Source of the DNA: a virus
Lineage: Duplodnaviria; Heunggongvirae; Uroviricota; Caudoviricetes
Length of the DNA: 64,000 nt
Virus record (IMG/VR): IMGVR_UViG_3300045538_000409
Strand: one strand, 5' to 3'
Positions 1 through 64,000 of the stretch are shown in pieces. Positions within the stretch are counted from its first letter, which is position 1. Each line of letters starts with the position of its first letter. A model generated the notes under the pieces. It worked only from the letters and a program-made list of their open reading frames with translations, was not told where the DNA came from and made no database searches. Both the position numbers and the translations under genes were made by a program.

Positions 1-1
1 T

Positions 2-298
2 GGTGATGAACTGTATTCAATAATTGAAGATAAAAGTCTAAGTGATAATGAAGAAATATTTTCACAAAATCAAAAATTAAAAAATGAAATTAACAACATA
101 TTATCTAAATTAGAACCTAGAGAAAGGGAGATATTGGAATGTTATTTTGGTATTAATAGAGAATATAGTGGCATGACGTTAGAAACTATTGGTGAAAAAT
201 ATAATCTTACAAAGGAAAGGATAAGACAAATAAAAGAAAAAGCAATAAGAAAAATTCGTTTTAATGCTGATAACTTATTTAATATTTTAAACGAGTAG
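2..298 (+). CDS. RNA polymerase sigma-70 family factor, C-terminal fragment (region 4); 5' end lies outside window
   Basis: Frame-2 translation ...LEPREREILECYFGINREYSGMTLETIGEKYNLTKERIRQIKEKAIRKIRF matches the sigma-70 region 4 HTH signature. Stop TAG at 296-298. Confidence 0.75.
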   Translation, partial: GDELYSIIEDKSLSDNEEIFSQNQKLKNEINNILSKLEPREREILECYFGINREYSGMTLETIGEKYNLTKERIRQIKEKAIRKIRFNADNLFNILNE

Positions 299-315
299 CT
301 ATATTTATATATTGT

Positions 316-1593
316 ATGAAAAAGATATTATTATATTTGATATTAGTAATGGCTGTCGGAATGGCAGGTATTGTTGCTTATGTTTCCGTAGGTGGATTAC
401 TTAAAGTGTTTAGTGGGGCAGGGACTCTTGGACTATTATTTTTCTCATCTATTGAAATAGCTAAAATTGTCGCTACATCAGCAATACATACTTATGGTAA
501 GAAAATAGGTTTTATTTATAATGTATTATTATCATTGGGTATCGGTATAGCTATGCTTATAACCTCAATTGGTATTTATGGTTTCTTATCTTCAACATAT
601 AAAGAAACATTTATGAAATTGGAAAATGTTGAAGCTCAAGCATCAGTATTAATAAAACAAAGAGATGCAGTTCAGAAACAGATAGATAATATTGACAAGG
701 AAAAAGAAATAATAAATAGAAGTATTTCCGAACTTAACTCTGGATTATCTAATAATATAGTTCAATATAAAGACTCAAAAACAGGTCAAATAATTACAAA
801 TACATCTCAATCCAAAAATAAATCGATAGGAAAACAATTAGTTGATAATAGAGATAGATTAAACAAAATAGAAATTAAGTCTGATGAATTAAATACTAAG
901 TTATTCGACTTAGATAATAAGATAACTGAAGTCAGTTTGGGTAATGATAGTGCTGCTGAGTTAGGCCCGTTAAAGTACTTATCAGAAGTTACTGGTAAAA
1001 GTATGGATGAGGTTATGAAATATTTTATATTCTTATTAATTATAATAGGTGACCCAATGGCAGTATTGATGGTTATCGTATTTAACAAAGTAGTACGTAG
1101 TGAAGAAGAAGAACCAACAGTAGAAACAAAAAAAACATGGTTAAGTAATATTAAAAATCTAATAACAAATAGTAAAAACATCACACCAATGGTGTTAGAA
1201 GAAATAACACCTGACGAATTGAATGATAATGATGATACTATTATACAAGAAGAGATTAAAGCTATTGAACCAATAGATAAAAATCTAATTGATGACTTAA
1301 TTGCAAATACGTATAATGTATCCATTACAGAAACTACTAAACAAGAAAATGAAGCTCCTATTCAAGAAGCCTATATTGAGGAACCAGATGTGATTGAAGA
1401 AACTTTAAAAGAAATAGCTAAAAAAGAAGTTTTAAAAGAGATTGACATTGATGAAATTAAAGAAACAAGAGAAAGAGGATTTTCTGTAGTTGTTCCGAAT
1501 AGAAGAACAAATCACAGTGTGGATAGAATAGGTTCTAATAAAGAAATTAGGGATAAAAATAGTGATACTTTATTTTTCAAAAGAAATCGTTAA
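316..1593 (+). CDS. membrane-anchored coiled-coil protein with acidic C-terminal tail
   Basis: 425-aa ORF with two predicted N-terminal TM helices, a long coiled-coil segment and an E/D-rich tail. The antisense ORF 807..1325 is ignored. Confidence 0.5.
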   Translation: MKKILLYLILVMAVGMAGIVAYVSVGGLLKVFSGAGTLGLLFFSSIEIAKIVATSAIHTYGKKIGFIYNVLLSLGIGIAMLITSIGIYGFLSSTYKETFMKLENVEAQASVLIKQRDAVQKQIDNIDKEKEIINRSISELNSGLSNNIVQYKDSKTGQIITNTSQSKNKSIGKQLVDNRDRLNKIEIKSDELNTKLFDLDNKITEVSLGNDSAAELGPLKYLSEVTGKSMDEVMKYFIFLLIIIGDPMAVLMVIVFNKVVRSEEEEPTVETKKTWLSNIKNLITNSKNITPMVLEEITPDELNDNDDTIIQEEIKAIEPIDKNLIDDLIANTYNVSITETTKQENEAPIQEAYIEEPDVIEETLKEIAKKEVLKEIDIDEIKETRERGFSVVVPNRRTNHSVDRIGSNKEIRDKNSDTLFFKRNR

Positions 1594-2223
1594 ATGATAA
1601 TAGACTCTACCACATATAAGCTAAGTGAAAATAATTTTATAGTTGAAGGTACTAGTAAAAATAGAATAATAATAGGGTCAACTTATTGTATCGGAATGAA
1701 ACATTATAATGGATGGGTTCATCGCTATAATGGTAAGTATAAAAAAACAGCTATGTTTACTGTAGCTTTAAATGGTAAGATATATGAACATTTTTCACCA
1801 AACTATTATTCGGAGTATATGATGGATAAAAAATTAAATGAAGATAGTATAACGATATTATTAGAGAATGAAGGTTGGTTAATTAAAGATTTATTAAACG
1901 AAAACCAATACATTAACTATATTGGTAATATTTATAATAGAGAAGATTCGGTTGTAGAAAAATCTTGGAGAAATCAAAAATTTTGGGCCCCATTTACTAG
2001 TAAACAAATTAAGTCTACTATTGAACTAACCAAAAAATTATGCGAAAATTTTCAAATACCAATTGAAGCTATATCCCATAATACAAATTTTGATGAAGCT
2101 TACGATTTTAACGGAATATTATACAAGAGTAATTTTAAAAAATATTACACTGACATAAGCCCAGCATGGGATTGTGAGCTATTTAAAAATAAGTTAGAAA
2201 AAAAAGACAAAAAAAATGATTAA
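1594..2223 (+). CDS. hypothetical protein
   Basis: 209-aa ORF abutting the previous stop. Weak resemblance to amidase_2 (scattered His residues), not supported. Confidence 0.45.
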   Translation: MIIDSTTYKLSENNFIVEGTSKNRIIIGSTYCIGMKHYNGWVHRYNGKYKKTAMFTVALNGKIYEHFSPNYYSEYMMDKKLNEDSITILLENEGWLIKDLLNENQYINYIGNIYNREDSVVEKSWRNQKFWAPFTSKQIKSTIELTKKLCENFQIPIEAISHNTNFDEAYDFNGILYKSNFKKYYTDISPAWDCELFKNKLEKKDKKND

Positions 2224-2722
2224 CGAAAACGAACACGATTTTACCAAGATGATGCTTGAAACGATAAGAAAATCGAAATCATCATTATTAATAGAAAATG
2301 AAGATGCTGGAGCTAGTTTTAATAGTGAAACTTCTCAAGTACCAACAAACTCTTCAGCAACTAATAATATGTCAAACAATAGTACACCTCCAATTGATAA
2401 TAATCAGGAAGACGAAGAAGAAAATAATGAATTAACTGAAGAAGGTAAAACAGAAGCTGAAAAAATTAAACAAATGGTAGACCCATTAGTTAACACTAAA
2501 ACATTTAAAATATATCCTGAAAATGGTAATGTTGATATGTCAGGTGATTTTCAAAATGCAAAAATAAATTGGAAATTTTCTAAAAATGATGGTTTTTTTA
2601 TTGATGCTGAAAATGTTAACTTTACTGATAATGTTAAAGATATGATAGATAAACTTAGTGCTTATTATGTTAACTGGCAAAAGGAATGGGCTGGTAAAAT
2701 TGGTGAATACGTTAAAAAATAA
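2216..2722 (+). CDS. hypothetical acidic low-complexity protein
   Basis: 168-aa ORF with an N/S/E/D-rich N-terminus, overlapping the upstream stop by 8 nt. Confidence 0.4.
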   Translation: MINENEHDFTKMMLETIRKSKSSLLIENEDAGASFNSETSQVPTNSSATNNMSNNSTPPIDNNQEDEEENNELTEEGKTEAEKIKQMVDPLVNTKTFKIYPENGNVDMSGDFQNAKINWKFSKNDGFFIDAENVNFTDNVKDMIDKLSAYYVNWQKEWAGKIGEYVKK

Positions 2723-2727
2723 TTAAT

Positions 2728-3093
2728 ATGGATAAGAAAAGTTTTTTTATAATCACATTAGCAATAGCACTTATTATTAGTCTTATATTTAGACCATCTA
2801 AAACAATTGATATGTATGAGGATGAAATAAATAAATTTAAAATAGAAAATGATAAATTATTAGAAAAATGTGACAGTTTATTAAATATTAATATAAAGTT
2901 AAATTATGAAATAGGGAGATTATTAAATGATTTTGATAGTATAGGAATTAAATTAGCAAGTAATGAAAATGAAATAAATAGATTAAAAAATGGAAAAGGT
3001 AAGATTAATAATTACGTTAATACTCTTAACGCTGACGGTGTTTCAAGTGAAATCACAAAATATATCAATACGAGAAGACAAAACAAAAAATAA
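2728..3093 (+). CDS. hypothetical membrane/coiled-coil protein
   Basis: 121-aa ORF with an N-terminal TM helix and coiled coil. Confidence 0.4.
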   Translation: MDKKSFFIITLAIALIISLIFRPSKTIDMYEDEINKFKIENDKLLEKCDSLLNINIKLNYEIGRLLNDFDSIGIKLASNENEINRLKNGKGKINNYVNTLNADGVSSEITKYINTRRQNKK

Positions 3094-3475
3094 AGTAAAA
3101 ACTATAGTTAACGAAAAGGGTGACACATTAGTTCAATTACCTTATAAAGATGCTAAATTAATTTTGATTGATTTGTTAGAATGTCGATACAATGATAGTT
3201 TATTAATTACATACATTATTAGGGATAGTCTTAAAAATGATGCTATTAATATTCAAAAAGATATAATAGTTAAATTGGAAAATAAAAATAACAATTTAGA
3301 AGTTATAATTGATAATTTAACCAAGGTTATAGAAAATAAAGATGCTGTAATTGGATTTAAAGCTAAAATAATCGAAGACCAGAAAAAAGAAATTAGAAAA
3401 CAAAAAACTTATAAAATTATAGGTATAACTGGAGCAATAGTGTTACCTATATTAGTATTAATTTATGGAGGGTAG
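2990..3475 (+). CDS. hypothetical protein with signal-like N-terminus and C-terminal TM helix
   Basis: 161-aa ORF. Overlaps the previous ORF in another frame, so the true start is uncertain. Confidence 0.35.
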   Translation: MEKVRLIITLILLTLTVFQVKSQNISIREDKTKNKVKTIVNEKGDTLVQLPYKDAKLILIDLLECRYNDSLLITYIIRDSLKNDAINIQKDIIVKLENKNNNLEVIIDNLTKVIENKDAVIGFKAKIIEDQKKEIRKQKTYKIIGITGAIVLPILVLIYGG

Positions 3476-3477
3476 AC

Positions 3478-3678
3478 ATGGGAAGCAACCATATGCATTA
3501 TTTATTAACAAATACAGTTAAAAAAAATAATAAGGAAAATATTCCAACACATGACCCTTACACTGGTGAATTAAACCCCTATTACGAGGAATTGACTGGT
3601 GAAAAGAATCCGTATGCATTTAAAGTTGAAACTATCGATAAATTAATAGAATATTACGAGAATTCAATTCAATTATAA
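3478..3678 (+). CDS. hypothetical protein
   Basis: 66-aa ORF followed by an intrinsic terminator. Confidence 0.4.
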   Translation: MGSNHMHYLLTNTVKKNNKENIPTHDPYTGELNPYYEELTGEKNPYAFKVETIDKLIEYYENSIQL

Positions 3679-3696
3679 AATATTTATTATTAAATT

Positions 3697-3722
3697 AAAC
3701 CCTGGTTTCAGGGTTTTTTTGT
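3697..3722 (+). terminator. intrinsic terminator
   Basis: AAACCCTG-GTTT-CAGGGTTTTTTT. Confidence 0.7.
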
Positions 3723-3753
3723 TATTTATAAATATTTATAATTAAAACCATAT

Positions 3754-4008
3754 ATGAAAGATTTAATAAAAAAAAGACTCAACGAAGATTTCACCAAAAC
3801 TGACGCTAAAGACGTGGTAAAGAAGTATATGGATTCCAATGAATTTAAGAGCAAGGTTGAAAAAATAATTAAAGATAGAATAAATAACGATAAAGCGTTA
3901 GAAGATAAAGTTGTTGAGATAAGTAGAAACGTATTAACGCAACTTTATAAAGCGTTATGGATAAAAAGAACGGTGTGGAAATCTATGCTATCAAATAAAG
4001 GTAATTAA
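3754..4008 (+). CDS. hypothetical protein with CTS-like N-terminus (MKDLIKKRLNE)
   Basis: 84-aa ORF. Its N-terminus matches the recurrent MKxLIKKxLxE motif. Confidence 0.45.
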   Translation: MKDLIKKRLNEDFTKTDAKDVVKKYMDSNEFKSKVEKIIKDRINNDKALEDKVVEISRNVLTQLYKALWIKRTVWKSMLSNKGN

Positions 4009-4009
4009 T

Positions 4010-5809
4010 ATGAAAAAAATTAAGATAACTGAGCAACAAGCTAAAATGCTTAAAGAATTAAAAAAGAAAAAAGTTCTTAAGGTTACCCAAGAACAATATG
4101 AGTTAATTGCTAAACTTGAGCAATTAAATGAAACTGACCCAATCACTATAGAGTTTAATAAAAACTTATCACCAGGAGCTAAAAAACAATTTAATACTAC
4201 AAGACTGCCTGAAAGTATAAAAGAGATGTATAAAGAATTCATTAATGAATTATATAACATTAATGAAGATACTGAAAAAAAATATGAAAATTTAATTAAG
4301 TTAATGGAAGTTAGTGGTTATATAACCAAGAACAAGATAGTAAAAGAAAAGTTCAATGGGGATAAGAGTATTGTTGAATATGCTATATGTGAAGGTCTTT
4401 ACGAAATGAGTAATGGCTCCAGTCATTATAGAGCTATGGAGAGAATTGAGGAGGCTTTAAGTGACTATAAGTCTACCTATAATATAACATCGTTACAACG
4501 ACAAGCAAAAGAAATACCAACAGAAAAAGAAATAAAGGATAAGTTAGATTACTATAGAAACAGAGAACTAAATAGAAGAGAAGAAGAAGAATCTGATTGG
4601 GACAAAATGTTAAATAGAAGTAAACAATTGGAAGAAATGGATAATTACCCAATGGGCGCATCTGATGACCCTAGAGCACCATTTAATCAAACTAATAATG
4701 TAAATGAACCAAATACCCCACAAAACGTAATTTACACTGTTGAATGGTATGATGATGATGGTGGTGATAATGCTATATTGAAAAAGGGTGATGAATTATT
4801 TTTATTTAACATGGGTTCAGTTAGTAAAGATGATTATTCTAAATACGCAGAAAGAGAAATAACTACAGATTATGATGAAGAGGGACCATACAGTTTAAAT
4901 TCTGATGAATTTAAAGTGGATGGTGATGTTGTTGAAAGATATATAAATGATAATCTAACTAACTTATCAATTGGTGATGGTTATCAACATTATGAACAAG
5001 GTATTTATGATATAGTTAAATTTGATGATGAGTTAAAGGAACTATTTAGTGATGAATTAAGAAATGTTTCTACATTTAACGAAGTAACAACTGATTCTGG
5101 TTCATACGTTGGTTTATTTAGTGGTAAAGAATACGAATCAAATGTTTCAGGTGAAATGAATAAATTACTTACCAATGAAACTGAGATAGAAGGTGATAAA
5201 GTTGAAATTAACATTGATAATTCTGATATATATAAAAAAATAATAAACTTATTACAAGAAATTATTAATAGTCGAGCAGTAGCACCATCAGTAATAGAAA
5301 AAAATGCTAACAAATTAAAAATAATTATTGGTTTTTTAATTGACTTACAATATTCTTCACAACAAGAAAAATTAGTCTACGGAAAACATTTACCTGAGAT
5401 GATTAAAAAATTAATAAGTTATAGTAAAATGGTTCATAAAGACTTCGGTGCTTTTATAGAGCAAATTGGGAAGGTATATTACACACTTGAAGAACTTAAA
5501 AAAGATTTAAACGATATACCATCAACATTACACAGTGTTATGGAAGAACAAGGTATTGGTTCAGTTCCCTATTTCGATACCAACCCATTTAATGGCACTA
5601 AGTTAGGTCCTAATAATGAGAAAGGTAAAGGACCAACACATAAAGAAACAATGATACCAGGTGGTTCATTTGTAGAAATAAATGACAAGTGTAAAAAATT
5701 TCCTTATTGTAACTTAGATAGTAACGCTATTGTTAAAATTGTAGCTGAAGAAACTGAACGAAGTATTGAAGAGGTGAAAAAAATAATTAATAACTTTAAA
5801 CAAAAATAA
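4010..5809 (+). CDS. hypothetical large protein (possible virion component)
   Basis: 599-aa ORF with no recognizable catalytic motif. Confidence 0.55.
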   Translation: MKKIKITEQQAKMLKELKKKKVLKVTQEQYELIAKLEQLNETDPITIEFNKNLSPGAKKQFNTTRLPESIKEMYKEFINELYNINEDTEKKYENLIKLMEVSGYITKNKIVKEKFNGDKSIVEYAICEGLYEMSNGSSHYRAMERIEEALSDYKSTYNITSLQRQAKEIPTEKEIKDKLDYYRNRELNRREEEESDWDKMLNRSKQLEEMDNYPMGASDDPRAPFNQTNNVNEPNTPQNVIYTVEWYDDDGGDNAILKKGDELFLFNMGSVSKDDYSKYAEREITTDYDEEGPYSLNSDEFKVDGDVVERYINDNLTNLSIGDGYQHYEQGIYDIVKFDDELKELFSDELRNVSTFNEVTTDSGSYVGLFSGKEYESNVSGEMNKLLTNETEIEGDKVEINIDNSDIYKKIINLLQEIINSRAVAPSVIEKNANKLKIIIGFLIDLQYSSQQEKLVYGKHLPEMIKKLISYSKMVHKDFGAFIEQIGKVYYTLEELKKDLNDIPSTLHSVMEEQGIGSVPYFDTNPFNGTKLGPNNEKGKGPTHKETMIPGGSFVEINDKCKKFPYCNLDSNAIVKIVAEETERSIEEVKKIINNFKQK

Positions 5810-5833
5810 GATATTTATAATATAAAGATAGCT

Positions 5834-7558
5834 ATGAACAAAAATATAATTAAAAAACACTTAACTGAAACTTTCTTATCAGAAGATAAAAAACCAGATA
5901 GTTTAAGTAGTACTGAGAAAATTCAATCAGACTCTAAAAAAATAAATAGCGACAATCAAAACGAAGTTGCTAAAAAAATGAAAAGCTACGAAGAACCAAT
6001 CGAAGCTGAAACTGAACCTGTTAAATATAAAAATAACGAAGACCAACAAGAGTACCATGATGAAATGGAAATTATGAATGGTTTGGAAATGAATAGATTT
6101 GATAACGAACCAGCTAAACAGTTTAAAGAAAGAGCGGAAGAGGCTATTAGTGGCTCCGCAAGGATGGGTAATTCACCAGAATGGGCCAATGTTATTACTG
6201 CTGACCAAGCTGGTTTCACTGGACCTGAGTTTGGTAAAAACTTAGTTAAAAAAATTAAGTCATCTAAAGAAAAAAGAGATACTGCTGAAGCTAACAGAAA
6301 TCATAACAAAACTAGTGTTAGTGGTACTGACTTTAAAGATAGTGCTATGGGTAATAAAAACCCTAAAAGTATGGCGATAAGTGAAAATAAAAAAATAAAT
6401 GAAGGTCTTACTGAAAAGGGTCTTTTAACTTTAGGTAATTGGGTTAAAGAATTAGGTGCAGATAAAGCAGCTGTTAAATTAATCGATAAGGTTAGTGAAA
6501 CGGGTATAGTTTCATCTTTCCCAGATTCTATGGAATACGGCGAAGGCTTAAACATTGTGTCAAAACACTTAGCAAATGGTAAATATGATGCTGCTTATAA
6601 AAAAGCAAAATCATTAGCTAATAAATTAGAGAAAAAAGGTATGGGTGGTATGTTTGAAAATGTAAATGAAGGTAGACCATTCCAATTAGGTAAGGGTTAT
6701 ACTCATTTTGCGATATTTAAACTAGATGGTAAAATTGCAACTGGCTGGGATTATAAATCACTTTACGATAAACATGAAAAAGCTTACGATGATGAAAGTA
6801 TTAAAGAATATGCAAGACATGATATCGTGGATGATTTTCCAGATAACAAGTTAAGTGATTTCAAAATAGTTACCAGAGGTTATTTAGAAAAAAAGAACAT
6901 AGATATATCAGATTCTAATAATTGGTTTAAACCAAACATAAATAAAGATGATAATACAATAGAAATAAATGAAAGTATGAAAAGACTTGTATTTAAAAAA
7001 GAATTTAAGGGTGTTGAAAACGCATTAAGATTAATACCTGAATCTTATAAGGTTAATAATAAACAATTCCAAATGACTGATGGTAATGAGAAGTATGAAA
7101 TCAGATGGGAAGGAAATTTAACTGAAGGTAGAGCTATTATTACTAAGGCTTCTGACAAGAACCTTATGACTGAAGATATGCAAAAAATGAAACATCTTAT
7201 GGGTTATAAGTCTCAAGACACTCTTGGTATCATGAAGGGTCAAAATAGAATAGATGAAAATAAAGCGTTTGGTAAAATTTGGGATAAAACAAAAAATTTA
7301 TTAAATGAACAAATTGAAATAGATTCTACTAGTGATTTATATTCTAAATTTGGTGAAGATTATCCATATGCTAGCGATGCTGTTGCAAAATTTATATTCG
7401 GTTATAATGAAATTGATAATGAAATTGTTAATGCAATTAAAAATAACAAATTGGATGAATATGAATTAAGCGAATTTATGTTAGATTATGAATATTCGTG
7501 GGAAGAGAATATGGAAACAATAAATGATTATGTAAAAAATTTAATTAACAATAACTAA
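5834..7558 (+). CDS. hypothetical protein; C-terminal domain paralogous to the next gene; N-terminus MNKNIIKKHLTE is CTS-like
   Basis: 574-aa ORF. Residues ~390-500 (LIPESYKVNNKQFQMTDGNEKYEIRWEG...MKHLMGYKSQDTLG) align with the N-terminus of ORF 7560..8441. Confidence 0.55.
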   Translation: MNKNIIKKHLTETFLSEDKKPDSLSSTEKIQSDSKKINSDNQNEVAKKMKSYEEPIEAETEPVKYKNNEDQQEYHDEMEIMNGLEMNRFDNEPAKQFKERAEEAISGSARMGNSPEWANVITADQAGFTGPEFGKNLVKKIKSSKEKRDTAEANRNHNKTSVSGTDFKDSAMGNKNPKSMAISENKKINEGLTEKGLLTLGNWVKELGADKAAVKLIDKVSETGIVSSFPDSMEYGEGLNIVSKHLANGKYDAAYKKAKSLANKLEKKGMGGMFENVNEGRPFQLGKGYTHFAIFKLDGKIATGWDYKSLYDKHEKAYDDESIKEYARHDIVDDFPDNKLSDFKIVTRGYLEKKNIDISDSNNWFKPNINKDDNTIEINESMKRLVFKKEFKGVENALRLIPESYKVNNKQFQMTDGNEKYEIRWEGNLTEGRAIITKASDKNLMTEDMQKMKHLMGYKSQDTLGIMKGQNRIDENKAFGKIWDKTKNLLNEQIEIDSTSDLYSKFGEDYPYASDAVAKFIFGYNEIDNEIVNAIKNNKLDEYELSEFMLDYEYSWEENMETINDYVKNLINNN

Positions 7559-7559
7559 C

Positions 7560-8441
7560 ATGAAAAGACTTAAATTTAAAAAACCATTCAATGGAATGGA
7601 TAACGCAAAGAAGCTTATTCCAGAATCTTATAAGATTGATGGTAACGAGTTCGAAATAACTGATGGTAATGAAACTTATAGAGTTAAGTGGGAATCAGGT
7701 ATAAATGAAGGTACAATACTTTCATCATCTAATAAGGTTCAGATTAATGAGGACATGAAGAAGATGAAACACTTAATGGGTTTTAAATCTCAAGAGACAT
7801 TGGGAACCCTTAAAGGTAAAGAAAGAATTAACGAAAACAACAAATTTAGTGATGTATTCAATAAATCAAAGAAATTAATCAACGAAATGACTGTAGGTTA
7901 TGGATTTTCAAATGAAGGTAACCTTGAAGGACACGAAACCAATGAAGAATTCCATGATGAATCTTTAAAAGAAATGGACGGCGGAATGGAATCAGGAGTT
8001 TCAAGTATAGCTGATATCGCAAAAGAGCTTAAAAGTAAAGGGGCATCAATTAGTAAAGCTAATTTTACCACAAAAGAAAGAATGATTGTTGGTAAATTAT
8101 TAGATATTGTTGATGAGTTGTCTAAAGAATCTAATGGTTTTTCATCTCAAGTATTAACTAAATTAGAAGGATTAACTAGTGCAATAGATACTGCTATAAC
8201 AAAGAGTCCAACTCAAGGTGATGCAACTACTAGTTCAATTGGTGGTAATTCATCTAATATGGGGTTTAATGAATCTGAAGAATGTAATGAATGTGGCGAT
8301 AAGTACGAAATGGATAGATTTGATGAAATATTTGCAGGTATGTATGAGGAAGGTGAAGATTTCCCAGATTTAACTGGTGATGGTAAAGTAACTCAAGCTG
8401 ATATCCTTAAAGGTAGAGGAGTTTTTGAAGATGAAGAATAA
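7560..8441 (+). CDS. hypothetical protein, tandem paralog of the C-terminal domain of the upstream gene
   Basis: 293-aa ORF. LIPESYKIDGNEFEITDGNETYRVKWES...MKHLMGFKSQETLG is clearly homologous to the upstream protein. Confidence 0.55.
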   Translation: MKRLKFKKPFNGMDNAKKLIPESYKIDGNEFEITDGNETYRVKWESGINEGTILSSSNKVQINEDMKKMKHLMGFKSQETLGTLKGKERINENNKFSDVFNKSKKLINEMTVGYGFSNEGNLEGHETNEEFHDESLKEMDGGMESGVSSIADIAKELKSKGASISKANFTTKERMIVGKLLDIVDELSKESNGFSSQVLTKLEGLTSAIDTAITKSPTQGDATTSSIGGNSSNMGFNESEECNECGDKYEMDRFDEIFAGMYEEGEDFPDLTGDGKVTQADILKGRGVFEDEE

Positions 8442-8463
8442 TTTTTAATATTAAAATAAATTT

Positions 8464-8493
8464 ACCTCTCCCCTAAAAAGGAGAGGTTTTTTT
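8464..8493 (+). terminator. intrinsic terminator
   Basis: ACCTCTCC-CCTAAAAA-GGAGAGGTTTTTTT. Confidence 0.75.
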
Positions 8494-8527
8494 ATTTTAC
8501 AAGATATTTATTATAAAATAATTTACC

Positions 8528-9064
8528 ATGGAAAAAGAAGTTTCAAAATATGTTACTTATGACGAAGTAATACATAGTAATACAGCTATAGCTAATAAAT
8601 TAAAGAATGAACCAACTGAGCAACAATTGGAATTAATAAAAGCATTATGTGTTAATGTTTTTGATAAACTTAGAGAACATTCTGGAGCAGCAATTAAAAT
8701 TAACTCAATATTTAGGGGGCCTCAATTAAATAAACATATTGGTGGCTCTAAAACCTCACAACATTGTGTTGGATTAGACCCTAAATTAAATAGTTACGGT
8801 GCGGCAATAGATATCGATGATGAATATTGGAAAAGAGGTGTTAATAAAATGAATAATACTGAGATGGGGTATTGGATAAAAGATAATTTAGATTTTGACC
8901 AAATTATTTTTGAAGTCCCAATTAATGGATATCCTAGCTGGATACATGTTTCTTATAGACCAGATGGTAAAAATAGAAAACAAGCATTAATATATATCAA
9001 TAAGAAGTATATACCATATGTTGGTAACGAACATTTAATTAAAAATCCTGATTTAGATAAATAA
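8528..9064 (+). CDS. peptidase M15-family cell-wall hydrolase (L-alanyl-D-glutamate peptidase-type endolysin)
   Basis: SIFRGPQLNKHIGGSKTSQHCVGLD...GAAIDID matches the M15 motif R-x-x-N-x-x-V-G-G-x-x-x-S-x-H-x-x-G-x-A-x-D. Confidence 0.7.
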   Translation: MEKEVSKYVTYDEVIHSNTAIANKLKNEPTEQQLELIKALCVNVFDKLREHSGAAIKINSIFRGPQLNKHIGGSKTSQHCVGLDPKLNSYGAAIDIDDEYWKRGVNKMNNTEMGYWIKDNLDFDQIIFEVPINGYPSWIHVSYRPDGKNRKQALIYINKKYIPYVGNEHLIKNPDLDK

Positions 9065-9103
9065 TATTTATTTTTAATTATATTATAGTATATTAGTAAT
9101 GTA

Positions 9104-9580
9104 ATGGAAAATACAAATAAAACAATAAAATTCTTGAACTATATAAAGACACCATTAAGTGAAAGTAGTATCGCTGTATTGTTAAGTGCTAACTGCATAA
9201 GATACGAGCGCATTCAATTGTACAATGATTTTGTTCAATCACTATTTCATTTAATATTTGATACTTATATGGGTGACAATTTCACATCGGAACCAAACAG
9301 GTTTGCACACTTTAAATGGTGTTGGGATAGAAATATCAATAACTTTAAAAATGAAGGTATTATATTCGAAAACACGGAAGAAGCTTACGATTATTTTTTA
9401 GAATTTATCTATGAGATTTACTACTCTGTACTAGAAAAAGAAAATAAACCAAAAATGACTAATACTATATGTGAGTTATGGGAAAAGTTATTTTCACAAA
9501 ATACAATAAAAACACGTTCAGATGTCGATAATTTTCTAGATGTTTATAAAATTTTAGATAATTCCTTAAAAAAGTCGTAA
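9104..9580 (+). CDS. hypothetical protein
   Basis: 158-aa ORF. Confidence 0.45.
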   Translation: MENTNKTIKFLNYIKTPLSESSIAVLLSANCIRYERIQLYNDFVQSLFHLIFDTYMGDNFTSEPNRFAHFKWCWDRNINNFKNEGIIFENTEEAYDYFLEFIYEIYYSVLEKENKPKMTNTICELWEKLFSQNTIKTRSDVDNFLDVYKILDNSLKKS

Positions 9581-9631
9581 AAAATATCATTTAGACTTGA
9601 TTTCCATAAAAACATCATCTATAATAGAGTC

Positions 9632-9841
9632 ATGAGAATAATACAATTAGTGACATCTAGTTTAGCTTTAGATAAAATGAAAGCTGAAGAAAAACTTCAG
9701 TCAGTAATTAATTCTAACGATGATATTGACAAGAAACTTAATAAAATTAAAAAAATATTAAGTGAGGTTGTTAATATTGACAACATGATTCGTAAATGGA
9801 TGGAATACTTACCGTCTGAAGAATCAAATAATAATAATTAA
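9632..9841 (+). CDS. hypothetical protein
   Basis: 69-aa ORF. Confidence 0.4.
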   Translation: MRIIQLVTSSLALDKMKAEEKLQSVINSNDDIDKKLNKIKKILSEVVNIDNMIRKWMEYLPSEESNNNN

Positions 9842-9862
9842 ATAAAAAAAAATCAAAAAAAT

Positions 9863-10035
9863 GGAAAAATTTGAAAATTTAAAAGCATTAGTTGCTAGCA
9901 TTGAAGAAGACGTTAAAAAATTTAACGAAAAAAGTAATAAGTCTGCAGGTACAAGAGTAAGACAAGTTTTACAACAAATTAAATCGGTATCTCAAGAACT
10001 TAGAAAAGAGATTTCTGAAAAAAAGAATGGTTAAT
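9863..10035 (+). CDS. small basic DNA-binding protein, resembles Bacteroidetes histone H1-like family
   Basis: 57-aa ORF not in the track: MEKFENLKALVASIEEDVKKFNEKSNKSAGTRVRQVLQQIKSVSQELRKEISEKKNG. Composition and motifs are typical of the short 'histone H1-like' proteins annotated in Bacteroidetes. Confidence 0.4.
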
Positions 10036-10045
10036 AAATTAAGTT

Positions 10046-10258
10046 ATGCAGATAGATATACTCAATAAAATATTATTAATGTTTTTTGTAATGTGCTCAC
10101 TAAATATAGTGAGACACTTTTATTATTTTACACAAGCTTGGGTTAAGTCTGATAGTGACAATCCAGAAAAGTATAAAATTAATACTATTTCATTATGGAT
10201 TTTGAGTATATCTATTGCATACATCGTAACATCATTAGTACAAGGTGTTTTTGTTTAA
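10046..10258 (+). CDS. small membrane protein
   Basis: 70-aa ORF with two TM helices. Confidence 0.4.
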   Translation: MQIDILNKILLMFFVMCSLNIVRHFYYFTQAWVKSDSDNPEKYKINTISLWILSISIAYIVTSLVQGVFV

Positions 10259-10270
10259 ATAAAAAAATAT

Positions 10271-20032: not shown

Positions 20033-20403
20033 GGGGCTGACATTGGAAATTGATTATTAAACGATTCTAATTGTAAGGAAGTAGTGTTAAATGGAAACAC
20101 TTTAATAACCTATTAATACTTTTAAATGACAACGAATTTAACGTTGAACAAAACTTCCTTGAAACTTCAATAGTTGAAGTATATAAAGGAGAGGTAGCAT
20201 TAGCCTAATTCGAGTAATGTATTTGTGGTAAAACCACACAACACACCAATACTAAGGTGTTAAAATAGTAAATATGGATTACTACACACCATATAAACAA
20301 CGTAGTAGATTTTTTGGAAAGTTTTTTATAAAAACTATGACCTAAACTTCTAGAAATCATTTAAAACTTTAATAAGATTTGAGTTCGAATCTCAACAGCT
20401 CCA
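20033..20403 (+). ncRNA. ssrA: tmRNA (ssrA), one-piece, CCA not encoded
   Basis: 5' end GGGGCUGACAUUGG and 3' end GAUUUGAG-UUCGAAU-CUCAA-CAGCUCC-A. The acceptor pair GGGGCUG/CAGCUCC is identical to E. coli ssrA, and the T-arm is canonical. A promoter (TTGACA 19970 plus TATATATTTG 19991) lies upstream. A candidate tag ORF starts at ~20127 and ends ...GEVALA-UAA at 20207-20209. Confidence 0.75.
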
Positions 20404-20435
20404 CGAATATTACTTTTTATCATTTTATGTAAAAA

Positions 20436-20624
20436 ATGAACTATAATAATAAATTTAAAACAAATAAAATGAAAAACATTTTTATTTTAATTTTTGCAGT
20501 AATTTTGGTTTCATGCTCTTCAAAAAGTGGTGCAACTGAAGAAAACGTAACTAATGACAGTACAGTTGTGTCAGTTGATACAACAGTAGTTACACCTGCA
20601 GAAGTTGATTCTACCGTTAAATAG
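20436..20624 (+). CDS. small lipoprotein
   Basis: Lipobox ILVSCSS. The start may be the internal MKNIF. Confidence 0.4.
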   Translation: MNYNNKFKTNKMKNIFILIFAVILVSCSSKSGATEENVTNDSTVVSVDTTVVTPAEVDSTVK

Positions 20625-20648
20625 TAACATAATATTATTTATCATTTA

Positions 20649-20676
20649 AAACCCACAAATTTGTGGGTTTTTTTAT
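20649..20676 (+). terminator. intrinsic terminator
   Basis: AACCCACAAA-TTTGTGGGTTTTTTT. Confidence 0.75.
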
Positions 20677-20704
20677 TAAAATACTTTACATTTTAATTTT
20701 TTAT

Positions 20705-20715
20705 CAGTATATTTG
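20705..20715 (+). promoter_or_regulatory. promoter motif CAGTATATTTG upstream of FKBP gene
   Basis: Recurrent motif. Confidence 0.4.
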
Positions 20716-20740
20716 TTTTATAAATTTTTAAATACAAATT

Positions 20741-21187
20741 ATGATAACACAAAACAGTAAGGTAAGTGTACATTACACTGGTCGTTTTAAAAATGGTGAA
20801 ATCTTTGATTCTTCTATGCCAGTTGAAGGTGATGAATTATTTACAGAAGGTAGAGAACCAATTGAAGTTGAATTAGGTAAAGGAATGCTTATTCCAGGCT
20901 TTGAAAAAGCGTTACAAGGTATGTCTGAAGGTGAAACCAAGACAGTAACAATTAATCATCAAGACGCATATGGTCCAATAAAAGATAACTACTTCCAAGA
21001 AGTAGATAAACAACAAGTACCAGAAGATATTACAGTTGGAGCTATGCTACAAGCCGAAAATGAACTTGGTCAAGTTATGCAAGTAACAGTTAAAGAAATT
21101 AAAGATAATACAGTAATACTTGACGCTAACCATCCGTTAGCTGGCGAGGATTTAACTTTTGATTTAAAAGTTGTTGCTGTACATTAG
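20741..21187 (+). CDS. FKBP-type peptidyl-prolyl cis-trans isomerase (SlyD/FkpB-like)
   Basis: VHYTGRFKNGEIFDSS...GMLIPGFEKALQGMSEGE is a typical FKBP domain with an IF-type insert. Confidence 0.85.
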   Translation: MITQNSKVSVHYTGRFKNGEIFDSSMPVEGDELFTEGREPIEVELGKGMLIPGFEKALQGMSEGETKTVTINHQDAYGPIKDNYFQEVDKQQVPEDITVGAMLQAENELGQVMQVTVKEIKDNTVILDANHPLAGEDLTFDLKVVAVH

Positions 21188-21223
21188 TAATGATTATTAT
21201 TATTAATTATTTGTTTTTTTCAA

Positions 21224-21250
21224 AAGACCCTCTATTTAGAGGGTTTTTTT
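21224..21250 (+). terminator. intrinsic terminator
   Basis: ACCCTCTA-TT-TAGAGGGTTTTTTT. Confidence 0.75.
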
Positions 21251-21286
21251 ATTATTTAAATAATATTTATTAATAAACAAATAATT

Positions 21287-21577
21287 ATGAAAGAATTCTT
21301 TTTAAAATTAATCCAATCCGACTCTAAAGAAAGTAGTAAACGATTTTTATCGATTTATATTGTTTGCTTTTTAGGTTTAATAATTACTATTGTATCGTTA
21401 TTCAATGGTGTTGATTATATTTTCTTGTTAGGAACTTGGCTAGCATTTGTTGCAACATTACTAGGTCTTAGTGAATATAATAAAAATGTTAAGGAAAAAT
21501 ATTCTGCCGATATTGAAAAAGAGAGAATAAGAACGTTAAAAAACGAACAAAAGGAAGAAGTAGAAGAAATTAACTAA
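21287..21577 (+). CDS. hypothetical membrane protein
   Basis: 96-aa ORF with two TM helices. Confidence 0.4.
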   Translation: MKEFFLKLIQSDSKESSKRFLSIYIVCFLGLIITIVSLFNGVDYIFLLGTWLAFVATLLGLSEYNKNVKEKYSADIEKERIRTLKNEQKEEVEEIN

Positions 21578-21642
21578 TTAAAAACGGAAAGGTAGTCAGG
21601 AAAACCTGACCCTTACCTATTTTGTAGGCTTACTACCAGTAT

Positions 21643-21676
21643 TATTAGTATTAGTATTAGTGTTAGTGTTAGTGTT
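21643..21676. repeat. tandem hexanucleotide repeat (TATTAG)3(TGTTAG)2.5
   Basis: Seen directly in sequence. On the minus strand it encodes (NT)n inside a 33-aa ORF (21617..21718). Confidence 0.7.
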
Positions 21677-21861
21677 TGCAGGTTTATTATTACCCTTGTT
21701 TTTACATAGACATCCCATTGTGATTTTTTTTTAGTTTTGTTATTATAAATTATCTAATAATAAATATCTATTTAAAATAAAATAGTTTAATCAACATTGA
21801 TTTTATAAGAAAAAATGTTTATATTTGTTTATATTTATTATAAAATTAATATAACTAAAGA

Positions 21862-22056
21862 ATGATAAAAGTAAAGATTATAGATGGTAATATTGAAAAA
21901 GCTTTAAAAACGTTAAAAAGAAAAGTTTCAAATATCAAACAAAATAGAGAACTTTCTGAACGAAAAGAATATATAAAACCAACAACTAAAAATAGAGAAT
22001 TAAAGAAAAAAGCTATTTACTGTGAACGAAAAATAAGAGATAATGATGAAAATTAG
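21862..22056 (+). CDS. rpsU: 30S ribosomal protein S21
   Basis: MIKVKIIDGNIEKALKTLKRKVSNIKQNRELSERKEYIKPTTKNRELKKKA, compared with bacterial S21 ...[23 protein letters not shown]. Confidence 0.75.
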   Translation: MIKVKIIDGNIEKALKTLKRKVSNIKQNRELSERKEYIKPTTKNRELKKKAIYCERKIRDNDEN

Positions 22057-22282
22057 TTTATTTAAAAAAACCTCAGTAACTCTATTAGATGAGAAATGGA
22101 ACGTACTTAAAAGTAATGTTAAATTCAAATTCATACCAAGAATATACGAGTTAATTTACTTGAGTAGTGAAAATGGTTATTATAGAGTAGTTAATGTTGT
22201 ATATAATATTGATAACAATGTGGACACTTATGTTGTTATAGAGAAATATACTGATGATTTTAAATTAATTGAAAAAAAATAA
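22043..22282 (+). CDS. hypothetical protein
   Basis: 79-aa ORF. Confidence 0.4.
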   Translation: MMKISLFKKTSVTLLDEKWNVLKSNVKFKFIPRIYELIYLSSENGYYRVVNVVYNIDNNVDTYVVIEKYTDDFKLIEKK

Positions 22283-22427
22283 TAAAAGACTTGACAAACT
22301 AAAAATAATATACTATATTTGAGTATAGTTTCATTTAAATACGGAAATACTAAAGAAAGGGTTCAGCAACTTTTAACTTCGCTTGTAATACGAAAAAAAC
22401 CTTTCTGACTTTTCCAAAAAAAATATA

Positions 22428-22515
22428 CGGCGAGATAGTGTAATTGGTAACATGCTACACTCATAAGCTAGAGAAGTGGTAACATCATGTTGTTGGTTCG
22501 ATTCCAACCTTCGCA
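22428..22515 (+). tRNA. aberrant type-II tRNA-like element (CAU-like anticodon loop, long extra arm)
   Basis: Canonical T-arm GTTGG-TTCGATT-CCAAC and D-arm GTGT-AATTGGTA-ACAT. The acceptor stem pairs only at positions 2-6 (GGCGAGA/CTTCGCA), and the anticodon stem is 3 bp with loop CTCATAA. A terminator follows at 22522. Confidence 0.35.
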
Positions 22516-22521
22516 CAATTA

Positions 22522-22554
22522 AAAACCTTAAGGATGTTCTTAAGGTTTTTTTTA
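22522..22554 (+). terminator. intrinsic terminator after tRNA-like element
   Basis: AACCTTAAG-GATGTT-CTTAAGGTTTTTTTT. Confidence 0.75.
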
Positions 22555-22588
22555 TTTGTATATTTGTGAAAATATTTGTATATTTGTG
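22555..22588 (+). promoter_or_regulatory. tandemly duplicated promoter motif (2 x TTTGTATATTTGTG) upstream of dNMP kinase
   Basis: Copies at 22555-68 and 22575-88, forming a 20-nt direct repeat. Confidence 0.45.
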
Positions 22589-22603
22589 GAAAATATAAAT
22601 AAC

Positions 22604-23263
22604 ATGAATAAAAACGATTTAAAAAGCTCCCAACTTTCCAAGAGAATCCGACTTATCGGTGTGTCGGGTAAACTGGGAAGCGGTAAGGATACGTTTGCTG
22701 AGTTATTAGCTAAACAATTAGCAGGTAAAGTTGAAAGACATGCTTTAGCTGACAATTTAAGATTAATAACTGAAATTATTAGCGGTATTAGAATGACTAC
22801 AACACATGAAATAGATGAACCATTTTGTAATGAAATTCGTAATTATACTCAAGACCAAAAAAACATACTAATTAAACAGTTCGATAAGACTATTGGTGAA
22901 ACATTACAGTTAGTAGGTACTGAATTATTTAGAAATAATTACGATACTGACGTATGGGTTAAATCTTTATTTAGTGAAGAAATCTACGATAAAATGAATG
23001 ATGGTAAAATTATTATAATACCTGACGTTAGATTTATTAATGAAGCTGATTATATCCTTCAGGAAGGTGGCTATTTAATCAGAATGGAAGGTGACCCTGC
23101 TGGTGTTAGAGAAAATAGCTTACGTGACTTAAATCACTTATCTGAAACCAATCTAGATAACTATACCAAGTTTGATAAGGTTATAATTAATAACAAAAAA
23201 GATATAAATGAGTTGAAGCGTGTGGTAAATGATTTAATTGTTGAATTAAAATTAAACGAATAA
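22604..23263 (+). CDS. deoxynucleoside monophosphate kinase (T4 gp1-like)
   Basis: P-loop GVSGKLGSGKDT. Its blocks DVWVKSLF, IIIIPDVRF and HLSETNL are collinear with T4 dNMP kinase (SGVKRSGKDT, MYWVKLF, YYIVPDTRQ, HITEAGL). Start set at MNKND downstream of a tandem promoter motif. Confidence 0.75.
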   Translation: MNKNDLKSSQLSKRIRLIGVSGKLGSGKDTFAELLAKQLAGKVERHALADNLRLITEIISGIRMTTTHEIDEPFCNEIRNYTQDQKNILIKQFDKTIGETLQLVGTELFRNNYDTDVWVKSLFSEEIYDKMNDGKIIIIPDVRFINEADYILQEGGYLIRMEGDPAGVRENSLRDLNHLSETNLDNYTKFDKVIINNKKDINELKRVVNDLIVELKLNE

Positions 23264-23319
23264 CTCAAGTGTTTTTTTTTAATAAATATTTTATATATTT
23301 ATACTAAAAGATTTGTATT

Positions 23320-23781
23320 ATGAAAGCAATTGAATTAATAAAAAAAGAATTAGGTGATGCTAAACTACCACCAAACGCTAATACAATATTTACTATAATT
23401 GAAAATATTGGTAAGATAAGGTTTAACATGGAAAAGTTACTAGTTAAACTTAGTTATGAAAACATTGGTAATATAATATTAGGTGATATTAATTTAAATG
23501 ATTATGTGAGAATAAATCACGAACTTAGCAAGAAATTAACAAGGGAATATGATTCACTTAGAAGTGAAATGAATAAAGTTGAAGTGAATTATGATGAATA
23601 TGAGGTTTTTTACGATGTCATTGATAATAATTTTTACCCGATAACTGAAGAAGAGATTTCTGACATGATAGATTCAATAGTAAGTGTATTTTCTGATATA
23701 ATAGAGGGTGGTGGTGATAAGGTTTTAAGGGATGCAAACCAAAGTACAATTATTAATGAGTTCAACAGATACAAACGATGA
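23320..23781 (+). CDS. hypothetical protein
   Basis: 153-aa ORF. Confidence 0.45.
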   Translation: MKAIELIKKELGDAKLPPNANTIFTIIENIGKIRFNMEKLLVKLSYENIGNIILGDINLNDYVRINHELSKKLTREYDSLRSEMNKVEVNYDEYEVFYDVIDNNFYPITEEEISDMIDSIVSVFSDIIEGGGDKVLRDANQSTIINEFNRYKR

Positions 23782-24308
23782 AAGAAATAATTAAAAAAAT
23801 AATAAGAGAAGGTCTAGAAGATAAGATTACAAAGATTTCTATATTTGATTTTGATGGTACACTTATGGCGACCCCAGAACCAGAAACTGGTATGAAGATA
23901 TATAAGGAAAAGACTGGTAAGGATTGGCCATTCCAAGGTTGGTGGGGTAGAAATGAGTCATTAGACATGGATGTATTTGATATAAAACCTATTCCATCAG
24001 TGATTTCCGATTATAACAAAGAAAGAGTTAAACCAAATACTCGTGTAATTATGATGACTGGTAGAATACCAAAAAATGCTGAATTTGTTGAAAAAATATT
24101 AAATAAGTACAACATTACTTTTGATGAATATATTTATAAGAAAGCATCCGACACTCTTTTATTTAAAATAAGTAAATTGGAAGAAATGTTAAGATGTTAC
24201 TCAAATTTAAAAGAAATTTCAATGTGGGAAGATAGAATTGAACACGTTAAAGCTTTTACAGAATGGGGCTTAAATAAAGATATTAAAATGGTGGTAAACC
24301 AAGTATGA
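23778..24308 (+). CDS. HAD-superfamily phosphatase with CTS-like N-terminus (MKEIIKKIIREGL)
   Basis: HAD motif I at ISIFDFDGTLM. N-terminus shares the MKxLIKKLLRE motif. Confidence 0.6.
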   Translation: MKEIIKKIIREGLEDKITKISIFDFDGTLMATPEPETGMKIYKEKTGKDWPFQGWWGRNESLDMDVFDIKPIPSVISDYNKERVKPNTRVIMMTGRIPKNAEFVEKILNKYNITFDEYIYKKASDTLLFKISKLEEMLRCYSNLKEISMWEDRIEHVKAFTEWGLNKDIKMVVNQV

Positions 24309-26200
24309 AAAATTTAATAAAAAGATTATTAAGAGAAGGATTAATATTAAAAGAAAATAAGTTATACCCTGACAATATCATAACTGCAGCAACAAATCGT
24401 ATTGGTGATAAGTCTGATGATACAATTAATAAGTTAGCCATTGCTGGTTTATACAGGACAGTATTTGGCGATGTGCAACAACTTAAATCTAAAGAACAAC
24501 TAGACACAGTATTTAATGATTGGTATGATAATACAATTGAAAATCTAATCAAAACACCTTCATTTATTGATAATAAGCCACTTGCAACCAAGTATCTTGA
24601 TGCTTACATTAAAAACATTAAGTCGTTAGGTAATAATGCCAAACCATTCTCGTTTAAAAAGGTTGAACAAGGTCTTGTTGACGTGGTCAATAACAACCGT
24701 TGGATTGAGGATACGAGTATTAAACAAGGTCATAGCATCCATAATCCAAAGTCAGAAGATGTGGTTTATGAGGATGATAATATCATCATACTTGATACAA
24801 ACACAAAGGCTAAGTGTGTAATGTATGGTCAAGGTGAATCATGGTGCATAACCAAACCTGAACTTAACTACTATAATACATATAGGATTAAGTATGGCGC
24901 AACACCATACTTTGTGTTACAAAAGAATGAACCACATCCTGAGCATAAATTGGTTATTATGCATTACAAACATGGTTATGCGATTGCAGACCAAACTAAT
25001 AGTGGTAATAGGTCTGGTGGTAATCAATACTCAAATGGCCCATGGAGTGATATTGAAAGAGAAATACCTAACTTAAGGGGTTTGGAGAAATATTTCCCAT
25101 ATAGAGAAATAAGTAATGATGAAATTAAATATGATGAAATAGTTAAAAAAACTAAGGGTTATCAAGGTGATAATCTACAAGGTTATATCGATAATGTAAT
25201 AAAAGGTCTTGTTATTAATGGCAGTCAAGTTGAAGCCGTTGACTTCATAAGGGATTATGCTTCTGAGGGTAATAAAATAACAGATGGACAACTCAAATCA
25301 CTTAGACCAGAGGTAATAGATTCATTAATAGAAACAGGTTATTTCTTAAACTATCTTGGTCAAGAACAAATTGAATTATTATCGGACAAACAACGATTAA
25401 GAGTTGTTAGACTTAAGATGCAGAATAATAAAACTTTAAATTATGGTGAACTTAGCAGATTACCTAAAGAAGAGTGGTTTAACGCATTTAAGTTTTTAAG
25501 TATAAATTCTATAGCTTATTTTTTTGGTGATTATGAAGGAGACATTGATAAAATAGTAACAACATATCCTGATAAAATTAATAAATTTTTGGAAACTTTA
25601 TCAGAAGATTATGCTTGGAAGTTAATATATGTTTTAAGAAAATCGAAAACTCCACAAAACATATTTAAAATATTAGATAATAAAAGTAAAGAATATTTAA
25701 GTAATCTTACTGAAACCCAATTAAAGGACCTATTAATATTTAGTTATAATCCTAGTGAAATTTTTAAATTTTTAGGTAAAAACGGTCAAGAATTTATAAG
25801 TTCTTTTAATCTTAATAAAATAACTAAAGTATTAACCTTTAGCTCAAACCCAGAAAATCTATTACAAACATTTGGTGATGTTGGTAATAACTATATATCT
25901 AATTTATCAACATATGACATAGACGAAATGTTAAAGTTCGGTTTTAATCCCGAAGGTGTTTTTAATGTTATTAAGAATAGTAAAGCGTTTCAAATATATT
26001 TAAAAGATTTTGATATATATAATTTAATTAGTTTTTTATCTTTTAGCGATAACACCGAAAAGGTATTAAATTTACTAGGTGAAAAAACTAAGGAATATTT
26101 AAAAGATTTAACGGTAAATCATATAAAACAAATATTAAAAAGTTCGGATAAACCAGATTTAGTTAAAGATTTATTACGAAAATATGGTCATAAGATATAA
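24305..26200 (+). CDS. hypothetical 631-aa protein with CTS-like N-terminus (MKNLIKRLLREGL) and C-terminal ~37-aa internal repeats
   Basis: Its first 38 nt are identical to the start of gene 26221. The C-terminal region contains repeated LSNLTETQLKDLL / FSxNPxxxxxxLG units. Confidence 0.55.
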   Translation: MKNLIKRLLREGLILKENKLYPDNIITAATNRIGDKSDDTINKLAIAGLYRTVFGDVQQLKSKEQLDTVFNDWYDNTIENLIKTPSFIDNKPLATKYLDAYIKNIKSLGNNAKPFSFKKVEQGLVDVVNNNRWIEDTSIKQGHSIHNPKSEDVVYEDDNIIILDTNTKAKCVMYGQGESWCITKPELNYYNTYRIKYGATPYFVLQKNEPHPEHKLVIMHYKHGYAIADQTNSGNRSGGNQYSNGPWSDIEREIPNLRGLEKYFPYREISNDEIKYDEIVKKTKGYQGDNLQGYIDNVIKGLVINGSQVEAVDFIRDYASEGNKITDGQLKSLRPEVIDSLIETGYFLNYLGQEQIELLSDKQRLRVVRLKMQNNKTLNYGELSRLPKEEWFNAFKFLSINSIAYFFGDYEGDIDKIVTTYPDKINKFLETLSEDYAWKLIYVLRKSKTPQNIFKILDNKSKEYLSNLTETQLKDLLIFSYNPSEIFKFLGKNGQEFISSFNLNKITKVLTFSSNPENLLQTFGDVGNNYISNLSTYDIDEMLKFGFNPEGVFNVIKNSKAFQIYLKDFDIYNLISFLSFSDNTEKVLNLLGEKTKEYLKDLTVNHIKQILKSSDKPDLVKDLLRKYGHKI

Positions 26201-26220
26201 TCTAAGATATTTATAGATGT

Positions 26221-27018
26221 ATGAAAAATTTAATAAAAAGATTATTAAGAGAAGGATTGGAAGAAGTTAAATTATTTGAAACTCTTTTAGGTGAAGTTAC
26301 AAGCAAATTAGACTTCTCATCATTTAAGATGAACGACACACTTAACCCTGAGGTATGGGTTGATGAAAATACTATTGACCCAGAGATACAAAAAAATCTT
26401 TTAAAAATTGCTAAGGATTATTACAGTGAATTAAAATTAGATATTCCTATATTAGATATTACACTTACAGGTTCATTAGCCAATTATAATTGGTCAAAGT
26501 ATTCTGATATTGATTTACATATTATATTTGATGCAAATGAATTAGGTGAGGATAAGGATATGATTAAGGATTTATTGGATATTAAGACTAGAGCATGGAA
26601 CCTTAAACATGATATTAAGGTTAAAGGATTTGATGTGGAATTATATCTTCAACCAGAAGACCAACCACATCACTCAACTGGTGTTTATTCATTATTAAAT
26701 GATGAGTGGGTAACAGAACCAGAAAGAGTTGATGTGAATTTAGATAAAGAAACAATCACAAAAAAATATAATTCAATAATTAAATCTATTGAAGAAATTC
26801 AAAAAGATATGGATGAAGATAAGTTTGACTACGTTGTTAAACAACTAGATAAATTAAAAGAAAGAATTAAGAAGATGAGACAAAGTGGTTTGGATAGTGG
26901 TGGTGAATTTTCTAGTGAAAATATAGTATTTAAACTTCTTAGAAGAAATGATATAATGAAAAAGATTGACGATATGTTAGTGAAAGCATACGATAAATCA
27001 GTTAGCTTAGACCAATAA
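26221..27018 (+). CDS. nucleotidyltransferase-fold protein (Pol-beta superfamily) with CTS-like N-terminus
   Basis: LTGSLANYNWSKYSDIDLHIIFD matches the GS-x(9-13)-DxD minimal nucleotidyltransferase motif. N-terminus MKNLIKRLLREGL. Confidence 0.55.
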   Translation: MKNLIKRLLREGLEEVKLFETLLGEVTSKLDFSSFKMNDTLNPEVWVDENTIDPEIQKNLLKIAKDYYSELKLDIPILDITLTGSLANYNWSKYSDIDLHIIFDANELGEDKDMIKDLLDIKTRAWNLKHDIKVKGFDVELYLQPEDQPHHSTGVYSLLNDEWVTEPERVDVNLDKETITKKYNSIIKSIEEIQKDMDEDKFDYVVKQLDKLKERIKKMRQSGLDSGGEFSSENIVFKLLRRNDIMKKIDDMLVKAYDKSVSLDQ

Positions 27019-28337
27019 TGAAAGGATTAATTAAAACGCTTTTAAGGGAATATTTTCTAAATGAAAATAACGAATCAATTAATTATGAAATAGAACATTT
27101 GGGCAGCCATAATGGACAACATGATTATGAATTAGGTATGTATATTAATGGTGATATAGTTGGTTTAGCTCAATATACACTATATAATAATGAATTAACC
27201 ATTTCAGATATATTCGTTAGACCTGAAATGCGAAGAAGGGGTTATGGTTCTAGAATTATAGCATTTTTAAAAAAAGAATATCCAGAATACCAATATCAAC
27301 CTTCAATGAAAACTGATTTAGGTTCTAAATTCATACATAAAGACGTAAATCCGTATCAAGATTTAAACGAAGACACTTTTAATGTCTTAGAGTCTGAATT
27401 ACAAGAAGAAGTTACTTCTTCATTTACAGCCTATCATGGTTCACCAACTAAGATAGAAAGTTTTGTTGATGAATTTGTTGGTGGAAAAGACGCTACAGAC
27501 CAAAATGGACCTGGTATATATTTTACAACTAAGGTTGAAGAAACATATGGCTACGCTGAACGGGGTTATGTTTATCATGTTGAAATCGCTAATAGTAAAT
27601 TCTTAGATAGTATAGAACGTTCAGAAGGTTATTTAAGAAAATATAGAGGTGACGTTAAGAAACTAATTATGATGGCACCCGACTGGGAGATGGATGCTCA
27701 AAACTGGGCTGTAAACCCAAAAGAAGGACTTAATATGATGGTGGATAATTTCGTACAATACAATTCAAATGAGAAAGACGTATTCCTACAAGTTTGGATT
27801 GATGTATATAGGGGTATTGAAGTGCAGTTTGTAAGAAACATGGTCAAATTAGGATATGGTGGGTTGCTTATTAATGGTGGTTTTAATAGTGATAATGGTG
27901 GTGACCATATAGTAGTATATAACCCAGGGCTAATAACAATTAGTAAAGTAGAGTTTTTTGGTGATAAATCAATGAACGAACAAATAATATTACCTATAAT
28001 GAAAAACATGGAAAAAGCGCCAAATATGGGGAGTAAATTCGGTCAAGACGTAGAACCAAGTGGCACATATGTGTCTCATGATGATAGGAAAAATAAAACG
28101 CCAATAGATAATTATAAGTTAGGAAAAGTAACATTCAATAACCCACTTATAATAGATATAACTGATGATACAATCATTACTTATAAAAACAAATTAAGTC
28201 AACAATTTAAAGCTAAAGGTAAAAACCTTACTAATAAATTAATGGAAAAAGGTTATGATGGGTTAATTACTAGATGGCCCGATGGTAATTATAATGAACT
28301 GATATTATTCCCAAATAGTAAATATTACTTAAGTTAA
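27018..28337 (+). CDS. GNAT N-acetyltransferase domain fused to PARP/diphtheria-toxin-like (H-Y-E class) ADP-ribosyltransferase-like domain; CTS-like N-terminus
   Basis: GNAT motif A at VRPEMRRRGYGSRIIAFL. Downstream, FTAYHGSPTKIESF...GPGIYFTT parallels the PARP1 NAD-binding signature WHGSRTTNFAGIL...GKGIYFAD. N-terminus MKGLIKTLLRE. Confidence 0.55.
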   Translation: MKGLIKTLLREYFLNENNESINYEIEHLGSHNGQHDYELGMYINGDIVGLAQYTLYNNELTISDIFVRPEMRRRGYGSRIIAFLKKEYPEYQYQPSMKTDLGSKFIHKDVNPYQDLNEDTFNVLESELQEEVTSSFTAYHGSPTKIESFVDEFVGGKDATDQNGPGIYFTTKVEETYGYAERGYVYHVEIANSKFLDSIERSEGYLRKYRGDVKKLIMMAPDWEMDAQNWAVNPKEGLNMMVDNFVQYNSNEKDVFLQVWIDVYRGIEVQFVRNMVKLGYGGLLINGGFNSDNGGDHIVVYNPGLITISKVEFFGDKSMNEQIILPIMKNMEKAPNMGSKFGQDVEPSGTYVSHDDRKNKTPIDNYKLGKVTFNNPLIIDITDDTIITYKNKLSQQFKAKGKNLTNKLMEKGYDGLITRWPDGNYNELILFPNSKYYLS

Positions 28338-28374
28338 TAGTAAAGCTAATTAATTTGTATATTTAAAAACTTTT

Positions 28375-28385
28375 TACTATATTTG
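28375..28385 (+). promoter_or_regulatory. promoter motif TACTATATTTG upstream of CCA-adding enzyme gene
   Basis: 5 nt before the ATG at 28391. A second TTTGTATATTT lies at 28354. Confidence 0.4.
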
Positions 28386-28390
28386 TAATT

Positions 28391-29557
28391 ATGAAACAAA
28401 TAATTAAAAAAATGGTTAAACAAAAGTTACTTAAAGAAGAGAGGATAAAGTTAAATATACCTATTCCTGATGACATAATACAAATTAAAGATATATTCGT
28501 CAATAACGGATATAAGTTATATATTGTGGGTGGTTCTGTACGTGACTCATTACTTAACAAACCTATTAAGGATTACGATTTAGCTACTGACGCAACACCA
28601 GACCAAGTTGAAGATATAATGAATAAATCTGGTTTTAAAACACTACCAACTGGTAAAGCATTTGGGGTTATAAATGTGTTTACAGATACTAATGAATACG
28701 AAGTGGCCACGCTTAGGTCAGATGGGGAATATACAGATTCAAGGAGACCTGACTCAGTAACATTCAGCGATATAAACTCAGATGCAGCCAGAAGAGACCT
28801 GACATGTAACGCTTTATATTATGATATAGATACCAAGGAAGTCATTGACTTAGTTGGTGGTATAAATGACCTTAGAAAAGGTATAATACGAACTGTAGGT
28901 AAACCAGAAGATAGATTTAAAGAGGATAAGTTAAGAATTCTAAGAAGTATTCGTTTTGCGGGTAGATTTGGTTCAGAATTGGACCCCAACATTGATAAAG
29001 TATTAAGTAATGACAGTAGTCTTAAAGGTATATCACCTGAAAGGATTAGAGATGAGTTCTTAAAGACGATTAAAAGTGCTAAGAGCATACAACAAGTATT
29101 TTTATTAATTGATAAATATAAATTATGGAATGAAATTTTTCCAGGTATTGATATCAATAAGAAGTTTGTTGAATCCAAAGACCCAATTATTGTTATCAGT
29201 ACCCTTATATTAGGTAACGAACCATCGAACTTAAGTAAGATTTTAAATAAATTAACATATTCAATAAGTGAAAATAAAGCTATTACTTTTTTAATTTCAT
29301 TTAGTACATTTAACGATATAAACAATGTGTACAAGATGAAGAAACTATTTAACGCTTCAAATGTTACTAATGAACAATTAAGAGAATTTAATAATATTAA
29401 TAAAATCTTACCAAGTAATGTCGTTGACACATTTATTAATTTCCAACTTAGCGTTACTGGCGACCAAGTTCAAAGTGAATTAGGAATTAAACCAGGACCA
29501 GAAATGGGTAAAACTATTGAAAAAATGGAAATTGATAACTTTAATAAACTTTTATAA
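28391..29557 (+). CDS. cca: tRNA nucleotidyltransferase (CCA-adding enzyme), with N-terminal CTS-like extension
   Basis: Head-domain motifs LYIVGGSVRD, DYDLATDA, RRD(L)TCNALYYD and ATLRSDGEYTDSRRPD. N-terminus MKQIIKKMVKQKLLKE precedes the catalytic core. Confidence 0.8.
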   Translation: MKQIIKKMVKQKLLKEERIKLNIPIPDDIIQIKDIFVNNGYKLYIVGGSVRDSLLNKPIKDYDLATDATPDQVEDIMNKSGFKTLPTGKAFGVINVFTDTNEYEVATLRSDGEYTDSRRPDSVTFSDINSDAARRDLTCNALYYDIDTKEVIDLVGGINDLRKGIIRTVGKPEDRFKEDKLRILRSIRFAGRFGSELDPNIDKVLSNDSSLKGISPERIRDEFLKTIKSAKSIQQVFLLIDKYKLWNEIFPGIDINKKFVESKDPIIVISTLILGNEPSNLSKILNKLTYSISENKAITFLISFSTFNDINNVYKMKKLFNASNVTNEQLREFNNINKILPSNVVDTFINFQLSVTGDQVQSELGIKPGPEMGKTIEKMEIDNFNKLL

Positions 29558-29577
29558 TATTTATATTTAAAAAACAT

Positions 29578-30258
29578 ATGAGAAGATTTGATAAAAATTT
29601 AAACATACAAAAAGCTAACCTATTAGCCGAACAAAGATACCTTGAGTCAAAGGAATTGTTAAAGGAAGAATCAATGAATTTAATAAAAGAAGAACAATTT
29701 ACAGATTTATTCAAATTCATAGCCCAAGACCCCAAGAAAATGACACAAGGTAGTGCTTATTATGTGGCAGACCTAAATTCTTCAATGAATAAAAACATTG
29801 TTGATGATGATGGTAATAAAATACCTAATCCTATGTACGGTAAATTATATAAACACACTAGATTCTTATTTAAATGGGAAGATACCTACTTAAAAGCTAT
29901 GGACAGAGTAGACCCAGAACATATCGCTGGTAAAAGAAGTGGTAATTACGAGAAAGTACAAGGTTATGATGTATTAGAAACAGGTAAAAGCGGTCTATAT
30001 TTACCAATAATACCAACTGGTAGTGAATATCAATATGTTGTCGATAACAATGGCAATATGGAGGTAATCGACAAAGAAACTGTTAAGAAATACTTAAGAC
30101 CAATGTCACCATCAACTATTTCCGCAACAGAAGCTGGTAAACCACTATTTAGACCACTTATTATTGATAAGGTGGCTAAAATAACTGGTGGTGGTAATGT
30201 TTGGAAAAATCCTAACTTTAAAGGTGTATATATGGGACCAGGTTCAACTACTAATTAA
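29578..30258 (+). CDS. hypothetical protein
   Basis: 226-aa ORF. Confidence 0.45.
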   Translation: MRRFDKNLNIQKANLLAEQRYLESKELLKEESMNLIKEEQFTDLFKFIAQDPKKMTQGSAYYVADLNSSMNKNIVDDDGNKIPNPMYGKLYKHTRFLFKWEDTYLKAMDRVDPEHIAGKRSGNYEKVQGYDVLETGKSGLYLPIIPTGSEYQYVVDNNGNMEVIDKETVKKYLRPMSPSTISATEAGKPLFRPLIIDKVAKITGGGNVWKNPNFKGVYMGPGSTTN

Positions 30259-30521
30259 TATTAAATTATTTACCTGAATATCAACTAGTTATAAATTAAT
30301 TAAAAAATAATTTTAAAATTTACTTGTATTATTAAACTTTTTATCATATATTTGTATATATATATTAATTAAAGAAGTAACAAAAAAAATGAAAACAATT
30401 AACATACATATGATTTGGAATAGTAATTCGAGACGTATTAGTCTAGACGAATCAGGTATGTTTATTCAAAAATTCATGTAAATAATTATAACAGAATAAA
30501 AAAGAATAATAGAAAAGATAC

Positions 30522-30556
30522 AAAGCCTGAATTTATAAATTCAGGCTTTTTTTATT
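30522..30556 (+). terminator. intrinsic terminator
   Basis: AGCCTGAATTTA-TA-AATTCAGGCTTTTTTT. Confidence 0.75.
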
Positions 30557-30565
30557 TAATAAATT

Positions 30566-30754
30566 ATGGAAAATAACGAAAAGAAAATTAAAATACTTGG
30601 TACCGAAAATCTAAACGAATTAGAAAAGGGTGCAACTAATCTATACACTAAGTATAGCAAGATTGCTGAAGCATTAGGTTTGTATGGAAAAATTGGTTTT
30701 AAGAAGGAAAATGATAAAATTATCTTTTACGTAAGTAAGGATAATGGAGAGTGA
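30566..30754 (+). CDS. hypothetical small protein
   Basis: 62-aa ORF. Its stop lies inside an 8-bp closing stem of a structured 3' element. Confidence 0.4.
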   Translation: MENNEKKIKILGTENLNELEKGATNLYTKYSKIAEALGLYGKIGFKKENDKIIFYVSKDNGE

Positions 30755-30841
30755 ACTGGTCAGGGCACCAGGCTTCCCTGCTAAGGAATGCGTGCATTAT
30801 TGCATTGGCTTCGATTGCTACACTCTCCGCTTTTTTTTTTG
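30746..30841 (+). other. structured 3' element closed by 8-bp helix GGAGAGTG/CACTCTCC + U-tract
   Basis: The helix arms are at 30746-53 and 30821-28. Internal hairpins are CTGGT-CAGGGC-ACCAG and TGCA-TTAT-TGCA. The stop codon of ORF 30566..30754 lies inside the 5' arm. Confidence 0.45.
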
Positions 30842-30868
30842 TAAAATTACTAAATATTAAAAAAAAAT

Positions 30869-30879
30869 TAGTATATTTG
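30869..30879 (+). promoter_or_regulatory. promoter motif TAGTATATTTG upstream of Pnk-2H gene
   Basis: Exact recurrent 11-mer. Confidence 0.45.
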
Positions 30880-30894
30880 TAAAAAATAAAATAA

Positions 30895-31842
30895 ATGAAG
30901 AGTAATATAAGAAAAATCTTAAGGGAAAATGTTAATACTAATGTATTAGGTATAACGATTACAAGACCAAATCAAGAATTGATTGTAATGGTAGGAATTC
31001 CTGGTAGTGGAAAATCTACAAAAGCTAAAGAATTGGTTGGTAATGGTCAAATTTTTTCAACTGATGATAGAATTGAATCACAAGGTGATTATTTAGAGTT
31101 TTTTAACAAAATGATTAATTCTAAGGATTTCACACCATTAAGTAATATGCACAACTTGAATTTCACAATGGCAAAAAAAGCCATGAAGACAGGTACAACT
31201 CCAGTAATTATTGATAACACTAATTTATCACCATCTGAATCTAAGAAATATGTTGAAGAAGCCTTATTATTAGGATATGCTGATGATAATATTAAATTTA
31301 TTGAAATTGGTACTGGTGGTTTATCGGCTGAAGAATTGGCAAATAGAAACACTCATGGTGTTCCGCTGGACAAAATTCAATCAATGATTCAAAAATATAA
31401 TTCACATAAACCAATGACTCTTAATAAAGTTTTAAATTCAAAATCAATTGATAATAAAAAAACTAACTTAATTGCTAGTTTAGTATTAGATGATACATCG
31501 CACGATAAATTAATTAAACTAGTAAAGGATTACATCCCTAAAGGTTGGAAAGTTTTTGCACATCATATGACTATTAATTTTGGGAATGGGTTACCTGAAA
31601 ATCTTAAGAGTGATTTAGGTAAAGTTAAATCTATTACTGCAACTGAGATTGGCGTTTCTGATATGGCTATAGCGGTAAGGGTTGAAGGATATCATTCGGA
31701 TAACAAAATTCCTCATATTACTATAGCGGTTAATGTGGCAGAAGGTGGTCGCCCTGTAATGTCTAATAATATTACTAATTGGAGCAAATTAGAAAATAAA
31801 ATTAATCTATCTGGAGTCATTTCTGAAGAAAAATTGAATTAA
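30895..31842 (+). CDS. polynucleotide 5'-kinase (T4 Pnk-like) fused to 2H-family cyclic phosphodiesterase; CTS-like N-terminus
   Basis: P-loop IVMVGIPGSGKST. Blocks VIIDNTNLSPSE and HGVPLDKIQSMIQKY are collinear with T4 Pnk (GCPGSGKST, VIISDTNLNPERR, VPIDVLRSMYKSM). The C-terminus has two H-x-T motifs (HHMTI, HITIA), a 2H phosphoesterase signature. N-terminus MKSNIRKILRE. Confidence 0.75.
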   Translation: MKSNIRKILRENVNTNVLGITITRPNQELIVMVGIPGSGKSTKAKELVGNGQIFSTDDRIESQGDYLEFFNKMINSKDFTPLSNMHNLNFTMAKKAMKTGTTPVIIDNTNLSPSESKKYVEEALLLGYADDNIKFIEIGTGGLSAEELANRNTHGVPLDKIQSMIQKYNSHKPMTLNKVLNSKSIDNKKTNLIASLVLDDTSHDKLIKLVKDYIPKGWKVFAHHMTINFGNGLPENLKSDLGKVKSITATEIGVSDMAIAVRVEGYHSDNKIPHITIAVNVAEGGRPVMSNNITNWSKLENKINLSGVISEEKLN

Positions 31843-31914
31843 ATTTTAAATATAATTTGGTTTACTGAAATATTCTTATTACATTTGTCTAATAATTAAA
31901 AAAACAAATAAATT

Positions 31915-32391
31915 ATGAATATTTTTGTATTAGATGAAGATGTAAAAAAATGTGCTGAGTATCATTTAGATAAACATTCCACTAAAATGTGTGTGGAATA
32001 TAGTCAAATTTTATGTAGCGTTCATCACATGACCGCAGAAGTTACTACAGAAGTACCTTATAGGTTAACGCATAAAAACCACCCTTGTTCAATATGGGCT
32101 AGAGAATGTATCGAGAATTATATATGGTTATGTGATTTAGGTTTAGAATTATGTAAAGAATACACACATAGATATGATAAGCGTCATAAGAGTCAAGATG
32201 TTATTGAATGGTGTATTATTAACAAACCAAATCTACCGACACATAATAAACTCACACCGTTTGCGTTAGCCATGCCAGATGAATATAAGTGTGATAATGC
32301 TATATCATCGTATAGAAAGTACTATATAATGGATAAAGGACACTTAGCAAATTGGACAAAAAGAAAAAAACCATTTTGGTTTGCAATTTAA
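31915..32391 (+). CDS. hypothetical Cys/His-rich protein
   Basis: 158-aa ORF with HPCSIWARECIENYIWLC...C; family not recognized. Confidence 0.45.
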   Translation: MNIFVLDEDVKKCAEYHLDKHSTKMCVEYSQILCSVHHMTAEVTTEVPYRLTHKNHPCSIWARECIENYIWLCDLGLELCKEYTHRYDKRHKSQDVIEWCIINKPNLPTHNKLTPFALAMPDEYKCDNAISSYRKYYIMDKGHLANWTKRKKPFWFAI

Positions 32392-32400
32392 ATAAAAAAG

Positions 32401-32411
32401 TAGTATATTTG
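32401..32411 (+). promoter_or_regulatory. promoter motif TAGTATATTTG
   Basis: Exact recurrent 11-mer; ATG at 32416. Confidence 0.45.
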
Positions 32412-32415
32412 TAAT

Positions 32416-32685
32416 ATGAAAGAAAATAAAACTAACGAAAGACGTAAAGACGTCTCTGACAAACTGCTAAAAATAGCAGATTCCCTACGAACGGAAGGGA
32501 TTGAAAATAACGACATGAATTTAGAACTTGGTGCCAATATGATTATGTTAATTGGTGGAATTCTAACTAGTGACGAAGATTTAAAAACATTATCCGAGTT
32601 ATGTGCGATGTATTCTGCTAAAAAAATATTAGACAATATGAGCAATTTTGAAGGGATGGATTTAAATGATATTTTCGAAGAATAA
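32416..32685 (+). CDS. hypothetical acidic protein
   Basis: 89-aa ORF. Confidence 0.4.
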   Translation: MKENKTNERRKDVSDKLLKIADSLRTEGIENNDMNLELGANMIMLIGGILTSDEDLKTLSELCAMYSAKKILDNMSNFEGMDLNDIFEE

Positions 32686-32828
32686 TAAATTTTTTTTAAC
32701 TTTAAATAATTAAAACATGAAAGGAGCATTAGGACTTATAGTATTAGCAGCGGTTATTTATGTATTTTGGATAACTGGGGTAATAATCAAAAGAACAAGA
32801 AATAAAAACAAAGATAAAAAAGATTAAT

Positions 32829-33179
32829 ATGAGTTGCGATTATTTAAAAACATTTGATATAATATCAAAGTCACTATTCTTAATAGGTGCTTTATTTATT
32901 ATAGTTAAACCATTAAATATTTGGTTTTATGAAAAAATTGGTTTCATATTAAAAGATAGTAAACATTCAAGGTATTTATTACCCACCTTTGGTTTTGAGG
33001 CATATTATAGTAAAGAATCGTCTATACTTAGAGCTGCGTTTTTGCTTATATACTGGACAATGCAAACAATTTTTTTATTTATAATAACAATTACAATAGG
33101 TCTTATATGGCCTTTATTGATAGTATTTGTATTAGTATGGGGGTTTATATACATCACCGATAAATTTAAAAAAGATTAG
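32829..33179 (+). CDS. membrane protein, paralog of next gene
   Basis: LFLIGALFIIVKPLNIWFYEKIGFILKDS matches IFFSIGTLFIIVKPLNIWFYKKIGLDINKD in ORF 33182. Confidence 0.45.
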   Translation: MSCDYLKTFDIISKSLFLIGALFIIVKPLNIWFYEKIGFILKDSKHSRYLLPTFGFEAYYSKESSILRAAFLLIYWTMQTIFLFIITITIGLIWPLLIVFVLVWGFIYITDKFKKD

Positions 33180-33181
33180 AT

Positions 33182-33490
33182 ATGTATTTTGGCATTGGAT
33201 TTACGTTAGGAATTATTTTTTTCTCTATTGGTACATTATTTATTATCGTTAAACCTTTAAATATTTGGTTTTATAAAAAAATAGGGTTAGACATCAATAA
33301 AGATACACACTATGATTTAATAGATATTGCACATGATAGTCATTTTAGTGAAGAAAATAAATTAGGTAATTTTATAGTGTATTTTTTTATACATATCGTT
33401 GCATTATTCTTAATTACAGTATTGGTAATATTATTATACCCATTAATTGTATTAAGCATCTTTGGTTATGTTATTTACAGATTATTTTAA
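33182..33490 (+). CDS. membrane protein, tandem paralog
   Basis: See the previous entry. Confidence 0.45.
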   Translation: MYFGIGFTLGIIFFSIGTLFIIVKPLNIWFYKKIGLDINKDTHYDLIDIAHDSHFSEENKLGNFIVYFFIHIVALFLITVLVILLYPLIVLSIFGYVIYRLF

Positions 33491-33496
33491 AAAGTT

Positions 33497-33898
33497 ATGA
33501 AGGTTAGAACAGAAAATGACGAGGTAATAGAATGGAAAAATAAAGATGGTCTATTACATAGAGAAGATGGTCCAGCAAGAGAATGGTTAGATGGAGATAA
33601 ATCATGGTGGTTAAACGGAAAATACCATAGAGAAGATGGACCCGCTATTGAATGTGCAAATGGAGATAAATACTGGTGCTTAAATGGAGAATTTCATAGA
33701 GAAGACGGACCTGCTTTTGAAGAGCCTAGTGGGTATAAGGCATGGTGGATAAATGGAAAACTCCATAGAGAAGATGGACCCGCAAGAGAATGGGCAAATG
33801 GGAATAAAGAATGGTGGTTAAATGGAGAAGAGTTAACTGAACAAGAATTTAATGACCTAATATTAAAGAAAAGATTACAAAGAATAATTAATTTTTAA
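33497..33898 (+). CDS. tandem 23-residue repeat protein (MORN-variant-like HREDGPAxEWxNGxKxWWLNGK repeats)
   Basis: At least 4.5 consecutive copies of the HREDGPA(R/I/F)E(W/C/E)xNGxK(S/Y/A/E)WW(L/I)NG(K/E) repeat. Confidence 0.55.
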   Translation: MKVRTENDEVIEWKNKDGLLHREDGPAREWLDGDKSWWLNGKYHREDGPAIECANGDKYWCLNGEFHREDGPAFEEPSGYKAWWINGKLHREDGPAREWANGNKEWWLNGEELTEQEFNDLILKKRLQRIINF

Positions 33899-33911
33899 AA
33901 ACAAATAAGAC

Positions 33912-34169
33912 ATGGTAATTTTATATTTTTTAGTAACATTTGTTATATTTTTCTTCATGTATAAGAAATACTGGCCTTTAATCAATCGTAAAATGAAGAT
34001 ACATGGCTATTATAATTGGATAGATTGCTCAGAGTTTTGGATAATGATTATTATCCCATTATTTTGGGTAATTTCACTACCATTATATTTTTTATGGTTA
34101 TTTTTGGATTATATATACGAAAGATATATCGTAAATAAGGATAAAACGGGGAACGCTGAAAACCGTTAA
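33912..34169 (+). CDS. small membrane protein
   Basis: 85-aa ORF with two TM helices. Confidence 0.4.
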   Translation: MVILYFLVTFVIFFFMYKKYWPLINRKMKIHGYYNWIDCSEFWIMIIIPLFWVISLPLYFLWLFLDYIYERYIVNKDKTGNAENR

Positions 34170-34207
34170 TAGAGTAAGCAAATAGCAATTTAATTTAAAT
34201 TTTAAAA

Positions 34208-35008
34208 ATGAAAAAAGTAATTTATTTAGCAATGGCAATCTTTGGGTTATCATTGACATCATGCGAAACAGTATCTCCAGGACACAAGGGTGTGGAAATT
34301 TCTTGGGGTGGTGAGACAAATTTACAAACAACTTATAATGAAGGTATGGCAACTGGTCTACACTGGATTTGGGATGAAATGGTAGAGTACGATGTTAGAC
34401 AAAAAACGCTAGTTGAAAAGTTTGAGTTTAACGACAACAACAACATGACAACTAATGTGGAAATATCGTTAGATTATAACTTAAATCCTGATAAGGTAAC
34501 TTTGTTACATACTCAGATTAGTGATATTGAGACAAAAATCCTCAAGACACTTAAGTCAGCAGGTAAGGAAGTTGTTCCACAATATTCGGCAGTTGAATTG
34601 AATATTACTAAGAGGCAAGAAGCGGAAGATAAACTTAACGCAATCCTTGCTAGGGAATTACCAGAATTCTATGTTCAATTAGCGAGAGTTCAAATGACTG
34701 ATGTTGACATCCCACCAGCAGTAGCTAAATTAGCTGAAGAAACAGCAGTTCAACTTGGTAGAAATGAATTAGCAACTAAGAAAGAAGCTGAACAAAAGTC
34801 ATTAGCTAAGGCTAAGGTAGCAACAGCACAAGGTAATTTTGACGCTGGTATTCTAGATGCTAAGACTAAGGAGTTATTGTCTAAACCAGAATTACTTAAG
34901 TTGAAAGAATTAGAGGTTGATATGGAATACGCTAAAAAAGGTGTTTCAAAATATGGAACTAACAATGTCTTTGGTGGTAATGGTGCAACTGTCATTAAAG
35001 GTTTATAA
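34208..35008 (+). CDS. SPFH/band-7 (prohibitin/HflKC-like) domain lipoprotein
   Basis: Lipobox LSLTSC, then VSPGHKGVEISWGG...VEYDVRQKT, typical of the SPFH domain start. Confidence 0.6.
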   Translation: MKKVIYLAMAIFGLSLTSCETVSPGHKGVEISWGGETNLQTTYNEGMATGLHWIWDEMVEYDVRQKTLVEKFEFNDNNNMTTNVEISLDYNLNPDKVTLLHTQISDIETKILKTLKSAGKEVVPQYSAVELNITKRQEAEDKLNAILARELPEFYVQLARVQMTDVDIPPAVAKLAEETAVQLGRNELATKKEAEQKSLAKAKVATAQGNFDAGILDAKTKELLSKPELLKLKELEVDMEYAKKGVSKYGTNNVFGGNGATVIKGL

Positions 35009-35868
35009 TGAAAATTATTAGATATCCAGATGGTTCTTCTTACGTAAAGTTAGAAGAACCAATATCTAAAGAAATAATATTTAGATTAAATACTTACGAA
35101 GATTTGTGGCATTTAAACCAAATTGTTGATGTTTATAATTATAACAATATAGTACCTACCATAACTATACCTAATCTTATAGATGCTCAAGCTGATAGAA
35201 GGTTTAATGATAATGAAAGTAGTGGCTTGAAATTAGTATGTAAATTTTTAAACAATTTAAATGCTAATTTTAAAATATTTCATCCACATAATCCTGAAGC
35301 GGTTGAAGCTTTAATGGATAACGTTAAAATTATTGAGAATCATTCATTTATTAAAGAAGTATTATCTGAAATATATTGTGATAATAATAGTATACTTAGA
35401 GACCTTGGGTTATTTTACCATACTAAATCAGAACTTTACGATAATTTAATTTTATTTTCAAGTGATTCTGGTGGATTCAAACCTCTTATGAAACTTTGTG
35501 ATAAAATTAATTGGAAAGGTGAAACTTTTTCAGCTAGTAAATCTCGTAAATATGAAAATGGTGAAACTAAATTAATACAACAAGTTAATCGTGAAGATTT
35601 TGGTGGTAAAGACATTCTTATTATCGATGACATTTGTGTATATGGAAAAACTTTTAAAGGTTTATATAAATTACTTAAAGAACGTAATTGTGGTAAATTA
35701 TATTTAGCTGTTAGCCATTTGACTATAGAACATCACCCACAAGATAGTGTATTTGAATATTTCGATAAGGTTTTTTGTACGAATAGTAAGTATGACGAAT
35801 ATACTGCTGAAAATGAACTTAGAGAAATGTTAATACCGCAAAATTTAGAAATTATAAAATTATTTTAA
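35008..35868 (+). CDS. PRPP-synthetase-like / type I phosphoribosyltransferase-domain protein
   Basis: PRPP-binding loop DILIIDDICVYGKTF and an N-terminal Prs-like region. Start overlaps the upstream stop (ATGA). Confidence 0.5.
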   Translation: MKIIRYPDGSSYVKLEEPISKEIIFRLNTYEDLWHLNQIVDVYNYNNIVPTITIPNLIDAQADRRFNDNESSGLKLVCKFLNNLNANFKIFHPHNPEAVEALMDNVKIIENHSFIKEVLSEIYCDNNSILRDLGLFYHTKSELYDNLILFSSDSGGFKPLMKLCDKINWKGETFSASKSRKYENGETKLIQQVNREDFGGKDILIIDDICVYGKTFKGLYKLLKERNCGKLYLAVSHLTIEHHPQDSVFEYFDKVFCTNSKYDEYTAENELREMLIPQNLEIIKLF

Positions 35869-35870
35869 TT

Positions 35871-38579
35871 ATGCAAAAATTAAATCAAACGTTTAAAATT
35901 AACCCTTTGTATGAAGCAGATGGGTATAAAGTAGCTCATCATAAAATGTTAGCTCCTGGAACTACTAAATTATATGGTACTTGGATACCTAGAAGCTTAA
36001 AGTATATGCCTAGCGGTATTGATAAGATTATGTCAGCAGGACAACAATTAGTTGTTAGACATTTACATAGTACTTTTCAAGAAAATTTCTTTGATAAAGA
36101 TTCTAATGTTGCTATACAGTTTGCAAATGATATGTCAGCTTACTTAGGCATGGATTATGATGGAACACATTTTTTAGATTTGTATAAGTTAGGTTACTTA
36201 CCAATTAGAGTTAAATCTTTACCAGAAGGTATTTTCACACAACCTAATATTCCACACATGACTTTTGTTAATACTGTTGATGGTTATGCTTGGTTAACTT
36301 TATTTTTAGAGACTTATATTTCTAAATTAGCTTGGCAAATGCCTACTGTAGCTACTATAGGTCATAAGTTTAAAGAAAATGCTAAAGCATGGGTAAATTA
36401 TACTGATAAAGAAAATTTATGGTTAGCTGATTTTATGTGTCATGATTTTCATAGTAGAGGTGGAAATCCATTTACATCAATAGCTTGTGGTTTAGGGTTT
36501 TCTTTATCAAATAAAGGTAGTGATACACTTAATATTATCCCCGCTAGTAGATATTATTACGATGAAGCTGAAGATAGTATGCCTATTTTTTCAGTTAATG
36601 CTAGTGAACATTCAGTTTCTACAACTAAAATTTTTACAGTAGGTGAGCAACAAATGATAGCAGATTGGTTAAAGTTATTTCCTACTGGTATTTTAAGTGT
36701 TGTTAGCGATACTTTTTCTCTTTGGGATTGTATTGAATACTTTAAAGAGCTTAAAGATGAAATTATGGGTAGAGATGGTAAGCTAGTGTGTAGACCAGAT
36801 TGTCTAGATGATAAATCTCAAATATTAACACCTAAAGGATGGAAATATTTTAAAGATTTAACAGAAAATGATTTAGTGGCACAAGTAAAAAAAGATGGTA
36901 TTTATGAATTTGTAAAACCTTTAAAAATAATTAACGAACCTTATGAAGGTGATATGTATGAAATAAGAGATTTTCATGGAAAAATAGATTTAGTAGTTAC
37001 TCCAAATCATAGATTGGTTTCTTATAAAAATTCAGATAATTCTATCTCTATAAAAGAAGCTTCTGATTACAAACAAAATTATTGGGAATATAAAAAATTA
37101 AGAAGTCCTAAATCTCAAAGTAAAGGTAGAGAGTTAACAGCCTATGAAAGATTTTTAATTGCCTTACAGGCTGATGGTTGTATTAAATATGTAAATAAAG
37201 ATTTAAGTACAAGAATAGAATTTAACTTTAAAAAAGAAAGAAAACACGATAGATTACTAGAAATACTTAAAAATACAGATTTAGAATATAACGTTTATTT
37301 TACTAAATCAAGACAAGGTCAATCTACATTTAGTGTGTTAATACCTTATAATAGAATGGTATCTAAAACATTTGATTGGGTAGATACTTCTAATTTAGAT
37401 AGTTTGTGGGCGGAAGAATTTATAGAAGAACTAAAATATTGGGATTCTTCTATTAGAAATGATGGTAGATTTAAGTATGATACTACAATTAAAGAAAATA
37501 TTGATGTTGTAGAACTTGTAGCAATTGCTGCGGGAAAAGGTGTTTATATTTCTGAGTCAGAAGATAATAGAAAAAAACATTTTTCTAATGTATATACTGC
37601 TCATATTTTAGATAATCCTTATGTTGGTGGACAGTCTATTACTAAAAACAAAATACATTATAAAGGAACTATACATTGTGTAAAAGTACCAACAGGTATG
37701 ATTTTAGTAAAAAGAAATCAAGGTGTTTGTGTTACTGGCAATAGTGGAGACCCTGTAGATATTATTTGTGGAGTTTCAACTAAATATCGAGATTTATCAG
37801 CATACCTTCCTGAAGGAGAAGTTTTACCTGAATATTTCGAAGAAGTTTTATTAGAAGAAGTTAGGGAAGATACCCCGCATGGAAAACGTGGTGTTAGAGA
37901 ATATGAAAATGTCTATACCGTAAGAGGTAAACTGTATAAGGCTAAAATACACAACATATCTTGGAATAGACATGATAAACAATACTATTTCATCGATATG
38001 TGGGAAAAAGCAGAAATTACAATCGAAGAATTAGAATGGAAACCTTCTGATAAAGGTGTAATAGAACTTCTTTGGGATATATTTGGCGGTACTGTAAATG
38101 AAGAAGGTTATAAAGTATTAGACCCACACATTGGGGCTATTTATGGTGACAGTATTAATCTTGAAAGACAAATTCAAATCTATGAAAGACTTGAAGCTAA
38201 AGGATTTGCTGCTAGTAATATTGTTTTAGGTGTAGGTAGCTATACTATGGTTATGCTTACGAGAGATTCAGCTGGGTATGCAGCTAAAGGTAGTTGGTTT
38301 GAAGTTAAAGAGGAAACAGGTAATTTGTTATTAACCGACCCACCACAACCCGAATACAAGGTAACATCATATAACATCTACAAAGACCCAGTAACTGATG
38401 GTGGTAGTAAAAAATCACTTAAGGGTTTGATGCAAGTTAAATTAGTAGATAATGAATATGTGGTAAATCAAGAATGCACTTGGGAACAAGAAGAAGATTC
38501 TGAATTAAAAACCATCTATGAAAATGGTGTGTTTAAAAATCAAACTACTTTAAGTGAAATTAGAAGCAGAGTTAGTTAA
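35871..38579 (+). CDS. nadV: nicotinamide phosphoribosyltransferase (NAMPT/NadV) interrupted by a 314-aa LAGLIDADG intein
   Basis: N-extein NPLYEADGYKVAHHKMLAPGTTKLY matches NAMPT [24 protein letters not shown]. C-extein GAIYGDSINL...VLGVGSYTMVMLTRD matches VIQGDGVDIN...AFGSGGGLLQKLTRD. The extein junction RPD|SGDP is the conserved active-site RPDSG. Confidence 0.85.
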   Translation: MQKLNQTFKINPLYEADGYKVAHHKMLAPGTTKLYGTWIPRSLKYMPSGIDKIMSAGQQLVVRHLHSTFQENFFDKDSNVAIQFANDMSAYLGMDYDGTHFLDLYKLGYLPIRVKSLPEGIFTQPNIPHMTFVNTVDGYAWLTLFLETYISKLAWQMPTVATIGHKFKENAKAWVNYTDKENLWLADFMCHDFHSRGGNPFTSIACGLGFSLSNKGSDTLNIIPASRYYYDEAEDSMPIFSVNASEHSVSTTKIFTVGEQQMIADWLKLFPTGILSVVSDTFSLWDCIEYFKELKDEIMGRDGKLVCRPDCLDDKSQILTPKGWKYFKDLTENDLVAQVKKDGIYEFVKPLKIINEPYEGDMYEIRDFHGKIDLVVTPNHRLVSYKNSDNSISIKEASDYKQNYWEYKKLRSPKSQSKGRELTAYERFLIALQADGCIKYVNKDLSTRIEFNFKKERKHDRLLEILKNTDLEYNVYFTKSRQGQSTFSVLIPYNRMVSKTFDWVDTSNLDSLWAEEFIEELKYWDSSIRNDGRFKYDTTIKENIDVVELVAIAAGKGVYISESEDNRKKHFSNVYTAHILDNPYVGGQSITKNKIHYKGTIHCVKVPTGMILVKRNQGVCVTGNSGDPVDIICGVSTKYRDLSAYLPEGEVLPEYFEEVLLEEVREDTPHGKRGVREYENVYTVRGKLYKAKIHNISWNRHDKQYYFIDMWEKAEITIEELEWKPSDKGVIELLWDIFGGTVNEEGYKVLDPHIGAIYGDSINLERQIQIYERLEAKGFAASNIVLGVGSYTMVMLTRDSAGYAAKGSWFEVKEETGNLLLTDPPQPEYKVTSYNIYKDPVTDGGSKKSLKGLMQVKLVDNEYVVNQECTWEQEEDSELKTIYENGVFKNQTTLSEIRSRVS
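36801..37742 (+). mobile_element. intein with LAGLIDADG homing-endonuclease domain inserted in nadV
   Basis: Begins with Cys1 (CLDDKSQ), has block B TPNH, LAGLIDADG-like LIALQADGC, and ends ...VCVTGN followed by Ser+1. Removing it restores the contiguous NAMPT motif RPD-SGDP. Confidence 0.75.
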
Positions 38580-38583
38580 ATAT

Positions 38584-38973
38584 ATGAGATTCATATTAAT
38601 ATTATTTATATCCTTAACCCTACAACAAGATAAGTTAGTAGGGTTTTGGATTATATCCACAAATGATTTAATAATTGAATGTTATGAGAAAAACGATAAA
38701 TATTATGGAAAAATACATTGGTTTAAAGACAATAATCCAGACAAGAAAAAATATTCAGAGAACGGTGTAATTAAATCAAAGTGGAATGGGTTTGTAGTCA
38801 TGTCAGACTTCACTTATATTGGTGATAGATTATCTGGTAAGATATATGACGTTAAAAATGGTCAAGAATATGACGCTTACATTGAAATAAATGGTGATAG
38901 GATAAAAGTAATTACTTATGTTTTTTTACCTATATTTGGTAAAGAAATGGAATTTAGAAGATATAAAAAATAA
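38584..38973 (+). CDS. hypothetical secreted protein
   Basis: Track ORF 38554..38973. The internal start MRFILILF gives a signal peptide and avoids overlap with nadV. Confidence 0.4.
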   Translation: MRFILILFISLTLQQDKLVGFWIISTNDLIIECYEKNDKYYGKIHWFKDNNPDKKKYSENGVIKSKWNGFVVMSDFTYIGDRLSGKIYDVKNGQEYDAYIEINGDRIKVITYVFLPIFGKEMEFRRYKK

Positions 38974-38979
38974 AAAAAA

Positions 38980-40095
38980 ATGGAACTAAACATCGTTAAA
39001 CATATAAAAAAATATGGTCTAGAAAAGGCCATTATTGATTTTGATTTAATATGCAAGGAGAATGGCAATCTTATATTACTTAAATACAATCAAATATCCT
39101 CTCCAATGGACAAAATAGAGGTTCAAGAATCTAGAGGTTTAATATTAGAAAAAGGTACATATAAGGTTATTTCAATGGCCTTTATGAAATTTTTCAATCA
39201 TGGTGAAACTAACGCAGCAAATATTGACTGGGACTCAGCGCATGTTTTAGATAAATTAGATGGGTCGCTACTTTCTTTATATCATTATAATGACACTTGG
39301 AATGTTTGTACAACAGGAACCATTAATGGTGAAGGTGAAGTTAATAATAAATATGGAACTACATTTAGAGATTTGTTTTGGGGTACAATAAATAGTAAAT
39401 ATAATTTCAATATTAATAAATTAAATAGTGACTATATATATGCTTTTGAATTAACGACACCTTATAATATTGTTGTTAAACCACATAGTGAATCATCCGC
39501 AACACTTCTTACAATTAGAAATAGAGAAAATCTTAAAGAAATACCTTATAATGAGTTAATTCCAGTTGCCAATGAATTAGGTGTACCTTTAGTTAAAAGG
39601 TATGATTTTAACATTAAAAATGTTGATGTTTTAATTAAGACTTTTGAAAATATGCCATGGTCAGAGGAAGGTTATATTGTTTTAGATGGTAACTTTAGTA
39701 GAATTAAGATAAAAAATCCAGCATATGTTGCGGTTCATTTATTAAAAAATAGAACATCAGAACATTCAATAATGGAAATTGTTAAGTCTAATGAAATTGA
39801 AGAGTTTGCATCAACATTTATAGAGAGAAGAGAAGAGATTTATAATCTTCATAAAAACTATAATGAATTAATTAATAAATTAGAAAATATATGGAAATTG
39901 CTTGAACCATTAAAACCAAAAGACATATCTCCAGAAGAAAAAAAGAGGTATGCTATGGAAGTCTTTAGAGTATGTGAAGAAAATGATATTAAGATGTTTA
40001 CAGGACTTTATTTTGGTTTAAACGATGGTAAAATTGAATCTATTGGTGAATATATGATGAATTATGATAATAAAAGATTATATCAAATTTTATGA
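38980..40095 (+). CDS. ATP-dependent RNA ligase (Rnl family)
   Basis: Nucleotidyltransferase motif I KLDGS, motif IV EGYIVLDG and motif V RIKIKNPAY. Confidence 0.75.
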   Translation: MELNIVKHIKKYGLEKAIIDFDLICKENGNLILLKYNQISSPMDKIEVQESRGLILEKGTYKVISMAFMKFFNHGETNAANIDWDSAHVLDKLDGSLLSLYHYNDTWNVCTTGTINGEGEVNNKYGTTFRDLFWGTINSKYNFNINKLNSDYIYAFELTTPYNIVVKPHSESSATLLTIRNRENLKEIPYNELIPVANELGVPLVKRYDFNIKNVDVLIKTFENMPWSEEGYIVLDGNFSRIKIKNPAYVAVHLLKNRTSEHSIMEIVKSNEIEEFASTFIERREEIYNLHKNYNELINKLENIWKLLEPLKPKDISPEEKKRYAMEVFRVCEENDIKMFTGLYFGLNDGKIESIGEYMMNYDNKRLYQIL

Positions 40096-40916
40096 ACCAA
40101 ATATATAAAATTTTCAAACAATATAAATATAAATTATTATTAATTTATTTATTTATGTTAGTAACTGAGTTAGCTATAGTTACACAACCATATTTACTTG
40201 GTAAAAGTATTGATGGTTTAATATCTGGAGATACATCGTGGACCTTATTACTCTTTATCTCATTTGTAACATCTCAATTTTTTATGTATAAAAGAATGGT
40301 ATATGATACTAAGATATATAAAAAAATATATAATGATATTGTTATTGATTTCTTGAAAAAATCAAAAGATGATTATTCAATAAAAATAGCAAGAACTGAT
40401 ATGGCTAATGATATTGTTGGTGTGCTAGAAGGATATGTTCATTATTATATATCAATTATAATTACTATTGTAGGTTCAATAGGTTTTATATACTTAGAAA
40501 ATTGGAGAGTAGGTTTATTAGTTACTACATCATTTATATTCATAGTCCTAAGTGTTTTATTGTTCTATAAGAAAATAAGACAAAGTATTAACATTAGAAA
40601 TAATAATTATGAAAATAAAGTTAAGGCTATACAATCAGGTTACGAAAAATCAGTATCCTTCTTACATCGACAACGCAAAATAGAAATTATTGAATCAAAC
40701 CTACAAGGTAAAAACTGGTTCTCCGTTGGTATAATAAAATCTATATTTTTAATATTATCTATTATAACACTAATTTTTACTAGTGAAAATGTTACAGCAG
40801 GTAGTGTAATTACAATATATACATATATTAATAATTTCTTAATATCACTAATGTCCATACCAGTAGCATTTGAAATGTACTCAAGATTAAGTGATATAAT
40901 TAAAAGACTTTGTTAG
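40092..40916 (+). CDS. polytopic membrane protein
   Basis: 274-aa ORF with about 6 TM helices. Confidence 0.45.
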   Translation: MNQIYKIFKQYKYKLLLIYLFMLVTELAIVTQPYLLGKSIDGLISGDTSWTLLLFISFVTSQFFMYKRMVYDTKIYKKIYNDIVIDFLKKSKDDYSIKIARTDMANDIVGVLEGYVHYYISIIITIVGSIGFIYLENWRVGLLVTTSFIFIVLSVLLFYKKIRQSINIRNNNYENKVKAIQSGYEKSVSFLHRQRKIEIIESNLQGKNWFSVGIIKSIFLILSIITLIFTSENVTAGSVITIYTYINNFLISLMSIPVAFEMYSRLSDIIKRLC

Positions 40917-41652
40917 TGTTAAACATCTCTTTACCTAATAAACCTTCTCTGTACATTCTGCGTTTAAGATTTTTAATCCAATTATTTCTTTCACTGTACG
41001 GTAGTTCATTGTAAATAACGTATAATGTTGGGGACATATGGATTAATTCGTCAAATGATAATAAATCCCACAAGTCCTCATTTTTCCGTTTTAACTGTAT
41101 AATGTTATGTATTTGTGCTTGTAATTCTAAATGATGTGTATTTATATGTTTAATTGGTTTAGACATATTGAAAAATTTTTCAATATGTCTATTATGAAAT
41201 GAATCATCTAACCAATGTGCTAATTCATGATGAATACTACCTTTAATTTTTTCCTCAGTGAATTCCTGCATAAAGCTTTTACCTAGAGAAACTGGTAAGT
41301 TTTCTTTTGCTTGTTTTAAATTTCCATTATAATCAAAGGCGTAGTTAAAAGCATTAAAATTAATTGATATTGATATTAATTGTTCAGACGGTCTATAAAA
41401 ATTATTACCATAATTTATTTTTATTTTACAAGGGTTAATTTTATTTGCCTTTAAAGTCAATTCATCAGTAAATACATCGGTGGTTGATATATACTGTTTA
41501 AACATATCTTTTCTAACAAACCCAGTGCTATTAATTTCATTAATATTGTTTTTGAAATATGCGTCATAAATATAATCTACGTCATGATTAATATTCATAA
41601 CCTTTTCTGTTAAAAGTGATTCCCTAACTAATTTTTTAATTAATGATTTCAT
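40900..41652 (-). CDS. zincin-like metallopeptidase-motif protein (HExxH) with CTS-like N-terminus (minus strand)
   Basis: Minus-strand ORF MKSLIKKLVRESL...SIHHELAHWLDD, with an HExxH motif. Confidence 0.5.
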   Translation of the reverse strand: MKSLIKKLVRESLLTEKVMNINHDVDYIYDAYFKNNINEINSTGFVRKDMFKQYISTTDVFTDELTLKANKINPCKIKINYGNNFYRPSEQLISISINFNAFNYAFDYNGNLKQAKENLPVSLGKSFMQEFTEEKIKGSIHHELAHWLDDSFHNRHIEKFFNMSKPIKHINTHHLELQAQIHNIIQLKRKNEDLWDLLSFDELIHMSPTLYVIYNELPYSERNNWIKNLKRRMYREGLLGKEMFNTNKVF

Positions 41653-41690
41653 TCTTTTTATTTATAAATATTTGTTTTTTGTAATAAAAT

Positions 41691-41701
41691 TAGTATATTT
41701 G
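41691..41701 (+). promoter_or_regulatory. promoter motif TAGTATATTTG
   Basis: Exact recurrent 11-mer, in the divergent region between the minus gene 40900..41652 and the + gene at 41717. Confidence 0.45.
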
Positions 41702-41716
41702 TGAAAAATATAAATT

Positions 41717-41947
41717 ATGGCAAACGCAAAAATTAGTAATAAGGTATTCAGACTAAAGAGAGCTGGAACATTTAATTTACCAGGTATACCTGACCCAGTT
41801 ACATTTGATAATGGAGAAGAATTTCACATAATTGGAGATGTTCTTTATATGAAAGGATTTCTAGTACCAGGTAATTTACAACATCCAATAATTAATTGGA
41901 TTGTAAATAATAAAATATTATTTGTTGAAGACACAAGGAACTTTTAA
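41717..41947 (+). CDS. hypothetical protein
   Basis: 76-aa ORF downstream of a promoter motif. Confidence 0.4.
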   Translation: MANAKISNKVFRLKRAGTFNLPGIPDPVTFDNGEEFHIIGDVLYMKGFLVPGNLQHPIINWIVNNKILFVEDTRNF

Positions 41948-41955
41948 AAATAACC

Positions 41956-42237
41956 ATGATGGAGAAAAAAATAAAAACGTTTGAAGATAAATTGACCATT
42001 GCTTCAATTAAAGAAAAGGAAATTAATTTTAAAACAAAAATTCCTAGTGAAATTAAACAAGGTGAGATTGAGAAGACGATTGACTCAATAAACACTTTAC
42101 GTTATTTATTGGAAGGTTACACGTTTGATGCTGATACTACTATTTTGAATAGTGAACCAAAATATAAAACAATATTAACGGAGGAAGAAACTTATGTTGT
42201 AAAAGAAAAGTTATTTGAATTAATAAAAAAATTATAA
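41956..42237 (+). CDS. hypothetical protein
   Basis: 93-aa ORF. Confidence 0.4.
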   Translation: MMEKKIKTFEDKLTIASIKEKEINFKTKIPSEIKQGEIEKTIDSINTLRYLLEGYTFDADTTILNSEPKYKTILTEEETYVVKEKLFELIKKL

Positions 42238-42242
42238 TAAAT

Positions 42243-42986
42243 ATGGAAGAAATTAAGAAAACTGGTTATGAATGGTCACTTGAATCTAACCATAGGTTAT
42301 TAGACTTACACAATTTTAGAATAGGTTATAATAAACCTAGTATATCTGGTGAAGTTGCATATTTCGAAAAAGAAATATGTAAAAGTGAATATTTAACAGC
42401 TATAGAAAATCTAGATATAAAAGAAAAGTCCACACCAAGAAAGACTAATAATTATCTTGAATGGCGTATGTATGGATTCGTACCGTATAATATTAGCTCT
42501 ATACAATCAGGAATTCAGTTTGGACATGGAGTGGTTGAATACGGTCAAAATATTTCAGGTTTAGGTAAAATTGAAGATAATTACAATAATTGGGCTAGGA
42601 GAGATAAAACATTTATTATTCTTAACGGTGGTACAACTAACGAAAATAAGAATAATAAATTCTACGGGACCATGCAACAATATAGAGATTTATTATTGGA
42701 AAATGAAATATTAATTGCTCAATTTCATGAACCAGATTTAAATAATGCTTTAACCTCAATTTGTTTCCTAGTGGATGAGAGGGTTTGGAACAGAACACTA
42801 TATCCTGATTATGTTAATATCCCATTTCCTTGGAATGGTAGAAGAAACTATGACCCATCAGAAAGGGAAATAGAAAGGTGGAAAGAAGATAATGAAAAAC
42901 ATAAAGAAGCTTGGATTGATAAAATTGGCGGGATAAAGAATGCATTTTTACGTGATTTCTTACGTGATAAAAAATTAGCTAATTAA
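42243..42986 (+). CDS. hypothetical protein
   Basis: 247-aa ORF. Confidence 0.45.
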   Translation: MEEIKKTGYEWSLESNHRLLDLHNFRIGYNKPSISGEVAYFEKEICKSEYLTAIENLDIKEKSTPRKTNNYLEWRMYGFVPYNISSIQSGIQFGHGVVEYGQNISGLGKIEDNYNNWARRDKTFIILNGGTTNENKNNKFYGTMQQYRDLLLENEILIAQFHEPDLNNALTSICFLVDERVWNRTLYPDYVNIPFPWNGRRNYDPSEREIERWKEDNEKHKEAWIDKIGGIKNAFLRDFLRDKKLAN

Positions 42987-43030
42987 AATAAAATTTGGTT
43001 AATTAAATAATTATTCTTAATTTTGTTATT

Positions 43031-43585
43031 ATGGAAAACAAGATAGTAGTAAGAGGCAAGATAATATTTGACCCTATAGATGTAACAAAAAAACATAATA
43101 AACAATCTAGCTGGAAGAAAGTTGCAATGATTCTTATTGGTGGTGAGATATCCGAATACTATGCTTGGTTTATTAAGAAGAGATATAATATTAATTTAAC
43201 ACCACCACTTAGAAGTTCACATGTAACTATAATCAACGATAGAGAAAGTGACACAAATGGTAAATGGAAAAAAGTTAAGAATAAGTGGCATGGTAAATAC
43301 ATTGATGTAGTATTAAGTGTTGACCCCAGAACAGATTCTGATGACCCAAAAAGTGATTGTCATTGGTGGCTTAATGTGCCAGAAGAAGACAGAACTGAAA
43401 TACAAGCAATAAGGGCGGAATTAGGTCTTTGTAGACCATTTTATAGTCTTCACATGAGTATAGGTAGAGCTGTTGATATGGTTAATGACAACAACTTTAT
43501 CCCAGGTGTTGAGAAGGCCAAAGAAATGAATATCGAACAAAGTAAATACATACATAGGCTTATTAAAAACAATCTTATAAAATGA
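43031..43585 (+). CDS. 2H phosphoesterase superfamily protein (LigT / 2'-5' RNA ligase-like)
   Basis: Two H-x-(T/S)-x motifs about 88 aa apart (SSHVTII, SLHMSIG). The 184-aa size is typical of LigT. Confidence 0.55.
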   Translation: MENKIVVRGKIIFDPIDVTKKHNKQSSWKKVAMILIGGEISEYYAWFIKKRYNINLTPPLRSSHVTIINDRESDTNGKWKKVKNKWHGKYIDVVLSVDPRTDSDDPKSDCHWWLNVPEEDRTEIQAIRAELGLCRPFYSLHMSIGRAVDMVNDNNFIPGVEKAKEMNIEQSKYIHRLIKNNLIK

Positions 43586-43818
43586 AAGTAATAGTTGAAT
43601 TAGAAAAGGAAGACTTTGATGTGCTACATGATGTGGTACTTGGGATAACTGGTTATGGTTATTCTGATAAAGAATTACAAACAGTTTGGAATAATCTACC
43701 TGAAGATATTAAAGGTATTGCTATTCAATGGGGCACTAACGACACGGTATTTAGAGATAAAATGTACGAACACTTAGATGAAAAATTAACAATTAAATCC
43801 AACATTACCAATAGTTAG
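43582..43818 (+). CDS. hypothetical protein
   Basis: 78-aa ORF. Confidence 0.4.
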   Translation: MKVIVELEKEDFDVLHDVVLGITGYGYSDKELQTVWNNLPEDIKGIAIQWGTNDTVFRDKMYEHLDEKLTIKSNITNS

Positions 43819-43981
43819 AGTTTCAGACAATATTAAATGTTTTGCGTTTCTAATTATTGATTACTCGCAAGAACACGATTTATTATTCACATGTGCAATG
43901 GATGACGGTGAAATATGGACACTTAAAAACAGTGAAATAAGAGTGGTACAAAATATAAGTTTAGGTAGAAAATAAAATAAA

Positions 43982-45157
43982 ATGAAACAGATAACACATG
44001 AATATTTAGTAGAAAATAATCTTATATTATTTGAAGTTATAGTTGGTAGTCAAGCACACGGGACTAGTTTACCTACTAGTGACGAAGACCGAAAATTCGT
44101 ATATATTTTACCAGAAGAATTTATTTTGGGTAATAAATATGTTGAACAAATTGATATCAACAAGGACTATACTGGCTGGGAGATAAGAAGATTCTTAGAG
44201 TTGTTAGAGTCTAATAATCCTACCGTATTTGAAATTTTGTATAGTCCAGAGGATTGTATAATTACAAAACATCCATTATTTGATATATTAATAAATAATA
44301 GAGATAAGTTTATCACTAAGATTTGTAAAAACTCATTTGGCGGATATGCACGCCAACAGATTACTAAGGCGAAGGCGCTTAATAAAAAACAGAACTGGGA
44401 AAAAGAAAAAATAACTCGTAAAGATGTCTTAGATTTTTGTTACGTAATCGAAGGTAATAAGACTACCCCATGGAGATTATGGAATGAAGCTAATCACTAC
44501 GATGAAAAATTTATTGGTGTGGTAAACACACCGAACGCTAGGGATATTTATGCGGTTTATTTTGATGTTGACGCTAACAATTGCTTCAGCGAGAAAATGC
44601 CAGAAGAGCTAAGAGAGGCAGCTAAAAAATGGAGAAAAGAAAGTGGTGCATCAATGGGGTTTGGCTATAAAGGGCTTGTAAAGAGTGGTGAGGGTAATAA
44701 TATTACTGAATCAAACCAATTAAGACTATCTAGTATTCCTAAAGGTGAAAAACCTATTGCAGTTATTTCTTATAATAAGGATGGTTACACTCAGCATTGT
44801 AAGGATTATAGAGAATACCAAGAATGGCTTGAAAAACGTAATGAAACTAGATATGTTGAAACTAAAACACATGGTCAACAAATAGACGGTAAAAATATGT
44901 TACACTGTGTTAGACTTATTAATATGGCAACAGAAATAGCTGAAGGTAAAGGTGTTCAAGTCCGCAGACCAGATAGAGAATACTTATTATCTATCAGAAG
45001 GGGTGAAGTACCCTTAGAAGAACTTATTGATTTAGCTAATGAAAAAATTAACAAGTTAGATGAGTTATTTGATAAATCAAACCTACCTGATAAAGTTGAA
45101 GATGGTTTAGTACATAAATTGTTAGTTGATATTAGAAAAAACTTCTATAATCGATAA
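43982..45157 (+). CDS. putative nucleotidyltransferase (Pol-beta-like fold)
   Basis: N-terminal VGSQAHGTSLPTSDEDRKFVYI matches the GS...DxD motif. The 391-aa specific family is not resolved. Confidence 0.5.
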   Translation: MKQITHEYLVENNLILFEVIVGSQAHGTSLPTSDEDRKFVYILPEEFILGNKYVEQIDINKDYTGWEIRRFLELLESNNPTVFEILYSPEDCIITKHPLFDILINNRDKFITKICKNSFGGYARQQITKAKALNKKQNWEKEKITRKDVLDFCYVIEGNKTTPWRLWNEANHYDEKFIGVVNTPNARDIYAVYFDVDANNCFSEKMPEELREAAKKWRKESGASMGFGYKGLVKSGEGNNITESNQLRLSSIPKGEKPIAVISYNKDGYTQHCKDYREYQEWLEKRNETRYVETKTHGQQIDGKNMLHCVRLINMATEIAEGKGVQVRRPDREYLLSIRRGEVPLEELIDLANEKINKLDELFDKSNLPDKVEDGLVHKLLVDIRKNFYNR

Positions 45158-45158
45158 C

Positions 45159-45482
45159 TTATTTAAAGAAGTGGTTGTTTTCTTTCATGAATATGATAGT
45201 AGCTTCCACTTCTTTACAATGCTTAATGAAATTAATAACACATTCGTTTGGTAAATCGAACCACTCGGTACCACCTTCATTAACTTTATATTTATTAAAT
45301 CTACGGTGCAACCAAATTTCAATTTCCTTGTAATGTTCAGATTCAAATTTATTAACCAAATGTATGTCATTAGAGTTCCCAGTTCTCAACTCTGATATTC
45401 TTGAAGTTAAATTCCTTTTCGTTACACCTATCTTAAATCTAGAATTATCTGATAATTCACATAATAAATATACAATCCCCAT
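45159..45482 (-). CDS. GIY-YIG / T5orf172-domain protein (freestanding homing-endonuclease-like), minus strand
   Basis: MGIVYLLCE...RFKIGVTKRNLTSRISEL matches the GIY...YIG/T5orf172 motif (GxVYLL...KIGxT...R...L). Lone minus-strand gene between + strand genes. Confidence 0.55.
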   Translation of the reverse strand: MGIVYLLCELSDNSRFKIGVTKRNLTSRISELRTGNSNDIHLVNKFESEHYKEIEIWLHRRFNKYKVNEGGTEWFDLPNECVINFIKHCKEVEATIIFMKENNHFFK

Positions 45483-45580
45483 ATAGATATATATAATTTT
45501 TTTATAAAAAAAGTAAATATTATTTGATTATATCATTTATTATTGTTACCTTTGATTATATTAATTTAAAAAATAAAATT

Positions 45581-46405
45581 ATGAAAAAAAATCAAACGAT
45601 TATCGGACAAGAATTATTAACAAATGAAATTAATAGAATATTCGAGATATTTAAAGCCTCGGAATGTTCAGTTAGACCACATTTTATCCTAACTGGGTCA
45701 TCTGGTAGTGGTAAATCATTTACAATTAAAAACATGGCGTTAAAACACGAATTAGGGTTTTTTGAGGTTAATGCGGCACAGTTAACAAAAGAAGGTACTT
45801 CAGGAAACAGTTTATCAAAAGCATTAACACCATTAATGCAATTAGGTGGTAAACCTTGTATTGTATTTGTTGATGAATTTGACAAATTATTTATTAGTGG
45901 TAATTCTAATGATAGTTCAGCACATGAAAGCACTACTGGCGTTCAAAATGAATTCCTAAAGGTATTAGAATCGGATACTTGTAGTGTATTTGGTGATTAT
46001 GGAAAATATGTTAATGTACCATCAGAAAATGTATTATTTGTATTTGCTGGTGCGTTTAATGGTGAACAGGATTTAACGATAGATAGACTTAGAGAAATTG
46101 GACTTAAAACAGAGTTCTTAGGTCGAGTTGGTTTAGTTTATAACACAAAAGAGTTAACGCTTGAAGATTTATATCAAATTATTGATAATTCAGAATTATT
46201 AAAAAATTACCTATCATTATTCAAAGCTGTTAATCGTGAAGATGTATTAACTAAAGTTAAAAAAGTTGTAAAGGATAATTATGAAATGAATACACTCGGT
46301 GCCAGGTTGATAAATACCTTAATTCACCAGTACTTTATTAAAGGAGGTAAATTAGGTGACGAAGAAATTAAAGAAATAACATTCCAAAGGGAATTAAGTT
46401 TTTAA
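45581..46405 (+). CDS. ClpX-like AAA+ ATPase lacking the N-terminal zinc-binding domain
   Basis: Walker A ILTGSSGSGKSF and Walker B CIVFVDEFDKLF. The sensor region EFLGRVGLVYNTKELTLEDLYQII parallels ClpX [25 protein letters not shown]. Confidence 0.65.
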   Translation: MKKNQTIIGQELLTNEINRIFEIFKASECSVRPHFILTGSSGSGKSFTIKNMALKHELGFFEVNAAQLTKEGTSGNSLSKALTPLMQLGGKPCIVFVDEFDKLFISGNSNDSSAHESTTGVQNEFLKVLESDTCSVFGDYGKYVNVPSENVLFVFAGAFNGEQDLTIDRLREIGLKTEFLGRVGLVYNTKELTLEDLYQIIDNSELLKNYLSLFKAVNREDVLTKVKKVVKDNYEMNTLGARLINTLIHQYFIKGGKLGDEEIKEITFQRELSF

Positions 46406-46447
46406 TTTCAAAAAAATAAATAAAACTTGACAATTTAAATAACTTTT

Positions 46448-46457
46448 GCTATATTTG
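46448..46457 (+). promoter_or_regulatory. promoter motif TGCTATATTTG upstream of small MKTIN ORF and the tRNA cluster
   Basis: Recurrent motif. Confidence 0.4.
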
Positions 46458-46585
46458 TGTATATTTATTAAAACAATGAAAACAATTAACAACATATCAA
46501 TCCTTTTATCATGTTTAGTGGTGCTATTATGTACGACCGAATTAGGTATTGTTGTTAGTTAAGTAATAAAAACATAAAAAACAAT

Positions 46586-46618
46586 AAACCCTGGTTCGGA
46601 AACGTTCCAGGGTTTTTT
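46586..46618 (+). terminator. intrinsic terminator preceding tRNA-Cys
   Basis: CCCTGG-TTCGGAAACGTT-CCAGGGTTTTTT. Confidence 0.65.
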
Positions 46619-46627
46619 ATTCTCAAT

Positions 46628-46701
46628 GGTTGGATGTCCGAGCGGTTAAGGTAGGTATTTGCAAAGTATCTTTTTCGGGGGTTCGAATCCCTCTCCAACC
46701 T
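46628..46701 (+). tRNA. tRNA-Cys (anticodon GCA)
   Basis: Acceptor GGTTGGA/TCCAACC is perfect. Anticodon stem GGTAT/GTATC with loop TTGCAAA. T-arm GGGGG-TTCGAAT-CCCTC. D-loop AGCGGTTA as in bacterial tRNA-Cys, but the D-stem is weak. Confidence 0.6.
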
Positions 46702-46836
46702 CAATATAAAATAAAAATGGAACCAAAAGATATTAGAGAAAGAATAATTAAAGAATGGTTAGAAAATGAAATAATTAATATAGATGATATTATTATTGAT
46801 GAAATTCAACCCTTCACTAAGTGAAAAAATAAATAT

Positions 46837-46908
46837 GGTGGTAGCCCAACAGGTAGAGGTATCAAGCTTAAACCTTGTACAGTGCGGGTTCGAATCCCGC
46901 TCACCACA
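46837..46908 (+). tRNA. tRNA-like element / possible pseudo-tRNA (anticodon undetermined)
   Basis: Perfect T-arm GCGGG-TTCGAAT-CCCGC and a D-loop-like AACAGGTAGA. The acceptor (TGGTGGT vs CTCACCA) and the D/anticodon stems cannot be folded canonically. Confidence 0.35.
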
Positions 46909-46913
46909 CACAC

Positions 46914-46995
46914 GCCGACATGATGAAATGGAAGCCATGCATGTCTTAGAAACATGTTCTCTTAGAGAGTGCGGGTTCAAATCCCGCTGTCGGTA
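46914..46995 (+). tRNA. tRNA-Leu (anticodon TAG), type II
   Basis: Acceptor GCCGACA/TGTCGGT. Anticodon arm CATGT-CTTAGAA-ACATG. Long variable arm TCTC-TTAG-AGAG. T-arm GCGGG-TTCAAAT-CCCGC. Confidence 0.85.
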
Positions 46996-47009
46996 CTAAA
47001 TTTATATAT

Positions 47010-47390
47010 ATGTACAATTTATTTTTGGATGACGAAAGATTCCCAACAAGAGCTCAATCACTCATTGAGTTTGATAAAGAATTATACACTGACGATTCTA
47101 ATTGGGTGATAGTTAGAGACTACTCAGAGTTCATAAATTATATTAGCGATAATGGGCTACCAGAAATGGTTTCTTTTGACCACGATTTAGCTGATATTAA
47201 ATACGTTATGGGCAAATCATCTTTTTCTTTTAAGGAACACACAGGATATGATTGCGCAAAGTGGTTAGTAGAATATTGTTCAACCAATAATTTAAAGTTA
47301 CCCAAATACCAAGTACATTCAGCCAATCCAATTGGAAAGGTTAATATACAAAGTTATTTAGAAAATGCTAAAAAACATATCGGATTATGA
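47010..47390 (+). CDS. hypothetical protein
   Basis: 126-aa ORF between tRNA genes. Confidence 0.45.
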   Translation: MYNLFLDDERFPTRAQSLIEFDKELYTDDSNWVIVRDYSEFINYISDNGLPEMVSFDHDLADIKYVMGKSSFSFKEHTGYDCAKWLVEYCSTNNLKLPKYQVHSANPIGKVNIQSYLENAKKHIGL

Positions 47391-47404
47391 CATTCTCCCA
47401 TGGT

Positions 47405-47785
47405 CTAAAGAACCATGGGTTTCTCAATAAGAGATGATTTATTCATTAGATTGAATCTATGAATCACACTGTATTTATCCAGTGGCTGTGTCATTGCAGC
47501 AAGATGGTTGTTAAAGTGTCTTTCTAATATATTAATAGACGCATTTAAATCTCCATCTATTTCTATATCATTACTTAATTTAACTGTCCTATCACTTAAA
47601 GTTATTTTATCTTTAAATTGTTTACCAGTTAAACAATTTAATTGTGTGGTATATGATTCATTTATCTTTATAATATCTGTTTTAAACATATAAGATTTAT
47701 ATTTTAACATATTCACAAACATGGATATATTACTCTGATGAAATGATTTATTTAATCCATTATATTTGCCATCACCACTACTCAT
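47405..47785 (-). CDS. hypothetical protein (minus strand)
   Basis: 126-aa ORF. Confidence 0.45.
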   Translation of the reverse strand: MSSGDGKYNGLNKSFHQSNISMFVNMLKYKSYMFKTDIIKINESYTTQLNCLTGKQFKDKITLSDRTVKLSNDIEIDGDLNASINILERHFNNHLAAMTQPLDKYSVIHRFNLMNKSSLIEKPMVL

Positions 47786-47851
47786 TAACTTTTTGACTTA
47801 TAATCAAAAACAGTTGGTTCAAACCCAACACTTTAAATGCCATCCTGTATT

Positions 47852-47935
47852 TGCTAGTGTGGTGGAATTGGTAGACACACCGTCCTAAGGAGGCGGTGCT
47901 CGAAAGAGCGTGAGGGTTCGAGTCCCTCCATTAGT
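47852..47935 (+). tRNA. tRNA-Leu (anticodon AAG), type II
   Basis: Acceptor GCTAGTG/CATTAGT (two G-U pairs). Anticodon arm CCGTC-CTAAGGA-GGCGG. Variable arm GCTC-GAAA-GAGC. T-arm GAGGG-TTCGAGT-CCCTC. An A34 anticodon is unusual. Confidence 0.7.
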
Positions 47936-48118
47936 ACAGTTTTAAAAGTAGTGATTAACTATCCTTGGCCAACATTAGGCTTCTTATAATTCTTAGAAGT
48001 CTTACACTTAGAAGATTTCTTTTTTGGAATGAACTCCAGGTCTACTCTTTTTAGGTTTATCCAATTTGATTGATACTGCTGCTGATTTTGCCATAACTTT
48101 GTTGTTTTTAAATAAATA

Positions 48119-48739
48119 TTATTTTTTGTGTTCTATTTCTTGCGGGACATCGATAAATGGTTTTGACATTTTATCTGAACTACTAAAATCTTTATCAATA
48201 ACTTTATTAGCTGCTTTTTTAACATCTTCCCACAATTCTTCAACGACCAATACTATATCACCATTCTTTACCTCTAAATGTTTAAGGTTAAATTCCTTAG
48301 CTTCCTTAGCATGTGTTAAACCAACACCATCTTTAGGTTTAAGCATATTCAACATTCCATTTCTAAGTTTATCGTATAAGTTAGTGTCTTTATACTCTGA
48401 AGGCATTAACTCATTAATACATCTATTAAAATCAACACTACCATTTTCATTTTTAGTGAATGTTTTATCATCAGATATACACTTACCTAGAAAATCAATT
48501 GCTATTGGTATAAATATAAACGAGAAATAATAACTTTTATCCTTTACTATATTATCCATACTACCCAAGATAATATCTTTAATCATTTCTTTTGGGTAAT
48601 GATGTTTATCTTTAAATGATTCATTTTCATTTAAACTATTGGTAATTTGCTTGAACCTCTTAAGTTCCTCATTTAGATTATGCATGGTTAATTTATTTAT
48701 AAATAGGTAAAATTTTAAATAAATATTAAAAAAAATCAA
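48119..48739 (-). CDS. hypothetical protein (minus strand)
   Basis: 206-aa ORF. The antisense track ORF 48066..48530 is rejected. Confidence 0.5.
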   Translation of the reverse strand: MIFFNIYLKFYLFINKLTMHNLNEELKRFKQITNSLNENESFKDKHHYPKEMIKDIILGSMDNIVKDKSYYFSFIFIPIAIDFLGKCISDDKTFTKNENGSVDFNRCINELMPSEYKDTNLYDKLRNGMLNMLKPKDGVGLTHAKEAKEFNLKHLEVKNGDIVLVVEELWEDVKKAANKVIDKDFSSSDKMSKPFIDVPQEIEHKK

Positions 48740-48807
48740 AAAAATGTTGCATATACCATTAATTAATAATATATTTGTTTATATTAAAAATCTAAAAATA
48801 AAAAATT

Positions 48808-49164
48808 ATGTTTACATTAAAAGGAAAATTAATCGTTAAGGGTGAAGAACAACAAATTAGCGAAAAATTTAAAAAAAGAGAATTCATTATCCAAGATAAT
48901 GATGACCAGTACCCACAAGTTATCTCTTTTCAATTAACACAAGACAAGTGCTCTTTAATTGATACGTTAGTATTAAATGAAGAAGTTACAGTTTACTTTA
49001 ACGTAAGGGGTAGAGAATGGACATCACCTAAAGATGGACAAACAAAATACTTCAACACACTTGAAGCTTGGAAAGTATTAAAAGATGGTCAAGAACAAAT
49101 TAACATACCAAAAGCAAGTAAAGCTATGGCTAATGTTGAAGTTGATGATGACTTACCATTTTAA
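48808..49164 (+). CDS. hypothetical protein, resembles Bacteroidetes DUF3127-like small OB-fold proteins
   Basis: MFTLKGKLIVKGEEQQISEKFKKREFIIQ...VISFQLTQDKCSLID...VYFNVRGREW; family recalled from memory only. Confidence 0.4.
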   Translation: MFTLKGKLIVKGEEQQISEKFKKREFIIQDNDDQYPQVISFQLTQDKCSLIDTLVLNEEVTVYFNVRGREWTSPKDGQTKYFNTLEAWKVLKDGQEQINIPKASKAMANVEVDDDLPF

Positions 49165-49312
49165 CGACAAGTAATAACATAATGGGTTTAGAATATTCTA
49201 AACCCATTATTATTAATAAATGGATGGTATGTTTAAAAATAATTAGAGGTATTTAGTGAAATTTAAATATGTAGATAGTTGCATAATTAAAATAATTTTG
49301 ATATATTTGCAT

Positions 49313-49834
49313 ATGGATATTAAAAAGTATAAAAATTTAAACGGTGTTTCATTTATGACACTACCTCAATATCGAGATGATAGGGGGTTTTTCACACCAT
49401 TTACAAATTTCACTTCCTTATTAGAGGGGCCTATTGTTCAAATGAACACATCCTTATCATATAAGGGTGTTTTGAGAGGTATGCACCATCAAATAAATAA
49501 ACCACAAGGTAAGTTAGTTACATGTGTTAGTGGTTGCGTTTTGGACATGGTATATGATAATAGAAAGGAATCGTTAACTTATGGCGAATCTGGTGTGTTC
49601 TTATTAGACAGTCCAAATAAATTCTTATATGTTCCAAGAGGTTATTTACATGGATTTATTTCTCTAGCTGATGATTCAATATTTCAATATTACATTGATA
49701 ATGAATACGACCCAAAAGATGAAGAAACTGTTAGTTGGAAAATAATGGAAGGAACAATTCCATGGGACATATTACACAATGTATATTCAATCACAAAAGA
49801 TAATCTTATCATTTCAGATAAAGATAATATTTAA
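49313..49834 (+). CDS. dTDP-4-dehydrorhamnose 3,5-epimerase-like cupin (RmlC family)
   Basis: RGMHHQ...PQGKLVTCVSGCVLDMVYDNR...YGESGVFLL...LYVPRGYLHGFISL...QYYIDNEYDPKDE matches the RmlC signature RG(L)H(F/Y)Q...KLVRCV.G...D.R...G.W.GV.L...L.IP.G.AHGF. Confidence 0.75.
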   Translation: MDIKKYKNLNGVSFMTLPQYRDDRGFFTPFTNFTSLLEGPIVQMNTSLSYKGVLRGMHHQINKPQGKLVTCVSGCVLDMVYDNRKESLTYGESGVFLLDSPNKFLYVPRGYLHGFISLADDSIFQYYIDNEYDPKDEETVSWKIMEGTIPWDILHNVYSITKDNLIISDKDNI

Positions 49835-49859
49835 AATTTAATTACATAATTAAAAAAAT

Positions 49860-50258
49860 ATGGACAATATATTATTAAATCAATTAATTAAAGCGTATAA
49901 GCAACACGGTAAAATTATAGTGGGTGTTGATTTTGACGACACAGTATTCCCATTCAATAAGGATGAGGAGAATGTTAATAGATGTGCTAGAGTGGTTGAA
50001 CTATTAAAAATTAATAGAGATATCATTACAATATGTTTATTTAGTGTGGCTGATAAACAATCTTTAATATATAAAGAACACATTATGGACTTATACGGTA
50101 TCAAACCAGACTATATAAATGAATCACCTATTGTTAAATGGGGGGTATGTAATAAACCTTATTTCAATATTCAATTAGATGATAAAGCTGGTTTAAATGA
50201 GGCACTTGAAACTATTAGAGAATTTTTCAGATATGTTTCTATATTAATAAACGATTAA
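49860..50258 (+). CDS. hypothetical small HAD-like protein
   Basis: IIVGVDFDDTVFPF resembles HAD motif I. Only 132 aa. Confidence 0.4.
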   Translation: MDNILLNQLIKAYKQHGKIIVGVDFDDTVFPFNKDEENVNRCARVVELLKINRDIITICLFSVADKQSLIYKEHIMDLYGIKPDYINESPIVKWGVCNKPYFNIQLDDKAGLNEALETIREFFRYVSILIND

Positions 50259-50291
50259 TATTATTAAATACTTGTATAAATAAAAAAATAT

Positions 50292-50302
50292 TAGTATATT
50301 TG
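50292..50302 (+). promoter_or_regulatory. promoter motif TAGTATATTTG driving the ncRNA cluster A-B-C
   Basis: Exact 11-mer 16 nt upstream of element A. No protein start follows. Confidence 0.5.
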
Positions 50303-50318
50303 TAAAAGGTTTTATAAA

Positions 50319-50449
50319 AGAATAGTTACAGCAAATTTTAACTTATTTGAACCGCTATACTGTAGGTTCAAGTCCTACCCTCCCAACTAATTTTACAATG
50401 GGAGGTGGTGAAATTGGTAAACACGGTGGTAAAGTTTAAACGCTATTCT
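50319..50449 (+). ncRNA. stem-closed ncRNA element A with circularly permuted tRNA-like module (YrlA/Y-RNA-like architecture)
   Basis: Promoter motif TAGTATATTTG at 50292-50302. Closing helix AGAATAG (50319-25) / CTATTCT (50443-49). Inside are a T-arm GTAGG-TTCAAGT-CCTAC (50362-78), acceptor 3' strand CCTCCCA (50379-85), a 13-nt loop, acceptor 5' strand TGGGAGG (50399-405), and a D-arm TG-GTG-AAATTGGTAAA-CAC closely similar to the D-arm of tRNA-Leu(AAG). Confidence 0.6.
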
Positions 50450-50484
50450 GTTAAAATCTTAGTACAAGAAATTAAAAAAATTAA

Positions 50485-50545
50485 AGAGTGGTTTCAGCAA
50501 ACTTTTATACTCAAACTTTTACTTTGAACCTATAAACGCCACTCT
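50485..50545 (+). ncRNA. stem-closed ncRNA element B
   Basis: Closing helix AGAGTGG/CCACTCT enclosing TTTCAGCAAACTTTTATACTCAAACTTTTACTTTGAACCTATAAACG. Shares the CAGCAAA-TTTTA and TTTGAACC motifs with element A. Confidence 0.45.
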
Positions 50546-50559
50546 GAAAATATTAGACT

Positions 50560-50678
50560 AAGTGAAGCCTCTTCCGAAAGGAACGTAACTTAGTTAGGGA
50601 ATATAGCTCAATGGTAGAGTAACTGGCGTGTCAAGCCAGAGGATGGTGTGTTCAATTCCACCTATTTCCACTTCACTT
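50560..50678 (+). ncRNA. stem-closed ncRNA element C containing tRNA-Asp-like module
   Basis: 8-bp closing helix AAGTGAAG (50560-67) / CTTCACTT (50671-78). An internal hairpin CTTCCGAAAGGAAC is followed by the tRNA-Asp(GTC)-like module 50597-50670. Confidence 0.5.
50597..50670 (+). tRNA. tRNA-Asp(GTC)-like module embedded in stem-closed element C; T-arm non-canonical
   Basis: Acceptor GGGAATA/TATTTCC. D-arm GCTC-AATGGTA-GAGT. Anticodon arm CTGGC-GTGTCAA-GCCAG. The T region GGTG-TGTTCAATTC-CACC has a 4-bp stem and a 10-nt loop. Confidence 0.5.
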
Positions 50679-50693
50679 AATAATATAAAAAAT

Positions 50694-50918
50694 ATGGATT
50701 TACAAGATTTCAGAACCGTACATAGAGTACACGCTGATAGTCAGCTAGTTATTCAATGGTACGCCTATAAAGCAAAAGGCGAATATAAAACTTGGGTTAG
50801 TCAAGCTTTTGCGTCCGCTTCCAACGAAGATAAACAAAAAATAATCGATAAATGGATAACTAATCACCCAAATAAACCTAAGTCTTGGGTTTGGATTATA
50901 ACAAAAATAACAGATTAA
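50694..50918 (+). CDS. hypothetical protein
   Basis: Track ORF 50628..50918 overlaps the tRNA-Asp-like element, so the internal start MDLQDF was chosen. Confidence 0.4.
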   Translation: MDLQDFRTVHRVHADSQLVIQWYAYKAKGEYKTWVSQAFASASNEDKQKIIDKWITNHPNKPKSWVWIITKITD

Positions 50919-50954
50919 CGAGATTTTATTATAAAATAAAAAAAATGTGTAACT

Positions 50955-51422
50955 ATGGGAAATAATTTTGATGATTTATTTAATGAGTTTTTTGGTAATA
51001 ATAAACGAAAAAGAAAGAAAATTAATAAGGGTATTATGAATAATTTTTATGACGATATAAAAAATACATTAAACCTTAATAATGATGTTGATGCAACTCA
51101 AGATTTAATTAATAAATTAAATTCATTTGTTGAAGATTTAAATAATGAAGACTTTGCTAACCCTTATGGAGAAAAATTAGGTGAGCCAGATGTTATTGAA
51201 AATTACGAAAAAGATGGACTTCATTTTGAAAAGAAAATATGGAATCTTGAACATGGTCAAATGATAAAAATTAATATGTTGTCAACACCATTTGAGTCGA
51301 ATATTAAAACTAATAATGTCTTATCTCTTGAAAAACAATTGGAATTAGCTTTAAATGAAGAGCGATATGAAGACGCCACAAAGTTAAGAGATGAAATTAA
51401 ATCTAACAAAAAAAGTAAATAA
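50955..51422 (+). CDS. UVR-domain-containing protein
   Basis: C-terminal LEKQLELALNEERYEDATKLRDEI matches the UvrB/UvrC-type UVR motif. Confidence 0.5.
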   Translation: MGNNFDDLFNEFFGNNKRKRKKINKGIMNNFYDDIKNTLNLNNDVDATQDLINKLNSFVEDLNNEDFANPYGEKLGEPDVIENYEKDGLHFEKKIWNLEHGQMIKINMLSTPFESNIKTNNVLSLEKQLELALNEERYEDATKLRDEIKSNKKSK

Positions 51423-51486
51423 TAATTACATTATTCACTAACTTAAATGGACAATCCTTGAGTAAGGTCCTAAACTCTCTGGGGCC

Positions 51487-51593
51487 AGGAAGAAAAACAT
51501 TTGGTAATGTCTATGCAAATAGCTTATAGCCGAGGACTACAAGATAGTTACAGCTCACAAAACTAAGGTGTGAGTTCGATTCTCACTTCTTCC
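51487..51593 (+). tRNA. over-long (107 nt) tRNA-like element with ~36-nt internal insertion
   Basis: Acceptor GGAAGAA/TTCTTCC is perfect. D-arm ACAT-TTGGTA-ATGT. T-arm GTGAG-TTCGATT-CTCAC. The 59-nt central region has no canonical anticodon arm and carries the motif ATAGTTACAGC shared with element A at 50322. Confidence 0.4.
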
Positions 51594-51616
51594 ACTAACA
51601 ATAAAAACTATAAAAT

Positions 51617-51925
51617 ATGAAAATAAAACTTATTAACCAGGACGAACATTTAGTTGAATATGTTATAAAAGAAAAAAAGACTAAAGAAGGGAATAGAAAG
51701 ATGCTTTTAAAAACATCTAAGTCTGATATTTGGGTTGATTTTGCAAAAAATAAAAAACAAGTTGAAATTATTGAGATAGGTGATGATTTTTTAATCAAGA
51801 TACAGGACAAACCTGATATGATTTTAGATGCATCTCAATTACAGGTGTTACAATTACTATTAAATAATTTTGTATTAGAAACAGATAATTTTTCACCTGG
51901 TTACGAAAGACTAATAAAAAAATAA
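51617..51925 (+). CDS. hypothetical protein
   Basis: 102-aa ORF. Confidence 0.4.
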   Translation: MKIKLINQDEHLVEYVIKEKKTKEGNRKMLLKTSKSDIWVDFAKNKKQVEIIEIGDDFLIKIQDKPDMILDASQLQVLQLLLNNFVLETDNFSPGYERLIKK

Positions 51926-51930
51926 AGATT

Positions 51931-52284
51931 ATGAGTGGCGGAAAATGGGACTACAATCAATATAGGTTCACTGAAGTAATTGACGACATTAAAGAGTTAA
52001 TATCTAAGAACGGTCAAAAGAAAACTGAAGAAGAATTAAGACTTGAATATTGGAATGATAAGGAATGGTATGAAAAACATCCAGAAGGATTATATCATCA
52101 TAAGTATCCTGATGAGGTTATAGAAAAATTCAAAGAAGGTGTTGATATTATAGAAAAAGCACAAATATTTATGCAGAGGTTTGACTGGCTTCTATGTCAT
52201 GATGATAGTGAAGAAAGCTTTATAAACCGCTTGGAAGAAGAATTAAATGAATTAAAAATAAAAAATGAAAAGGTTTCAACATAG
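51931..52284 (+). CDS. hypothetical protein
   Basis: 117-aa ORF. Confidence 0.4.
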   Translation: MSGGKWDYNQYRFTEVIDDIKELISKNGQKKTEEELRLEYWNDKEWYEKHPEGLYHHKYPDEVIEKFKEGVDIIEKAQIFMQRFDWLLCHDDSEESFINRLEEELNELKIKNEKVST

Positions 52285-52639
52285 TAATTGGTTAGTTAAA
52301 TTATGGAGATATAGACATTATTTATATATTCCATTTAAATGGTTATGGTATAAGTATATAAAACCATTTGAAGTTATTAATGATACAACCTTAAAGAAGG
52401 AAGAAATTAATACTATTAGATTTAGAAAATTAATTAAGAAATATGGAATAAAAAAAACTATATTTTATTTTTTTAAAGGTAAATTAAAATGTGAATTATG
52501 GAGTGTACTTATCGGTATGGCACAAAGTGATATGGCATGGTTTTATACGTGGGATGAAGTTAAAGATAGATTTGGAATATTAGATGATGATGTTATTGAT
52601 GATGTTGATGATAATATAGGTTGGAGAGGAATTGATTAA
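52265..52639 (+). CDS. hypothetical protein
   Basis: 124-aa ORF. Confidence 0.4.
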   Translation: MKRFQHSNWLVKLWRYRHYLYIPFKWLWYKYIKPFEVINDTTLKKEEINTIRFRKLIKKYGIKKTIFYFFKGKLKCELWSVLIGMAQSDMAWFYTWDEVKDRFGILDDDVIDDVDDNIGWRGID

Positions 52640-52689
52640 AAATAAATAACCTGATGGTCAATAAGTTATAAAAAAAATATAAAAAAGAC

Positions 52690-52720
52690 TTGATAATTAA
52701 AAACATTTACAGTATATTTG
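52690..52720 (+). promoter_or_regulatory. promoter (TTGATAA ... CAGTATATTTG) upstream of small ORF and tRNA cluster
   Basis: TTG at 52690 and TATATTTG at 52713-20. Confidence 0.4.
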
Positions 52721-52882
52721 CATATATATTAAAAAGAAAACAATTAAAATAAAATAAAATGAACTTAGTAGTTAGTACATATCAGACGAAACAGAACAAG
52801 CAAGGCGGGAAGCCGAGTGGAAGGGGTTTGCTATGTGTATTCGATAGTCTTTAATAGGAATTATAAATACAAAAAACATTAC

Positions 52883-52916
52883 AAACCCTTAACCTAAAAA
52901 GTTAAGGGTTTTTTTA
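52883..52916 (+). terminator. intrinsic terminator
   Basis: AACCCTTAAC-CTAAAAA-GTTAAGGGTTTTTTT. Confidence 0.75.
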
Positions 52917-52976
52917 TGCTCTATTCTAAAGGAGTTAAAATTTTTAGAAATGTTATTTGAAATATTATTAAATTAT

Positions 52977-53052
52977 AGAGTGGTGGGCTAATTGACTAAG
53001 CCTCCTAGTTTGGGACTAGGACATCATCCGAGTTTGAGTCTCGGTCACTCTA
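52977..53052 (+). tRNA. tRNA-Pro (anticodon TGG)
   Basis: Acceptor AGAGTGG/TCACTCT. D-arm GGCT-AATTGACTA-AGCC. Anticodon arm CCTAG-TTTGGGA-CTAGG. T-arm CCGAG-TTTGAGT-CTCGG. D-loop lacks GG and T-loop has U56. Confidence 0.8.
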
Positions 53053-53120
53053 CTAAAGGATGAATACAGCAAATAAAAAAAAACTACATTTTGGATTGTA
53101 TAAACTTCATCCTGTTTTTT

Positions 53121-53193
53121 GCGAGAGTAGCTCAATTGATAGAGCGCCTGCCTTCCAAGCAGGGGGTTGAGGGTTTGAGCCCCTTCTCTCGCT
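53121..53193 (+). tRNA. tRNA-Gly (anticodon TCC)
   Basis: Acceptor GCGAGAG/CTCTCGC. D-arm GCTC-AATTGATA-GAGC. Anticodon arm CCTGC-CTTCCAA-GCAGG. T-arm GAGGG-TTTGAGC-CCCTT. Confidence 0.85.
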
Positions 53194-53198
53194 CACTT

Positions 53199-53271
53199 GC
53201 CTATGTAGCTCAGTTGGTAGAGCAGCTGATTTGTAATCAGCAGGTCGTGGGTTCAAGCCCCTCCATAGGCT
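53199..53271 (+). tRNA. tRNA-Thr (anticodon TGT)
   Basis: Acceptor GCCTATG/CATAGGC. D-arm GCTC-AGTTGGTA-GAGC. Anticodon arm GCTGA-TTTGTAA-TCAGC. T-loop TTCAAGC. Confidence 0.85.
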
Positions 53272-53278
53272 CACACAT

Positions 53279-53351
53279 TGCCATGTAGTGTAACGGTAGC
53301 ACACAACTCTTTGACAGTTGTAGTCTTTGGGTTCAAATCCCAGCATGGTAA
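53279..53351 (+). tRNA. tRNA-Gln (anticodon TTG)
   Basis: Acceptor TGCCATG/CATGGTA (U1-A72 as in E. coli tRNA-Gln). D-arm GTGT-AACGGTA-GCAC. Anticodon arm CAACT-CTTTGAC-AGTTG. T-arm TTGGG-TTCAAAT-CCCAG. Confidence 0.75.
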
Positions 53352-53433
53352 CATTAGTACGGTTTAAGCTGAAATAAACCGCTCATTAATTTGAGTCCCA
53401 AGGGAGGTTGGGGAATAAAAGCTTATCCACAAA

Positions 53434-53503
53434 CGGGAGTATCGTCAGGGTACTGGGCGGCTCTGTAAAAGCACCCCTTGGAGGTTCGATTCCTCCTGCT
53501 CCC
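53434..53503 (+). tRNA. short tRNA-like element (70 nt), anticodon undetermined
   Basis: Acceptor GGGAGTA/TGCTCCC (one G-U). Canonical T-arm GGAGG-TTCGATT-CCTCC. D/anticodon region GTCAGGGTACTGGGCGGCTCTGTAAAAGCACCCC is not foldable canonically. Two hairpins precede it (53362-53384, 53393-53410). Confidence 0.35.
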
Positions 53504-53687
53504 ACTCTAGGACGTTTTTTGCACAATATTAAATAATTAACAAAAAGCAAACTAATAGTTTATTAATTAGAACTAAAATAAACCATTTAAAATAAATTAT
53601 TATGAAAAATTTAATTAAATTAAAACGAAAATTTAAACCCTAAAACACTCGACTAACAAGTTACGGGTGTTATTAGGAAAACTATAT

Positions 53688-53760
53688 GCATCTGTAGCTC
53701 AATTGGTGGAGCCATCGACTTTTAATCGATAGGTTGCGAGTTCGAACCTCGCCAGATGCA
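53688..53760 (+). tRNA. tRNA-Lys (anticodon TTT)
   Basis: Perfect cloverleaf: GCATCTG-TA-GCTC-AATTGGTG-GAGC-C-ATCGA-CTTTTAA-TCGAT-AGGTT-GCGAG-TTCGAAC-CTCGC-CAGATGC-A. Confidence 0.9.
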
Positions 53761-53788
53761 CATAAGGACGTTCACTAAGTATTTATAA

Positions 53789-54181
53789 TTAGAATTTATT
53801 GTGACAGAATTTTGGTCTTAATACTAGCTCTATATTTTGGTTTTCATAATTATCAAATGAAAATAGACCAAAATTAGCATAAATAACCTCAGACACACCG
53901 ATTACCCATTCACCAACAATTACACCAGTTGGGTCTAAGTCTTGAATAACAAAATTAAATAATAGTCCATCAAGTGGTAGTTCATTTACCATTTGATAAA
54001 CCCCATGTTCTGGTGAAGGACTAATTATGTTACGAAATTTAATTTTAAAATCATCCCATTTACCATTAATAAATTTTGGCTTATTAATTTCAGTTATTAC
54101 ATATTCCTGAATATTGTACTTTGATGGGAACTTAACAATGCATCTATTATTTTTCTTAGGTTCAAAATCTATTACCTCCAT
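53789..54181 (-). CDS. hypothetical protein (minus strand)
   Basis: 130-aa ORF downstream of the tRNA cluster. Confidence 0.45.
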   Translation of the reverse strand: MEVIDFEPKKNNRCIVKFPSKYNIQEYVITEINKPKFINGKWDDFKIKFRNIISPSPEHGVYQMVNELPLDGLLFNFVIQDLDPTGVIVGEWVIGVSEVIYANFGLFSFDNYENQNIELVLRPKFCHNKF

Positions 54182-54289
54182 AAAACTGTTTTAATATAAA
54201 TATAAATTTTTTAAAAAAAGTTTCATAAAAATTTGCATTATCCAATCTTTATTAGTAATTTTGATTTTATAATTAAAAACTAAATAAAT

Positions 54290-54544
54290 ATGAAGAACAC
54301 AATATTAATCGACATGGACACTGACCGAGAAGAGGTTGTTAAGTTTTCCAAACCAGAGCAGTCATTAGATTTAGAGAATGAAGAGGTTGCGAGGGAAATG
54401 GTGTTAAATGATTTGACAACATTATGTAACGCACTTGGTACGCTTATACATTTAGCACATCATAACAATTATTTATCTTCGGATAAGTCATGTAAATTAT
54501 GTATAGATTTTTTAAATGCTAATTTCAACACTAAAGATGAATAA
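54290..54544 (+). CDS. hypothetical protein
   Basis: 84-aa ORF. Confidence 0.4.
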   Translation: MKNTILIDMDTDREEVVKFSKPEQSLDLENEEVAREMVLNDLTTLCNALGTLIHLAHHNNYLSSDKSCKLCIDFLNANFNTKDE

Positions 54545-54562
54545 TATAATATTTATTAACAC

Positions 54563-54880
54563 ATGGCAGCTAGAAAACCAAAAAAAACTCTAACATCAAA
54601 ACCTAATGTTATTAAAAAAAATACAGGTACTAAAAAGGTTCCACCTAAAAACCCAATAATAAATAAACCAGTAGTTAATTCATCACCAGTTAGTACACCA
54701 GTAAGAAAAAAAACTGAAGTTATTAAGAAAAATGAGTATGAATATGTAAAGGTACCTGGCAATGCTAAAGAAAACCGATTTAACGAGATTGGTCAAAAGG
54801 TGCAAAGCGGTGAATTACAATGGGCATATTATGCAATTGAAAATGATATTGGTTATCATTTTTACAGAAAATTAAAGTAG
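54563..54880 (+). CDS. hypothetical basic protein
   Basis: 105-aa ORF with a K/P-rich N-terminus. Confidence 0.4.
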   Translation: MAARKPKKTLTSKPNVIKKNTGTKKVPPKNPIINKPVVNSSPVSTPVRKKTEVIKKNEYEYVKVPGNAKENRFNEIGQKVQSGELQWAYYAIENDIGYHFYRKLK

Positions 54881-54922
54881 TTTTAAATATTAAAAAAGTT
54901 TCACTAATTAAAATTAAATAAG

Positions 54923-55324
54923 ATGAGTTTAATCGAACAAATTAATCAAGATTTCATGATAGCTTATAAGGCTAAAGAAATGCAAAAGAAAGACTTCTTA
55001 GGTGTCTTAAAAACTGAAGTTACTAAAGAAACAAAAATTCCTGAGGACACTTATATTGTTTCAAAAATTAAATCAATGATTAAGAATGCTGCAGCAACGA
55101 ATTCACTTACTGAGGATGAGTTAAGTATATTAAATAAGTACTTGCCAGCACAAATGGGTGAAGAAACCTTAAGACAAATTATTAATGAACAGGTAATCAA
55201 TAATGGTTATTCTGACATGAAAGATATGGGTAAAATCATGGGATACTTAAAGAATAACTATGATGGTCAATATGATGGTGGTTTAGTTTCAAAATTAATA
55301 AAGGAAATATTAACAAATAAATAA
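54923..55324 (+). CDS. GatB/YqeY-domain protein
   Basis: MSLIEQINQDFMIAYKAKE...LKTEV...LNKYLPAQMGEETLRQIINE...MKDMGKIMGYLK...GGLVSKLIKE is collinear with the YqeY family (MSLKEQL..DMK.AMKAKD..EEYLP.QLSEEEL...MKDMGKVM...DGKLVSALVKEKL). Confidence 0.75.
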   Translation: MSLIEQINQDFMIAYKAKEMQKKDFLGVLKTEVTKETKIPEDTYIVSKIKSMIKNAAATNSLTEDELSILNKYLPAQMGEETLRQIINEQVINNGYSDMKDMGKIMGYLKNNYDGQYDGGLVSKLIKEILTNK

Positions 55325-55332
55325 TTTAAAAA

Positions 55333-55521
55333 TTGAATAGTATGGCAAGCATGAAAAAAGTTTACGAAGAGGCTAATGTGTTAATTAACACCGTTGGTGT
55401 TGCTAAGGCTAAAGAAGAAATACAAGATATCATAAGATATACTAAGAATTCAGTTAAAAAAGCTTTTTGGGGTGAAATATTGGAAAGTTATTTACCAAAA
55501 TTTGAAAATATAAAAAATTAA
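55333..55521 (+). CDS. hypothetical protein
   Basis: 62-aa ORF. Confidence 0.4.
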   Translation: MNSMASMKKVYEEANVLINTVGVAKAKEEIQDIIRYTKNSVKKAFWGEILESYLPKFENIKN

Positions 55522-55560
55522 TTTATGACATAGATTAATAGTTTTAAAAATATAAATTAT

Positions 55561-55797
55561 ATGAACGAAAAAGCGGAATTTGCGGTTAAAGTGCTTAAAC
55601 GATACGCACATGAAAACCAAGTGCCAGCAAGAAGTACTAGTGACTTATCTCCAATGGAGCAATGGTTAATATTACGCCTACTTGCTTTTACCAATTCATT
55701 ACCAGATTACGATGAAATATATCAAAAGGCAAAAGAACTTGATGAAAATGACTTTGCTCAATGGATGTATGAAAGTTTAAAAGATAATTTTTTATGA
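55561..55797 (+). CDS. hypothetical protein
   Basis: 78-aa ORF. Confidence 0.4.
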   Translation: MNEKAEFAVKVLKRYAHENQVPARSTSDLSPMEQWLILRLLAFTNSLPDYDEIYQKAKELDENDFAQWMYESLKDNFL

Positions 55798-56054
55798 TAA
55801 CATTAGAAGATTTAAAAGCAGAGGTAGAGCCATATAAAAACACATTAGTAATAGATGATTTTGACACAGTTGTACGATTGGTTGATGTTATTGATGGTGA
55901 TGATGATTATTATTGGGTATTTGAATCAAGGAATAGAACATATTATTCTTCTTGCGTGGGTGGATGGATACCATTAAAAGGATTCATAGAACAAGAAAAG
56001 TACGATAGAATGGTTCGTATATGGAATTTAAATAATATTAATAAGGCAGTTTAA
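55794..56054 (+). CDS. hypothetical protein
   Basis: 86-aa ORF. Confidence 0.4.
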   Translation: MITLEDLKAEVEPYKNTLVIDDFDTVVRLVDVIDGDDDYYWVFESRNRTYYSSCVGGWIPLKGFIEQEKYDRMVRIWNLNNINKAV

Positions 56055-56235
56055 TTTTATAAATTTGATGTTAGTTATAAAATACCTTATAACATCCGCA
56101 GGTAGGTGATGTGGTGGAATTTGGAACACAAAAATATACGTAAATACTGAACTTGATTTAATAACAAACTTAAATATTAAATATAAACCTTAATAGGGTA
56201 TTTCATATATACCTTATTAGTAACAGTTACTTATT

Positions 56236-56427
56236 ATGAAACGAGAATATAAAGTTAGATTTTTTCAAGACAATACTTATGAGGTTATAGAAATTATAAC
56301 AACATACGGAGAACGAACAAGTGCTTATGATAGTGAACCTAACACGGTGGAAGAAAATAATGTATATCAAGGTGGATTAGCAGATTGTGAAGCTTACATT
56401 CGATTACATGAAGGCGGTTACATGTAA
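56236..56427 (+). CDS. hypothetical protein
   Basis: 63-aa ORF. Confidence 0.4.
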   Translation: MKREYKVRFFQDNTYEVIEIITTYGERTSAYDSEPNTVEENNVYQGGLADCEAYIRLHEGGYM

Positions 56428-56596
56428 TTGTTGCTAACGGTTGCAAATATATTGTCGTTTTAATGCAATATATTTGATGTTATGCTCTCGTGCCGAATTA
56501 TTAACCGATAATGTTTATTTGAAACACGAAAGAAAAACAAAAAGAATTTTGGGTGGATATTTTAAATTTGGATATTTATATATAAACATAAAAACT

Positions 56597-57166
56597 ATGA
56601 GTGAAGATATACGAAAAATGATTGATAAAGTTAAGAATTTTAAGCAGTTTGTTAATGAAAATCAATACCAAGATAATGCTTTGGATAAAATCAATAAACT
56701 TGGAGGATTTAAAAATTTACCAGATATTGATAAATTAGCATTATTATCTGATTCCGATAAATATGAAGAATTAAAAAAATTAAATTTAAGTAATATTTAC
56801 AAAGATAACGGTGGCACTTTTGGTAGATTTAACATAAAAATAATGGTTAAACCATTAAAAGAACAACCAATCGACCATAGATTTAGTAAAGAGTTTCAAA
56901 ATAAAATAGGATGGCTATATCCTTATATCGATTATGACGATAGCGGTAATGGATATGTTACTGTTAGATTTGATGAATATATACCAGATAATAAGATGAA
57001 AGGTGGTGGTATTTACACTGAAAGACCTATTATGCTTAAAAATATATTTCCAATTGCTATAACTGATGTTAAATCTGAATTTAAGGATTATGATAAAAGA
57101 ATTGATGTAGATAGGAACGATTTTTTAAATAGATTAGGTTTTGATTCTAACGAATTTAATTGGTAA
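56597..57166 (+). CDS. hypothetical protein
   Basis: Track ORF 56441..57166. Internal start MSEDIRK chosen. Confidence 0.45.
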   Translation: MSEDIRKMIDKVKNFKQFVNENQYQDNALDKINKLGGFKNLPDIDKLALLSDSDKYEELKKLNLSNIYKDNGGTFGRFNIKIMVKPLKEQPIDHRFSKEFQNKIGWLYPYIDYDDSGNGYVTVRFDEYIPDNKMKGGGIYTERPIMLKNIFPIAITDVKSEFKDYDKRIDVDRNDFLNRLGFDSNEFNW

Positions 57167-57395
57167 ACTATGTTAGGTAATTCTTTTTGTTTTTCATCAC
57201 AAATGTTAAATCGAAGAACTGAATTAAGACATGGAGCATAACGTATGCAAATATAAAACGTTTTAAACAGAACTTAAATAGAATGAATAAACTTGACAAT
57301 TATTATAAACTTTATTTTGAAAAACGAATAAAATGTTTTATATTTGTTGTTATAAGTATGTAAAACAAAAAATATACAATTAAAAAATAAATATA

Positions 57396-57570
57396 TGGAC
57401 GAAGAACAAAAAAAATCTGAAGAAATATTCATACTGATGAATATAGGTAAAATGACAGTGACAGAAATAAACACATTAACAGATAAAGAAAGATTTTTTT
57501 TATCTAAATGGTTTATGGAAAAGTTAAAAAACGAAGAACAAATGTATAAGGAACGATTTAAAAAATCATA
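57396..57570 (+). CDS. hypothetical small protein
   Basis: 58-aa ORF not in the track, downstream of TTGACA and a TATATTTG motif. Confidence 0.35.
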
Positions 57571-57585
57571 ATTTTTATTTTATTA

Positions 57586-57676
57586 CTTATAACGCTTGGT
57601 AGCTAACAGAAGTGGCTGCTTGTAAGAACTTCTGAATTTAAAACAAATGCTTGTAGCAGCCATTTTTGTTAGGTGC
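57586..57676. repeat. intergenic inverted-repeat element E1 (YTAACGKT-family); ~90% identical copy at 59832..59930
   Basis: Ends CTTATAACGCTTGGTAGCTAACA ... TGTTAGGTGCTGTTATAAG. Internal hairpin CAGAAGT/ACTTCTG with GGCTGCT...AGCAGCC. Confidence 0.6.
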
Positions 57677-57704
57677 TGTTATAAGCTGTAAAAAATTACA
57701 TGCA

Positions 57705-57929
57705 ATGGCTTTATTAAAAGGAGAACAAATTAAAATTGATACACCAACCTTGAAGAAAATGGTTGGTACTAAAGTTGAATATCTACTTGAAAGAGATATT
57801 GACAAAAGTGGACGTGGTTATTTTAGCCCTAAATACGGTATAATCACTGAGGTAATAAGAAGACAAGTAGATTTAGGCAATGGATGTCATGAGCCATTTT
57901 CTTCAATTCGTGAGATGGTGTTGCGGTAA
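57705..57929 (+). CDS. hypothetical protein
   Basis: Track ORF 57666..57929. The internal start MALLKGE avoids the inverted-repeat element E1. Confidence 0.4.
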   Translation: MALLKGEQIKIDTPTLKKMVGTKVEYLLERDIDKSGRGYFSPKYGIITEVIRRQVDLGNGCHEPFSSIREMVLR

Positions 57930-58011
57930 TTTTTTATTGCTTATAACGGTTCTCGGATATATCTTAGTTCCGATTTTAATAAATAATTAAAAACTTTAAA
58001 TAAATAGAAAA

Positions 58012-58233
58012 ATGTCAGAAAACGAAAACACTTTATTAGGACACGTATCGGAATTAGATATATCCGATGTTATGAAACGTGCTTACTTCTTAATTCCAGA
58101 TGGAGAAGCTACTTTTGCTTATTATAGTACAAAGGCTTATTACAACGAAGAAGGTTGGTATATGTATGATGTAGATAACATAAGACAGTTCTTACCCGAA
58201 AGTTGGTTAGTACTTCAAAAGCATGTTTCATAA
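58012..58233 (+). CDS. hypothetical protein
   Basis: 73-aa ORF. The stop lies in the CATAACGTTACG palindrome. Confidence 0.4.
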   Translation: MSENENTLLGHVSELDISDVMKRAYFLIPDGEATFAYYSTKAYYNEEGWYMYDVDNIRQFLPESWLVLQKHVS

Positions 58234-58260
58234 CGTTACGCAAATAAATACAGTACGATT

Positions 58261-58539
58261 ATGAAAGCAACAGATTATTTTAAGCACAAAGTTGAAAGCG
58301 GAGAGATGACATCCGAAGAAGCACTAAAGCAAGTATTGGATTTATTTGATGTTAGCGGCAGTTTTATTGATACTTTGATTGAAAAATATACGGAACAAAA
58401 AAAGTTGGCTATTAAAAACGCACAACAATTTAAAGACCATCCAAAATATGAATGGTATGATGCAACTTTCAATAACACATTACTTTTTTTGTGGGACTTG
58501 GAAGATATAAAATGTAGAAGTGGTATGTCTGATGACTAA
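58261..58539 (+). CDS. hypothetical protein
   Basis: 92-aa ORF. Confidence 0.4.
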   Translation: MKATDYFKHKVESGEMTSEEALKQVLDLFDVSGSFIDTLIEKYTEQKKLAIKNAQQFKDHPKYEWYDATFNNTLLFLWDLEDIKCRSGMSDD

Positions 58540-58543
58540 ATTG

Positions 58544-58640
58544 CCACTAACGTGTTGTGTATGAGCAGTGGCACTTGTACACACTTTCAAATTAGCTACA
58601 TCGCTTGTGTGCCATTGCTTATACACGGTGTTAGGTGCAG
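58544..58640. repeat. intergenic inverted-repeat element (YTAACGKT-family)
   Basis: CCACTAACGTGTTGTGTATGAGCAGTGGCAC ... GTGCCATTGCTTATACACGGTGTTAGGTGCAG, imperfect ~35-bp arms. Confidence 0.5.
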
Positions 58641-58672
58641 TATTTTATTGATTATTAATTAAATATATAAAT

Positions 58673-59158
58673 ATGAAAACAAAAATTATTTCAGCATTCC
58701 CTGGTACAGGGAAAAGTGTTTATCACTCAAAACACAAAGAAACTACATTAGATAGTGATTCATCTAATTTTAGTTGGATTATTGATGAAAATGGGAATAA
58801 GGTAAGAAACCCTGAATTTCCAAAAAATTACATAGACCATATTAAAGAAAATATTGGTAAATATGAGTTTATATTTGTTTCATCACATAAAGAAGTTAGA
58901 GATGCGTTATTTGAAAACTGCATTTTCTTTTATTTGGTTTATCCAGACGATAGACGAAAAGATGAATTTATTGAACGCTATAAGAACAGAGGTAATAATG
59001 AAAAATTCATTGAATTAGTTTCAAATAAATGGGATGATTGGATGAAAGAAATTTGGTTTTTACCTGATGGTTGTAAGCATATCAATATGGTTTTAGATAA
59101 TCTTGAAGATGAAATAAGACATTTAAAAGCTGTTGAACATGGCGAGGTTGATTCTTAA
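58673..59158 (+). CDS. P-loop NTPase-like protein
   Basis: Walker A-like SAFPGTGKSV near the N-terminus. Confidence 0.5.
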   Translation: MKTKIISAFPGTGKSVYHSKHKETTLDSDSSNFSWIIDENGNKVRNPEFPKNYIDHIKENIGKYEFIFVSSHKEVRDALFENCIFFYLVYPDDRRKDEFIERYKNRGNNEKFIELVSNKWDDWMKEIWFLPDGCKHINMVLDNLEDEIRHLKAVEHGEVDS

Positions 59159-59165
59159 TATTGCA

Positions 59166-59258
59166 CCTAACGGTTGGGTATATGTGAAGTACCTTACCAC
59201 AGAACTTTAAAATTTAGTAGAAACTTTATGATGTATTTCACATATACCTTGTTATAAA
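59166..59258. repeat. intergenic inverted-repeat element (YTAACGKT-family)
   Basis: CCTAACGGTTGGGTATATGTGAAGTAC ... GTATTTCACATATACCTTGTTATAAAC. Confidence 0.55.
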
Positions 59259-59446
59259 CATGTAAAATTATGAGATTAAAATTACCTAAATTGGGTGAAA
59301 CACGAAACATAAAAAAATTTGCATTTTTACCAATAAAAGCAAAAAACTTAAATATAGATAGATATGAAATAAGATGGTTTTGTTTCGTGTTTATTCATCA
59401 AAGATATGCACATGAATGGTTAAATGAATATTTTATAGATAAATAA

Positions 59447-59598
59447 TTTTATTGTGTATAACGTTTTGCGTGTATAAGAAGTGGTGGATTAGAACCCAGA
59501 AACTTTCAGTAAACGCAGAACTTAATTAGAATTACAAAACTTTAAATTAATCGAGAACCCGCCATTTTTTATACACGCTGTTAGTGGCTGGGCTTTTC
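59447..59598. repeat. intergenic inverted-repeat element (YTAACGKT-family)
   Basis: TATAACGTTTTGCGTGTATAAGAAGTGG ... CCATTTTTTATACACGCTGTTAGTGG. Confidence 0.5.
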
Positions 59599-59826
59599 AT
59601 AAAACTAAATAAAATGTTTAACAACAATCAAATTCAAAAAGTAGAGATAGACCAAGAGAAGAAAAAACTTTATGTCTATTACATTCAGGACAACTCACAT
59701 TTAATGAGCAATCCGCCACCACCTCCAAGTTATTACAGAGAAGTTTTTTCTTTCGATAATTTGGAATTTATTGAAAAGGAATACGCAAAAGTAGAGCGTA
59801 GTTTTGAAAAGGTAACGTGGTCATAG
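59584..59826 (+). CDS. hypothetical protein
   Basis: 80-aa ORF. Confidence 0.4.
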   Translation: MAGLFIKLNKMFNNNQIQKVEIDQEKKKLYVYYIQDNSHLMSNPPPPPSYYREVFSFDNLEFIEKEYAKVERSFEKVTWS

Positions 59827-59831
59827 CCTTG

Positions 59832-59930
59832 CCACTAACGTTTTGCAGCTAACAGAAGTGGCTACTTGTAAGAACTTCTGAATTAAAAACAAATGCTTAT
59901 GCAGCCATTTTTGTTAGGTGCTGTTATAGG
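59832..59930. repeat. intergenic inverted-repeat element E2 (copy of E1)
   Basis: CCACTAACGTTTTGCAGCTAACAGAAGTGGCTACTTGTAAGAACTTCTGAATTAAAAACAAATGCTTATGCAGCCATTTTTGTTAGGTGCTGTTATAGG aligns with E1 with ~10 differences. Confidence 0.6.
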
Positions 59931-59948
59931 TTGTAAAATTTACGGATT

Positions 59949-60191
59949 ATGAAAGTAACAGATTTTATTGGAGTGAAAGTCAAATACGATGAAGATGGAC
60001 AATTTATTTGGGGAATTGAAAAGGATGGAGGACATCAAAAACTTGCTGATTTAAGAGGTTGGGGAGCAATTCAAAACTTATTCATCAATAAGGATAAATC
60101 AATTGATTTAGATGCAGCAGCAAGTTTTCAAGATGAATTTGGTAGATGGATTGTCGAAGCTATAAACGAGAAATTGGAACGGGAACGGTAA
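59949..60191 (+). CDS. hypothetical protein
   Basis: 80-aa ORF. Confidence 0.4.
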   Translation: MKVTDFIGVKVKYDEDGQFIWGIEKDGGHQKLADLRGWGAIQNLFINKDKSIDLDAAASFQDEFGRWIVEAINEKLERER

Positions 60192-60296
60192 GTAAATTTT
60201 ATTACCTATAACGTTTCGCAGCTATATTTAGTTGCGGATTTTGAAACAAAAAACTTTAAATTAAGAATAAATTGTCAAACTTAAAAAATACATAAA

Positions 60297-61079
60297 ATGG
60301 AATTAGTCTTTTTATCAAATGGCCAAGCCTGTTACCTAAAAGAAAAAATAGGCGGTAAATATATAGTAAACAAAGTGTTTAAGTACGAAGATGAAGAAAA
60401 TGGGTGGCAAGATGTACAAGATGCAAATGATATTGTAGTTGATGCTGTATTTAACAAACCACCTATTGAAAAAATAGATGCTGAAATTAAAGAATTACAA
60501 CTTAAAAAGAAGCAAACTCTTTCTGAAATTTCAGAACTTGAAAGTAAAAAGCGCACAGTTAAAAACGAAGTTGAGCAAATAACTAAAACACAAGTTTCTA
60601 ATAGCAAATTTATAATTAACAGAAGTGATTTGATAAATGCTAAAACTTTGGCTTTATTTATGAAAGACCGCCCATTACCAAAACTAATGGATAATAGTAA
60701 CAAATCTTTTAGAGGTTTAAAAGTTTGTTTAACTGTTGAAATATCTACTGGACTTGAAAGAAGCTGGGCTTATAGCTTGTATTATGATTATGAAGGAAGT
60801 AGCGATTACCTGTGTGAAAAATACGGCATATTAATAAACCCAACACAAGAAGAAATAGATACTATTATAGTTAAAAGGCTTTCAGAGTTTAAATTTAGCG
60901 ACCATTGGATAAAAAGTGTTGATGACAAATATTTGACAGCAGAACAATTGAAACAAAAAAATGAATATTTAGAAAGTGAAAGAGTTAAAGAAAAGGCAAA
61001 ATTAGAAAAACAGATATTGGAAACGCAGGAAAAACTTTCAAAGTTGCAGAGTGCTAACGATTGCCTGTATGTAAAATAA
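60297..61079 (+). CDS. hypothetical coiled-coil protein
   Basis: 260-aa ORF. Confidence 0.45.
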   Translation: MELVFLSNGQACYLKEKIGGKYIVNKVFKYEDEENGWQDVQDANDIVVDAVFNKPPIEKIDAEIKELQLKKKQTLSEISELESKKRTVKNEVEQITKTQVSNSKFIINRSDLINAKTLALFMKDRPLPKLMDNSNKSFRGLKVCLTVEISTGLERSWAYSLYYDYEGSSDYLCEKYGILINPTQEEIDTIIVKRLSEFKFSDHWIKSVDDKYLTAEQLKQKNEYLESERVKEKAKLEKQILETQEKLSKLQSANDCLYVK

Positions 61080-61090
61080 AAAAATAAATT

Positions 61091-61396
61091 ATGAATACAG
61101 TAGAAAATACCACTTGCACAAAACCAATGTTAGCAGAAGTTTTTGTTGGTTCAATTTCAGAAATACGAGAATTTTTTAATCGTAAATGGTGTAGAATGCA
61201 TAAGATTGATGAAAGCAAGTGGAAACATATTGCACCATCATCAATAGATGGATTGAAGATTAAAAACATAGAAAGTGGTTTTGAAATGTCTTTTTGGGCA
61301 GGTAGTTCGGGAACAAATAATATGGCAATAGATAGTAAAGGTGGATGTCACGATTTGTCATTTCATAGTAGTTACACGTTTGAGGTAGTCGTTTAA
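61091..61396 (+). CDS. hypothetical protein
   Basis: 101-aa ORF. Confidence 0.4.
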   Translation: MNTVENTTCTKPMLAEVFVGSISEIREFFNRKWCRMHKIDESKWKHIAPSSIDGLKIKNIESGFEMSFWAGSSGTNNMAIDSKGGCHDLSFHSSYTFEVVV

Positions 61397-61402
61397 CATT
61401 TC

Positions 61403-61496
61403 TGCTAACGGTTGGCAATATATGTAGTTGTCTTGCACGAACTTATCAATTTAGTATAAACCTTAATAGGCAATTACATATATTGCTTGTTAGCAA
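61403..61496. repeat. intergenic inverted-repeat element (YTAACGKT-family), near-perfect 25-bp arms
   Basis: TTGCTAACGGTTGGCAATATATGTA ... TACATATATTGCTTGTTAGCAA. Confidence 0.6.
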
Positions 61497-61794
61497 ACGT
61501 TCCTTTATGAGTGATATTATTAAAAAGTTAGAAGAAAATCAGTTTCAAACAGTAAAAAAATCAAATGTAAAATGTCCAATATGTAATGGTGATTTATATA
61601 CAGTTGATAATTGGATGATGATAGTTATGGATGGTAATACTGTTTATCATTGCGAAAATGTTGAAGAACATAAATTTTGGAATCATCCGTTTGAAGATAG
61701 AAATATTTTACATTTGAACAAAAATGCAAGTGAAACTGATTGGACATCTGAACAAGACTATAGATTAGTAGACGGTTCTTGGTATGTTTGCTAA
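61483..61794 (+). CDS. hypothetical zinc-ribbon protein
   Basis: CPICNG...HCEN motif. The stop lies in GCTAACGG. Confidence 0.4.
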   Translation: MLVSKRSFMSDIIKKLEENQFQTVKKSNVKCPICNGDLYTVDNWMMIVMDGNTVYHCENVEEHKFWNHPFEDRNILHLNKNASETDWTSEQDYRLVDGSWYVC

Positions 61795-61822
61795 CGGATA
61801 ACAAATAAAAGAAGTAAAATAC

Positions 61823-62029
61823 ATGAAAGAACTAATATTAAAAATAGCAAAAGAACTTGAAGAAGGTACTATAACTGAAACTGAATCACAAACACTTTTA
61901 TTACGTTTATTTGGTGTTATAAAACCGTTTGTTTGTGATAAACATCCAAACGCAAATACATATACTAGTACTACTGGTAAAATATGTTGTATAAAATGTA
62001 TATTTGATTCACAAACTAATGTTTTATAA
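61823..62029 (+). CDS. hypothetical protein
   Basis: 68-aa ORF. Confidence 0.4.
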   Translation: MKELILKIAKELEEGTITETESQTLLLRLFGVIKPFVCDKHPNANTYTSTTGKICCIKCIFDSQTNVL

Positions 62030-62118
62030 CGTTTTGCGTATATGAGAAGTGGCACTTGTAGAATGTTATAATTTAGCACAAATGCTTCTGTACCATTTCT
62101 TATATACGCTGTTAGCAG
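62025..62118. repeat. intergenic inverted-repeat element (YTAACGKT-family)
   Basis: TATAACGTTTTGCGTATATGAGAAG ... CTTATATACGCTGTTAGCAG. Confidence 0.55.
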
Positions 62119-62306
62119 TAGTACGGATTATTAACAAATAAATTAAATAAAATGAAAAAATTATTGTACTTATTATTAAAGAAAGATATGATTAAGAAGT
62201 TGAGTAAAAAACACGGAACTCAATTTGTTGATGATGTTATGTCAACTTTTGGAATGCCAACTGATACAACTAATGAATATTTAAACTCACTAAAACAAAC
62301 AGAAAA

Positions 62307-62531
62307 ATGCGAATCTATCAATTAAAAACAGCAAAAGAATTTTTAGATTATTTCAAAGATTCTAATTTAAGTCAAGAACAATTGATGCATATGTACGCAG
62401 AAGATGTAGCAAAAAGATTTGCTGCTGAATGTGTAAACGAAGCACTTGGAAATAAAATGGAAGTATCAAACTCTTTACATCACGCAATTGAAGGTAAGTA
62501 TAGAAGTATTATTTGGAATAACGAGGGTTAG
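62307..62531 (+). CDS. hypothetical protein
   Basis: 74-aa ORF. A 56-aa ORF at 62153..62323 partly overlaps upstream. Confidence 0.35.
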   Translation: MRIYQLKTAKEFLDYFKDSNLSQEQLMHMYAEDVAKRFAAECVNEALGNKMEVSNSLHHAIEGKYRSIIWNNEG

Positions 62532-62803
62532 TATTACTGCTAACGGTCTCAGGTATATACAGTTACATAAATAACAGATAAACTTAATTAAAAGAGATAA
62601 GATATGAAAAACAAGAAAAGTAAATTAAAAGAACAACAGGAGCAATTGGATATACCTGTTGTTAGCAAACGTAAACCTGAACCACCTAAACCACCAAAAG
62701 ACAGAGAGGTTCATTTAGGTGGATTTAGTAGACATAAACGAGCTTGATTTATGTTTGCTAACATCTCGGTTTACGCAGTTCAAAAAATAAAAAAACCCAC
62801 TTA

Positions 62804-62838
62804 GATGGAGCGAATATCTAAGTGGGTTAACAAGCAGC
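62804..62838 (-). terminator. hairpin with U-tract only on the minus strand
   Basis: AACCCACTTAGAT...ATCTAAGTGGGTT. An A-run precedes it on + (a T-run on minus) and no T-run follows on +. Confidence 0.4.
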
Positions 62839-62984
62839 CGAAGCTATATACGGTCCTAAACGTATATTATTTTTTCAAAAAATTAACAACTTTCATTGGG
62901 TTTACATCTTTATATTTCATTATAAATGAGGGTAAATCTTTCACTTTTTTTGATATGTAAGATATTAATTCAGAAGATTTAAAG

Positions 62985-63191
62985 TTGAAAAATTATTCGC
63001 AAAACACGATTGAAAATTATGTTTGTCAAGTTAGATGTTTTTTAGAATACTTCAACAAAGTTGCTACTAAACCATCAGAAATATCTGAAAGACAGGTGAA
63101 AGAATGGATATTAAAAGTTGATTCTATTAATGGTAGGAAACACAGGATTTCAGCTATAAAATTATTAAATAAGGTTGCATTACCAATATAA
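62985..63191 (+). pseudogene. tyrosine recombinase/integrase N-terminal SAM-like (core-binding) domain only; catalytic domain absent
   Basis: KNYSQNTIENYVCQVRCFLEYF...PSEISERQVKEWILKV...NGRKHRISAIKLLNKVA matches Phage_integrase_N SAM-like domain logic (LSxnTxxaYxxdlxxFxxfl...i..wi..l...l....i...l..l..). The ORF ends after 68 aa. Confidence 0.5.
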
Positions 63192-63194
63192 AAA

Positions 63195-63205
63195 TAGTAT
63201 ATTTG
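63195..63205 (+). promoter_or_regulatory. promoter motif TAGTATATTTG
   Basis: Exact 11-mer; ATG at 63210. Confidence 0.45.
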
Positions 63206-63209
63206 TATC

Positions 63210-63560
63210 ATGAGCGTAATTAAATTTGAATTAAAAAAGGAGCATATTAAATTGCTTAAACATTTATCATGGTCAGAACTTACCAATGGTAAACAAATAA
63301 CAACTAATGGTGATAATTCTCCATTTGGCGGTATGAATCATTATGAAGACATGGGCATCATCTTATATGGACAACCAGAAGATTTTAACCCTTTTGATGG
63401 TGACCCATTCACATGGACGGATGAACAAAAAACAGAAATGGATAAACTATTAAATGAGTTACCATTAGCAATTGAAATTATCCTTTATACACAATCATTT
63501 GAAACTGGTCATTATAAAGCTAGATTTCATACTAGAGAGTGGAAAAATAAAAACAAATAA
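63210..63560 (+). CDS. hypothetical protein
   Basis: 116-aa ORF downstream of a promoter motif. Confidence 0.4.
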   Translation: MSVIKFELKKEHIKLLKHLSWSELTNGKQITTNGDNSPFGGMNHYEDMGIILYGQPEDFNPFDGDPFTWTDEQKTEMDKLLNELPLAIEIILYTQSFETGHYKARFHTREWKNKNK

Positions 63561-63563
63561 CTT

Positions 63564-63770
63564 ATGTTAGAAATTCTAGGTTATTTAGCTTCAATAGTGG
63601 TGATAATATCTATATTAATGGATAATATGATTATGTTTAGATATATAAATTCTATATCTTGTTGCATGTTTATTTGTTACGGAATGTTAAGGGATGATTT
63701 ACCGTTAATTATTTTAAACTTTGCTATAATATTAATTAACATATATCATTTAACTTTAAAAAGAAACTAA
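63564..63770 (+). CDS. small membrane protein
   Basis: 68-aa ORF with two TM helices. Confidence 0.4.
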   Translation: MLEILGYLASIVVIISILMDNMIMFRYINSISCCMFICYGMLRDDLPLIILNFAIILINIYHLTLKRN

Positions 63771-63774
63771 GCTT

Positions 63775-64000
63775 ATGATAAAAATTGGATTTATTAGTGA
63801 TACACATACCTTACATGATACTTGGTATGATAATTTAAATTATCATCAATGGGGGTGGGAAGTAGAAGATAATTGGAAAAAATTAGACTTACTTATTTTT
63901 GCTGGGGATTGTACTAGTAGAGGTAGTGAAAATGATGTTGATATGTTCATGAATTGGTTTAATATGCAACCAGCTAAAGAAAAAGTGATGATTGCTGGTA
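63775..64000 (+). CDS. calcineurin-like metallophosphoesterase, 3' end outside window
   Basis: MIKIGFISDTHTLHD (motif I DxH) ... LLIFAGDCTSRG (motif II GDxxxRG). Confidence 0.65.
   Translation, partial: MIKIGFISDTHTLHDTWYDNLNYHQWGWEVEDNWKKLDLLIFAGDCTSRGSENDVDMFMNWFNMQPAKEKVMIAG

Follow-up and report, generated by a model that had tools for sequence, protein, structure and literature searches.

A LAGLIDADG intein at the catalytic RPD/SG motif of a phage nicotinamide phosphoribosyltransferase

Phage nicotinamide phosphoribosyltransferase (NAMPT), the product of nadV, belongs to NAD+ salvage, a pathway by which some phages counter host defences that deplete NAD. The nadV gene studied here lies in 64,000 nucleotides of DNA from a virus of the Caudoviricetes (IMGVR_UViG_3300045538_000409; this whole stretch is referred to as the window) and encodes 902 amino acids, 314 of which interrupt the catalytic loop of the enzyme. 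What is this insert, and how could an enzyme split at such a place be active? The original prediction, made from the DNA letters, had read the insert as a LAGLIDADG intein at the RPD/SG motif (slashes mark splice junctions). This reading is supported by the occurrence of the element in unrelated exteins, by a profile match to a solved intein, by the predicted fold, by empty-site alleles and by selection together with phylogenetic discordance. Most probably the element is a bifunctional intein, consisting of a HINT domain and a two-motif LAGLIDADG endonuclease, which splices by the class 1 route out of the R-P-D/S-G-D-P loop and is capable of homing.

The interrupted nadV gene and its insert

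The 902-aa product is a NAMPT by its match to NCBIfam PRK09198 (E 3e-106). Its score of 355.9 falls short of the equivalog cut-off (405), the match being broken by the two insertions. NAMPTs of the PDB match it with E-values from 7e-78 to 1e-29, the first of these (9w5w, 7e-78) in two stretches, query residues 16-314 and 727-899. In an alignment of 121 NAMPT sequences (A4), H191-D192-F193, R196, E246-H247, R308 and D310 of the N-extein are invariant. We take R308 and D310 to be the equivalents of human NAMPT R311 and D313, and the catalytic set in human numbering to be H191-D192-F193, R196, H247, R311/D313, GD, GxGS and R392; all of these, on both exteins, are invariant in A4, as expected of a NAMPT. 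The exteins evolve with dN/dS of 0.1-0.25. Since the extein catalytic residues are invariant, the host gene is under selection and would have to be repaired by splicing.

The insert of 942 nt reads in frame (CLDDKSQ...VCVTGN) between RPD (aa 308-310) and SGDP (aa 625-628), and its predicted boundaries and length are correct to the base (Table 1). The Cys directly after R-P-D, the TPNH and LIALQADGC motifs, the TGN end and the Ser+1 of SGDP are likewise all found where they had been placed. A second LAGLIDADG-type motif, FIEELKYWDSS, was missing from that account; the aspartates of the two motifs, Asp125 and Asp215, are both present and lie 90 residues apart. Calculation gives the precursor a mass of 103.7 kDa; excision would leave a 36.6-kDa intein and a ligated extein of 588 aa and 67.2 kDa. 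Neither tblastn nor an HMM search of the six-frame ORFs of the window found a second copy of the intein family.

Only 2 nt separate nadV from the end of the PRPP-synthetase-like gene before it. This gene is the usual partner of phage nadV, and the pair also occurs in the phages Stab20, Tr1 and Lbo-JY46.

Table 1. Features of the nadV locus in the window. Residues of the HINT and endonuclease parts are counted from Cys1 of the intein, except where protein aa are given.
Feature	Position	Strand	Basis
PRPP-synthetase-like phosphoribosyltransferase gene, directly before nadV	35008..35868	+	Pfam Pribosyltran
nadV/NAMPT gene, 902-aa precursor	35871..38579	+	ORF; stop codon 38577-38579
N-extein, protein aa 1-310, end ...GKLVCRPD	35871..36800	+	PDB NAMPT alignment; A4 invariant columns
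Intein, 314 aa, 36.6 kDa, protein aa 311-624	36801..37742	+	Homology, profile, predicted fold
HINT N-terminal half, intein aa 1-105 (boundary approximate)	36801..37115	+	Aligns to 6zgq_A
Cys1 (protein Cys311)	36801-36803	+	Invariant in family alignments A1/A2
Block B T67-P-N-H70-R71-L72 (TPNH: protein aa 377-380, nt 36999-37010)	36999-37016	+	T67, H70 invariant in A1/A2
LAGLIDADG homing-endonuclease domain, intein aa about 106-272	37116..37616	+	AF2 model, Foldseek, family Pfam matches
LAGLIDADG motif 1 LIALQADGC, protein aa 429-437	37155-37181	+	Asp125 at 37173-37175
Conserved Lys145 of endonuclease domain	37233-37235	+	
LAGLIDADG motif 2 FIEELKYWDSS, protein aa 517-527	37419-37451	+	Asp215 at 37443-37445
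HINT C-terminal half, intein aa 273-314	37617..37742	+	Aligns to 6zgq_A C-terminal segment fhA(C124)lsVPGk...rsVTG(N)
Block F ...IHC293VKVP297TG299...	Cys293 at 37677-37679	+	C293 invariant in A1/A2
Block G VCVT312-G313-N314	37725-37742	+	G313, N314 invariant in A1/A2
C-extein, protein aa 625-902, starts with Ser+1 (37743-37745) of SGDPVDIICG	37743..38576	+	PDB NAMPT alignment, A4
93-aa inserted putative alpha/beta domain, hypervariable NAMPT loop, protein aa 635-727	37773..38051	+	

Homology and predicted fold of the insert

As a single sequence the insert is weak against curated models: it scores 17.6 bits with Pfam Intein_splicing, under the cut-off of 35.8, and phmmer searches of the PDB, whether started from the complete insert or from a mini-intein made by hand, yielded chance matches only. 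A family profile was therefore needed for recognition. A profile of the mini-intein finds the solved AceL NrdHF intein (6zgq_A) first, aligned along the entire HINT domain (E 8.9e-13), and next the MJ0781 intein (2jmz) and Hedgehog Hint (1at0). Members of the intein family match Pfam Intein_splicing, LAGLIDADG_3, Hint_2 and Hom_end_hint, four of them LAGLIDADG_3 (E 2.6e-9). Homologs of the insert are found in unrelated proteins, with a Cys directly after a conserved extein motif and a G-N end before Ser or Cys. Their hosts include an RNR small subunit (SRDE/C...GN/C), a family-4 UDG (GEAPG/C...GN/S), a clamp-loader AAA+ protein (IDE/C), a metallophosphoesterase and N6-methyltransferases (DPPF or DPPY, then /C...GN/S). 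Recurring in many unrelated essential motifs, the element is therefore tolerable only if it removes itself.

The AlphaFold (AF2) model of the intein is of high confidence (pLDDT 90.5, pTM 0.88) and has the HINT fold. Its best PDB matches by Foldseek are the TliVMA and PhoVMA inteins, PI-PfuI and PI-SceI (E 4e-14 to 1e-8); Hedgehog Hint and BIL domains are also matched, and the comparison with 6zgq gives a TM of 0.8 normalised to the target. The endonuclease part matches I-DmoI and I-Tsp061I (E about 1e-4) as well as the endonuclease domains of PI-SceI and PI-PfuI. It is modelled as two alpha-beta-beta-alpha-beta-beta units with lead helices 114-125 and 201-215, an order that fits the duplicated LAGLIDADG alpha-beta-beta-alpha-beta-beta-alpha fold.

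The window intein thus resembles PI-SceI, PI-PfuI and the Tli and Pho VMA inteins, in which HINT is interrupted by a pseudo-dimeric two-motif LAGLIDADG endonuclease, and it shares with them Cys1, TxxH and the terminal Asn. However, sequence identity to these classical inteins is only 10-15%, and it is shorter (314 aa versus 361-454 aa). Classical LAGLIDADG inteins carry a penultimate His and a block-F Asp and His; at these positions the window intein has Gly313, Cys293 and nothing equivalent. The penultimate His and the block-F Asp and His are typical of class 1 inteins but not obligatory; of the other class 1 features, the window intein displays Cys1, T-x-x-H, the N314/S625 junction and insertion in a conserved motif with intein-less alleles.

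Catalytic residues and the route of splicing

The AceL NrdHF intein (6zgq; Hoffmann et al. 2020, PMC7891396) is the closest solved and characterised HINT relative of the window intein, and it is phage-derived too. Both have (S/T)xxH-R-(M/L) in block B, in block F a position 4 Cys with a V-P kink after it, a T-G-N end and Ser+1, and both are devoid of the block-F and penultimate His. The C-terminal Gly-Asn, the block-F Cys and the lack of the block F and block G histidines, all common to this characterised intein, are thus family features and not defects. The two inteins differ in their first residue, which is Ala1 in AceL NrdHF, for which class 3 splicing is proven, and Cys1 in the window intein. 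They also differ in build: AceL NrdHF is a split intein whose halves flank a free-standing GIY-YIG endonuclease gene, whereas the window intein is contiguous and has an internal LAGLIDADG domain. Their host proteins are RNR beta and NAMPT, respectively.

We infer the following course of splicing from these residues. Translation would yield a 104-kDa precursor that is inactive as NAMPT, because the loop holding Arg308 and Asp310 is split. Cys1, aided by Thr67 and His70 of block B, would perform an N-S acyl shift, the N-extein would pass to Ser+1, and Asn314 would cyclise. In AceL NrdHF, Arg69 aids the C-terminal step without a penultimate His (PMC7891396), and the homologous Arg71 probably replaces this His in the window intein. 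An O-N shift would finally give a scarless 67-kDa NAMPT (...RPDSGDP...; junction peptide LVCRPDSGDPVDIICGVSTK) and a free intein of 36.6 kDa. The order of these steps may be wrong, given that in AceL NrdHF it is the block-F Cys and not residue 1 that attacks first (PMC7891396).

Residue conservation was counted over 238 family copies. Cys1 is kept in 237 of them and His70 in all 238; Thr67 is found in 228 and replaced by Ser in 9. G313 and N314 are kept in 233 and 234 copies, respectively, and the acidic pair of the LAGLIDADG motifs (D/E and D) in 222, while the +1 residue is Ser in 156, Cys in 55 and Thr in 27. The block-F Cys is kept in 225 copies; the other 13 have Asp, Ser or Gly in its place with all other catalytic residues intact. 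Block G position 5 varies in the clade to which the window intein belongs (S 87, C 62, T 56). This clade is very large, with 22,469 clusters of 50% identity at E<=1e-3 and 7,222 at E<=1e-30, and has Cys1, the block-F Cys, no block F or block G histidines and an (S/T/C)-G-N end. Essentially uncharacterised, it unites the Cys1 of class 1 with the branch-point Cys of class 3 (block F position 4) and a class-3-like end.

Might the intein instead follow the class 3 route, or be able to use either one? Cys293 would in that case attack the N-terminal junction and form a branched thioester that passes to Ser+1, and Cys1 would be dispensable, redundant or regulatory, for example in a Cys1-Cys293 disulfide acting as a redox switch. 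We regard this as unlikely, yet worth serious consideration. The closest characterised relative, matched at E 9e-13, is itself class 3 and has in common with the window intein Ser/Thr-x-x-His-Arg-(Met/Leu), the C2:4 Cys, the Pro-induced kink, Thr-Gly-Asn and Ser+1 (PMC7891396). Moreover, its RNR-beta site (SIRDE/A...GN/SMH) is that of the family member P0014 (SRDE/C...GN/CLH), and thus an Ala1 class 3 intein probably arose within the Cys1 clade. The preservation of the block-F Cys in most copies points the same way, and three WCT inteins starting with Ser1 or Cys1 were listed by Tori et al. 2010 (PMC2807308). Class 3 WCT inteins such as mycobacteriophage Bethlehem DnaB (Tori et al. 2010, PMC2807308) share with the window intein the block F position 4 Cys, Thr at block G position 5, Ser or Thr at +1 and the association with phages. 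However, they lack an N-terminal nucleophile and have Trp at block B position 12 and a penultimate His, where the window intein has Cys1, Leu72 and Gly313. Its WCT-triplet positions read Leu72/Cys293/Thr312, two of three matching, and those of AceL NrdHF Met/Cys/Thr. As Cys1 is present and the WCT Trp is missing, membership of class 3 was not accepted. An essentially invariant Cys1 is unexpected for a dispensable residue and is kept more strictly than the block-F Cys, whose absence from otherwise intact copies also argues against the class 3 route; Asp, found among the replacements, is the usual class 1 residue. The class 1 route is therefore favoured.

A more tentative idea, and in our view a doubtful one, is that this clade, carried largely by phage and metagenomic sequences, naturally links the chemistries of class 1 and class 3, with Cys293 as alternative or primary nucleophile or with a regulatory Cys1-Cys293 disulfide. 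If true, this would speak for a divergent origin of class 3 inteins and not for the separate or convergent one put forward in PMC7664689, and activation of a phage NAD-salvage enzyme could depend on the redox state. Thousands of natural variants in the clade have both Cys1 and the block-F Cys and no catalytic histidines, and bear on whether a single scaffold can support the chemistry of both classes; the one studied relative, AceL NrdHF, is a fast, clean-splicing intein of biotechnological interest.

Alleles, mobility and distribution

The RPD/SGDP site is empty in 116 of the 120 closest NAMPT clusters and occupied in 4. The empty site of the NAMPT of Leptolyngbya phage Lbo-JY46 reads ...VIRPDSGDPVDIICG..., and the NadV of Kayvirus fRuSau02 has 489 aa and is intein-less (PMC5618024). 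The window phage is not alone in having an intein at RPD/SGDP: unannotated ones occupy this site in at least 11 deposited phage genomes, among them complete genomes of cultured phages. The phages include Staphylococcus Kayvirus Stab20 (g210), vB_Sau_Clo6, V1SA09, T-SE-G1/G2, Stab23 and phiSNIID, and Citrobacter phage Tr1, whose inteins sit at exactly the same point (IRPD/C...CGN/SGDP) and belong to the same family, with 38-47% identity to the window intein over 100% of its length. The intein lineages have diverged and the hosts differ.

Nor is the RPD/SG site the only one. The allele P0029 (GCA_013558355.1 contig JACCDH011348752; locus L007) has a related intein (same family, 35% identity) at a second NAMPT site, FSVNA/C...ISGN/SEHS, adjoining the His247 equivalent. 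Its N-extein DNA is mostly 90-100% identical to that of the window; its RPD/SG site is empty, with 53 of 60 nt matching around it.

The histories of intein and extein are discordant. Compared with the allele P0072, the window intein is 88% identical and the extein 73%, with dS of 0.65 for the intein and 1.74 for the N-extein; compared with P0036, the values are 48% for the intein and 70% for the extein. Where the intein is more alike between hosts than the exteins are, its transfer is more recent than the divergence of the host gene. HINT and endonuclease parts are both under purifying selection (dN/dS 0.06-0.11). During co-infection, the free intein or the precursor would cut an intein-less nadV at about 20-40 bp spanning the empty site, and repair of the cut gene would copy the intein in; homing of this kind would explain its patchy distribution. 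A divergent N-flank (aa 283-307) was considered as a co-conversion tract travelling with the intein and rejected: the intein-bearing P0028 and P0072 have the consensus there, and the intein-less P0055 and P0046 share the variant of the window.

The endonuclease could be inactive although its motifs are intact, leaving a splicing-competent but vertically inherited passenger that is no longer mobile. Decay is common among intein endonucleases, the family member P0007 has Gly for the second catalytic Asp, and the domain is small (intein of 314 aa versus 454 aa in PI-PfuI and chains of 425-430 aa in PI-SceI). Nevertheless, both LAGLIDADG aspartates and the conserved Lys145 are present in the window intein, dN/dS of its endonuclease part (0.07-0.11) equals that of the splicing part, and an intein closer than the exteins between hosts implies recent transfer; loss of endonuclease activity is accordingly improbable.

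Far less credible is a non-splicing inserted domain or decayed intein, the uncut 902-aa protein then being an inactive pseudogene product or a looped NAMPT. The missing textbook penultimate His and block-F Asp and His and the Pfam score under threshold would suit it, but the same atypical residues occur in an intein that splices within minutes (PMC7891396) and all nucleophiles are intact. Besides the recurrence in unrelated essential motifs, the catalytic RPD-SGDP loop is split, yet the extein catalytic residues are invariant and extein dN/dS is low. An assembly chimera or frame artefact joining an intein-containing fragment to nadV might be suspected for a window of metagenomic-type sequence with no close cultured-phage record, but is refuted by the same gene (0-1 mismatches in 2709 nt) with identical neighbours in three independent metagenome assemblies and by the same-site inteins of the cultured Staphylococcus and Citrobacter phages. 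Because these assemblies agree and the homology E-values are far under chance, the intein-bearing nadV is neither a chance finding nor an artefact. An identical protein (P0026) is found in four metagenome sources; the phage collection contained no near-identical cultured phage, the best match being Lbo-JY46 (72% identity over 52% of the query).

The window intein is thus a sound example of a selfish element whose kind is known and whose host, NAMPT, is not yet described as such in the searchable literature, where papers mentioning both inteins and NAMPT/NadV treat them separately. NAMPT can be counted among the intein hosts; its two insertion sites are distinct, and each adjoins catalytic residues. 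The Stab20-type and Tr1 records are annotated only as 'nicotinamide phosphoribosyltransferase'; behind this plain label, in the window and in at least 11 GenBank phage NAMPT genes of 796-902 aa, we predict a mature enzyme of 489-588 aa plus a free endonuclease. Splicing out of the catalytic loop would make NAMPT activity strictly dependent on a post-translational step, and the intein marks nadV as a gene exchanged among co-infecting phages.

The second interruption of the gene is of another kind. An additional non-intein insertion of about 70-90 aa had been proposed after SGDPVDII, and it is real: 93 residues lie between ...IICG634 and K728GVIELLW, where short alleles have 11-30. The insertion shows the conserved motifs TPHGE.G and WNR(Y/H)DKQYYF and occurs in about half of the 120 closest NAMPTs; it represents a conserved domain of this NAMPT subfamily and no intein.

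An intein within the phage NAMPT

The phage nadV gene is a single ORF encoding a NAMPT which, as originally predicted, is interrupted by an insert of 314 amino acids. NCBIfam PRK09198 matches the ORF (3e-106) in two separate stretches, and every match to a solved NAMPT (9w5w, 9w5x, 9ke8 and the human, mouse and rat enzymes, 7e-78 to 1e-29) consists of two pieces, residues 16-314 and 727-899 of the query. Translation of nt 36801-37742 yields exactly 314 codons, CLDDKSQILTPKGW...KRNQGVCVTGN, between R308-P309-D310 and S625-G-D-P. Thus, the insert begins with Cys1 directly after R-P-D and ends in TGN, followed by Ser+1 of SGDP, while the PDB reference NAMPT in the alignment reads an unbroken ...IRPDSGDP.... 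The motifs TPNH and LIALQADGC are present at residues 377-380 and 429-437. Since ORF, translation and PDB alignment agree, all coordinates and motifs of the original prediction are correct. The identical 2709 nt (0-1 mismatches) with unchanged neighbours were found in three independent metagenome assemblies, which rules out an assembly artefact; a fourth metagenome source lists the identical NAMPT protein.

The single insert sequence scored 17.6 bits against Pfam Intein_splicing, below the cut-off of 35.8, and a phmmer search against the PDB gave no match. A homology search with the insert alone retrieved copies at the NAMPT RPD↓SG site (the arrow marks the insertion point) of other contigs and full-length homologues (25-35% identity) in several unrelated proteins. 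The latter comprise RNR small subunits (SRDE↓C...AGN↓CLH), family-4 uracil-DNA glycosylase (GEAPG↓C...TGN↓SEED), a clamp-loader AAA+ ATPase (LIDE↓C), a metallophosphoesterase and N6-adenine methyltransferases (DPPF or DPPY↓C...CGN↓S). In each of these unrelated proteins, the first residue of the homologue is a Cys that immediately follows a catalytic motif, and its last two are Gly-Asn, before Ser or Cys. Repeated insertion into essential motifs of unrelated proteins, with such boundaries, is how an intein is recognised in practice. A mini-intein profile of 11 members, from which the endonuclease part had been removed, matched the crystal-structure sequence of AceL NrdHF (6zgq_A), a phage-derived split intein, across the whole splicing domain (E 8.9e-13), followed by the MJ0781 intein (2e-4) and Hedgehog Hint domains. 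Alignment members matched Pfam Intein_splicing (5e-7), LAGLIDADG_3 (2.6e-9), Hint_2 and Hom_end_hint. The AlphaFold2 model, computed with the family alignment as input (pLDDT 90.5, pTM 0.88), places two alpha-beta-beta-alpha-beta-beta units, headed by helices 114-125 and 201-215, between beta-rich N- and C-terminal parts. Foldseek against the PDB retrieved the TliVMA and PhoVMA inteins, PI-PfuI and PI-SceI (E 4e-14 to 1e-8), 6zgq for the HINT part (TM 0.8, normalised to target) and I-DmoI and I-Tsp061I for the endonuclease part. Unrelated hosts, profile matches, predicted fold and population evidence are four independent lines which settle that the insert is a LAGLIDADG intein, as had been proposed.

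The family is very large: its clusters of 50% identity number 22,469 with a threshold of E<=1e-3 and 7,222 with E<=1e-30. Several copies often lie within one protein. Conservation was counted in 238 full-length copies aligned to the family HMM, drawn from the 150 best representative proteins and from those retrieved in the initial homology search.

Features of the NAMPT intein, with conservation in the 238 family copies, and of other genes in the window
Feature	Position or residues	Strand	Remarks
nadV/NAMPT	35871..38579	+	902 aa, single uninterrupted ORF (ORF listing)
Block A	Cys1, nt 36801-36803	+	Cys1 kept 237/238
Block B	T67-P-N-H70-R71-L72		His kept 238/238, Thr 228/238
LAGLIDADG motif 1	LIALQAD125G
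LAGLIDADG motif 2	FIEELKYWD215S
Two endonuclease acidic residues			kept 222/238
Endonuclease conserved residue	Lys145
Block F	IHC293-V-K-V-P297-T-G299		Cys kept 225/238; otherwise Ser 7, Asp 5, Gly 1
Block G	V-C-V-T312-G313-N314, then Ser+1		penultimate Gly kept 233/238, terminal Asn 234/238; +1 residue Ser 156, Cys 55, Thr 27
RNA-repair genes	13262-14698, 28391-29557, 38980-40095, 43982-45157	+
ClpP protease gene	18833-19570	+	Pfam 2.5e-62
tmRNA gene	20033-20404	+	tag peptide EVYKGEVALA
Eleven tRNA genes	22429-53761	+	Met, Cys, three Leu, Asp, Pro, Gly, Thr, Gln, Lys
DUF2147 ORF	38554-38973	+	139 aa, GTG start, overlaps final 26 nt of nadV

Proposed splicing mechanism

The intein lacks the penultimate His and the block-F His, and block F position 4, where Asp is the usual class 1 residue, is occupied by Cys. 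These atypical residues do not reflect decay. AceL NrdHF has the same features and yet splices completely, its half-time being about 4 min (PMC7891396). Both inteins share S/TxxH-R-M/L, the block-F Cys, a V-P kink and T-G-N. Arg69 of AceL NrdHF, which touches the C-terminal scissile carbonyl, corresponds to Arg71 here, and adding a penultimate His to AceL NrdHF is deleterious (PMC7891396).

The two differ at residue 1, Cys in the window intein and Ala in AceL NrdHF, a proven class 3 intein whose first nucleophile is the block-F Cys (PMC7891396). A class 3 or dual route, to which this closest characterised relative points, is unlikely for the window intein, given that Cys1 is present, is kept almost without exception and is more strictly kept in the clade than the block-F Cys, and that a few otherwise intact members have Asp at block F position 4. 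AceL NrdHF (SIRDE↓A...GN↓SMH) and P0014, a Cys1 member of the family (SRDE↓C...GN↓CLH), share one RNR-beta site, which is a further point for the class 3 route; it also suggests that the Ala1 class 3 intein may have arisen within the Cys1 clade. On the same residues, the class 1 order of steps is favoured. Splicing would start with an N-S shift at Cys1, followed by transfer of the N-extein to Ser+1, cyclisation of Asn314 and an O-N shift. It would restore a scarless ...LVCRPDSGDPVDIICG... loop in a NAMPT of 67.2 kDa, with predicted junction peptide LVCRPDSGDPVDIICGVSTK, and set free an intein of 36.6 kDa (calculated masses). The 104-kDa precursor would lack NAMPT activity. The call of a NAMPT intein is well supported and the element is of an ordinary kind; the clade chemistry pairing Cys1 with a block-F Cys adds modest interest.

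Occupied and empty sites

Only 4 of the 120 closest NAMPT clusters, the window's own protein included, are occupied at RPD↓SG; the rest read an uninterrupted ...RPDSG(D/N)P.... The nearest cultured-phage NAMPT, from Leptolyngbya phage Lbo-JY46, is intein-less. Intein and host histories disagree: identity to the homologue P0072 is 88% in the intein and 73% in the exteins (dS 0.65 in the intein, 1.74 in the N-extein), and to the homologue P0036 48% and 70%, respectively. GC content is lower in the intein than in the exteins (26.1% versus 30.9-33.7%; GC3 9% versus 16-19%). dN/dS is 0.06-0.11 in both the splicing and the endonuclease portion. The NAMPT catalytic residues on the exteins are invariant in 121 sequences; hence selection acts on the host gene, and its split loop has to be restored.

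The NAMPT P0029, encoded on contig JACCDH011348752 of GCA_013558355.1 (locus L007, 3001-5520), has N-extein DNA mostly 90-100% identical to that of the window and an empty RPD↓SG site, AGGGATGGTAAGCTAGTAATTAGACCTGAT↓AGTGGAGACCCTGTTGATATTATTTGTGGT, where 53 of 60 positions match the window's ligated sequence. This empty site of about 60 nt is the likely homing target. P0029 holds an intein of the same family (316 aa, 35% identity) at FSVNA↓C...ISGN↓SEHS, directly before the E246-H247 pair (catalytic His247 equivalent), at window residues 244↓245 (nt 36600-36605). Thus, both the intein and the catalytic motif of NAMPT that it occupies differ between closely related phages, a pattern expected of active homing elements. 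We infer homing of the NAMPT intein because its endonuclease motifs are intact, selection on it is purifying and its distribution is both patchy and discordant.

The N-flank (window 36720-36800, NAMPT residues 283-310) reads SLWDCIEYFKELKDEIMGRDGKLVCRPD versus the clade consensus DLWKLITEYLPANKEAIMARDGKLVIRPD and is similar to the intein-less alleles P0055 and P0046. This segment is mosaic and does not accompany the intein.

The NAMPT intein is not unique to the window. By tblastn of a phage collection, 309 records contain the family, predominantly within RNR subunits, and at least 11 records carry inteins (38-47% identity) at the same NAMPT site, all annotated plainly as NAMPT. Carriers are the Staphylococcus Kayvirus phages Stab20, Clo6, V1SA09, T-SE-G1/G2, Stab23, phiSNIID, O1-102, B2-102 and T2-102, and Citrobacter phage Tr1. 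As Kayvirus fRuSau02 has a NadV of 489 aa and, according to its authors, no inteins in its genome (PMC5618024), the site is polymorphic within Kayvirus too. No description of a NAMPT/NadV intein was found in the full-text literature, with most subscription journals outside its coverage, and we provisionally regard NAMPT as an intein host undescribed in the searchable literature.

Variable NAMPT loops and other genes of the window

A second, non-intein insertion of about 70-90 aa after SGDPVDII had also been predicted. It is present and is not an intein; its length is 93 residues, between ...VDIICG634 and K728GVIELLW, where short alleles have 11-30. The module, with conserved motifs TPHGE.G and WNR(Y/H)DKQYYF(I)D, occurs in about half of the 120 closest NAMPTs whether or not the intein is present. 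The alleles P0027 and P0028, whose identity to the window is about 90% outside this loop, lack the module, and the loop of P0028 measures 16 aa. In other alleles its place is taken by unrelated fillers, 30-100 aa long, and in Citrobacter phage Tr1 the module is shorter, with a similar hairpin. This presence, absence and replacement identify the loop as a hypervariable insertion point; the positions after residues 77 and 255 in the 121-sequence alignment are hypervariable as well. Insertions there measure 15-32 aa and 35-100 aa, respectively (100 aa in the homologue P0044); the window NAMPT has neither.

The window (GC 28.6%), with its PHROG matches, prs-nadV pair, RNA-repair genes, 11 tRNAs and tmRNA, looks like a large low-GC uncultivated phage. 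ClpP and tmRNA would be a phage-borne trans-translation/degradation pair. The RNA-repair set, an RtcB-like ligase (phrog_850), a CCA-adding tRNA nucleotidyltransferase, a T4 Rnl1-type RNA ligase and an RlaP-family nucleotidyltransferase, suggests a counter to tRNA-cleaving host defences. The tRNA genes lie mostly in two clusters (46.6-47.9 kb and 53.0-53.8 kb), and the overlap of nadV with the DUF2147 ORF is called alike in all metagenomic copies.

Follow-up and report, generated by a model that had tools for sequence, protein, structure and literature searches.

Phage scaffold RNAs with a YrlA-like architecture, linked to the gene of a predicted Ro60-fold protein

Introduction

Y RNAs and Ro60 are conserved from bacteria to humans. 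The bacterial Y RNA YrlA is represented in Rfam by RF02553. Its 5' and 3' ends form a terminal helix, and its interior has the domain order of a circularly permuted tRNA (PMC4201824; 10.1101/312249). YrlA of M. smegmatis is cut by RNase P and is CCA-tailed.

Ro60-like proteins are also encoded by phages. Thermus phage phiLo codes for a Ro60-fold protein (PDB 9KOP, 9L5Y), and the Y-like RNAs Yrl1 and Yrl2 are located beside its gene; these RNAs were chosen by their CGAA motif (PMC12135203). In the Felix O1-like coliphage Bas63, the gene for the Ro60-like protein gp130 is positioned directly upstream of a tRNA cluster. According to the PhageMaP preprint (PMC11482910), gp130 counters the Ppl defence system, a role that was shown for the protein gene and not for RNAs. 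The authors surmised that there might be Y RNAs among the "tRNAs", but did not identify such RNAs.

Here, we describe a 64,000-nt stretch of DNA from a virus of the Caudoviricetes (IMG/VR record IMGVR_UViG_3300045538_000409), which is referred to as the window. A sequence-only reading had reported a promoter followed by three stem-closed RNAs (elements A, B and C), the first of them with a YrlA-like module, and a Ro60 gene 36 kb away. All sequence features that it listed for A, B, C and the promoter are present. Their interpretation is refined below. Elements A and B belong to a family of phage RNAs, which we call scaffold RNAs.

Results

Structure of element A

Element A (50319-50450, + strand) is a scaffold RNA with a circularly permuted tRNA-Leu-like body, as found by a regex scan, by model R1, from orthologues and with ARAGORN. 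All of its parts are given for the + strand. The closing helix P1 (AGAATAG at 50319-50325, CTATTCT at 50443-50449) is followed by an unpaired, conserved G (G50450). The single-stranded motif TTACAGCAA (50326-50334) is located directly 3' of the 5' strand of P1. Further inside is the 5-bp equivalent of the anticodon stem (ACCGC at 50351-50355, which is the 3'-side strand, and GTGGT at 50426-50430). It encloses the T arm GTAGG-TTCAAGT-CCTAC (50362-50378), the acceptor hairpin (50379-50405) and the U8-G9 linker with the D arm GTG-AAATTGGTAAA-CAC (50406-50424, the D arm itself at 50408-50424). The acceptor hairpin consists of CCTCCCA (50379-50385), a 13-nt loop, ACTAATTTTACAA, and TGGGAGG (50399-50405), and A ends 45 nt past this 5' acceptor strand. 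The order closing helix, T arm, 7-bp acceptor hairpin, U8-G9, D arm and anticodon-stem equivalent agrees with the RF02553 consensus line. It had been read before as a tRNA with a loop-capped acceptor, whose anticodon-stem position opens into the closing helix, and this YrlA order is indeed what is found.

When the sequence of A is read against tRNA positions, the nucleotides of the tertiary contacts are all in place (U8, A14, A15:U48, G18G19, T54-A58). T50406 corresponds to U8 and T50361 to position 48; the T loop is TTCAAGT. A15:U48 is the 15:48 Levitt pair, and A14, A15 and the GG are within the D loop AAATTGGTAAA. The D-arm region is identical to that of tRNA-Leu(AAG) at 47853 in 18 of 20 positions, which bears out the near identity noted in the sequence-only reading. 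De-permuted A is called as a tRNA by ARAGORN, while none of 1000 shuffles is called. In their native order, neither A nor B has an RF00005 match or an ARAGORN call, and a standard-order cloverleaf with an anticodon loop is not found in them. In single-sequence thermodynamic folding, the tRNA-like fold does not emerge, and neither A nor B reaches significance (z -1.2 for the folding energy of A). Folding alone does not single A out; the support for its structure is comparative.

Model R1 scores A with 75.7 bits, with A itself among its seeds. The orthologues of A at loci L088 and L095 show compensatory changes. The acceptor strands CCTCCCA/TGGGAGG of A are CCTCTCA/TGAGAGG in L095, which is a change on both sides. 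The acceptor loop of the L088 orthologue starts with ACCA, whereas the copy in the window has CTA, not CCA. An exact 21-mer of A had no match in the viral contigs searched, and a 132-aa protein encoded upstream, when used as query, retrieved no related loci from viral contigs. The cultured relative that is closest by DNA is Tenacibaculum phage PTm1; at its syntenic place, the cassette is missing.

Covariation in the permuted-tRNA class

All five helices of the permuted-tRNA class covary in 49 distinct sequences. In these homologues, 95.2% of the cells are paired, compared to 59.8% after shuffling and ~40% after sliding; the alignment was fitted to the model structure, and the paired-cell percentage is inflated by this. 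Changes on both sides were observed 434 times versus 123 times in the shuffles. P1 is 97% paired and the acceptor (helix 4) 94.6%, each with both-sided changes at all seven pairs. The anticodon-stem equivalent (helix 2) is 84.9% paired and has both-sided changes at all five pairs. Variants of this helix among the homologues are ACCGC/GCGGT, ACTGG/CCGGT, ACTGC/GCAGT, ACAGA/TCTGT and TCAGG/CTTGA. The T arm (helix 3) and the D stem are 99.6% and 98.5% paired, respectively, and the TG/TA linker is kept across the parsed family members. Covariation in related phages had been proposed as a check in the sequence-only reading. It is found: the closing helices and the complementary acceptor strands are kept by paired changes.

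MAFFT misaligned the acceptor loops and the 3' ends of full-length homologues. For this reason, the model was built from nine seeds with the variable loops trimmed. Only untrimmed matches were used for counting pairs, and among these are the parent sequences of some seeds. The near-identical strain contigs L002-L006 (97% identical) are uninformative.

The scaffold RNA family in the window and in other phages

The strict signature of the family (a 7-bp helix, NTWC-NGCAA, the complementary strand, then G) occurs in the window in five copies on the + strand, at 14706, 22354, 50319 (element A), 50485 (element B) and 53057, and at no site on the - strand. At all five + strand sites, the strict 5' signature comes with a perfect 7-bp closing helix plus G. 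In 300 Markov simulations, there were on average 0.17 motif sites and no closed ones. The family consensus motif N-T-W-C-N-G-C-A-A is common to the five window copies, and ACAGCAA is invariant in alignment A3.

The copy at 14706-14871 (+ strand) is a long form. It starts 8 nt past the stop codon of the gene for a DUF2828 protein (see below) and is followed by a terminator-like hairpin (14878-14912). The position and the signature of this gene-adjacent RNA recur in related phages. The 5' end of A matches this RNA, as had been observed before. Two further copies are short forms on the + strand. One (22354-22407, R1 16.5 bits) is located between a promoter-like box (22311) and tRNA-Met (22429). 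The other (53057-53114, R1 29.2 bits, E 5e-6) is embedded between two tRNA genes, 3 nt past tRNA-Pro (which ends at 53053) and 6 nt before tRNA-Gly (which starts at 53121). For the element at 51487, no convincing fold was obtained.

In a register test, a perfect helix was found in exact register at 51 of 113 sites, versus 3-9 in the controls; the sample consisted of RNA-pattern loci that were chosen without requiring the helix. With a loose regex that accepts any 7-mer, ~4 background hits are obtained on each strand per 64 kb. Thus, the 527 "elements" that it returns include chance hits and are not a count, and only strict-signature or model hits are quoted here.

E. coli phage heid has four copies within the tRNA cluster directly after its DUF2828 gene, at 7713-7780, 7880-7935, 8268-8336 and 8355-8481 of locus L216, and one of these is permuted tRNA-like. 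Scaffold RNAs are also present in the tRNA clusters of Felix O1-like coliphages (260 records). Among the matches listed, the Felix O1-like copies are annotated as tRNA, tRNA-OTHER, tRNA-Pseudo or hypothetical protein, and never as ncRNA. Vibrio phage ValKK3 has the DUF2828 gene and no recognisable scaffold RNA within 4 kb. Rfam returned nothing for A, B or the gene-adjacent RNA, either at gathering score or at E<=10, and homologues of these RNAs had no Rfam match either. No description of this RNA class was found in Rfam or in the literature searched; as this search was incomplete, an earlier description is possible. The copies at 22354 and 53057, the anticodon mimic of B (see below) and the spread in phages had been overlooked in the sequence-only reading.

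The gene for a Ro60-like protein and its link to the RNAs

The gene at 13262-14698 (+ strand) codes for a protein with Pfam domains DUF2828 and DUF7788, and belongs to PHROG 850 ("RNA-binding protein"). Its AF2 model is of moderate confidence (pLDDT 75.6, pTM 0.66). The top three Foldseek matches in the PDB are all Ro60 structures (9KOP, 9L5Y and human Ro60, 9NEN), the best being 9KOP (TM 0.60/0.62, E 5.6e-8). The alignments to the Ro60 structures extend over ~500 columns at 14-15% sequence identity. The protein has no sequence match in the PDB, and DUF2828 and DUF7788 are its only Pfam domains, with no match to TROVE (PF05731) or vWA_Ro60 (PF25045). According to the model, the product has the three-dimensional fold of Ro60, a helical repeat domain plus a vWA domain. 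The former designation as a Ro60 gene agrees with this best-matching fold but not with the Pfam assignment, which is DUF2828 plus DUF7788 rather than TROVE. For comparison, gp220 of phage Bxz1 has Pfam TROVE and vWA_Ro60. DUF2828 homologues are found in 711 cultured phage records, and those from mycobacteriophages are annotated as "Ro-like RNA binding protein".

Gene and RNA are linked in both directions. Among 80 DUF2828 loci from public phage contigs, 39 have the RNA, with 49 copies on the strand of the gene and none on the opposite strand. Reciprocally, a DUF2828 homologue is encoded at 52 of 120 loci that were fetched by the RNA pattern alone. All 37 R1 matches are on the + strand, which is the strand of the locus-fetching protein match (86 loci searched, 80 of them DUF2828 loci). 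Copies of the permuted-tRNA class are found less than 600 nt from the DUF2828 gene at three loci (L083, L085 and L086); element A itself is 36 kb away from it.

Other proteins encoded in the window are a CCA-adding enzyme, Rnl1, a PNK-like protein and RlaP.

Promoter, element B and tRNA-Asp

TAnnTTTG is the -7 consensus of Bacteroidetes. A promoter-like -7 box of this type, TAGTATATTTG (50292-50302, + strand), is located 17 nt upstream of element A. With at most one mismatch, the motif has 19 sites in the window (5.75 expected), 18 of which are on the + strand. Similar boxes precede the 22354 element (the box at 22311) and the tRNA cluster that contains 53057 (box at 52710). A, B and tRNA-Asp are probably made from one promoter.

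Element B (50485-50546, + strand) has the same scaffold as A, with P1 (AGAGTGG/CCACTCT plus G), the motif TTTCAGCAA and a second helix, P2 (TTTATA/TATAAA). It carries an anticodon-arm mimic, TCAAA-CTTTTAC-TTTGA (50511-50527, + strand), with a tRNA-Lys(UUU)-like loop. In the L095 orthologue, P2 has ATG/CAT where B has ATA/TAT, and the mimic loop is CTTTTAA, which is identical to the loop of the phage's own tRNA-Lys. An anticodon-type hairpin is present in 39 of 225 short or medium family forms, versus 4.0+-1.8 in shuffles. Across the family, the mimics most often resemble Lys-UUU, Asn-GUU, Thr-UGU and Ser-GCU. Their bias towards UUU could partly reflect A+T-rich composition.

The core of element C (50597-50671, + strand) is a genuine gene for tRNA-Asp(GUC), in which a single U is bulged out of the T stem and CCA is not encoded. 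It scores 51.1 bits with the Rfam tRNA model (RF00005, gathering score 29) and is also called by ARAGORN. It had been considered an almost complete tRNA-Asp with an aberrant T-arm; the T stem is indeed bulged, but the gene is complete. The flanking 8-bp helix (AAGTGAAG at 50560-50567, CTTCACTT at 50671-50678) lacks one pair in both L002 and L088, and no counterpart of it is visible in L095. This helix is not conserved, and rather than being a third scaffolded module, element C is an ordinary tRNA-Asp gene. From the proposed set of three stem-closed RNAs, A and B are retained as paralogous scaffolds.

Discussion

Proposed function and alternative explanations

Probably, though by no means with certainty, A and B are members of a family of small non-coding phage RNAs that work like Y RNAs. 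This proposal builds on the family, its structure, its gene linkage and the Ro60 fold as set out above, and it extends to the transcription, binding, processing and biological role of the scaffold RNAs. The module common to the family has ends paired in a 7-8 bp helix, with unpaired Y-N-G-C-A-A on the 5' side and G on the 3' side. It would be the handle that is bound by the DUF2828/DUF7788 protein with its predicted Ro60 fold. The variable interior would display a piece of a tRNA. In A, this is a tRNA-Leu-like L-shaped body devoid of an anticodon loop; in B, it is an anticodon stem-loop resembling that of tRNA-Lys(UUU). A, B and tRNA-Asp would be co-transcribed from the TAnnTTTG-type promoter at 50292 and then separated by tRNA-processing enzymes. 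Given its 13-nt acceptor loop and the ACCA in the L088 orthologue, A may be opened by RNase P and become CCA-ended, like YrlA of M. smegmatis. By means of the displayed tRNA part, a factor that recognises tRNAs might be brought to the Ro60-like ring or else be drawn away from real tRNAs. A repair or maturation enzyme is a candidate for this factor, and so is a host tRNA-targeting nuclease.

We speculate further that the common handle for DUF2828, with its interchangeable tRNA parts, acts as a modular RNP decoy or recruiter directed against host tRNA-targeting immunity, and that the acceptor loop of A-type RNAs may open to yield a two-piece, CCA-ended and possibly chargeable mimic. This is conceivable but rather doubtful. 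Possible targets of such a decoy or recruiter are PrrC- or PARIS-type anticodon nucleases, or the Ppl system.

The location of many copies within a few nt of tRNA genes, and the one apparent transcription unit formed by A, B and the tRNA, would also fit with processing spacers of tRNA operons. The helix and ACAGCAA would then be read by an RNase or other factor, and the element would be discarded without having a Ro60-like role. However, there is a copy directly after the DUF2828 gene, with a terminator next to it and tRNA-free surroundings. The two-way gene linkage and the 49:0 strand bias are not explained by spacers, and neither are the full tRNA elbow with its tertiary-contact nucleotides and the canonical 7-nt anticodon loops. 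We consider it unlikely that the scaffold elements are such spacers. What looks like a permuted tRNA could also be the product of tRNA gene decay, with the T arm and 3' end left over from one dead tRNA directly followed by the next tRNA's 5' end and D arm. Chen et al. 2014 (PMC4201824) warned of this "dimeric tRNA" false positive. The window does contain such a juxtaposition, as R1 matches an orphan T arm at 47813 and then the D arm of tRNA-Leu(AAG). This explanation is hardly credible for element A, where the acceptor strands are complementary to each other and co-vary in orthologues, where a 5-bp stem and a 7-bp closing helix are formed between the outer halves, and where dozens of unrelated contigs show the same design in different sequences.

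Element A might also be a tRNA-like RNA, split or permuted, whose acceptor loop is cut and which is then CCA-ended and aminoacylated, serving in translation or peptide tagging independently of Ro60. LeuRS does not read the anticodon, which makes leucine the candidate amino acid for A. The 7-bp acceptor stem, the discriminator A and the Leu-type D arm of A are in line with this, as are the long variable arms in orthologues. N-CCA is encoded right after the 3' acceptor strand in 10 of 66 members (background 1.1% per position), and the L088 orthologue of A has ACCA. The phage codes for a CCA-adding enzyme, and the cutting and CCA-tailing of M. smegmatis YrlA are a precedent. Nevertheless, we regard a role of this kind as quite unlikely. 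A has no anticodon loop, tag reading frame or pseudoknots, and a normal tmRNA is encoded elsewhere in the window (20033). Many members have acceptor loops of 3-6 nt and cannot be ordinary RNase P substrates, and the window's copy has CTA instead of CCA. We retain the Y RNA-like function as our preferred explanation for A and B.

Comparison with known systems

(i) Element A and YrlA (RF02553; PMC4201824; 10.1101/312249) are alike in several respects. Their 5' and 3' ends form a terminal helix, and a conserved single-stranded motif comes right after the 5' strand of that helix. Both continue with AC stem, V region, T arm, loop-closed acceptor, D arm and AC stem. Both keep the nucleotides of the tRNA tertiary contacts and have no anticodon loop. 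At the level of the family, the gene for the RNA adjoins that of a Ro60-fold protein and is on the same strand; the RNAs are phage-borne and often accompanied by a second, simpler paralogue (YrlB-like). The terminal helix with its conserved adjacent motif and the genomic coupling to a Ro60-fold gene are also features by which Y RNAs are recognised.

There are also clear differences. The motif is Y-N-G-C-A-A in the scaffold family and GNCGAAN0-1G in YrlA; in YrlA of phage Bxz1, GCCGAGAG is found at the position where A has TTACAGCAA. The partner protein has DUF2828/DUF7788 in the scaffold family but TROVE/vWA_Ro60 in the case of YrlA. Scaffold copies occur dispersed among tRNA clusters, at distances of up to 36 kb from the gene. 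YrlA is expected within ~4 kb of a TROVE Ro60 gene on the same strand, while A is at a distance of 36 kb and there is no TROVE match. Sister RNAs of A carry anticodon-arm mimics, of which there is no mention in the YrlA sources (PMC4201824; 10.1101/312249). The RF02553 search that had been suggested for A gave no match at E<=10, neither in 50200-51900 nor in 12900-15300, and none at gathering score in 12 other loci. In the same mode, YrlA of phage Bxz1, the positive control, scored 32.5 bits (E 1.7e-4). Thus, the YrlA-like module stands with respect to its architecture, but it is not YrlA as defined, given the failed match to RF02553 and the absent GNCGAAN0-1G. Because RF02553 does not detect A and the CGAA motif is absent, homology with Y RNAs is putative.

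(ii) Genes for two-piece tmRNA resemble A in that the T arm and 3' acceptor strand are followed by a loop and the 5' acceptor strand, and NCCA is encoded at the corresponding point in some family members. In contrast to two-piece tmRNA, A has no tag reading frame, pseudoknots or alanine identity pair, and has a full D arm. ARAGORN also looks for permuted tmRNA genes. The only tmRNA that it reported in the window is a standard one-piece tmRNA (20033-20404).

(iii) Permuted tRNA genes of red and green algae and of an archaeon are like A in having a loop-closed acceptor and ends that pair at the anticodon stem. They mature via a circular intermediate made by a splicing endonuclease, and no such enzyme has been reported in bacteria (10.1101/312249). 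These algal and archaeal precursors contain an anticodon loop and mature to normal tRNAs, whereas A has no anticodon loop.

(iv) Phage T4 RNAs C and D (species 1 and 2) are likewise small and stable, and their genes close a tRNA cluster; the 3' end of rnaC is acceptor-like and preceded by a T arm. They were rejected as family members, having neither the P1 plus NTWC-NGCAA signature nor the permuted order.

(v) The phiLo system (PMC12135203) shares with ours a phage Ro60-fold protein and Y-like RNAs beside its gene. The phiLo Ro60 is the best structural match to the protein from the window, at only 15% identity. A complex with PNPase (RYPER-like) was shown for phiLo.

(vi) The gene arrangement at Bas63 gp130 is the same as in phage heid, which has four scaffold RNAs. 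Synteny within Felixounavirus suggests that gp130 belongs to the DUF2828 family. With the same RNAs in Felix O1-like coliphages and with the counter-defence reported for Bas63, a role of tRNA mimicry in Ro60 RNPs becomes directly testable in phages with easy genetics. There are also consequences for annotation, as present annotations overlook these elements, label them "tRNA-OTHER" or place hypothetical ORFs over them.

Judged by their sequences, the scaffold RNAs appear to be a new RNA group of the Y RNA/YrlA kind and to form a large phage family. This would add a second, much larger phage lineage of Ro60-fold proteins with RNA partners of their own, which have the architecture of YrlA, a different handle, and versions that display different parts of a tRNA.

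The three elements and the anatomy of element A

All features that the sequence-only reading had listed at 50292-50680 were recovered, in DNA that is A+T-rich phage sequence. The closest cultured relatives by DNA are the Tenacibaculum jumbo phages PTm1 and PTm5 (72% identity, 218 nt). For elements A and B, Rfam gave no hit, even with the limit relaxed to E ≤ 10. Element C had been taken for a third, tRNA-like module; this assignment is wrong, since C contains a complete tRNA-Asp(GUC), which is called by ARAGORN and reaches 51.1 bits with the Rfam tRNA model. In a near-identical strain (locus L002, ca. 1735-1745, equivalent to window 50630-50640; L-numbers denote related loci fetched for comparison), the anticodon loop of this tRNA is GTATCAA instead of GTGTCAA (anticodon AUC instead of GUC). 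That copy also has a C-to-T exchange in the anticodon stem and one additional A after the stem.

Element A (50319-50450) begins with the 5' strand of the closing helix P1 (AGAATAG), followed by TTACAGCAA and a 16-nt linker. Then come ACCGC, TATACT, the T arm (GTAGG-TTCAAGT-CCTAC), CCTCCCA, a 13-nt loop, TGGGAGG, TG, the D arm (GTG-AAATTGGTAAA-CAC), a G, GTGGT and a 12-nt A-rich linker. The 3' strand of P1 (CTATTCT) and a G complete the element. ACCGC pairs with GTGGT as the equivalent of the anticodon stem, and the positions U8, A14, A15:U48, G18G19 and T54-A58 are all occupied. ARAGORN calls no tRNA in the native sequence of A. When A is de-permuted, the two halves being joined via the 5-bp ACCGC/GTGGT stem and an artificial anticodon loop, a tRNA is called for window A and two orthologues (0 of 1000 shuffles). 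The D-arm region is identical to that of the phage tRNA-Leu(AAG) at 18 of 20 positions. This match, together with a long variable arm in orthologues of A, argues that the body of A is tRNA-Leu-like.

Scaffold RNAs in the window

A and B belong to a family of RNAs, termed scaffold RNAs, which have a common closing helix (P1) and an NTWC-NGCAA motif. The strict signature consists of AGR-N4, NTWC and NGCAA, then the complementary 7-mer plus G within 260 nt. The 5' part of this signature is absent from the - strand of the window; the + strand has five occurrences, each with a perfect closing helix (14706-14871, 22354-22407, A at 50319-50450, B at 50485-50546 and 53057-53114, all +). In 300 simulated windows, there are on average 0.17 motif sites, and none is closed. 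The relationship of A to the RNA beside the Ro60-like gene, already seen in the sequence-only reading, stands; what B is and how large the family is had been missed.

The RNA at 14706 starts 8 nt past the stop codon of the 13262-14698 gene; it has the 5' end AGAATGC-GTAC-GGCAA and the 3' end GCATTCT-G. The 53057 copy lies 3 nt 3' of tRNA-Pro and 6 nt 5' of tRNA-Gly, and the 22354 copy has a promoter-like box on one side and tRNA-Met on the other. These two placements would permit synthesis and release jointly with the tRNAs. The tRNA-Met (22429-22516), directly 3' of the 22354 scaffold RNA, has 88 nt, scores 29.7 bits (Rfam tRNA threshold 29) and appears to have an insertion.

The conserved interior of a long form (14706-14871, also in L009-L015 and L058) is specific to it (GTTGTTTCC..., CTTC...GAAG). 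In this RNA beside the DUF2828 gene, GAG/GGG in the loop of the CTTC-GAAG hairpin and CTC/CCC further downstream seem to covary, suggesting a pseudoknot.

Linkage to a gene for a Ro60-fold protein

The protein encoded at 13262-14698 (+) is assigned to DUF2828 and DUF7788 by Pfam and to "RNA-binding protein" by PHROGs. It has no sequence match in PDB. Its AlphaFold2 model (pLDDT 75.6, pTM 0.66) has Ro60 structures as its three best PDB matches: 9KOP (Ro60 from Thermus phage phiLo; TM 0.60/0.62, E 5.6e-8), 9L5Y and human Ro60 (9NEN). Based on this model, the gene is predicted to encode a Ro60-fold protein. Homologs occur in 711 cultured phage records, and those from mycobacteriophages are annotated as "Ro-like RNA binding protein".

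RNA and gene are linked in both directions. The connection drawn earlier between A and the Ro60-like gene is right. Among 80 IMG/VR loci fetched by their DUF2828 protein with 3 kb flanks, 39 contain at least one strict copy of the scaffold RNA. The strict copies in these loci are on the strand of the gene (49 versus 0 on the opposite strand), and many scaffold RNA copies begin 10-40 nt past the DUF2828 stop codon. In the reverse direction, 120 loci were selected by an RNA pattern (ACAGCAA, 15-45 nt, AGGTTCRANTCCTA), which requires neither the protein nor the closing helix. A DUF2828 homolog is encoded within the fetched stretch in 52 of these.

Comparative support for the structure

At 51 of 113 RNA-pattern sites, the 7-bp helix is perfect and, together with the G, in exact register; at 27, a 7/7 acceptor hairpin lies directly 3' of the T arm (shifted or reversed controls: 3-9 in each case). 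Orthologs of A were found via homologs of the gene upstream of A. The one from L095 has the acceptor strands CCTCTCA/TGAGAGG, which are changed on both sides, and those from L095 and L088 both have ACCGC/GCGGT.

A covariance model (nine seeds, variable loops trimmed) yielded 55 matches in the RNA-pattern loci, 49 of them distinct. Standard pairs fill 95.2% of the cells (59.8% in shuffles, ca. 40% with slid partners), a percentage that is flattered because the structure of the model guided the alignment. This has less influence on the variety of pair types; both-side changes occur in 434 cells versus 123 in shuffles. Such changes affect 5/5 pairs of the anticodon-like stem, 3/5 of the T stem and 3/3 of the D stem. 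In the acceptor hairpin and in P1, 7/7 pairs each have both-side changes. The architecture initially proposed for A, a permuted tRNA with YrlA-type order, is right: all five helices covary, and ARAGORN accepts the de-permuted form.

Other designs were also encountered. In a "mini" design (L092 119-215, L093 158-254, L095 2105-2201), the scaffold contains, besides the T arm, only an acceptor hairpin of 7 bp (CCTCCCC/GGGGAGG), and the D arm is missing. In L109 (1890-2006) and L173 (800-923), the scaffold contains D arm, complete anticodon arm and T arm in normal, unpermuted order; the scaffold helix is in place of a recognizable acceptor stem. In the window, an orphan T arm (GTTGG-TTCAAAC-CCAAC, 47813-47829) is located 24 nt 5' of tRNA-Leu(AAG) with no tRNA called. 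It is a partial match (20.3 bits, "dimeric tRNA" type) to R1, the covariance model of the scaffold plus permuted tRNA design.

Element B and anticodon-arm mimics

Element B has P1 and the motif as in A, plus a short second helix (TTTATA/TATAAA), which is altered to ATG/CAT in the L095 ortholog. Inside this helix is a hairpin, TCAAA-CUUUUAC-UUUGA. The loop in the L095 ortholog, CUUUUAA, is identical to that of the anticodon in the window phage's own tRNA-Lys. A 5-bp stem with a 7-nt Y-U-NNN-R-N loop is present in 39 of 225 short and medium forms (4.0±1.8 with shuffled interiors). The mimicked "anticodons" are UUU (14), GUU (6), GCU (3) and UGU (3), others being scattered; the excess of UUU may be due in part to the A+T-rich composition. 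Because tRNA-Lys anticodon nucleases are known, such as AriB of PARIS (PMC10802454), it is conceivable, as a speculation, that Lys-like mimics serve as decoys against them.

Processing and tRNA context

Of 66 family members that were parsed, 10 have N-CCA directly 3' of the 3' acceptor strand (background 1.1% per position). Other members have acceptors closed by loops of 3-6 nt. A belongs to a long-loop group, and the acceptor loop of its L088 ortholog starts with ACCA. None of the tRNAs called by ARAGORN in the window encodes CCA, and a tRNA nucleotidyltransferase (CCA-adding enzyme) is encoded at 28391-29557. This combination makes it plausible that A would be cleaved and receive a CCA. With a PNK-like kinase (30895-31842), a T4 Rnl1-type RNA ligase (38980-40095) and an RlaP nucleotidyltransferase (43982-45157), this enzyme forms a tRNA maturation and repair toolkit. 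The window also has a tmRNA (20033-20404, tag EVYKGEVALA) and a DUF805b RNA motif (34145-34180, 40 bits), and codes for a full DnaJ (16566-17639) and a ClpP protease (18833-19570).

A long tRNA-like element (51487-51595) has an acceptor (GGAAGAA/TTCTTCC), a D arm (ACAT/ATGT), a T arm (GTGAG-TTCGATT-CTCAC) and ca. 59 nt at the position of the anticodon arm. The 11-mer ATAGTTACAGC is common to this element and the 5' end of A. The sole Rfam match of the element is a sub-threshold one to tRNA-Sec (26.6 bits versus 47), and no convincing fold was found for it. It may be a scaffold inserted in an unpermuted tRNA. The region 53434-53505, 3' of tRNA-Gln, has an acceptor (GGGAGTA/TGCTCCC), a perfect T arm (GGAGG-TTCGATT-CCTCC) and an irregular D and anticodon region; it is called neither by ARAGORN nor by Rfam at gathering score.

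Distribution of the cassette

The cassette of A, B and tRNA-Asp is missing in the three close relatives L089-L091, where the upstream gene is 93% identical and an unrelated 260-nt spacer is found. In L088 (7578-7946), it is at a different place, after an inserted block of phosphoribosyltransferase, nucleoside 2-deoxyribosyltransferase-like and NAPRTase genes. From its absence and relocation, the cassette is accessory, and both fit an accessory, fast-changing function. In the more distant relative L095 (8880-9134), ca. 250 nt of extra, G+C-richer and apparently non-coding sequence lie between the orthologs of A and B. The tRNA after the B ortholog scores 46.9 bits with Rfam without an ARAGORN call.

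In E. coli phage heid (Felixounavirus; L216, 7713-8481), the DUF2828 gene ("vWFA protein") is followed by a tRNA cluster with four scaffold RNAs, one of which is permuted tRNA-like. The region is kept in 260 Felixounavirus records. Among the matches listed, it is unannotated or annotated only as tRNA, tRNA-OTHER, tRNA-Pseudo or hypothetical protein. Other tRNA-rich phage regions with scaffold RNAs also contain a GOLLD RNA (L167 2958-3395, 194.9 bits) and a RAGATH-34 RNA (L128 6283-6387, 76.7 bits).

The Ro60-like gp130 of Bas63, a phage related to heid, is encoded directly upstream of tRNAs and counters the Ppl defense system (preprint PMC11482910). Its authors speculate that some of these "tRNAs" are Y RNAs (PMC11482910). 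We infer that the scaffold RNAs found here are the suspected Y RNA partners of gp130.

Comparison with YrlA

In the bacterial Y RNA YrlA, the ends are paired in a stem with the Ro60 site, which has GNCGAAN0-1G on its 5' strand (Chen et al. 2014, PMC4201824; Wang et al. 2018, 10.1101/312249). The tRNA-like domain runs from one strand of the anticodon stem via V and the T arm to the closed acceptor stem, then through the D arm to the other anticodon-stem strand; YrlA from M. smegmatis has a 7-bp acceptor stem, is cleaved by RNase P and has a CCA tail (PMC4201824; 10.1101/312249). Mycobacteriophage Bxz1 served as control. This phage encodes a true TROVE plus vWA_Ro60 protein (gp220), and the YrlA upstream of it is detected by RF02553 (32.5 bits, E 1.7e-4) and has GCCGAGAG right after the closing helix. 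The layout of A is equal, including a conserved unpaired motif directly past the terminal helix. However, this motif is not GNCGAAN0-1G, and the partner protein is from another sequence family than TROVE. A is not detected by RF02553 and fails the sequence-based tests for YrlA membership. No description of the scaffold RNA class was found in Rfam 15 or the searchable literature, neither of which is exhaustive. On present evidence, A would act like a YrlA, and we rate the scaffold RNAs as a variant of the Y RNA/YrlA kind.

Follow-up and report, generated by a model that had tools for sequence, protein, structure and literature searches.

Hairpin elements and small genes at 56.4-62.8 kb

Between 56.4 and 62.8 kb, the window (the whole 64,000-nt stretch of phage DNA analyzed here) contains small genes on the + strand that are separated by at least 14 hairpin elements of the form 5'-TAAC-G ... 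GTTA-3'. They make up a cassette array (56435..62762, + strand) of 14 units, each running from the TAAC core of one hairpin to the next core and consisting of the hairpin followed by one or two small + strand ORFs. A covariance model trained on 91 diverse members of the family and run unfiltered over all 64 kb produced matches confined to the array, namely six at 63 to 80 bits, one at 56435-56482 and a partial match at 59459-59583. An nhmmer scan of the window gave the same picture. Folded as single-stranded DNA, the short-loop elements had z-scores of -1.9 to -3.9, and three long-loop elements (E3, E10, and E12) folded weakly in isolation. The presence of the hairpin elements at these places, far beyond chance, is thus confirmed, and the intergenic hairpin family that a preliminary description had placed between the small ORFs is real.

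The range first proposed (57586-62865) was too short on its 5' side, as two elements, E0b (56435) and E0c (57239), as well as a degenerate one, E0, lie upstream. E0 (56090..56219, +) is degenerate or chimeric, with a 5' TAAC, an E5-like 3' half and ATTA rather than GTTA at its end; a stray 3'-arm remnant (tttgatGTTA) is found nearby at 56063-56073. The motif initially used to define the family, YTAACGKT, was in turn too narrow: a search of the window returned 14 matches where 8.3 were expected, of which just four fell inside 57586-62865 and a fifth, at 56434, in the upstream extension. What does not vary is the core TAAC, with G as its usual next base and A, C or T before it. TAACG occurs 83 times on the + strand of the window, including 19 copies within 56.4-62.8 kb, and 14 of these 19 are element starts.

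All elements are on the + strand. E0b (56435..56482) is a compact 48-nt hairpin (TAAC-GGTTG-CAAATATATTG ... CAATATATTTG-AT-GTTA) that scored 30.9 bits with the covariance model and had a fold z of -3.1. Type B hairpins are represented by E1 (57590..57681; 62.9 bits; cargo ORF 57705-57929), which has a nested second TAAC/GTTA pair, and E7 (59836..59926; 75 bits). As already noticed in the preliminary description, which put their identity at about 90%, these two are copies (95% identical over 81 nt) upstream of unrelated genes; otherwise the arms, complementary within an element, differ between elements, as was also stated there. E4 (58548..58633; type C; 70.5 bits) carries ORF 58673-59158, coding for a P-loop protein (phrog_4182), while ORFs 59270-59446 and 61507-61794 are the cargo of E5 (59168..59254; type D; 80.1 bits) and E9 (61406..61492; type E; 76.1 bits; z -3.0), respectively. 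E11 (62027..62114; 77.6 bits; z -3.9) belongs to type A, the commonest hairpin type among other contigs. The partial covariance-model match corresponds to E6 (59459..59583), a hairpin with an enlarged loop and with ORF 59614-59826 as cargo. Only E8 (60209..60245) has lost its 3' arm and is reduced to the 5' core and 5' arm; it precedes two ORFs (60297-61079 and 61091-61396) and has intact relatives in contigs L214 and L283.

Four elements that had been taken as short or minimal (57944, 58231, 61792, and 62541) are full elements: their loops of 90-100 nt take in the start codon of the following ORF, which also covers the 3' arm and GTTA. E2 (57944..58072) has 25-bp arms (duplex -29.5 kcal/mol; z -3.2), and ORF 58012-58233 starts in its loop and reads through its 3' arm. 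E3 (58231..58354) and E10 (61792..61919) have weak arms and contain the starts of ORFs 58261-58539 and 61823-62029, respectively; ORF 62604-62747 starts within the loop of E12 (62541..62664). Another long-loop hairpin, E0c (57239..57352), has in its loop a Bacteroidota-type promoter (57316-57346) for ORF 57395-57571. A terminal TAAC core (62759..62762) closes the last cassette, and the sequence on its 5' side, gtttgc, can pair with the bases that follow E12. The TAA within the core had been described as often being, or directly following, the upstream stop codon; it is that codon in only three of the 14 elements (58231, 61792, and 62027), the stop lying 9-18 nt upstream in the others.

Conservation of the stem, strand bias and pairing of the flanks

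The hairpin family is present in hundreds of Bacteroidota-phage contigs; those compared were mostly metagenomic assemblies, and the element-derived loci were retrieved with a pattern derived from the elements themselves. In the 91 diverse elements, 94.8% of the stem cells were paired vs 69.0% in shuffles. The covariation score reached 0.635, compared with 0.162 when shuffled (none of 500 shuffles reached 0.635) and at most 0.124 in slid registers, and compensatory changes were found at 17 of the 19 pairs of the 19-bp stem. The hairpin is therefore conserved as a structure.

The stem is also asymmetric between strands. Wobbles on the + strand comprised 214 G·T vs 25 A·C, one of them being near-invariant (89/91 elements), and the + strand was the more stable in 76 of the 91 elements, with a mean difference of 1.8 kcal/mol (p = 6e-12). 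The gene-carrying strand is thus the better-folding strand. The recombined strand of attC sites has the same G·T-type bias (PMC5027507). Selection on an RNA hairpin would equally be expected to give such a bias, as it is the sense strand that folds. Short loops have a conserved motif in common, AACTTnnAAATTAG.

Beyond the hairpin itself, the 5-6 nt that follow each GTTA can pair with the 5-6 nt in front of the next TAAC. When the 5 nt behind GTTA were reverse-complemented and joined to a following TAAC, the resulting string was found downstream (within 2.5 kb, at a median spacing of 426 nt) for 256 of 344 elements, while the controls on the same set gave 18 upstream and 4 with the element's own 5' flank. 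In the window, all 13 elements with a 3' arm follow this rule, the pairing being weaker for E5. Such complementarity would be expected if a hairpin and its downstream gene had once been circular.

Exchange points and the associated recombinase

Comparison between loci supported the suggestion of modular gene shuffling, as identical cassettes were found in different orders and contexts with similarity breaking exactly at the terminal motif. Internal similarity ended within 6 nt of TAACG in 117 of 324 cases vs 9.1 expected, and the same ends were not enriched for TGTTA (17 vs 19.2 expected). The unit at 62027-62544 is 100% identical to positions 4866-5383 of contig L106, with identity starting and ending at TAAC, and the unit at 59836-60212 recurs in contigs L006 and L079, in unrelated contexts and again bounded by TAAC. 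Contigs L030 and L214 share their recombinase gene and cassettes at 100% identity, with the cassettes in a changed order and all cassette junctions at TAAC, where 4-13 nt are in common. Among cultured Polaribacter phages, Freya_10 and Freya_1 differ by a 4,942-bp cassette block that adjoins the integrase, at the int-proximal site, and is bounded exactly by two (C/T)|AAC cores. These alignments show the apparent exchange points to be the TAAC core. At exchange junctions, only the 4-5 nt core TAAC(G) is common to unrelated hairpin types and to a non-hairpin site, which fits site-specific rather than homologous exchange.

From the loci compared, arrays were shown to end at a putative primary site, TAAC-TAYTATATGTA, directly upstream of a co-oriented gene for a tyrosine recombinase of about 275 aa. 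This enzyme, a member of the Xer/IntI clade, has the C-terminal SPL tail of IntI, lacks the integron-specific insertion of about 40 aa (I2 helix) and scores below the IntI and Xer family cut-offs. In a reciprocal test with 80 loci retrieved through recombinase homology alone, 80 elements were found in 417 kb upstream, every one on the strand of the recombinase gene, vs four in 690 kb downstream (p = 4e-29). Of 60 recombinase loci with 1 kb or more of upstream sequence, just 39 had a profile-detectable element, and the primary site was conserved in about 40 of 50 recombinase-fetched loci. This int-proximal site and the hairpins have in common the TAAC core and the cassette-end context ATTnnnnn-TAAC.

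Only a remnant of the recombinase gene exists in the window (62976..63191, +; PF02899, 24.1 bits). It corresponds to residues 13-83 of a 277-aa enzyme, i.e., the N-terminal SAM-like domain alone, the catalytic domain having been deleted. Neither an intact recombinase nor any other recombinase relative was found in the window, and the TAAC-TAYTATATGTA site was absent from it, including after the terminal core at 62759. With 14 cassettes but only a stump of the recombinase and no primary site, the platform in the window is decayed, and the array would therefore be either frozen or serviced in trans.

A probable phage counterpart of the integron

We consider it likely, on computational evidence, that the elements serve as attC-like recombination sites in a gene-cassette system of integron type that is carried by phages. 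The platform is best read as an integron counterpart in which gene polarity is reversed and the recombinase lacks the IntI insertion, and the system looks widespread among phages, its single genes each being led by their own hairpin. The 5' part of a mobile unit would comprise TAA|C-G, the 5' arm, the loop, the 3' arm, GTTA and a 6-nt flank x, and its 3' part one or two small genes, the complementary flank x' and TAA|. The recombinase would recombine two TAAC cores on the folded + strand and excise the unit as a circle, in which x' and x would complete a basal stem of about 12 bp beneath the main stem of 19 bp, with an asymmetric internal loop between the two. The circle could then be re-inserted by the recombinase at the site beside its own gene or at another TAAC. 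Strand exchange would be single-stranded and resolved by replication, as in integrons and CTX-phi, on DNA that may be single-stranded or cruciform. Against single-strand chemistry, which we infer, stands the lack in this recombinase of the insertion on which integron integrases depend to recombine single-stranded attC sites. In the CTX-phi attP(+)/XerCD system, a Xer enzyme also without the IntI insertion recombines a folded single-stranded hairpin, which mimics a duplex core site with an unpaired center, and one strand pair is exchanged before replication resolves the product. Discrete gene modules flanked by Xer sites are likewise known as dif modules. However, no dif-like 11-6-11 site is found here, and the present sites, unlike those of CTX-phi or dif, are arrays of hairpins of about 90 nt associated with a single phage-encoded recombinase.

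The elements could instead be RNA-level cis elements of a polycistronic transcript, i.e., processing sites, stabilizers or attenuators recognized through the conserved ends and loop, with gene shuffling being incidental. The strong preference for G·U on a folding strand that is the sense strand, the near-invariant wobble and a short-loop motif that has no other explanation are in line with this idea, which the preliminary description had also raised. We nevertheless consider it improbable as a full account, since it leaves unexplained the breaks of DNA similarity at a 4-nt core, the pairing of the GTTA flank with the flank of the next TAAC several hundred nt away and the one-sided, co-oriented placement upstream of a recombinase gene; moreover, Rfam gave no match and terminator-like T-runs were absent. 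A role in RNA is compatible with the sense-strand bias and may well exist in addition to recombination, but alone it accounts for neither the DNA breakpoints nor the flank rule.

It is similarly doubtful that the array is a bona fide integron fragment (CALIN), with ordinary attC sites derived from an integron of the Bacteroidota host and recombined by the host IntI. Integrons and the phage arrays both have small single-gene units arrayed between imperfect palindromes that are conserved in structure and not in sequence, with invariant letters limited to a starting AAC and a closing GTT. In both, the AAC with which the better-folding strand begins is the place of exchange, and that strand is favored by G·T mispairs; a primary site adjoins a tyrosine recombinase of the Xer/IntI clade, the order on the folding strand (sites, primary site, co-oriented recombinase gene) is the classical one, and cassettes are reordered and also occur as singletons elsewhere. 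A CALIN is by definition devoid of integrase, as is the window. Qi et al. (2023; PMC9892861) described small clusters of attC-like sites in virulent phages, Polaribacter phage P12002L among them, beside orphan methyltransferase genes, and regarded the sites as parts of bacterial integrons that the phages carry without an integrase. One of these sites, P12002L_attC1 (TGCTAACGG...TTGTTAGGCG), which HattCI called an attC site, is a member of the present hairpin family, and the PH101 sites of that study also start with TAACG and end with TTGTTA.

On the other hand, polarity is reversed, with the ORF on the TAAC-to-GTTA strand of the hairpin in 258 of 271 cassettes. Genes thus lie on the folding strand, with the hairpin ahead of its gene and in some cases even enclosing the start codon. 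The extended consensus RYYYAAC / GTTRRRY is not kept (just 6-8% of the sites match it), and conserved extrahelical bases are lacking, the phage sites having instead conserved G·T wobbles and an internal loop of 5 nt vs 1-2 nt. The family has its own recombinase, of about 275 aa with the SPL tail and without the I2 helix, and its own primary site, within virulent-looking genomes of Bacteroidota phages. Matches in genome collections were nearly all to short contigs of Bacteroidota MAGs rather than to chromosomal integrons. In E. coli, IntI1, here a foreign enzyme, failed to recombine P12002L_attC1, the one family member assayed in the literature (PMC9892861). The cognate recombinase, primary site, reversed polarity, flank rule and large family and arrays of the system proposed here are not described in that study.

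Also improbable is an ordinary lysogeny integrase with an upstream attP, the hairpins then being unrelated repeats (MITE-like or IS200/IS605-type) of an accessory region. Integrase genes are often adjoined by attP, and Bartlau et al. (PMC8776804) took the homologous integrases in Leef, Freya, and Ingeline to indicate that these phages are temperate. Against this stand the core and context common to the int-proximal site and the hairpins, the insertion of Freya cassette blocks exactly at that site, the lack of any other recombinase relative in the window, and a strict distribution of elements on one side and one strand that would not be expected of independent repeats.

Finally, the T4-type PeSL cassettes invoked in the preliminary description, which combine a strong sigma-70 promoter with a terminator and swap genes by homologous recombination between conserved elements, are the least likely explanation: although they are also conserved intergenic stem-loops between small ORFs in plastic regions of large phages and exchange small accessory genes as modules, possibly through mini-circles (Arbiol 2010; Comeau 2014), our elements showed no excess of sigma-70-type promoters (38 found vs 48 expected), no intrinsic terminator at any element and a Bacteroidota-type promoter in the loop of E0c alone, neighboring elements differ in their arms, and the core-only junctions, flank rule and tie to a dedicated tyrosine recombinase and primary site do not fit exchange by homology. 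The preliminary interpretation is therefore partly supported: the view of mobile modules that shuffle genes holds, and membership of the PeSL class does not. A cassette system of integron type would likely benefit its phages by letting small accessory genes be gained, lost and exchanged quickly; the cassettes of other phages are often orphan DNA methyltransferases.

Hairpin elements of the window and their family

The window is AT-rich (G+C content of 28.6%), with nearly all of its genes on the + strand. None of the cultured phages was close to it, and a megablast search with the window end matched a tRNA only. In the interval 56.4–62.8 kb, the + strand carries small ORFs alternating with elements that start with TAAC (mostly TAACG) and end with GTTA. 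Seven of them are clear hairpins of about 90 nt (57590, 58548, 59168, 59459, 59836, 61406, and 62027), and the profile built from these seven added one compact copy (56435), one degenerate copy (56090) and, within ORFs, solitary "3' arms". Once every TAAC had been matched to GTTA sites further downstream, the stray arms were accounted for. Indeed, 57944, 58231, 61792, 62541, and 57239 are full elements with loops of 90–100 nt, whose 3' arm lies inside the next ORF, with the exception of 57239. The 3' arm has been lost in the element at 60209 only. The preliminary description had reported hairpin elements between the small ORFs, and both the profile and a covariance model bear this out, in the array only: run unfiltered on the whole window, the model gave no match outside it. 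The members described there as short (57944, 58231, 61792, and 62541) are true elements but are not short, given their loops. As for YTAACGKT, proposed as the defining motif, it occurred barely above chance in a window-wide search, and the TAAC/GTTA core together with the structure was used instead. A search of Rfam returned no relevant match.

Folded as single-stranded DNA, the short-loop elements gave z values of -1.9 to -3.9. Three long-loop elements fold poorly alone, and the case for them is made by the pairing of their flank with the next TAAC. Two elements of type B, at 57590 (E1) and 59836 (E7), contain a second TAAC...GTTA pair nested in the main stem (57604/57668 and 59850/59913), which by itself forms a hairpin of 65–68 nt. 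Downstream of the last TAAC core and ahead of the recombinase remnant that follows the array, a perfect 11-bp inverted repeat preceded by an A-run (cccacttagat ... atctaagtggg, 62797-62829) was also observed; in minus-strand orientation, it has the form of an intrinsic terminator.

The pattern of conserved letters was found in more than 120 stretches of viral contigs, of which 117 were confirmed by the profile, which overlooks divergent hairpins; many carried arrays of 3–7 copies. In genome collections, the same pattern yielded 54 confirmed stretches, nearly all of them short contigs of Bacteroidota metagenome-assembled genomes (MAGs). The elements belong to few sequence types, which recur nearly unchanged across contigs of 24–44% G+C. 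Their length ranges from 48 nt (the window element at 56435) to 140 nt; in a survey set of 357 elements it was 78–140 nt (median of 89), and TAAC and GTTA were invariant across the survey. For 91 diverse members, RNAalifold predicted a 19-bp stem with compensatory changes in 17 pairs. The proportion of paired stem cells was 94.8% (69.0% in shuffles), with a covariation score of 0.635 as compared to 0.162 in shuffles and at most 0.124 in slid registers. G·T pairs outnumbered A·C mismatches in the stem (214 vs. 25), one G·T was present in 89 of the 91 elements, and the + strand folded more stably in 76 of them. No conserved bulge or extrahelical base was seen in the consensus stem. The asymmetry resides in an internal loop beside the core, to which the AAC arm contributes 5 nt and the opposite arm 1–2 nt; G·T wobbles are conserved as well.

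Probable exchange units and their expression

The bases just 3' of GTTA pair with the flank preceding the next TAAC, and not with the element's own 5' flank. In the window, this flank rule holds for 13 of 13 elements having a 3' arm, although the pairing of the element at 59168 (E5) is weaker; typically, six Watson-Crick pairs, one G·T and one further pair are formed. Over the full set of loci, 256 of 344 elements had, at a median distance of 426 nt downstream, a TAAC immediately preceded by the reverse complement of the 5 nt that follow their GTTA; the controls gave 18 (upstream) and 4 (own 5' flank). Each gene is therefore bracketed by inverted repeats that abut both cores. Such a pattern would be expected if hairpin and gene had once been circular, the two flanks completing the base of the hairpin.

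The preliminary description had proposed comparing related phages for changes in gene content at the elements, and in this comparison similarity broke at the 5' core and cassettes were reordered. Window region 62027-62544 is 100% identical in locus L106, and the identity begins and stops at TAAC within unrelated surroundings. Likewise, 59836-60212 is 95% identical in loci L006 and L079, with limits at TAAC and unrelated surroundings. Among 324 internal similarity ends from all loci, 117 were at most 6 nt away from TAACG, as compared to 9.1 expected, 26 of them exactly at the T, and no enrichment was observed at the 3' core (17 vs. 19.2 expected); the resolution of these exchange points is limited by the 4–5 nt shared. 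Furthermore, loci L030 and L214, whose recombinase genes are identical, contain the same 100%-identical cassettes in a different order. All of their junctions are at TAAC and join unrelated hairpin types over a common stretch of 4–13 nt, which argues against homologous exchange and against assembly chimeras. Since block boundaries sit at the 5' TAAC, the unit consists of the hairpin first and then the gene; a unit made of an ORF with a downstream attC and a crossover at G|TTA was considered and dropped. The ORF was on the strand of its hairpin in 258 of 271 cassettes.

Solo copies of the window cassettes led by elements E11 and E7 were also found outside arrays, with TAAC on both sides (L106 5383-5470; L006 1888-1975; L079 4633-4720). 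From their sequence context, these copies suggest that cassettes insert at secondary TAAC sites as well, much as integron cassettes do at genomic GTT sites.

Because the hairpin precedes the gene, some ORFs start inside loops. In long-loop elements, the downstream ORF begins within the loop and reads across the 3' arm, the GTT of GTTA being an in-frame Val codon (...ELDISDV|MKRAY, ...LDLFDV|SGSF, MKNKKSKLKEQQEQLDIPVV|SKRK). Such elements lie at 57944-58233, 58231-58539, 61792-62029, and 62541-62747 in the window as well as at 925-1174 and 2711-3026 in L030. The Val frame is used by 62 of 96 loop-initiated ORFs from all loci, a count confounded by related sequences. Hence, the 3' arm of long-loop elements is both a putative recombination site and coding sequence.

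The short-loop elements share a loop motif, AACTT(n1-3)AAATTAG(C/T)AC...AAATG (e.g., at 57625-57650, 59200-59220, 61436-61456, and 62060-62085). It does not read as a recognizable promoter and is absent elsewhere in the window, and a role as a general phage promoter is unsupported. A scan for sigma-70-like promoters found 38 sites (48.2 expected), none systematically within elements. The Bacteroidota-type -33/-7 pattern was present in the array only in the loop of the element at 57239 (E0c; TTTG-N19-TAtaTTTG, 57316-57346), upstream of ORF 57395-57571. Given this single pattern, the remaining cassettes may be expressed via read-through; phage-specific promoters would escape scans restricted to these two patterns. 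No terminator-like site was found at any element, and the stems have no T-run after them.

Recombinase, putative primary site and cultured phages

Directly after the array, the ORF at 62985-63191 encodes the N-terminal SAM-like domain of a tyrosine recombinase. This stump corresponds to residues 13-83 of full-length enzymes of about 275 aa from other element-bearing loci, and a search of the window for a second tyrosine recombinase found none. In 10 of the 13 element-bearing loci having the enzyme, the array is followed, on the same strand, by the full-length recombinase gene. Element-derived loci were ascertained with the element pattern, on which neither the recombinase-derived set nor the cultured isolates depend. 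In a reciprocal test on 80 viral loci fetched by recombinase homology alone, 80 elements were counted in 417 kb upstream, all on the gene strand, vs. 4 in 690 kb downstream (p = 4e-29). In about 40 of 50 recombinase-derived loci, a site of the form ATTnnnnn-TAAC-TAnTATATnTA precedes the recombinase start codon by 55–125 nt and is abutted by the last cassette; it is a putative attI-like primary site. Searching the window for it gave chance-level matches only. We read the window copy as a decayed, integrase-less array.

The enzyme is nearest to XerA, XerD and IntI and falls below all curated cut-offs. The best family was NF040815 (XerA / integron integrase) with 198 bits, under the cut-off of 220, and full-length enzymes reached 164 bits on TIGR02249 (cut-off of 265), split in two stretches. 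When aligned with VchIntIA (2a3v), phage residues 173-201 stand opposite IntI4 residues 176-247, with approximately 43 residues missing at the IntI-specific insertion. The C-terminal SPL tail is common to the phage enzyme and IntI. On four Bacteroidota MAG contigs (L123, L160, L170, L176), single elements were observed near tyrosine recombinases of the same clade (approximately 365–445 aa) that share the SP(L/A/F)D tail and carry an additional domain at the N-terminus. Unlike in the phage arrays, the recombinase gene was convergent to the element in all four.

Distant homologs of the recombinase (31–32% identity), annotated as integrases, occur in the cultured Polaribacter phages Leef_1 (L291) and Freya (Freya_1 to Freya_10; L290, L292, and L293). 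Their genes are preceded by small ORFs, AAC...GTT hairpins and a TAAC-nnn-CCTATA site. The hairpin cores of Leef_1 are CCAAC...GTTGG, so the universal letters are AAC and GTT only. The Freya isolates (44.0–48.9 kb), which belong to a single phage species, differ by 0–4.9 kb of hairpin-led cassettes at a (C/T)|AAC site beside the annotated integrase: a cassette stretch of 4,942 bp, situated precisely between ...attgtttaC|AAC and ...attgttgcT|AAC-acccctataac, distinguishes Freya_10 from Freya_1. In the original description of these phages, the integrases were read as signs of a temperate lifestyle and the arrays were not mentioned (PMC8776804).

The annotation of Polaribacter phage P12002L (L294) includes no recombinase. 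This genome carries compact family members of 49–59 nt on the minus strand (30008-30056, 32223-32281, 38035-38090, and 38879-38936), immediately 5' of genes for three DNA methyltransferases and a Mom-like protein; orphan DNA methyltransferases are also abundant in the cassette cargo of other loci. One P12002L member is the published P12002L_attC1, called by HattCI in a study that described small CALINs (attC clusters lacking an integrase) in phages and in which IntI1 failed to recombine this site (Qi et al., 2023; PMC9892861). The published attC oligonucleotides of Pseudoalteromonas phage PH101 start with TAACG and end with TTGTTA.

Relationship to integrons and other mobile systems

In classical integrons, the folding strand carries the sites, the primary site and a co-oriented recombinase gene, and exchange takes place at the 5' AAC of the G·T-favored strand (PMC5027507). 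The phage loci have the same order of hairpins, primary site and co-oriented recombinase gene, with exchange at the AAC of the 5' end. With the array read along the folding strand, the G·T bias of the + strand supports an integron-like mechanism. The family also has the attributes of attC, an imperfect inverted repeat of about 57–141 nt with conserved structure and invariant AAC/GTT, and the recombinase loci, unlike the window, have a putative counterpart of attI, the site adjoining the integrase where cassettes gather. In contrast, the phage enzyme is devoid of the specific insertion (I2 helix) of IntI, and no extrahelical bases opposite the cleaved AAC are conserved in the phage hairpins. 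Nor is the extended integron consensus kept: RYYYAAC fitted 23 of 357 5' ends and GTTRRRY 27 of 357 3' ends (6–8% per end), and both fitted in 5 elements. Moreover, an integron cassette is a promoterless ORF followed by attC and transcribed away from attI, whereas the phage unit is a hairpin followed by an ORF directed towards the recombinase. By description, the window (14 sites and a stump) fits a CALIN, which is at least two attC sites called by IntegronFinder/HattCI models with no IntI nearby. In view of the substantial differences, we read the system as a new, phage-borne relative of the integron kind rather than as an integron proper.

We consider it fairly probable that Bacteroidota phages own a gene-capture platform, sister or convergent to the bacterial integron. 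In this platform, a compact Xer/IntI-like enzyme lacking the I2 insertion would recombine folded sense-strand hairpins at TAA|C, and hairpin-led cassettes, often with orphan methyltransferases and other likely anti-defense genes, would be stored and traded at a primary site beside the recombinase gene. The evidence is computational throughout, and single-strand chemistry, circles and the action of the recombinase are the parts of this model that we infer.

The hairpins could have an additional RNA role, in favor of which are a folding strand that is also the sense strand and short loops whose conserved motif is unexplained. The elements do not match the T4-type PeSL cassettes to which they had been likened. 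A PeSL has a strong sigma-70-like early promoter and a stem-loop acting as an intrinsic terminator, and the scans revealed neither in the window elements; PeSL exchange is homologous, whereas the junctions here share TAAC(G) only, between unrelated hairpin types or with a non-hairpin site. IS200/IS605 or REP/RAYT elements come with a HUH (Y1) transposase, and each of their units has a subterminal hairpin at either end, unlike the single hairpin per unit of the phage arrays; no Y1 transposase matched among 20 window ORFs scanned (Pfam and PHROGs for 10 of the array region, PHROGs only for the 10 others). In the literature searched, the coverage of which is incomplete, no phage system of this kind was described beyond Qi et al. 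(2023).

If the gene-capture reading is correct, the "integrases" of virulent flavobacterial phages would be cassette recombinases and not lysogeny markers, and the "CALINs" previously described in phages would be parts of a phage system and not borrowed bacterial integrons. Single genes would travel between phages as hairpin-tagged circles, which would provide a large group of environmental phages with a concrete mechanism behind their "hyperplastic" accessory regions. Integron-type recombination would then reach viruses with a simpler enzyme, bearing on two questions: how IntI evolved out of Xer recombinases, and whether hairpin recombination really requires the I2 insertion and extrahelical bases. 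In metagenomes, TAAC...GTTA combined with the flank rule would tag mobile phage accessory genes, many of them probably anti-defense, and the combination of a small recombinase and compact, programmable hairpin sites might find use as a tool.

The window also carries phage-type RNA-repair and NAD-salvage genes. The RNA-repair and translation set comprises an RtcB-like gene (phrog_850, 13262-14698), a CCA-adding tRNA nucleotidyltransferase (28391-29557), an RNA ligase (38980-40095), a tmRNA (20033-20404), and 11 tRNA genes (22429-53761). A 902-aa nicotinamide phosphoribosyltransferase ORF was found at 35871-38579, of which residues ~311-626 match ribonucleotide reductase, PhoH and thymidylate-synthase phage families instead, the pattern that would be expected of an intein insertion.
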